Under the pieces are notes generated by a model, which saw only the letters and a list, made by a program, of their open reading frames with translations, ran no database searches and was not told the origin of the DNA. Both the position numbers and the translations under genes were made by a program. A stretch of DNA of 24,000 nt from an uncultured Pseudohongiella sp. (lineage in GTDB: Bacteria > Pseudomonadota > Gammaproteobacteria > Pseudomonadales > Pseudohongiellaceae): contig OZ241324.1 of the NCBI GenBank assembly GCA_965199785.1, positions 59,329 through 83,328 of the forward strand, given 5' to 3'. Shown here one piece after another: positions 1-24,000 of this stretch (its first letter is position 1; every line of letters starts with the position of its first letter).

Positions 1-1229
1 TACGCTTCGATCCCGAGTTCCGCAACGTCCTGGCCGTGGCGTTCAACCTCGAGCGGTATCCTCGCCCCGGTGAACCGCTTGAGCGCCAGCCAGACAACCA
101 GCGAAGCGGTGAACACGAAAGCGCCAACCGCCACTATGCCCACCAGTTGCACCAGCGGGTTTCCGCCAGCCGCGATGCAAACCGCCAGAGTACCCCAAAT
201 GCCGGCTAAAAGGTGGGCGGGAATCGCCCCCACCACATCGTCGACACGAAGGTTTTCGAGCAGTTTCACGCCAAGGATGCAGATCCCCCCGCCTACGGCA
301 CCAATGATTATAGCCCAATAATGCCCAATAATATCGGGACCGGCGGTAATCGACACCAATCCGGCGATCACCCCATTCAGGCTCGCCATCAAATCGACGC
401 GGCCAAGCAGCGGCCGGCTCAGGGCGATTGCGGCTAGGAATCCGCCGCAGGCGGCCAAGTTGGTGTTGACGAGGATGTTGCTTACCGCCACGGCGTCGGC
501 GGCGCTGCCCAGCGCCAACTGCGAGCCGCCATTGAAGGCGAACCAGCCCAACCAGAGAATGAAGACGCCCAGGGTGACAACCGGCACATTGGAGGGCGGC
601 GTGAGCTTGACCGAGCCGTCGTCGCGGAACTTGCCGTGGCGGGCGCCGACGACGATGGTGCCAGCCAGCGCCGCCCAGCCGCCGGTGGAGTGGACGATGG
701 TTGAGCCGGCGAAGTCCTGGAAGCCCATCTGGCTCAGCCAGCCGCCGCCCCAGGTCCAGGCGCCGACAACGGGATAGATGAAGGCGGTGAGCACGGCGAC
801 GAAGCCGAAGAACGACCACAGCCTGACCCGCTCGGCGAGCGTGCCGGAAACGATCGACGCGGTGGTCGCGACAAAGACCATCTGGAAGAACCAGTCCGAC
901 ATCACCGAATAGCCGTTGTCGATCACCTCCGCCGCGGCTTCCGCATCCCCGCCGAGCAATGCCTGCTCCGGTGCCGAAGTGCCGTAGAACAGGCGCAGGC
1001 TGCCGATCAGCTGGTCCACATCGGTGTACATCAGGTTGTAGCCGACGAGGTAGAACATGATGCCGGCGATGGCGTACAGGCCGACATTCTTGAGACAGAT
1101 GACCGAGGCGTTCTTGGTGCGCACCGAGCCCGATTCGAGCATGGTGAACCCGGCGCACATCCACATGATGAGCACGCCCCAGATCAGAAAGGAAAAGCTG
1201 CTGAGGACAAATTGCACTTCCGGCGTCAT
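1..1229 (-). CDS. amt: Ammonium transporter (Amt family), C-terminal end runs off the left window edge
   Basis: Absent from the ORF track because no stop lies in the window. Reverse translation from ATG (complement of 1227-1229) gives MTPEVQFVLSSFSFLIWGVLIMWMCAGFTMLESGSVRTKN...GGWAALAGTIVVGARHGKF...AFNGGS...HGQDVAELGIEA, typical Amt motifs. The listed 43..1164(-) ORF is an out-of-frame shadow of this gene. Confidence 0.9.
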   Translation of the reverse strand, partial: MTPEVQFVLSSFSFLIWGVLIMWMCAGFTMLESGSVRTKNASVICLKNVGLYAIAGIMFYLVGYNLMYTDVDQLIGSLRLFYGTSAPEQALLGGDAEAAAEVIDNGYSVMSDWFFQMVFVATTASIVSGTLAERVRLWSFFGFVAVLTAFIYPVVGAWTWGGGWLSQMGFQDFAGSTIVHSTGGWAALAGTIVVGARHGKFRDDGSVKLTPPSNVPVVTLGVFILWLGWFAFNGGSQLALGSAADAVAVSNILVNTNLAACGGFLAAIALSRPLLGRVDLMASLNGVIAGLVSITAGPDIIGHYWAIIIGAVGGGICILGVKLLENLRVDDVVGAIPAHLLAGIWGTLAVCIAAGGNPLVQLVGIVAVGAFVFTASLVVWLALKRFTGARIPLEVERHGQDVAELGIEA

Positions 1230-1333
1230 TGGTGTTTTCTCCAGTTCGCGGCTATCGCGCGGTTGTTGGTTGTGTTGTTTCCGTCATGCGAGTCATTCGC
1301 GCCATTCGCGCCAGACTTGGTTCTAGGGGCGGC

Positions 1334-1774
1334 CTAGGGGGTCGTCTCCACACCGATGGTGTCAACCGGGCCGAAGCCGCGGATTTCCACCACCACCGGC
1401 TCCCCCCGGGAGCCATCGTAATGCACCGCTCCCGCCGGATGGAACATGAAACCGCCCGCCGGGATCGGCGTGGTGCGCTCCATGTCGTGGCTGGCGTCGG
1501 TGCCCGCGTGCCAAGTTCCCTCGATCACGGTGATGAAGCGGTCCTGGTCATGGTAATGCGGGTTGCTGGTGCCGCCCGCCGGGAAGCGGATGCGCATGAT
1601 GTAGAGGCCTTCCTCCCGGGGGTTGCCGTAGAGGATGTGCGATTGGGGACGGTTGAGGCTTTCATCCCATTCGATATCATCGAGCTGCACGATGACGAAG
1701 TCATCCCATTCGGCCGCGAACCCCGCTGGCACGAGCAGCGCCAGCGCGGCGATCAGATGGCGGATTTTCGGCAT
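1334..1774 (-). CDS. Secreted cupin-domain protein
   Basis: Internal ATG at 1774 of the 1334..2230(-) ORF gives 146 aa. It starts with signal-peptide-like MPKIRHLIAALALLVPAGFA|AEW. The cupin metal motif is NPHYHDQDRFITVIEG...FHPAGAVH. The upstream part of the long ORF is Arg/Ala-rich and overlaps the thiolase gene, so it is unlikely to be coding. Confidence 0.75.
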   Translation of the reverse strand: MPKIRHLIAALALLVPAGFAAEWDDFVIVQLDDIEWDESLNRPQSHILYGNPREEGLYIMRIRFPAGGTSNPHYHDQDRFITVIEGTWHAGTDASHDMERTTPIPAGGFMFHPAGAVHYDGSRGEPVVVEIRGFGPVDTIGVETTP

Positions 1775-1886
1775 GGTTTGATCCTGTTTGTTTCCGGGCT
1801 GTTTTTGGATTGTCTCCGGCTTAGTCTTTGCTGGGCACAAGTCCAACAGCCAGCGGCGAAACCGGAAATATCGTGCCAATATATAG

Positions 1887-3518
1887 ATGAAGCGCGGCTG
1901 TGGCAATAAACATTGCGAATTGATCGCGGATGGTGCTCCCTTGCTTGAAGACTCCACTCCGATAATCATCGGCGCCGGCCAGTGCGCGGAGCGCGATGTT
2001 CCGCCTCTGCGGGCTTCGTCGCCAATGAGCCTCGCCGCCCATGCCGCGGCGGCCGCGCTCTGCGATGCCGCCTCCGCGGTACGCGGCGATACCCAAGCCG
2101 CCGCGCCGCTCGCCAGCCGCATCGACACCCTCGCCGTGGTGCGCATCTTCGCCGATTCCCGCAACCGGCCCCGGCACGACCCCGGCTTCGGCCGCGCCGA
2201 CAATCCGCCCCGGGCCGTGGCGCGGCGCATCGGCGCGAATCCGGCCCGGGCGATCTACGGCAATATCGGCGGCGACACGCCCCAGGCGCTGGTCAATGAA
2301 CTCGCCGAAGGCATCGCCGATGGCGAAATTGGCCTGGCTTTGCTCGCCGGTGGCGAAGCCCTCGCCACCGCCCGCGCCGCGGCCCGGGCCGGGATCGCCC
2401 TCGACTGGAACGAAACCAGCGGCGGAACGCTGGAAGACCGCGGCATGGGCCTGGCGCTTTCAAGCCCCCACGAGCTCGCCCACGGCGTCGGCATTCCCGT
2501 GCAAACCTACCCATTGTTCGAGAACGCTCTGCGGGCCGAACTCGGCCACAGCCTCGACGAACATCTGCTCCACATGGGCAAGGTCATGGCGCCGTTCACC
2601 CAAGTCGCCGCGGGCAATCCACACGCATTCTTCGGCCAACCACGGGAAGCGGTCGAACTCGCCCGGGTCGGCGGGGAAAACCCGTACATCTGCCTGCCCT
2701 ATCCCAAGCTGATGAACGCCAGGGATCAAGTCAACCAGGGCGCCGCCCTGCTGCTGACCTCGGTGGGCCGGGCGAAGGAACTTGGCATCGACCCAAGCAA
2801 ATGGATCTTCCTCCACGGCTGCGCGGAGGCCCGGGAAAAGCCGCTCGTGGGCGGGCGCGTCAACTACCATTCAGCGCCCGCGATTCGCGCCAATGCCGAG
2901 TTGGCCCTCGCCATGGCGGGCAAAACCCTGGCGGACATGGACTTGATCGACCTGTATTCGTGCTTCCCCTCGGCGGTGGAAATCGCCTGCGCCGAGCTCA
3001 AGCTCGACACCGGCGACCCAAGGGGCTTGACGGTAACCGGCGGCCTGCCTTTTTTCGGCGGCCCCGGCAACAACTACAGCCTGCACGCCATCGCCACGAT
3101 GGTATCCCTGCTGCGGGCGCGGCCCGGTGGGTTCGGCTTCGTCACCGCCAATGGCGGCCTGCTCACCAAGCACGCGACGGGAATCTACTCGGCGCTTCCC
3201 TTCCCGGGCAAATGGCGGCGCCCGGACTGCGGCGGCATCCAGCGCCGCATCGACGCCATGGCCAGCCCCGAATTCACCGAATCCCCCGCTGGCGCGGCGA
3301 CGGTGGAAACCTGGACCGTGAGTTTCCGCCGCGGCATTCCCGAGCATGGCATCGTCATCGGCCGCCAAGCCGCCGACGGCAAACGCTTCATCGCCAACAC
3401 CCCAACCGACCCAGCGCTGCTGAACCGGCTCGCCACGGAAGAACAGATCGGCGCGGGGGGCACTGTCAGAACGACCGCGGCGGGCAACCTTTTCATCCCC
3501 GCGCCGGGAAGGCCCTGA
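1887..3518 (+). CDS. Thiolase-like acetyl-CoA acetyltransferase family protein (long form, ~540 aa)
   Basis: 543-aa ORF with thiolase-fold-like blocks: PIIIGAGQ, LIDLYSCFPSAVEIACAELKLD, GLTVTGGLPFFGGPGNNYSLHAIATMV, FVTANGGLLTKH. The start is uncertain (ATG 1887 or in-frame TTG near 1920). Confidence 0.75.
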   Translation: MKRGCGNKHCELIADGAPLLEDSTPIIIGAGQCAERDVPPLRASSPMSLAAHAAAAALCDAASAVRGDTQAAAPLASRIDTLAVVRIFADSRNRPRHDPGFGRADNPPRAVARRIGANPARAIYGNIGGDTPQALVNELAEGIADGEIGLALLAGGEALATARAAARAGIALDWNETSGGTLEDRGMGLALSSPHELAHGVGIPVQTYPLFENALRAELGHSLDEHLLHMGKVMAPFTQVAAGNPHAFFGQPREAVELARVGGENPYICLPYPKLMNARDQVNQGAALLLTSVGRAKELGIDPSKWIFLHGCAEAREKPLVGGRVNYHSAPAIRANAELALAMAGKTLADMDLIDLYSCFPSAVEIACAELKLDTGDPRGLTVTGGLPFFGGPGNNYSLHAIATMVSLLRARPGGFGFVTANGGLLTKHATGIYSALPFPGKWRRPDCGGIQRRIDAMASPEFTESPAGAATVETWTVSFRRGIPEHGIVIGRQAADGKRFIANTPTDPALLNRLATEEQIGAGGTVRTTAAGNLFIPAPGRP

Positions 3519-3857
3519 TCAAGCAAGCGGCTTCGAGGCGCCGCCGTCTCGCTGGATGGCGATCTCGTCCGCCAACAGCGCGTCCACCCGGCGGCAAACA
3601 CCACTTTGGGTGTTCCGCCCACCGCGTTGACCAACGCGTAGGGTGCCGGCACGGCCAACTCTCCCCCTGTTAAGGGGGAGTGGCGCGCAGCGGCGAGGGG
3701 GTTCCCGCCGAAGCCACGGTTTCATGGCAACGCAGCGGCATGTCGGGTTAACTGCATAATCCCCTTTTTGACAGGACACTGGTATTGGGGCTTTGTTCGC
3801 CAAGCCTCATGCTGCTAAGCTTTGGCGGCATTGGCTTTCGACTTTGGATGCATCGGC

Positions 3858-5123
3858 ATGAGCATTTTCCATCGCATTTTCGCGGGCGCGTTCGCGCTTG
3901 CCGTCTCCGGCGCGGTTTTCGGCGCCGAGTTCATCAAGGCCGACCCGGAACAACTCGGCATGTCCAGCAAACGGCTCGCGGTGCTCGATGCGCGCCTGCG
4001 GGCCTATGTGGACGAGGACCGCATCGCCGGACAGGTCGCGCTCGTGCTGCGCGACGGGCAAATCGTTTTCTCCGCCGCCAATGGCTGGCGCGACAAGGAA
4101 ACAGGCGTGGCGATGACGGGAGACACGATCTTCCGCATCGCCTCCCAGACCAAGGCCATCGTCAGCACCGCCATCATGATGCTGCAGGAACAAGGCAAAC
4201 TCGACATCGGAGACCCGCTCGGCCGCTTCCTCCCCGAATGGCGCGACATGCAAGTCGCCGTTCCCGACGGCAACGGCGGCTATGCGCTCGAAGACGCGGC
4301 CCAGCCCATCACCATCCGCCAACTGCTCACCCACACCGCCGGCATGAGCTACGGCAACGGGCCGTCCCAGGACCGCTGGGCCGAGGCGGGCTTCCAGGGC
4401 TGGTACTTCGCCAACCGCGACGAGCCCATCGCCGACAGCATCGCCCGCATGGGCGCCTTGCCGCTCGACGCCCATCCCGGCGATCGGTGGGTCTACGGCT
4501 ACAGCACCGACATCCTCGGCGTGGTGGTCGAAAAAGCCAGCGGCATGGACCTGCAAAGCTTCCTGCAGCAACACTTCTTCGACCCACTCGACATGCGCGA
4601 CACCCATTTCTATCTGCCGCGGGACAAGCGCGCCCGACTCGCGACTGTGTACCAGCCGGGTGCGGACGGCGTCGAGGCGCGGCCCGAAACCGATGGCATG
4701 TGGAGCCAGGGGATGTACATCGATGGGCCGCGGATGAGCTTTTCCGGCGGCGCCGGCCTGCTTTCCACCGCCAGGGACTACGCCCGCTTCCTGCAAATGA
4801 CGCTGAACGGCGGCGAACTCGACGGCGCGCGCATCCTGTCGCCCAAATCCATCGAACTGATGACCGCGAACCACCTCGGCGATGTGCCCTACCGCCCCGG
4901 CCAAGGTTTCGGGCTGGGCTACTTCACCGTCGAAGACCTCGGCGACCGCGGCAGCCTCGGCAGCGAAGGCGAATACGGCTGGGGCGGCGCCTACCATACC
5001 ACCTACTGGGTTGACCCGGAGGAGAACCTAGTCGTGGTCTACCTCACCCAAATCATCCCGGCCACCGGCCTCAACGACTACAGCACCCTGCGCAATGGCG
5101 TCTATCAGGCGATTGTTGAATGA
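3858..5123 (+). CDS. Serine hydrolase, beta-lactamase/transpeptidase-like family (class C / esterase-like), secreted
   Basis: S-x-x-K motif in FRIASQTKAIVS. Family-typical blocks include LLTHTAGMSYG and GWGGAYHTTYWVDPEENLVVVYLTQ. The second ATG (3858) starts a signal peptide, MSIFHRIFAGAFALAVSGAVFGAEF. The ORF-track start at 3822 is also possible. Confidence 0.85.
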   Translation: MSIFHRIFAGAFALAVSGAVFGAEFIKADPEQLGMSSKRLAVLDARLRAYVDEDRIAGQVALVLRDGQIVFSAANGWRDKETGVAMTGDTIFRIASQTKAIVSTAIMMLQEQGKLDIGDPLGRFLPEWRDMQVAVPDGNGGYALEDAAQPITIRQLLTHTAGMSYGNGPSQDRWAEAGFQGWYFANRDEPIADSIARMGALPLDAHPGDRWVYGYSTDILGVVVEKASGMDLQSFLQQHFFDPLDMRDTHFYLPRDKRARLATVYQPGADGVEARPETDGMWSQGMYIDGPRMSFSGGAGLLSTARDYARFLQMTLNGGELDGARILSPKSIELMTANHLGDVPYRPGQGFGLGYFTVEDLGDRGSLGSEGEYGWGGAYHTTYWVDPEENLVVVYLTQIIPATGLNDYSTLRNGVYQAIVE

Positions 5124-5252
5124 GCGGGCGCCGGGCGCTTTACCGCCGGTAACTGAATGCTTTCCCGGCTTGCGCCGGGCCCCTTTCAGTCACCGTCGCG
5201 CGCCCTCAGTGCCAGCGTCGAATCAGCAACGCCGGCGGGTGACTGCCACGAC

Positions 5253-5378
5253 GTTAGTCGCCGTCGGCTGGTGGAGTTCAGCGGGCGTGCGAGGCATGGA
5301 TGCCGAGCCCGAAGCGTACAGGGATGTATTCACAGCGTCCGCTGAACTCCACCAGCCAGACGGCGACGGATCGAAGCC
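5253..5378. repeat. Palindromic interspersed repeat, copy 1 (~126 bp, 28/29-nt inverted arms around a ~54-nt core)
   Basis: Left arm 5257-5284 (gtcgccgtcggctggtggagttcagcgg) is the reverse complement of right arm 5339-5367, apart from one bulged base. The whole element aligns with 22678-22805. Confidence 0.85.
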
Positions 5379-5411
5379 ACGAGCGACCGGTGTCCGAACC
5401 AGGAAAGCTCA

Positions 5412-6050
5412 ATGCCACAATCTCCCAAGATGACGCTGCGGGCGCTGTTTCCCACCTTCCTTCACGAAGCGTGGTATCCCGACCTTGCCGCTGAAAAGGA
5501 GCGACTCATCCGCCGGATCAAGCAAATCCGCGATGAAGACCAGGCGGGCCGGGAGTATTCGGCCCGACATTACCATTATGGCTTCACTTCATTCCGCAGC
5601 CGCGACCGGCTCTACACCGACCCGGCCTTCCGCAAACTCGTCGATTTCCTCTTCCAGGCCGCCTACGACTACGGCCACAAGCAATTCTGGGACCTGGAAA
5701 ACTTCGAGCTGGCCATGACCCAGCTCTGGTGCAATATCAATGGCCGCTACAACTTCCACCGCGACCACGTCCACCCCTATTCCCAGATCAGCGGCGTGTT
5801 CTACGTCCAATGCGAGGCCGGCGCGGCGCCGATCAGCTTCAAGGACCCGCGCCCGGCGCGCTGGATGGTCCCCGCCCCGCTGCGCGAGAACCGCGCCGAA
5901 AACACCCTTATCACCACCCTCCCCGCCGAGGAAGGCAAGCTGCTGATGTTCCCCGCCTGGCTCGATCATGGCGTCGCCCAGCACCACGCCGAAAGCGAGC
6001 GCATCAGCCTGTCCTACAACTTCGAGCTGCGGCAGAAAGGCAACTCTTGA
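5412..6050 (+). CDS. 2OG-Fe(II) oxygenase superfamily protein (TIGR02466-like)
   Basis: 212 aa with HRDHVHPYSQISGVFYV (metal-binding His-containing block HVHP) and a distal FPAWLDHGV...SERISLSYNF, as in the PF13759/TIGR02466 group. AGGAAAG lies 4-5 nt upstream of the ATG at 5412. An alternative ATG is at 5430. Confidence 0.7.
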   Translation: MPQSPKMTLRALFPTFLHEAWYPDLAAEKERLIRRIKQIRDEDQAGREYSARHYHYGFTSFRSRDRLYTDPAFRKLVDFLFQAAYDYGHKQFWDLENFELAMTQLWCNINGRYNFHRDHVHPYSQISGVFYVQCEAGAAPISFKDPRPARWMVPAPLRENRAENTLITTLPAEEGKLLMFPAWLDHGVAQHHAESERISLSYNFELRQKGNS

Positions 6051-6130
6051 TGCGCTGATCTTAATGCTCTTCCCTGTGCCGTGGGAAACCGCCGACCTAA
6101 CCAGCGCTTTGCCGGCTGAGACTCAGAGCC

Positions 6131-9100
6131 TCACAACCCCCACAGCACCCGCGCGTACCAGCGGCGGCCGCGGCCGTCGAACACCGCGCGGTCGAATGAA
6201 CCTCGCCGGTACAAGGGGATGTCGGCATTGGTCAGATCAATCACGCCGACGGTGAAATTCGCCGTGCCCCAGGAGGGATTGTCGAACTGGTGGCTGTAGG
6301 CGTATTGCACATCCCAAGTGTCGTAGCTGTCGGTTTTCGGCTTGGCGAAGGCGCGGTTGACCGGGCTCAGATTCGGGTTGATCTCCGGGTCCACATGGGA
6401 CTGGTGGCTGAGAATCTGGTACGAGCCGATGTGGCGGTTGAAGATCGAAACCCGGTGGTTATCGCGCATCCAGCTCAAGCTGATGGTGCCCCGGTTGTCC
6501 GGCACTTCGCGGACGATGTTCTGCTCGCCGTCGACGCCGGCGGCGTCGAAAATGCCGGTTTCCTGGAGGCCCAGTTCAAGGCCGGGCACATCGTTGACGT
6601 TGTAATGGTCGATGTGCGTGTAATCGAGATTGAGGCGGAACCGGCCCCAGTCGTGGTCCCAGTCGTAGCTGGCGCGGACATCGATGCCCTGCACCTGGAT
6701 ATTGCCCGCGTTCACCGCCGGCAGCACCAGGGTGATCAGGCCCGCGTTGGTGTCGGTGAGATTGCGCTGCACGCCATCGACCATGTACGCGGCGGGGTTG
6801 ACCACGCAGTTGCGCCGCTCGGCTGAATCGCGGCCGTGTTCGGCCTCAAGCGCCGCCGGATCGCAGGAGATGGGGAAGCCATCCGGGCCCCTGGCGTCGA
6901 GGGGGATGCTGCTGTTGAACACGAAGTTCGCCGGGTTTTGCACCGCCTCGTTGAATTTCTCGATTTCGGGATTCAAGGTGGCCCGGGGGATTTTCGGCAG
7001 CACCCGGTCCTCCACGTCGAAACGCCAGGCATCGGCGCCGATCAACAGGCCGTCGAGGGCACCATCCGGCGTCCATTGGAAGCCCACGCTGTAGGTGTCC
7101 GCGTTCTCGTTGCCAAGGTCCGGGTTGGGGGCGCCGACAGTGAACGACGAGTTCGACTGGGCGTTTTCGTTGGTCGCCGGCAGCAATCCGGCGCGCACGT
7201 CCTGGTTGCGGATCGGGTCGAGCACGCTGGTGGAGGAAGCCTCGAAAGCTTGATTGACCACGCCGATGTTCGGCGCCCGGAACGACTGCGAGAACGAGCC
7301 CCGCAGCAGCAGCTCGTCGACGGGCCGCCAGCTGAGCGCGACCTTGGGTGAAACCTGCGAGCCGATGTTGCCGCCGTAATCCTCCCAGCGCAGGGCGAGC
7401 TGGGATTCCACATTCTCGGCGAAAGGCAGCGAAAGCTCGAGGAACACCGCCTGAATGCTGCGCTCGTCGTCGAAGTTGAAGATGCAGTTGGAACACTCGA
7501 GGTTGTTGGTGATGCCGTCCGCATAGGCGTTGGGCCGGTCGTCGAGCAGCGGCAGCGGGTTGACCAGGCTCGCCCGGGTGCCGTTGTCGTCGTAGCCGGT
7601 AATCACCCGCAGGCCCGGCAGATTGATATCCGGCGCGATGCCCGCGGCGTTGCGCTGGCGGTACTGGTAGCCCGCGGCGAACTGGGCGGTGCCGCCGGTC
7701 ATCTCGAACAACTCGCCGGAAACCACCGCGTCGAACACGGTCAGCTTGTTGCGCTTGTCGGCGCGGAGGATGTCGCTGGCGGTCATCCAGTCGATCAATT
7801 CGGGGGAATTGGCCAGCGCCGGGTTCGAAAGCGCGGTCAGGTAGGGGTTGAAGAACTCGCAGCCGTCCTGGCCGTGGTTGCTGCTCGTCAGGGCGAGCGA
7901 CATCGTCTCCCGGGTGTTGAGGATGTAGCCGGGGAAAACAATGTCGAACAATCCGCCCAGCGGAGCAAAGGCCGGATGGCCGAGGAAGTTGAAGTTTTCG
8001 GTGCCGTTGGGCGTGCAATTCGGCCCGCCGAGGCCGACGATGGCGCGTTCGGTTCGATCGCGGATCAGCGTTTCATACTGCTGCTCGATGCTCGACCAGC
8101 TCCGCGAATACGAAACATCGTAGGACAGCGGACGGTCGGCAAGCTCTATTTCCCCGCGCAGGCCGAGTTGGGCGCCGGAAGTCACCGATTCGGTGATCCG
8201 GTCTTCCCCGGCCCGGGGCCAACCGGTGGAGATGGTGTCGCCACCGGTGTAATAGCCTTCGTTGAAGCCGCCGTTGGCGAGCGTGTGGGGATTGTTGCCG
8301 TTGTGGCCTTCCGGCAGCACCGGGTTGCCCGCGAACGCGCCGAACAGGCCGAGCCAGCCGGGCGAGGGCACCAGGTGCAGGGTGCGGGAAAAAGCGTAGC
8401 CGCTGCCCTGGCGCGTGGTTTCGATTTCCGAGTGCTGCGCGAAGGAGTAGAACTCGGCGTTGTCGCCGAAGGTATGCTCGAAACTGCCGGCGAAACTCGC
8501 GCGCTCCTGGCCGATGGCGATGAACTGCTCGGCCAGCGTGTCCTCGCGGCAGTTGCCATTGAGCCTGCCGATGTTGCTGAAGCGGTTGTCGATGAAAAAA
8601 TTGCCGTGATTGCCCCCGAGCGTGCCGCAAAGCGGGTCGGAAAAAACCGTGCCCTGGGTGCCGCTGACCGACTCGCCAAGGCCGATCCTCTCGGTGATGT
8701 TGCGCGTGGTCAGTTCACGGTTCACATAGGCGGGATTGATGTTCGCGCCCAGCGGCGAATTGATGCCGAAAGACCCCACCCTGCCGGTTGGGGTGATGCG
8801 CCCGGGGTCGAAATAGCTGGCGTGTTCGAGCGGCACCGGGTCGCGCTCGAAGTATTCGCCGGAAAGCACGAGCCGGGTGTCGCCGTTGTTGAAGCCCTCG
8901 CCCCAGATGCCGCTGAAGGTCTGCTCGTGGGAGCCGCCCGCATCGGCGATTCCCTGGGCTTCGGTGTACAGTTCCAGCCCTTCGAACCCGGTGCGCATGA
9001 TCACGTTGACCACGCCGGCGACGGCATCCGAGCCATACAGGGCCGAGCCGCCGTCGGTGAGCACTTCGATGCGCTCGGTCATCACCACCGGAATGCTGTT

Positions 9101-9505
9101 GAGATCGACCGACTCCTGGCCCGAGCTGGTGACCACGGCCGAAGGCGTGAAGCGCTTGCCGTTGATCAGCGTCAGCGTCGAGTTGCCGCCAAGATTGCGC
9201 AGATTGACCGAAGCCGTGCCGGCAAGCTGGCCGGCATCGTTCGAGCCCGCCACGCTGGTGTCCGACCCTTGGTTGACCTCAAGGTTGCGGATGACATCCC
9301 AGATCGCCGAGGCCCCCTGCGCCTCGATCGACGCCCGGTCGATAACCTGCACCGGCGAAGGCGCATCGAGCGGCGTGCCGCGAATGAACGACCCAGTAAC
9401 CACAACCTCCTCGATTTCCTCCTCCTGCGCCGCAGCCGGCAGCGCAAGCCCGGCGAGCACCGCCACCGTCAACAACCGCCTCGTTCCCGGAAACTTGCCT
9501 TGCAT
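6131..9505 (-). CDS. TonB-dependent outer-membrane receptor (large, 1124 aa)
   Basis: Signal peptide MQGKFPGTRRLLTVAVLAGLALPAAAQ. Then a TonB-box/plug region EEVVVTGSFIRGTPLDAPSPVQVIDRASIE...NLRNLGGNSTLTLINGKR...ERIEVLTDGGSALYGSDAVAGVVNVI. A long beta-barrel region follows. Confidence 0.92.
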   Translation of the reverse strand: MQGKFPGTRRLLTVAVLAGLALPAAAQEEEIEEVVVTGSFIRGTPLDAPSPVQVIDRASIEAQGASAIWDVIRNLEVNQGSDTSVAGSNDAGQLAGTASVNLRNLGGNSTLTLINGKRFTPSAVVTSSGQESVDLNSIPVVMTERIEVLTDGGSALYGSDAVAGVVNVIMRTGFEGLELYTEAQGIADAGGSHEQTFSGIWGEGFNNGDTRLVLSGEYFERDPVPLEHASYFDPGRITPTGRVGSFGINSPLGANINPAYVNRELTTRNITERIGLGESVSGTQGTVFSDPLCGTLGGNHGNFFIDNRFSNIGRLNGNCREDTLAEQFIAIGQERASFAGSFEHTFGDNAEFYSFAQHSEIETTRQGSGYAFSRTLHLVPSPGWLGLFGAFAGNPVLPEGHNGNNPHTLANGGFNEGYYTGGDTISTGWPRAGEDRITESVTSGAQLGLRGEIELADRPLSYDVSYSRSWSSIEQQYETLIRDRTERAIVGLGGPNCTPNGTENFNFLGHPAFAPLGGLFDIVFPGYILNTRETMSLALTSSNHGQDGCEFFNPYLTALSNPALANSPELIDWMTASDILRADKRNKLTVFDAVVSGELFEMTGGTAQFAAGYQYRQRNAAGIAPDINLPGLRVITGYDDNGTRASLVNPLPLLDDRPNAYADGITNNLECSNCIFNFDDERSIQAVFLELSLPFAENVESQLALRWEDYGGNIGSQVSPKVALSWRPVDELLLRGSFSQSFRAPNIGVVNQAFEASSTSVLDPIRNQDVRAGLLPATNENAQSNSSFTVGAPNPDLGNENADTYSVGFQWTPDGALDGLLIGADAWRFDVEDRVLPKIPRATLNPEIEKFNEAVQNPANFVFNSSIPLDARGPDGFPISCDPAALEAEHGRDSAERRNCVVNPAAYMVDGVQRNLTDTNAGLITLVLPAVNAGNIQVQGIDVRASYDWDHDWGRFRLNLDYTHIDHYNVNDVPGLELGLQETGIFDAAGVDGEQNIVREVPDNRGTISLSWMRDNHRVSIFNRHIGSYQILSHQSHVDPEINPNLSPVNRAFAKPKTDSYDTWDVQYAYSHQFDNPSWGTANFTVGVIDLTNADIPLYRRGSFDRAVFDGRGRRWYARVLWGL

Positions 9506-9739
9506 AACATTTACCCCTCAAGTTGAAGAAGACCTTCAGCTCTAAGGCTGATTCCGGCCAGAATTCCAAGGCCTCGGCCAACACGGCCAAGACCTGAAGC
9601 GAGTGTACTTCACCCCGCCAAAAAAACCAGCTTTTGCCGCACAGGAGCCGCACCGGAGCGCTGGAACCCAAGCCACTTTTGAGATAGGTTTTGCGCTGCC
9701 CGCAATCGCTGGAAATCCTATTTCATTGGGGACGTGGCC

Positions 9740-9982
9740 ATGGCAAGCATCACCATCCGCAACTTGGATGGCCAAGTGAAGACGCTTCTGCGCGTGCGGG
9801 CGGCCGCGAATCATCGCTCGATGGAAGAGGAGGCGCGATTAATCCTGCGCCAAGCCGTTGGAGCCAAGCCAAGTCCCCGCAATTTGGCGGAAATCGCCCA
9901 AGCCCACTTCGGCCCGGAAAACGGCGTGGATTTGGTGTTGCCGCCACGAGTGCCGGACCGGGAACCCCCATCGTTCGATTGA
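9740..9982 (+). CDS. Ribbon-helix-helix antitoxin, FitA/VapB-like (Arc/MetJ type)
   Basis: MASITIRNLDGQVKTLLRVRAAANHRSMEEEARLILRQAV is the typical FitA-like N-terminus. The ATG is at 9740 (the ORF track starts at GTG 9734). No PIN toxin gene follows. Confidence 0.75.
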   Translation: MASITIRNLDGQVKTLLRVRAAANHRSMEEEARLILRQAVGAKPSPRNLAEIAQAHFGPENGVDLVLPPRVPDREPPSFD

Positions 9983-9984
9983 GC

Positions 9985-10680
9985 GGCTGCTCATGTCCTT
10001 TCAGCTACCATACCATGGGCAAGGAATTGGATTGGCAGTATCGAACGGCCTAGTATATGCTCCATAATATGCTTGAGGCCTGCGGCTCCGGCGGGCTTAC
10101 CCCGGAGAAGGCCGTCGAGGGAGACGAAACCTACATTGGCGGCAAGCGTTGGGCCATCTCGAATAGCAAGCGCGAGGAACTGGCCGGAACGGCGTCCGGC
10201 CCTGTCCAGGAAATTCCGGTCGTCTGGTTCCGCGAGCGGGGGCGGGCGCGTTAAAGCCGTGGCGTTTACGGCGGATACAAGGATGGACTGAACCCTGTTG
10301 ATCAAGCTGGCGAAAAAGCACGTGGAAGATGGAGCCGCAGCCTGCACCGACGAGCATGCCGGCTATGCCGGATTGTACAAGGCGGGCTTCGAGCGCGAGG
10401 TCGTCAACCATTCCGTCAGGGAATACGCCAACGGGATGTGCCGCGTGAACGACAACATCGACCGCACGAGGGCACTCACGCCCCGCATCCTGATGGGCTG
10501 CAAGCCCCCCTACAAGAAACTGACAGCGGGCAACGAGCTGTCCAGCAAAATCGAGGCAGTGTCGTGAGAGCATGGCTTGCCGTGGAGAGGAAAGATTGGC
10601 GACAGATAATGCGCCATGCGTTGCGCGTTTTGGGAACCAAATATGCCCAGACCATTATGAGCGGGATGGAGGCGGCGAAA
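9985..10680 (+). pseudogene. IS1595-family (ISXO2-like) transposase remnant: N-terminally truncated, with an in-frame stop and frameshifts
   Basis: Fragments lie in alternating frames. They read ...MGKELDWQYRTA*YMLHNMLEA...VEGDETYIGGKRWAISNSKREELAGT, then ACTDEHAGYAGL...REVVNHSVREYANG, then a C-terminal-like ERKDWRQIMRHALRVLGTKYAQTI. TAG at 10051-10053 sits where family members have Trp (KTAW). The N-terminal zinc-ribbon region is absent. Confidence 0.7.
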
Positions 10681-10681
10681 C

Positions 10682-11593
10682 ATGGATAATAGCCTCTTGG
10701 TGATTAACGGCGACTGCGAGGCGGTCATTCGCGACAGGACGATTCCACACGGTTCTGTGAATCTGATAGTGACATCGCCACCCTACGCGGATCAGCGCAA
10801 AAATATTTATGGCGGCATCCATCCAGATGACTATGTGGACTGGTTCCTACCCAAAGCGGAGCAATTCAAAAACGCGCTCGCCGATGACGGCTCGTTTGTT
10901 CTGAACATCAAAGAGAAGGCGGTGAACGGCGAGCGGCACACGTATGTTTTGAATCTGATTTTGGCGCTGCGGGCGCAGGGCTGGCGGTGGGTGGAGGAAT
11001 ATTGCTGGCACAAGAAGAACTGTTATCCGGGATGGTGGCCAAACAGGTTCAGGGACGCATGGGAGCGTTGCCTGCATTTTACACTCAGCAAGAAATTCAA
11101 GATGCGACAGAAGTCGGTGATGGTCCCCATGGGCGATTGGTCCAAGGCGCGGCTCAAGAATCTGTCGGACACAGACAAGACAAGGGATGCGTCTAAATCA
11201 GGCAACGGTTTCGCCAAGAAAATCGAAAACTGGGTCGGCCGGGACATGGCGTACCCGTCAAATGTCTTGCACATGGCGACCGAGTGTGGTTACAAGAATC
11301 ACCCGGCGACATTTCCCACGGCATTGCCAGATTGGTTCATCCGGTTGTTTACGGATGAAGGCGATACGGTGCTTGACCCCTTCGCTGGTTCTGGAACCAC
11401 CTTGGTCGCGGCGCAAAAACTGAACCGAAAAGGGATAGGGATTGACATGAATGGGGAATACTGCGAACTGATTAAACAGAGGATCAACAATGGCGAATCC
11501 ACAATGGTGGCCGAGCGTGGAACTGGAAATAGACCGAATCATCGAGGGGTTTACGGACAAGTTGAGAGACAAGTTGCATGTCCAAGCGATTGA
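10682..11593 (+). CDS. Site-specific DNA methyltransferase, beta-class N4/N6 (PF01555-like), TSPPY motif
   Basis: Motif IV (NLIVTSPPYADQR) is near the N-terminus and motif I (VLDPFAGSGTTLVAAQKLNRKGIGIDM) near the C-terminus, which is the beta permutation. GGAGG lies 9 nt upstream of the ATG. The last ~35 codons overlap the next gene. Confidence 0.9.
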   Translation: MDNSLLVINGDCEAVIRDRTIPHGSVNLIVTSPPYADQRKNIYGGIHPDDYVDWFLPKAEQFKNALADDGSFVLNIKEKAVNGERHTYVLNLILALRAQGWRWVEEYCWHKKNCYPGWWPNRFRDAWERCLHFTLSKKFKMRQKSVMVPMGDWSKARLKNLSDTDKTRDASKSGNGFAKKIENWVGRDMAYPSNVLHMATECGYKNHPATFPTALPDWFIRLFTDEGDTVLDPFAGSGTTLVAAQKLNRKGIGIDMNGEYCELIKQRINNGESTMVAERGTGNRPNHRGVYGQVERQVACPSD

Positions 11594-12314
11594 AATATTG
11601 GGGCGGAAAAATCCTTTCTTGTTCCGTGTCCGCTCTGGCGATGACGCGAAAGAACTCTCCAAGATGGTTATAGATGCCTATTTGTCTTCGAGCGAGGAGA
11701 CGATGTTCGGAAACATTTTGGAAGAGATTGCGATTTCCGTTTGCGCAAACGCCAAAGGCGGCAGCAAATCATCGGCGGAGGGTATTGACTTGGAATATGA
11801 CAATGGCGCGGAGAGAACCTTGATTCAAGTCAAGTCGGGTCCGAACTGGGGGAATTCAAGTCAAAGAAAGAAGCTGGTGGACAACTTCAACAGCGCCAGA
11901 AGGAGGTTGGGGGCGTCAGGGTTGAGCGTTCGATGTATTGAAGGTATCTGCTACGGGAGCCGCCAGGAAAAGCATTATGGAACCCACACGGCGCTGAGAG
12001 GGACGGCTTTTTGGGAAGATATATCCGACTGGACTGGAACCCATCTTGCCATTGGTGGCCGGTTGGGTATACATGCGAGAAATGGCTTGAATGAACCGAA
12101 GGATCAAGCCAGAGAAAAATGGTGGATTTCCTCCGGCAGCATGGGGCCGCTAAAGAAAACAAGATCAACTGGAATGGGATGTTTGACTTGCTGTTTTAAC
12201 GGAACCGGGCGAATGAACAACCGCGCCGCATGGTGTCCCGAGGCATCGGCGAAATTCACGGACAGGGAAACGACATCACCACCCCCAATCTCGCCCGCAT
12301 CAACATGCAGCTGA
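11490..12314 (+). CDS. Type II restriction-endonuclease-like protein (PD-(D/E)xK candidate); probable frameshift near the 3' end
   Basis: Blocks NPFLFRVRSG, YLSSSEETMFGNILEEIAI and GIDLEYDNGAERTLIQVKSGPNWGNSSQ resemble, from memory, the TdeIII/Eco47II/PmeII-like REase group. After about 12117 the ORF tail becomes non-protein-like (WWISSGSMGPLKKTRSTGMGCLTCCF...). The frame starting at 12116 instead reads KMVDFLRQHGAAKENKINWNGMFDLLF and stops at 12197-12199. Confidence 0.6.
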   Translation: MANPQWWPSVELEIDRIIEGFTDKLRDKLHVQAIEILGRKNPFLFRVRSGDDAKELSKMVIDAYLSSSEETMFGNILEEIAISVCANAKGGSKSSAEGIDLEYDNGAERTLIQVKSGPNWGNSSQRKKLVDNFNSARRRLGASGLSVRCIEGICYGSRQEKHYGTHTALRGTAFWEDISDWTGTHLAIGGRLGIHARNGLNEPKDQAREKWWISSGSMGPLKKTRSTGMGCLTCCFNGTGRMNNRAAWCPEASAKFTDRETTSPPPISPASTCS

Positions 12315-12455
12315 GCGGCTTGAAGGATAACGAGTTCGGTACTTAGCAAGAACTACTTGGCATTTTAGGAAACGGTTTTTTGCCATAACTGATCTTGATT
12401 TCAAACACGAATCAACGATCTAAATTCACAGTAGCTTACCGAACAGGAAACTTCC

Positions 12456-13850
12456 ATGGGCATAAGAATACAACCTATTGAAATTGAAGTTCCCGAAGAT
12501 AACCCTTTCGCGAATGACTCGCTTGAACGAGAAGAGCCCATTAAAGTTCTCACTCACCTTCTTCACTCAATTGATGGCCCTTGTGTCCTCGCTGTTGACG
12601 CAGCATGGGGTGAAGGAAAATCCACGTTTCTCAGATTGTGGTCTCAGTACTTGCGTAATCAAGGTTTTCCAGTCATTGAGTTCAATGCTTGGTTAACCGA
12701 CTTTTCAGATGAACCTTTCCTTGTTTTGTCCACGGAATTGACGGAAGGATTCAAAGATTATCCAAAGGGTGCGGCAGCGGAGAGAATTGCCGAAACGAAG
12801 AAATTGGCAAAAGATATATTCAGACAAACCGCTACATCGGCTGCCCGCGTTTTTTCATCAGGTCTCGTTGATATTGATGCTTTAATGAAACAACGGTTTT
12901 CTAGGTACAACGAATCTAAAGATCTAATAGAGAACTTTAAAAGCACCTTAAAGGAAATGGCCGCGGCGGTATCAAAATGTAAAAAAAAGAATTCAATGAT
13001 AGTAGTGATTGATGAGTTGGACCGGTGCAGGCATTCCTACGCTGTGGGGCTATTGGAGGCAGCCAAACATCTGTTCTCTGTTAATGGCATCATTTTTGTT
13101 CTTGCCGTTAACCGCACTCAGCTTGCCCATTCAATAAAGGCACTGTATGGCCGAGATTTTGATTCCTTGGGTTACTTGCAAAGATTTATTGACATAGATT
13201 TTCAACTTCCCCTACCTAAGCGAAAGAAGTTTATTGAAAACATCTTAACTACAATAAGCTTTTTAGATTATTTTGAGCGCACAAATGATGCTGATGCAAA
13301 GCAAAGCTTTCCATCTGTTAAGAAATTTTCGCAGAACATCTTTGAAACAACAGAGCTCAGTATTCGGCAGATATCACAAGCTTTCCACCGACTTGGTTTA
13401 GTGCTTGGATCGCTGCGAAGTGATCGCAGAGCATTCGCATATTCTGCTGTAGTGGCTATCTTCTTACGATCAATAAATGCTGGAATTTACCATAGGTTTT
13501 GCCGTGGTGAGATAACGGATCTCGAAGTCGTGGATGAGATATTAAACTATCCTGGAATCAGAATTCTCCAAGGAACACATGATGGATGTCTGATTGAGGC
13601 ATACATAACTGAGGGAGCAAAAGAGATTTTGAGGAAAAACTCTCCAGAAGAAGATATTAAATCCCCATTATTGACAAGATATCGGAGTATTATCGAATCT
13701 GGAAATTCTAGTTCGAAAAAAGATCAGATGCGTGCGGAGAAGGTTATTGAATTGATTGAGTATCTCAGCAAGCATCCTAATCACGTAGGCTTCCTGTACT
13801 CAGTAAGTCGAATTGAGCTACTTACACCTGAGCTAATTAAATCAGATTAG
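12456..13850 (+). CDS. KAP-family P-loop NTPase (soluble, no obvious TM insert)
   Basis: Walker A is in VLAVDAAWGEGKSTFL. Also present are FNAW, Walker B MIVVIDELDRC, and LLEAAKHLFSVNGIIFVLAVN, the PF07693-type layout. The gene is strongly AT-rich relative to the window. Confidence 0.88.
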   Translation: MGIRIQPIEIEVPEDNPFANDSLEREEPIKVLTHLLHSIDGPCVLAVDAAWGEGKSTFLRLWSQYLRNQGFPVIEFNAWLTDFSDEPFLVLSTELTEGFKDYPKGAAAERIAETKKLAKDIFRQTATSAARVFSSGLVDIDALMKQRFSRYNESKDLIENFKSTLKEMAAAVSKCKKKNSMIVVIDELDRCRHSYAVGLLEAAKHLFSVNGIIFVLAVNRTQLAHSIKALYGRDFDSLGYLQRFIDIDFQLPLPKRKKFIENILTTISFLDYFERTNDADAKQSFPSVKKFSQNIFETTELSIRQISQAFHRLGLVLGSLRSDRRAFAYSAVVAIFLRSINAGIYHRFCRGEITDLEVVDEILNYPGIRILQGTHDGCLIEAYITEGAKEILRKNSPEEDIKSPLLTRYRSIIESGNSSSKKDQMRAEKVIELIEYLSKHPNHVGFLYSVSRIELLTPELIKSD

Positions 13851-14349
13851 TCGTCAAGACGTAATACGCCTTATAACACATTCAGCAAACATAATCGGAT
13901 TCACTGCTGTCATAACGCTTCTCTCACGGACTCGCGTAAAATATTGTAATTACTGGACAATCCAGCCTCCAACCCCCGTCATCGATTTAAACCGCGCTGT
14001 CGAATATCGGCATCCTGTGTGCGGTTGCGGCCCACGACGGATTCGACCGTCGGTTCAGCCTAGCAGCGCCCGTCGCAGGAATTCGTCGAACGAGGGACCG
14101 CGAAGCCAGCGTCACCGTGGACGGGACTGCAGATCATGCCTTTTGCGATGAGTTCAGCGCGAGTTGGGACGACGGCTCCCACGCCTCTCTGGTGGATTCC
14201 CTGAACGACACGGTCTTGGCCCCAGTTCCGCCATGGCCCACAAATTGTGCTTTTCAGGCGGAGCCAGTCGGTCGAAGCGGTCGCGGACCTTGTTTCAGCC
14301 GCATCAGTCTGGGCCGGGCGCACGTATCAATCATGCGCATAGCGCCCTC

Positions 14350-14535
14350 TCATGCGATCATGCGAACTCCCTTCAATGAGTGCAACCGGAAACCCGGCGC
14401 GTCCGCGTTGCGCGGATGCGTCGCCTCTTGAAGTCGGAACAGAATACGCTTCAGTCGCGGCGCTATTCCGGCGGGCACCCCTGCGGGATTGCCCCGCTCG
14501 TGCAACGCCCGTAGCCCCTTGTGCCTGATCTTCAT
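14350..14535 (-). pseudogene. HigB-like (RelE/ParE superfamily, plasmid-maintenance killer) toxin remnant
   Basis: From ATG 14535: MKIRHKGLRALHERGNPAGVPAGIAPRLKRILFRLQEATHPRNADAPGFRLHSLKG matches the HigB N-terminal two-thirds. The frame then ends at VRMIA*. The expected DR.G.YA continuation (DRMRGRYA) is in another frame, which also terminates. Confidence 0.55.
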
Positions 14536-14641
14536 CCCACACTGTAACGCACCACGCCACAAGTGGCAGCGTCTGTTGCGTAGGAGAGCTGAAACCCTTT
14601 AGCTTGAATGCAGTCCTTGCCAAGTCCATCCAAGCGGGGGT

Positions 14642-14944
14642 ATGGTAGCCACCATGACTTCCGTATCGATGACAGATCTCAAGGCGAACCTGTCGCGCTA
14701 TATCCGCGAGGTTCGACGGGGCGGCGAAGTAGAGGTGCTCGACCGGGGAACGCCGGTGGCCTTGATCACCAAGCCAAAGTCGATCCCAAAGCCCAGCGGC
14801 AACGATGCCTTTGAGGAGATGATCCGGGCGGGTGTGCTGACCCGAGGCAATGGGTGCGCGCGGGAGATTCTGGATAAGCCCCTGATCGATTTGGGCGGCG
14901 GCCTTTCCTCACTGATTATTGAAGATCGCGAAGATCGGGTGTGA
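14642..14944 (+). CDS. Phd/YefM-family antitoxin
   Basis: MTSVSMTDLKANLSRYIREVRRGGEVEVLDRGTPVALI is a typical Phd/YefM N-terminal domain. Alternative ATGs are at 14654 and 14669. The stop overlaps a downstream GTG (GTGA coupling). Confidence 0.8.
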   Translation: MVATMTSVSMTDLKANLSRYIREVRRGGEVEVLDRGTPVALITKPKSIPKPSGNDAFEEMIRAGVLTRGNGCAREILDKPLIDLGGGLSSLIIEDREDRV

Positions 14945-15062
14945 GGTATTGGGATCCATCGGCGCTTGTGCGCCGCGAAACCATCCAGCCTCCGACTCCA
15001 CCCGAACCCCAGACCCGGGCCGAAACGTTTCTTCGCCGGCGTCCCCATCGAACCGGACCGGT
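14941..15062 (+). pseudogene. VapC-like PIN toxin remnant (only ~40 N-terminal codons before the CoxL-like gene)
   Basis: GTG at 14941 overlaps the antitoxin stop. (V/M)RYWDPSALV matches the VapC N-terminus, including the first acidic residue. The rest of the 112-aa ORF is antisense to the CoxL-like gene and is not PIN-like. Confidence 0.45.
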
Positions 15063-17351
15063 TTACTGGTTGATAATAGCCCACAACCTTTGCGGGGTTG
15101 CTGGCATGTCGATGTTGTCGGTGCCTAGGGCGTTGGCGATGGCGTTGATTATCGCGGGTGGGGCGCCGATGGCGCCGGCTTCTCCGGCGCCTTTGATGCC
15201 GAGTGGGTTGGTTTCGCAGCGGACGAGGTGGAGCGAGAAGTCGATGTCGCGGCAGTCGTCGGCCCGGGGCATGGTGTAGTCCATGAAGCTCGCGGTGAGC
15301 AACTGGCCGGAATCCGGGTCGTAGTGGCAGTCCTCGAGCAGGGCCTGGCCGAGGCCCTGGGCGATGCCGCCGTGGACTTGGCCGAGCAGCAGGTTGGGGT
15401 TGATCACCCGGCCGAAATCGTCGACCACGGTGAAGGCGATGATCTCCAGCGAGCCGGTTTCTGGGTCGATCTCGACCTCGACGACGTGGACGCCGTTGGG
15501 ATAGGTTGACTCCGGCGGAGCGAAGCCCTCGGTTTCGTCGAACGCGGCGCCGCCATCGGCGGGGGCGGCCTTGGCGGCGACTTCGGCGAAGCCCGCGCCG
15601 CGGTCGGTGCCGGCGATCTGAAACCGGCCCGCCTCGAAGTGAATGTCGGCGGGGGCCGCTTCGAGCATCTCGGCGGCTTGCTTGCCGGCGGTTTCGATCA
15701 GCTTGCCCGCGCAGGCGGAAATCGCCGCCCCGCCCACTGGCACCGAGCGCGAACCCATGGTGCCGCCACCGCTGGGCATGGCGTCGGAATCACCCTGGAT
15801 GATGGTGATCCGCTCCGGGTCGATGCCGAGCTGCTCGCAGATGATCTGCCGAAAGGCGGTCTCGTGGCCCTGGCCGTTGGACTGGGTGCCGATGAACAAG
15901 GTGACGCCGCCATCCGCGTCCACCCGCAGCCGCGCCTGTTCGGGCTGGCCGCCGGCGCAGCGCTCGATATAGCTCGCCACGCCGATGCCGCGCAGCTTTC
16001 CTTCCCGCTCAGCCAGCGCGCGCCTCGCCTCGAAGCCGTCCCAGCGGGATTTTTCCAGCGCGAGTTCGAGAATCTTTGGAAAGTCGCCGCTGTCGTAAAC
16101 CAAGCCGAGGGCGGTGCTGAAAGGCATTTCGGCGGCGGTTATGAGATTGCGGCGGCGCAGTTCCACTGGTGAGACCCCAAGCTGGCGCGCCGCCACGTCC
16201 ATCAGCCGCTCTATGGCGTAGATCGATTCCGGGCGGCCCGCGCCGCGGTAGGCGTCCACCGGAGCGGTGTTGGTGAACACGCCCTGCATGCGCACATGGA
16301 CGGCGGGCACCCGGTAACAGCCCGTAAGCATCGGCGCCCCGCCTTCGGAGGCGACAAAGGGCGAGAACGGCGACAGGCTCGAACCGAGATTGGCGATGGT
16401 GGAAACGCGCAGGCCGGTGAGGTTCAGCTCGGCGTCGAATCCGGCTTCGAGCCGGGTTACGTGGTCGCGGCCGTGGGCGTCGCTGAGGAAGGACTCGCCC
16501 CGGTCGGCGACCCATTTCACCGGCCTGCCGGTTTCCCGCGCGGCGTGGAGCGCGGCGATGTATTCCGGGTAGCAGGCGATCTTGGCGCCGAAGCCGCCGC
16601 CAACATCCTCGCAAATCACCCGCATGTCCCCGAAGCCGCAACCGAAAACCATCTGGGTGAGCAGGAAGCGCATGATGTGCACGCCCTGGCAGGAAACCCG
16701 CAGGACCATGCGGCCATCCTCGACCGCGGCGATGCAGCCCCTGGGCTCCATCGAATTCGGCGCTAGGCGGTTGTTGATGAGTTCGAATTCGACCCGGTGC
16801 GCCGCTTCCCCGAGCGCCGCCTCGGTCGCGCTCGCGTCGCCCGCGCGCCAGTCGAAGCAGCGGTTGTGGGGCGCGTCCTCCCACAGCCGCGGCGCGCTGT
16901 CGGCCATCGCTTCCCCGGTCGCGGCAACCGCCGGCAATTCCTCGTAATCGACGACGATCGACTCGGCGGCGTCGAGCGCCTGCATCCGGCTCTCGGCCAC
17001 AATCAAGGCGACCGGCTCGCCCACGTGGCGCACCCGGCCGATGGCGAGCGCGGGCCGCGGCGGTTTGTGGCACGACGAGCCATCCTCGCCCCGGGCGTCC
17101 ACGATGCACGGCACATCGCCGATGCCCGCGGCGCGCAAATCTTCCCCGGTGTAGATCCCGAGCACGCCGGGGGCGGAGCGGGCGGCATCGAGGTCGATGG
17201 CTTTCATTTCCGCGTGGGCATGGGGCGAGCGCAGAAACACGCCGATGGCCTGCTCCGGCGCGCGGCCGTCATCGAGATAAGACCCTTTTCCGGTGAGAAA
17301 GCGGCGGTCCTCGAAACGCGCCGCCGGCTGGCCGATGCCAAATTTGCTCAT
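15063..17351 (-). CDS. Molybdopterin-binding large subunit of the xanthine dehydrogenase / aerobic CO dehydrogenase family (form-II CoxL-like)
   Basis: MSKFGIGQPAARFEDRRFLTGKGSYLDD N-terminus. The AYRGAGR motif (VDAYRGAGRPE) is characteristic of form-II CoxL-like proteins. The ATG at 17351 is preferred over the track start at 17375. Confidence 0.9.
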   Translation of the reverse strand: MSKFGIGQPAARFEDRRFLTGKGSYLDDGRAPEQAIGVFLRSPHAHAEMKAIDLDAARSAPGVLGIYTGEDLRAAGIGDVPCIVDARGEDGSSCHKPPRPALAIGRVRHVGEPVALIVAESRMQALDAAESIVVDYEELPAVAATGEAMADSAPRLWEDAPHNRCFDWRAGDASATEAALGEAAHRVEFELINNRLAPNSMEPRGCIAAVEDGRMVLRVSCQGVHIMRFLLTQMVFGCGFGDMRVICEDVGGGFGAKIACYPEYIAALHAARETGRPVKWVADRGESFLSDAHGRDHVTRLEAGFDAELNLTGLRVSTIANLGSSLSPFSPFVASEGGAPMLTGCYRVPAVHVRMQGVFTNTAPVDAYRGAGRPESIYAIERLMDVAARQLGVSPVELRRRNLITAAEMPFSTALGLVYDSGDFPKILELALEKSRWDGFEARRALAEREGKLRGIGVASYIERCAGGQPEQARLRVDADGGVTLFIGTQSNGQGHETAFRQIICEQLGIDPERITIIQGDSDAMPSGGGTMGSRSVPVGGAAISACAGKLIETAGKQAAEMLEAAPADIHFEAGRFQIAGTDRGAGFAEVAAKAAPADGGAAFDETEGFAPPESTYPNGVHVVEVEIDPETGSLEIIAFTVVDDFGRVINPNLLLGQVHGGIAQGLGQALLEDCHYDPDSGQLLTASFMDYTMPRADDCRDIDFSLHLVRCETNPLGIKGAGEAGAIGAPPAIINAIANALGTDNIDMPATPQRLWAIINQ

Positions 17352-17485
17352 TTGTTCCCCCTCTTCCGCCACCATCGGGGCGGTTCGGCAATTCTTCCCA
17401 TCGGTGTTGTGGGACAGACGCGCAGTCGTGTTAGTCTGCGGCCTGATCCCCGGACATCCGAAACCCAGTCCACCGGGAGCGCATT

Positions 17486-18589
17486 ATGGTCGATCCCGAA
17501 AATCCCGGCGGCGGCGAAATCGAATCCCGCGCATTCGAACATCCCGGGGAAGAGCAGCTTACCACCGAGCGATTCGAGTTTCACGGCAACGGTTCGGACT
17601 ACTTCCGCATCTGGATCGTCAACATGCTGTTCACGATCCTCACCCTGGGCATCTACTCCGCCTGGGCCAAGGTTCGATCCAAAAGATACTTCTACGGCAA
17701 CACCGAGCTCGCCGGCGACCACTTCGACTATCTGGCCAGCCCCATCGCGATTCTCAAAGGCCGGCTGATCGCCGTGGCCGCGCTGCTCGCCTACAGCTTC
17801 TCAGGTTACATCAGTTTGGCGGCGGGCTGGATAGCCCTCGCGCTGCTGCTGTTGCTGATTCCGCTCGCGGTGGTGCAATCGCGGCGCTTCAACTCATCCA
17901 ATTCAGCCTGGCGCGGCGTGCGTTTCGGCTTTGACGGCGGCCACATGCAAGCCTATCCGCCGCATCTTTTCTGGCCCGCCCTCGGCGTTGCCACTTTTGG
18001 CTTGGCAATGCCCTTCGCCTGGTTCAAGAGCAACCAGTTTCAATTCAACCATTACCGCTTCGGCACAACCCGCTCGGCATCGACGGCCACCATCCGGGGA
18101 TTCTACGTCATCGGCGTTTCCCTTGTGATCGCCCTGGTCGCGGTCATCGCGCTGTACCTGCTGTATTTGTTCGCCACCGCGATGCTGACGCGGATGATCG
18201 GGTTCGAGTCTTCCCAGGCGGCCGCCAACCTGGAAGCCGCATTGGTGATTTTCCCGAGCTTGCTGTTCGCCTACGCGAGCCTGTGGGCCTTCTACCAGGC
18301 GATGTTCTACAAACTCGTTTTCAACAACATCGAAATCGGCGGCAACCATCTGCGCAACAGCATTTATTCCCTCAACTACGTGTGGCTGATCGTCAGCAAT
18401 ACCTTCCTCATCATCGTCACGCTCGGCTTCTTCTACCCGTGGGCGGCGGTGCGCCGCGCGCGCTATCTGCTGTCGAACATCTCGCTGGAGGCGCGGGATC
18501 TCGACTCGTTCGCCGCCGGCGAATTCGATCACGCCTCGGCCCAGGGCGAGGAATTCGGCGAAGCCTTCGATCTGGGATTGGGCCTTTGA
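17486..18589 (+). CDS. DUF898 / YjgN-family inner-membrane protein
   Basis: FEFHGNGSDYFRIWIVNMLFTILTLGIYSAWAKVRSKRYFYGNTELAG, with a repeated module FYPWAAVRRARYLLSNISL. Multiple hydrophobic segments are present. Confidence 0.85.
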   Translation: MVDPENPGGGEIESRAFEHPGEEQLTTERFEFHGNGSDYFRIWIVNMLFTILTLGIYSAWAKVRSKRYFYGNTELAGDHFDYLASPIAILKGRLIAVAALLAYSFSGYISLAAGWIALALLLLLIPLAVVQSRRFNSSNSAWRGVRFGFDGGHMQAYPPHLFWPALGVATFGLAMPFAWFKSNQFQFNHYRFGTTRSASTATIRGFYVIGVSLVIALVAVIALYLLYLFATAMLTRMIGFESSQAAANLEAALVIFPSLLFAYASLWAFYQAMFYKLVFNNIEIGGNHLRNSIYSLNYVWLIVSNTFLIIVTLGFFYPWAAVRRARYLLSNISLEARDLDSFAAGEFDHASAQGEEFGEAFDLGLGL

Positions 18590-19659
18590 ACGAACTGCGC
18601 GGCGTATGGTTCGAGGGCGGCCTCAGCCGGGGCAGCCCCGCGAGACTGCGCTGGTCGGCCGCGGCGATCGCCGTGATCACCGACGAAGGCCAGATGGTTC
18701 GGGTGGACCGCGACAAAATCCAGGTCTTGAGTCCGTTGCCGGGCACTCCAACGCGCATCGCCTTCGGCGGAAGGGAAAGCTTCGTCACCGAGGATGGGCA
18801 CGGCGTCGAACGGTTGCGGGAGGCGCTGGCGCTGGCGCCCGGCCTGGCCAGCCGCGTGGAGCGGCATATGCCCGCGGTCATCGCCGCGGCCGCGCTCGTG
18901 GTGGCCATGCTGGCGGCCATCGCCCTGTGGGGCGTGCCCGCGCTCGCTGCGCGGCTGGCCCTGACCGTGCCCGAAGAGGTCAGCGCGCAAGTTTCGCAGG
19001 CGCTGATGTCGCAATTGGATTTCTTTCTGGAACCTTCGAGCATCCCGCCCCCGCGCCAGCGGGAGTTGGAGCGGTATTTCCAGTCCCACGGCGAAATCGA
19101 GACGATTGTGTTCCGGGAAGCCGGGCGTTTCGGTGCCAACGCGGTCACCCTCGGCGCCACCATGATTGCATTTTCCGACGAACTCGTGGAGCTGGCGGAT
19201 AGCGACGAGGAACTGCTCGCGGTCTACTTCCACGAGCTCGGCCACGCCCGGCTGCGGCATGTCGAACAAAATGTCTTCCGCGCCGCCGCCTGGCTGGTCT
19301 TGATTACCGTGCTGACCGGAGACATCGGCGCGGTTGGGGAGATGCTCGTCGGCTTGCCGCTGTCGGCGGAACTCGCGGCCAATTCGCGAGCCTTCGAGCG
19401 CGAAGCCGACGCCTACGCCGTGGACCGCCTGATCGAAGCGGGTTTGTCGCCGATGCTGCTGGCAGACATCTTGCGCAAGCTGGAGGCGCATCATCAGCGG
19501 CGCGGCAGCGAAAATTCCGCCGGCGGCGGCGATGCCGACCCAAGCGCCGGAACGGACAGCCGGGAAGAATCAATCTCCCCTTCCCTGCCGGACTACCTGT
19601 CCACCCACCCCCCAACCAGCGAGCGCATCGCCTACATCCGCTCGCGCATGAACGACTGA
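18586..19659 (+). CDS. M48-family zinc metallopeptidase
   Basis: HELGH zinc motif (VYFHELGHARLRH), a downstream EREADAYA, and a TM segment MPAVIAAAALVVAMLAAIALWGV. There is no in-frame ATG near the conserved N-terminus (LNELRGVWFEGGLSRGSPARL). The proposed TTG start at 18586 overlaps the DUF898 stop (TTGA). Confidence 0.8.
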   Translation: MNELRGVWFEGGLSRGSPARLRWSAAAIAVITDEGQMVRVDRDKIQVLSPLPGTPTRIAFGGRESFVTEDGHGVERLREALALAPGLASRVERHMPAVIAAAALVVAMLAAIALWGVPALAARLALTVPEEVSAQVSQALMSQLDFFLEPSSIPPPRQRELERYFQSHGEIETIVFREAGRFGANAVTLGATMIAFSDELVELADSDEELLAVYFHELGHARLRHVEQNVFRAAAWLVLITVLTGDIGAVGEMLVGLPLSAELAANSRAFEREADAYAVDRLIEAGLSPMLLADILRKLEAHHQRRGSENSAGGGDADPSAGTDSREESISPSLPDYLSTHPPTSERIAYIRSRMND

Positions 19660-19780
19660 GTTGAAGAAAGCCCCGCGGCGCCGCTCGAAGCCACTCAACC
19701 ACCCGATCAACCACCCGCTGTGCCGGCTCAGATACATTTCGGAACTTCCCCCAAGGTTTAGACCCATGAGCTGATCGGAT

Positions 19781-19795
19781 GGGGGGGGGGGGGGG
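19781..19795. repeat. Homopolymeric G15 tract inside the IS leader
   Basis: Direct count: t at 19780 is followed by 15 consecutive g (19781-19795), then ttgcg. Confidence 0.95.
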
Positions 19796-19920
19796 TTGCG
19801 CCGGGCCAGGAACGGAGGGAGCCGAAGGCGACCGGAGTTCATGGCCCGGCGGCGCGGCGCGATGCGCCCCGCCGCCGGTTCAGGCATGCTTGGTTCACCC
19901 AATGAACAAGGAGCCTGAAC

Positions 19921-20961
19921 ATGAGACTGTTGCACGCCCGCCCCCATTCGTGCAAGCGCCCGCGCGTGGACGAGACCGCGTCCGAGCCCGCCCGGGAGCG
20001 CAAGCGCGTCCTCGATCTCGTCGACGAGATGACCGCCAAGGGCATGCTCCAACGCGACGCGCTGGAGACCATCGGCCTGGCCAAGAGCACCTACCATGAC
20101 TGGCGCAAAGCCTTCCGCCGCGGCGGCCTCAAGGCCCTCGCGCCGAAGAGCACCCGGCCCAAAAACGTCCGCCAGCGGCGCTGGACCGACGCCGACGACC
20201 GGGCCGTGCTCCAACTGCGGGCCGAGCACCCGTTCATGGGCAAGGCGCGCCTGAAGGCCATGCTCGACCGCCGCGGCGTCCGCCTGTCCGTCTCCACCGT
20301 CGGGCGCATCGTCGCCAAGGCCGTCGCCGACGGCCGGATCAAGCCCGCGTCCTTCTGCGAGGGCCGCGCCAAGCCCAAGCGCCGCCGCAGCTTCGAAAGC
20401 GCCTGGGCGCAGCGATGGAAATACGGGGACAAGGCCAAAACCAAAACCCCCGGCCAGATGGTTCAGATCGACCACATGACCTGCAGCCGCGACGGCCAGT
20501 CCCTCAAGGAGTTCCGCGCCGTCTGCCCCATCTCCAAGTTCGCCGCCTCCCGCGTCTTCTCCCGCGCCACCGCCGGCAACGCCAAGCGCTTCCTCGAATC
20601 CGCCATCGCGGCCATGCCCTTCCCCATCAAGTCCATCCAGGTCGACGGCGGCAGCGAGTTCATGGCCGACTTCGAGAGCGCCTGCCAAACGCTGGAAATC
20701 CCCCTCCACGTGCTGCCGCCCCGCCAGCCCCGGTGGAACGGCTGCGTGGAGCGCGCCAACCGGTCCGCCCGGATCGAGTTCTGGAACCAATACGACGGCC
20801 CGATGACCGTCGCCGCCGCCGCGCCCGCGCGCGCCGGGCACGAGTTCTTCCACAACTACCAAAGGCCCCACTGGGCGCTGGATTGCCGAACCCCGAACGA
20901 GTATCTTGTCCACACCGAGAACATGTCCGACACCGCAACCAAAAAGTCCGAAATGTCCTGA
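19921..20961 (+). CDS. IS481-family transposase (HTH + DDE integrase core)
   Basis: 346 aa. The N-terminal HTH region is LQRDALETIGLAKSTYHDWRKAFRRGGLKALAPKSTRP. The rve core is QMVQIDHM...IQVDGGSEF...PRQPRWNGCVERANRS...YQRPHWAL. AAGGAG lies 7 nt upstream of the ATG. Confidence 0.9.
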   Translation: MRLLHARPHSCKRPRVDETASEPARERKRVLDLVDEMTAKGMLQRDALETIGLAKSTYHDWRKAFRRGGLKALAPKSTRPKNVRQRRWTDADDRAVLQLRAEHPFMGKARLKAMLDRRGVRLSVSTVGRIVAKAVADGRIKPASFCEGRAKPKRRRSFESAWAQRWKYGDKAKTKTPGQMVQIDHMTCSRDGQSLKEFRAVCPISKFAASRVFSRATAGNAKRFLESAIAAMPFPIKSIQVDGGSEFMADFESACQTLEIPLHVLPPRQPRWNGCVERANRSARIEFWNQYDGPMTVAAAAPARAGHEFFHNYQRPHWALDCRTPNEYLVHTENMSDTATKKSEMS

Positions 20962-21011
20962 GCCGCTACACCCGCTTGCCCGCGCCCGCTTCGTGGCTGA
21001 TAATCGACGGC

Positions 21012-21542
21012 ATGGATGATTTCCACGATTCGCGGCCACCCGGTCGGCGCATGGGCACGGGGATGCTCGTGCTGGCCATGGCGCTCGGCCTTGCCGCGCT
21101 CACCGGAGCCTTCGACCGCTGGCTCGGCGAACAAGCCAACCCCAACAGCAACCTGCAAGGCATCGTCGGCCCGGATGGCGCCAGGGAAGTCGTGCTTGAG
21201 CGCAACCGCCAGGGCCATTACGTCGCCAGCGGCAAAATCAATGGCCTGCCGGTCACCTTCCTGCTCGACACCGGCGCCACCGATGTCGCCATTCCCGCAC
21301 ATATCGCCGAGGCCGCGGGGCTTGAGCGCGGCTTTCCGGGCCGGGCCTCCACCGCCAACGGCACCGTCGTCGTCTACGCCACCCGCATCGATGAATTGAC
21401 CCTCGGCAACATCATCCTGCGCGACCTGTCGGCGAGCATCACCCCGAGCATGGGCGGCGACACCATCCTGCTCGGCATGAGCGCCCTGCAGCGGATCGAG
21501 TTCTCCCAGCGCGGTTCGCGGTTGACGCTGCGGGTGATATGA
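21012..21542 (+). CDS. Retropepsin-like (clan AA) aspartic protease, TIGR02281-like, membrane-anchored
   Basis: An N-terminal TM segment (GMLVLAMALGLAALTGAF), then GHYVASGKINGLPVTFLLDTGATDVAI (D-T-G active site) and ILLGMSALQRIEF. An alternative start is at 21051. Confidence 0.8.
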   Translation: MDDFHDSRPPGRRMGTGMLVLAMALGLAALTGAFDRWLGEQANPNSNLQGIVGPDGAREVVLERNRQGHYVASGKINGLPVTFLLDTGATDVAIPAHIAEAAGLERGFPGRASTANGTVVVYATRIDELTLGNIILRDLSASITPSMGGDTILLGMSALQRIEFSQRGSRLTLRVI

Positions 21543-22387
21543 GTTCGGGGGTTTCCCTGAAGACGCTCCCGGAAGACCTCGCCGATCAAGTCCGCCGGGC
21601 GCTCGCGGAAGACATCGGCGAAGGCGACATCACCGCCGCGCTGCTCGATGCTTCCGCCACGAGTTCCGGCCGCGCCATCGCCAGGGAAGGCACCGTGCTA
21701 TGCGGCCGCCCCTGGGTCGATGAGGTCTACCGCCAGCTCGACCCAAACCTGACCCCGCGATGGCGCCACGAGGAAGGCGCCGACATTCCCGCCGGCGCGA
21801 CGCTGTACACAATCCAGGGCAACAGCCGCGCCCTGCTCACCGCCGAGCGCAGCGCGCTGAACTTCCTGCAAACACTCTGCGGCACCGCCCAACGCAGCCG
21901 GGAACTCGCCCAAAGCATCGCCCACACCCGCTGCAAACTCCTCGACACCCGCAAGACCCTCCCCGGCCTGCGCAGCGCCCAAAAGTACGCCGTGCGCACC
22001 GGCGGCTGCCACAATCACAGAATGGGCCTGTTCGACGCCTACCTCATCAAGGAAAACCACATCCGCGCCCGCGGCGGAATCGCCCCGGCGATCGCCCGCG
22101 CCAGGCAACTGCGGCCGGAGCAGAAAATCGAGATCGAAGTGCGCGACCTCGCCGAGCTCGAACAAGCAATCGAGGCAGGCGCCGACACCGCCCTGCTCGA
22201 CAACTTCGGCATCCAACAGATTCGCGAAGCGGTGCGCCTCACCCGCGCCCGCTGCCAACTCGAAGCCTCCGGCGGAATCGAGGAAGAGGCACTGGTGGAA
22301 ATCGCCGAAACTGGCGTAGACTACATTTCCCTCGGGCTGCTAACCAAACACTGCCGCGCGGCAGACTTGTCGTTTTTGCTGGAGTGA
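21539..22387 (+). CDS. nadC: Nicotinate-nucleotide pyrophosphorylase (carboxylating) / quinolinate phosphoribosyltransferase
   Basis: ALAEDIGEGDITA, AERSALNFLQTLCGTA, LLDTRKTLPGLR.AQKYAVR.GG..NHRMGLFDAYLIKENH, LDNF and EASGGI are canonical NadC blocks. The ATGA overlaps the preceding stop. Confidence 0.93.
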   Translation: MSSGVSLKTLPEDLADQVRRALAEDIGEGDITAALLDASATSSGRAIAREGTVLCGRPWVDEVYRQLDPNLTPRWRHEEGADIPAGATLYTIQGNSRALLTAERSALNFLQTLCGTAQRSRELAQSIAHTRCKLLDTRKTLPGLRSAQKYAVRTGGCHNHRMGLFDAYLIKENHIRARGGIAPAIARARQLRPEQKIEIEVRDLAELEQAIEAGADTALLDNFGIQQIREAVRLTRARCQLEASGGIEEEALVEIAETGVDYISLGLLTKHCRAADLSFLLE

Positions 22388-22677
22388 GGCCCGGTCGGCG
22401 CAGCCGATGAAAAGCAACGCTTTTCGAGGGGCGAGGGCAAGCGTTTGCGAAGCGCAGCTTCGCGCGCCGACCGAGCTGTGCTCGGTGGCCGGACGAACGG
22501 CTCGACGTGGATGTCGAGACTGGGGATTGGTGAAGCCGGAAGCGTCGCGCCAAGGATGGCGGACTCAGCCTGTAAGAATCCGATCTCCGACGGTAAGCGA
22601 CCGGTGCCCGGACGAAGAGATTATGCGCCTTCGCTCCGCTTCGCTTCGGGCAGAGTGGTGGCGGGGGATACGCAAAT

Positions 22678-22805
22678 GTTAGTCGCCGTCTGGCCGGGTG
22701 GCGTTCAGCGGGCGTGCGAGACAGGATGTCGAGCCCGAAGCCTCCAGGGATGGATTCACGGCGTCCGCTGAACGCCACCCGGCCAGACGGCGACGGATCG
22801 GAGCC
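22678..22805. repeat. Palindromic interspersed repeat, copy 2 (perfect 30-bp inverted arms)
   Basis: Left arm 22682-22711 (gtcgccgtctggccgggtggcgttcagcgg) is the exact reverse complement of right arm 22765-22794. The element aligns end to end with 5253-5378. Confidence 0.85.
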
Positions 22806-22808
22806 ATT

Positions 22809-23489
22809 ATGAAACACCCCTGTCTCGCTTTGTCTGGCCTGCTTGCGCTTGCCGCGCCGGCCGCTTTCGCCCATGTTGGCAACCTCGACCGCAATGGCGG
22901 GCACTATTATGGCAATTCCTACCACTGCCACATGCCCGGCTGCGAGTATCCCGACACCTTCAGCCGCATCGGTTCCGAGCGCATGGTCACCAACCGCCGC
23001 GAGCGCGAGAAATTCTTCAACACCGATGACTGGAACTACGAACTCGATGCCGACGGCGATTGCCAGTCAACCCGGCAGGAAGTGCTGGTGATGACGAGCC
23101 GGCTGCCGGTGCGCTTCACCAATCCGCGCAATTGCGTGGTTCGCACCGGGGAGTGGATCGACGAATACACCGGCGAGCGCTTTGAAGTCGCCATGCAACT
23201 CGACGTGGACCACGTGATTCCGCTGATGTACGCCCACACCCACGGTGGCGACCGCTGGCCGCCGGGCAAGAAACTGCAATTCGCCAACGACCCGCTCAAC
23301 ATCGTCATGGTCGAGCGCCGCGAGGCCCGCCGCAAGCGCGACCGCGGCCCGAGCCGCTACCTGCCCAGGGAGGAATTCCAGTGCGAATACGCGCGGCTGT
23401 GGGAGGCCATCGCCGAAAAGTACGATCTGTTCATCGAAAACCGCGACCGCAACGCCATGAACAAAATCCTCGAGGGCTGCACTGGGTAG
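22809..23489 (+). CDS. Secreted nuclease-like protein: YHYH domain + HNH/DUF1524-type endonuclease domain
   Basis: ATG at 22809 gives signal peptide MKHPCLALSGLLALAAPAAFA|H. Then comes NGGHYYGNSYHCH (YHYH-type), followed by LDVDHVIPLMYAHTHGGDRW...FANDPLNIVMV....ARRKRD (His-Me/DUF1524-like). The upstream part of the 22698 ORF lies in the repeat. Confidence 0.7.
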   Translation: MKHPCLALSGLLALAAPAAFAHVGNLDRNGGHYYGNSYHCHMPGCEYPDTFSRIGSERMVTNRREREKFFNTDDWNYELDADGDCQSTRQEVLVMTSRLPVRFTNPRNCVVRTGEWIDEYTGERFEVAMQLDVDHVIPLMYAHTHGGDRWPPGKKLQFANDPLNIVMVERREARRKRDRGPSRYLPREEFQCEYARLWEAIAEKYDLFIENRDRNAMNKILEGCTG

Positions 23490-23529
23490 CACCCTCCCCT
23501 GTTGTTTCGCCCGAAGCACAGCTCTCACT

Positions 23530-23556
23530 CCCGTCATTCTGCGCGCAGATGACGGG
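23530..23556. terminator. Hairpin between convergent genes (possible bidirectional terminator)
   Basis: cccgtcat (23530-23537) pairs with atgacggg (23549-23556), leaving an 11-nt loop. It lies between the nuclease stop (23489) and the symporter stop (23569). There is no clear U-tract. Confidence 0.35.
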
Positions 23557-23568
23557 TGTGCCCGCCCC

Positions 23569-24000
23569 CTACTTCCAACTGAAATCGCGTTGGATGCGGC
23601 CGAGGCGGGTGTAGAAGACTTGGCTGGCTTCGCGGTCGGACTTGGGGTTGGGGAATAGCAGGCTGACGATGGGGATGATGAGCAGGGGCAGCAGCAGGGT
23701 GAGGAAGGATGGGTCGGACCATTCGCCGAGGTAGGCGATGAGTTCGTGCCACCATTGGGCGAAGCCGCCGGCGGTGGCGTTTTCGATGTCGTCGAACAAG
23801 GTGTTGAACAACCACATCGCCAGGCCGCCGGCGAAGCCCGCGGCGATGCCCCAGAAAACCGCCGCCTCGGTCGTGCGCTTCCAATACAGCACATAGCCGA
23901 TGGCGACCGCCGGCGGCACCACCATGGCGAAGCCGAGCAGCAGCAGTTGCAGCACCGAGGTGATGTTGCCGAGCCAGGCGATGACCGCGGCGAGCGAGCC
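23569..24000 (-). CDS. Sodium:solute symporter (SSF) family protein, C-terminal part; 5' end beyond the window
   Basis: The reading frame is open to position 24000 (GSLAAVIAWLGNITSVLQLLLLGFAMVVPPAVAIGYVLYWKRTTEAAVFWGIAAGFAGGLAMWLF...). The LYWKRTT..A..G block is typical of SSF C-terminal helices. Confidence 0.7.
   Translation of the reverse strand, partial: GSLAAVIAWLGNITSVLQLLLLGFAMVVPPAVAIGYVLYWKRTTEAAVFWGIAAGFAGGLAMWLFNTLFDDIENATAGGFAQWWHELIAYLGEWSDPSFLTLLLPLLIIPIVSLLFPNPKSDREASQVFYTRLGRIQRDFSWK

Follow-up and report, generated by a model that had tools for sequence, protein, structure and literature searches.

A putative type II restriction-modification pair and a soluble stand-alone KAP NTPase, probably independent defence cassettes, in a decaying island of an uncultured Pseudohongiella

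Introduction

Single-gene KAP NTPases defend against phage in Enterococcus faecalis in a Walker B-dependent manner (PLoS Biol 2026, PMC13552941). The validated set comprises EF_KAP and three metagenomic proteins; the EF_KAP model has two transmembrane helices, one within the NTPase domain (PMC13552941). In each of them, the KAP NTPase precedes a C-terminal region without known domain or fold, a layout that resembles in architecture that of the protein described here, which is soluble, whereas the validated defence proteins carry transmembrane helices. The KAP NTPase core is also found in two larger proteins, the F-plasmid protein PifA (720 aa) and QatA of the QatABCD system (about 600-650 aa). 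RdrA of the RADAR system is a ring-forming defence ATPase of ~830 aa, with the deaminase RdrB as its partner. PrrC, the NTPase-containing anticodon nuclease of the type I locus EcoprrI, sits between hsdS and hsdR and is almost exclusively embedded (bioRxiv 10.1101/2024.01.29.577857). The guilt-by-embedding screen of Payne et al. (bioRxiv 10.1101/2024.01.29.577857) put forward PDC-S20 as a single-gene phage-defence candidate.

The stretch of DNA analysed here, referred to as the window, spans 24,000 nucleotides of the genome of an uncultured Pseudohongiella sp. Three neighbouring genes at 10682-13850, encoding a DNA methyltransferase (MTase), a restriction endonuclease (REase)-like protein and a KAP NTPase, had been proposed as one uncharacterised defence module.

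Results

Layout of the island

The three genes lie in an island of ~5.4 kb flanked by genes for a TonB-dependent receptor and a xanthine-dehydrogenase-family protein (Table 1). An ORF check of the window found the MTase, nuclease and KAP ORFs co-oriented and at the coordinates originally given, with one correction: the nuclease ORF, 11490-12314, is frameshifted at 12115, and the native gene stops at 12199. The domain calls for the three proteins (SPPY MTase, PD-(D/E)xK-like REase and KAP) are borne out by PF01555, PF14511 and PF07693. The flanking genes have a GC content of 64-68%. Inside the island, the values are 52.4% for the MTase gene, 49.9% for the nuclease gene, 58.5% for 12200-12346, 37.6% for 12347-12455 and 40.9% for the KAP gene. 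The FitA-like antitoxin gene on the left is kept in all strain variants, and short ORF fragments and the Phd antitoxin gene follow KAP on the right.

Table 1 Features of the island in window coordinates.
Feature	Position	Strand	Basis
FitA-like ribbon-helix-helix antitoxin gene, orphan, left island edge	9734..9982	+	PF22513, E 4e-18
IS1595-family transposase remnants (ORF fragments 10057-10254 and 10298-10567)	10057..10567	+	PF12762, E 5e-3 and 5e-6
Beta-class SPPY DNA MTase, 303 aa	10682..11593	+	PF01555, E 1.8e-42
EcoO109I-family type II REase gene (uncorrected ORF 11490-12314)	11490..12199	+	PF14511, E 9.6e-48
GC-rich non-coding spacer, possible HsdM-type relic	12200..12346	.	58.5% GC; weak PF02384
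Leader of the KAP gene, ~70 bp, AGGAA ribosome-binding site 6 nt before ATG	12384..12455	+	similarity to L003, L006
Soluble stand-alone KAP P-loop NTPase, 464 aa, PDC-S20 member	12456..13850	+	PF07693; PDLC04959
Phd/YefM-family antitoxin gene, near right island edge	14642..14944	+	PF02604, E 5.7e-9; TIGR01552, E 4.9e-8

Two further ORFs, 14350-14562 on the minus strand and 14941-15279, were considered as HigB-like and PIN-like genes, respectively, and neither assignment is supported by Pfam or NCBIfam. A promoter and terminator scan of 9500-15100 returned chance-level matches, none of them upstream of KAP, and no consensus promoter was called. The Rfam scan of 9000-15500 gave no match, and the search for repeats that might mark island boundaries or IS ends gave only short chance-level matches. 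No hsd gene occurs anywhere in the 24-kb window.

The restriction-modification pair and its frameshifted nuclease

In the MTase, the SPPY motif (residues 32-35) precedes FAGSGTT (near residue 235), the order characteristic of the beta class. Among solved structures, the N4-cytosine MTase M.PvuII is the closest relative of the enzyme (1boo, E 2e-29); it also matches PADLOC MTase_II (E 5.5e-49), and its specificity is probably N4-cytosine. The gene evolves at a dN/dS of 0.06-0.07. The family profile of the nuclease matches the EcoO109I structure 1wtd (E 3.3e-5), with the C-terminal helices included in the match; EcoO109I is not matched in the single-sequence search, and the relationship is only distant. 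The two genes overlap by 104 nt, as they also do in L087 and L088. An annotation artefact was considered as the source of this overlap and rejected: the overlap is real because the N-terminus of the nuclease (P4, W6 and W7) is conserved across the family.

In 28 of the 36 nuclease-homologue loci, an MTase orthologue of 55-82% identity immediately precedes the nuclease gene. In L087, the orthologous restriction pair is likewise preceded by an IS1595 transposase gene, which is intact there (207 aa) and whose 3' end shares 76% DNA identity with the segment 10451-10590 upstream of the window pair. The MTase and nuclease genes present, as far as their sequences indicate, as a mobile, IS1595-associated two-gene type II restriction-modification (R-M) operon of an ordinary kind. 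The likeness to type IIP systems of the EcoO109I/M.PvuII type lies in the PF14511 nuclease, the M.PvuII-like MTase and the pairing kept in 28 loci. Compared with EcoO109I itself, the window nuclease is only distantly related and frameshifted, and its partner is an SPPY beta-class MTase, whereas the partner of EcoO109I is a C5 MTase. In a working operon, the M.PvuII-like MTase would mark host DNA, and the EcoO109I-family PD-(D/E)xK nuclease would cut unmarked incoming DNA.

In the window, one base is missing at 12115 compared with four near-identical strain variants. The native nuclease consists of 236 residues, and the stretch 12117-12314 represents an out-of-frame tail. Strain variants L001, L202, L203 and L205 encode the full 236-residue protein. 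L204 is the one further assembly that shares the frameshift with the window, and the two may derive from a single sample; there is a residual chance that the cause is an assembly error at GAGAAAAATGG. The frameshift replaces the last 27 residues of the nuclease, whose C-terminus is conserved in the family and includes the nearly invariant W228. The full-length endonuclease expected of a type II R-M system is therefore not encoded in the window, and the nuclease is probably inactive or impaired, because its conserved C-terminal 27 residues are lost to the 1-bp deletion. This loss would leave the MTase effectively orphaned. At the same chromosomal site in L086 (~91% DNA identity), the region corresponding to 11866-14674 of the window is deleted, and the island is therefore decaying. 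It is an old island in a high-GC bacterium.

A soluble KAP NTPase of the PDC-S20 family

The KAP protein matches PF07693 with an E-value of 2.7e-36 (125.8 bits against a cut-off of 20) and contains both the Walker A (GEGKST) and the Walker B (VVIDELDRC, residue 183) motifs. None of the residues that are invariant among 28 homologues has been lost from it, and its dN/dS is 0.18-0.26. No transmembrane-grade segment is present in the protein, the maximum Kyte-Doolittle 19-residue mean being 1.53. None of the top hydropathy windows falls between the Walker motifs, and the segment between them is modelled as soluble helices. The transmembrane helices inside the NTPase domain that are usual in many, not all, KAP members are absent, and the protein is, as originally described, soluble with intact Walker motifs.

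The AlphaFold2 model has a pLDDT of 78. Its best solved fold is RdrA (8hr8, E 7e-6, TM 0.46), a moderate match; across 8hr8 and 8fnu the E-values range from 7e-6 to 1e-4, with a query TM of about 0.45 and a sequence identity of 10-14%. No RdrB-like gene and no large ORF neighbour KAP. Searches of the PDB by single sequence and by profile returned nothing useful. The C-terminal 169 residues form an all-helical domain that is modelled confidently alone (pLDDT 82) and has neither a Pfam match nor a PDB fold match (best E 0.53), in agreement with the earlier view that KAP lacks a recognisable effector.

The PADLOC models of PifA (E 7.5e-20) and QatA (E 1e-12) match only parts of the NTPase core. 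The suggested link to QatA is real at this domain level and goes no further: NCBIfam NF041923 gives a partial match of 43.9 bits against a cut-off of 600, which is no equivalog match, and no domains of qatB, qatC (QueC-like) or qatD (TatD-like) are found near KAP. Over its full length, KAP matches PDLC04959 PDC-S20 (E 5.3e-113, 377 bits, model positions 4-460 of 464), and it also matches three sister PDC-S20 models. This full-length match upholds KAP as an uncharacterised defence candidate. No sequence-level difference from PDC-S20 is detectable; in genomic setting, the window copy lacks a surrounding system, whereas relatives are seen embedded in type I operons, the setting by which PDC candidates were defined. 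The family includes 2,415 cluster representatives (50% identity clusters) at E<=1e-30, and nearly all of them are collinear proteins of 460-500 aa. A literature search for PDC-S20 found no mention, and KAP is not mentioned in the DefensePredictor and modularity-network preprints.

The surroundings of the gene and its family bear on whether KAP serves defence at all. KAP might instead be selfish, serve the maintenance of mobile DNA or be a passenger in decay, which would leave defence, past or present, to the restriction pair alone. This would suit an island marked by broken transposase ORFs, orphan antitoxins, the nuclease frameshift and the deletion seen in L086; it would also suit the housekeeping genes that adjoin some KAP relatives and the standing of PDC-S20 as a candidate family without literature mention. 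This explanation is nevertheless improbable. The KAP gene is intact, keeps the full set of invariant residues, has a dN/dS of 0.18-0.26 and is homologous to PifA and QatA. Its family is enriched beside restriction, BREX and toxin genes, relatives of ~30% identity occur on viral or prophage contigs, and other KAP NTPases are validated as defence proteins (PMC13552941).

Two cassettes rather than one module

Among 80 genome loci with KAP homologues, none has an EcoO109I-type nuclease within 10 kb, and only 3 have N4/N6 MTase matches nearby, all weak and distant. In the reverse direction, a six-frame HMM search found no KAP gene in any of the 36 nuclease-homologue loci. The genes around KAP differ in its closest relatives: a split hsdM and toxin-antitoxin genes in L003 (KAP 73% identical), and a gene for an uncharacterised 571-aa protein in L006 (KAP 61% identical). 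Homology to L087 at the DNA level stops at 12198; the stretch shared with L003 begins at 12384, and the leader in front of KAP is also conserved in L006. The GC content steps from 50-52% in the R-M pair to 58.5% in the spacer and 41% in KAP. The trio is kept as a block in six strain-level variants of one lineage.

The translation of the spacer, IHGQGNDITTPNLARINMQLSGL, gives a weak match to PF02384 (E 0.014, below the cut-off) and aligns to one HsdM motif of 23 residues in ~17 loci, each at an E-value of 0.1-1. The spacer is not under coding constraint, because it carries frame-breaking indels in L202 and L203. A search of a 5.8-billion-protein collection for its origin yielded only strain variants of the same island. 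The spacer is possibly a relic of an HsdM-type N6-adenine MTase gene.

From these comparisons, 10682-13850 probably holds two independent defence cassettes side by side, with KAP acquired independently of the R-M pair. A single system of MTase, REase and KAP, in which KAP regulates or backs up the type II enzyme, would account for the adjacency and co-orientation of the genes and for the block conserved in six variants, and comparison alone leaves room for co-function within that lineage. Outside it, however, the linkage is absent in both directions (0/80 KAP loci, 0/36 nuclease loci). The pair and KAP belong to separate homology blocks of separate composition with a foreign relic of ~185 bp between them, and KAP brings its own conserved leader. 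The L086 deletion took KAP and the 3' half of the nuclease gene, while the MTase stayed under purifying selection; in the window, the nuclease is frameshifted while KAP is intact. One three-gene system is thus highly improbable, and the comparative data largely refute it.

Among the outcomes that the original prediction had named as counting against it, the lack of conserved linkage and a match to a named system were both observed. The proposed module lacks conserved KAP linkage, and its novelty as an uncharacterised three-gene set gives way to a type II R-M pair and the PADLOC candidate PDC-S20. Its own caveat of merely stacked neighbours proved apt, given the differing GC content, the GC-rich fragment at 12200-12346 between the genes and the separate homology blocks.

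Type I operons around KAP relatives

An unexpected result is the co-divergence of KAP relatives with type I operons. In 10 loci from several bacterial groups, the genes follow the order hsdM-hsdS-KAP-(x)-hsdR on one strand, and in 8 of these 7-45 bp separate the end of hsdS from the start of KAP. A single type I lineage accounts for all 10; within it, HsdM is 75-89% and HsdR 75-93% identical. The embedded KAP copies are 47-89% identical, diverge in step with HsdM (r 0.83) and HsdR (r 0.91), and fall in the clade nearest the window KAP. Linkage to restriction is frequent in the KAP family, with type I operons and not with the type II pair of the window, and in this wider sense the original proposal holds. 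Across 81 KAP loci there is no conserved neighbour, the type I subset aside. In 60 of the 81, no hsd gene lies within 6 kb and the immediate neighbours are heterogeneous; KAP therefore evidently works without a type I partner, and the variety of neighbours around non-embedded members fits a single-gene system.

The position between hsdS and hsdR is one that these NTPase-containing relatives share with PrrC. The window KAP differs in having neither an anticodon-nuclease domain nor a type I system nearby, and most members of its family, unlike PrrC, are not embedded. That KAP is a restriction-linked guard analogous to PrrC is unlikely. Such a guard would watch over a restriction enzyme and respond when a phage disables that enzyme; in the window it would have been re-deployed next to a type II partner or left behind by a type I system since lost. 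This reading would draw on the 10 embedded loci, their co-divergence with HsdM and HsdR and their place in the nearest clade, as well as on the possible hsdM-like relic just upstream of the window KAP and the split hsdM that adjoins KAP in L003. Yet the 60 of 81 loci without hsd within 6 kb and the absence of hsd from the 24-kb window argue against a guard, and statistical support for the hsdM relic is weak (E 0.014). Passive hitch-hiking in a transferred cassette would likewise be expected to produce co-divergence, and type I operons commonly house unrelated embedded defence genes (bioRxiv 10.1101/2024.01.29.577857).

A related proposal, to which only a low probability is assigned, extends to the family: PDC-S20 KAPs would be restriction-linked sentinels that originated as the operonic partner of one type I lineage and have largely persisted as such in the nearest clade. 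A sentinel KAP would detect phage interference with restriction, or the products of restriction, and set off a second line of defence. Its evolution, faster than that of HsdM and HsdR, would be that of an arms-race sensor. The window KAP, with a type II system and a possible hsdM relic nearby, would then be a sentinel that has been re-wired or orphaned. At the least, the type I link hints that the KAP family may not always act alone.

Discussion

With two independent cassettes as the preferred reading, the second consists of a single KAP gene. As expected for a single-gene PDC-S20 system, it has no obligatory partner and carries its own conserved leader. Most likely, KAP would act alone as a nucleotide-dependent switch. 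It would recognise a phage component and assemble into an RdrA-like ring; its NTPase cycle, together with the helical C-terminal domain specific to the family, would block infection. This proposed mechanism goes beyond what is shown, namely the fold, the motifs, purifying selection and the genomic contexts.

The locus is an ordinary one, in which a type II R-M pair and a catalogued single-gene defence candidate are chance neighbours in a decaying island. Separating the R-M pair from KAP avoids the pursuit of a spurious three-gene system. The remaining value lies in KAP, as a member of a very large candidate family of soluble ~480-aa proteins without a recognisable effector. In conclusion, the co-divergence of the nearest clade with a type I operon poses the question of whether such a KAP is an autonomous defence protein or a restriction guard.

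Organization of the trio

The trio consists of a DNA methyltransferase, a nuclease and a KAP NTPase, each located and typed as the original prediction had it and confirmed by matches to PF01555, PF14511 and PF07693; the correction is that the nuclease is frameshifted. The methyltransferase carries an SPPY motif close to its N-terminus and FAGSGTT close to its C-terminus, and its closest solved relative is M.PvuII, an N4-cytosine enzyme (1boo, E 2e-29). The nuclease family profile matches the EcoO109I structure 1wtd (E 3.3e-5).

Features of the island, with positions in the window
Feature	Position	Strand	Length	Family match	E-value	Location
FitA-like antitoxin gene	9734-9982					island edge
Beta-class DNA methyltransferase	10682-11593	+	303 aa	PF01555	1.8e-42
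Nuclease ORF	11490-12314	+		PF14511 RE_EcoO109I	9.6e-48
KAP NTPase	12456-13850	+	464 aa	PF07693	2.7e-36
Phd/YefM antitoxin gene	14642-14944					island edge

An orthologous methyltransferase (55-82% identity) lies immediately upstream of the nuclease in 28 of 36 nuclease-homologue loci, and in 4 of the other 8 the upstream sequence is too short to judge. The two genes overlap by 104 nt, an arrangement seen again in L087 and L088, other contigs with the orthologous pair; the overlap is real because the N-terminus of the nuclease is conserved (P4, W6, W7). In the unrelated contig L087 (4098-6660, against window 10057-12198), an intact IS1595 transposase gene stands upstream of the pair, and DNA similarity to the window starts at 10451, inside a transposase remnant, and ends at 12198. 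This suggests that the restriction pair may move with an IS1595-family insertion sequence. On this sequence evidence, the methyltransferase and nuclease genes make up a mobile pair that is complete in itself.

The KAP gene belongs to a different block. DNA similarity to its copy in L003 (73% identical), a close relative from outside the strain, starts at window 12384 and takes in a leader of about 70 bp that is conserved with L003 and L006. The gap between the two homology blocks is about 185 bp and includes a GC-rich segment, 12200-12346. GC content runs from 52.4% in the methyltransferase and 49.9% in the nuclease to 58.5% in this segment, 37.6% in 12347-12455 and 40.9% in the KAP gene, against 64-68% in the flanking chromosomal genes. 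The segment tolerates frame-breaking indels in strain variants, and its translation (IHGQGNDITTPNLARINMQLSGL) weakly but consistently resembles a conserved HsdM motif (PF02384, E 0.014), a hint that this non-coding spacer may be the relic of an N6-adenine methyltransferase gene.

The three-gene module that had been proposed is not supported by the loci compared: no EcoO109I-type nuclease occurs within 10 kb of a KAP relative in 80 genome loci, and no KAP gene was found by six-frame HMM search in the 36 nuclease-homologue loci. The nearest non-strain KAP relatives have neighbours that differ from those in the window. This lack of mutual linkage, the different neighbours and the separate homology blocks together make the trio a mosaic limited to one lineage, with the KAP gene, judged from its sequence surroundings, a cassette separate from the restriction pair. 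The original caveat that the genes might be stacked neighbours is thus supported.

Frameshift in the nuclease gene and decay of the island

The metagenome contig L001, 98.6% identical to window 9654-14512, has one more base at window position 12115 (GATAAAATGG versus GAAAAATGG). Its nuclease is 236 aa long, with the C-terminus ...NWNGMFDLLF, and ends at the equivalent of window 12199. The gene is polymorphic: it is intact (236 aa) in four of six island copies (L001, L202, L203 and L205) and frameshifted by the identical 1-bp deletion in the window and the strain-level variant L204. Nuclease homologues, 236-257 aa in length, span the entire intact query; the segment lost by the frameshift is conserved among them, with W228 nearly invariant, and aligns to the C-terminal helices of EcoO109I. 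The deletion relative to L001 and the conservation of the lost C-terminus therefore identify the ORF stretch 12117-12314 as an out-of-frame tail. The nuclease encoded in the window is probably impaired.

A larger loss is found at the identical chromosomal site in L086, a relative of about 91% DNA identity, in which window 11866-14674 is gone, removing the 3' half of the nuclease and the entire KAP gene. In this alignment (L086 6872-8425 to window 10073-14674), two small deletions fall in the transposase remnant, and the methyltransferase frame appears preserved via a different upstream start. Purifying selection on the methyltransferase is strong, with dN/dS of 0.07 against L086 and 0.06 against L087. 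Loss of the nuclease with retention of the methyltransferase is how restriction-modification pairs usually turn into orphan methylases. Two antitoxin genes mark the island edges, and no cognate toxin gene is recognisable at the island for either, which fits a decaying island. On its restriction side, the locus has a type II restriction-modification pair whose nuclease is decaying.

The window also holds two copies of a repeat of about 125 nt (5252-5378 and 22678-22805), with further copies in L003 (14410-14535) and L086 (799-927). It folds into a long hairpin with almost perfect pairing (-82.7 kcal/mol, z -7.6), matches no Rfam family and looks like a REP- or MITE-type element.

Identity and spread of the KAP family

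The KAP part is an already catalogued candidate, a KAP NTPase of PDC-S20, a PADLOC candidate family for single-gene phage defence, whose model PDLC04959 matches the protein over its full length (E 5.3e-113). PADLOC matches to PifA and QatA, in contrast, are confined to parts of the NTPase core. The tie to QatA in the original prediction therefore stands for those shared parts only, the protein scoring 43.9 bits on the NCBIfam QatA model against a cut-off of 600.

Membership of the family is very large: a word-indexed search gave 1,326 matches at E<=1e-5, and at E<=1e-30 there are 2,415 cluster representatives (clusters at 50% identity), almost all of them collinear and 460-500 aa long; public annotation calls it 'P-loop NTPase fold protein' and nothing more. 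The best 80 genome matches are almost all MAGs, from Binatia, Latescibacterota, Nitrospirales, Dehalococcoidia/SAR202, Caldilineaceae, Ca. Porisulfidus, Ca. Palauibacter and similar taxa, a set that we take to be typical of marine sponge symbiont communities. If so, the KAP gene would be horizontally widespread within one habitat. IMG/VR has 353 stretches of viral or prophage contig that code for relatives of KAP; 80 loci were retained from these, with 24-36% identity to the window protein, and a single metagenome (3300045988) is the source of many of them.

Association with type I restriction operons

Neighbour clustering places hsd genes within 6 kb of KAP in 21 of 81 loci. Ten of them share the arrangement hsdM-(x)-hsdS-KAP-(x)-hsdR, all on a single strand and with the KAP gene near position 10001 of each locus, and in eight of these ten KAP starts 7-45 bp past hsdS. 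According to their record titles, the hosts are Binatia, Terriglobia, Nitrospirales, Arenicellales, Gammaproteobacteria and Ca. Versatilivorator, and the embedding systems form one lineage (HsdM 75-89% identical, HsdR 75-93%); the remaining hsd genes near KAP belong to other type I families. The embedded KAP copies, which fall in the clade closest to the window protein, are more diverged (47-89% identity) than HsdM and HsdR and diverge faster, yet in step with both proteins (r 0.83 for HsdM, r 0.91 for HsdR).

This co-divergence within one lineage is what would be said for a guard role like that of PrrC at the type I EcoprrI locus, a role we consider improbable for KAP: 60 of the 81 loci have no hsd gene within 6 kb, and the whole 24-kb window has none. 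At hsd-free loci the immediate neighbours are heterogeneous, comprising recombinases, housekeeping genes and some defence genes (ResIII, N6_N4 MTase, BrxL, type ISP, PstI-type nuclease, RES toxin). What defines PDC candidates is that they lie within BREX, DISARM or type I systems; in the view of the authors who defined them, genes embedded in this way are systems in their own right (bioRxiv 10.1101/2024.01.29.577857). The embedding of KAP in type I operons agrees with this definition.

Structure and proposed mechanism of KAP

As originally described, the Walker A (GEGKST) and Walker B (VVIDELDRC) motifs are intact and no hydrophobic insert is present, since no segment reaches transmembrane-grade hydrophobicity (maximum 19-residue mean 1.53). 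The AlphaFold2 model (pLDDT 78, pTM 0.68) consists of a P-loop core, with a soluble helical hairpin (residues 107-175) between the Walker motifs, followed by an all-helical C-terminal domain. Its best solved match is the RdrA rings of RADAR (E 7e-6, query TM ~0.45), followed by Cdc6/Orc1, clamp-loader and FtsH-type AAA+ proteins. When the last 169 residues are modelled by themselves, the result is a confident nine-helix domain (pLDDT 82, pTM 0.81), which has no match in a PDB fold search. All invariant family columns are retained, and the gene is under purifying selection (dN/dS 0.18-0.26). Work in Enterococcus has recently shown that single-gene KAP NTPases can block phage and that this depends on Walker B; the C-terminal regions of those proteins are uncharacterised and, unlike the window protein, they bear transmembrane helices (PMC13552941).

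From the fold match, the conserved residues, the selection and the Enterococcus proteins we propose a lone switch: KAP would sense phage, form a ring and act as an NTPase switch, working on its own. In conclusion, what gives the locus its value is not the trio but a soluble KAP candidate family, together with the way this family has diverged in step with a single lineage of type I operons.
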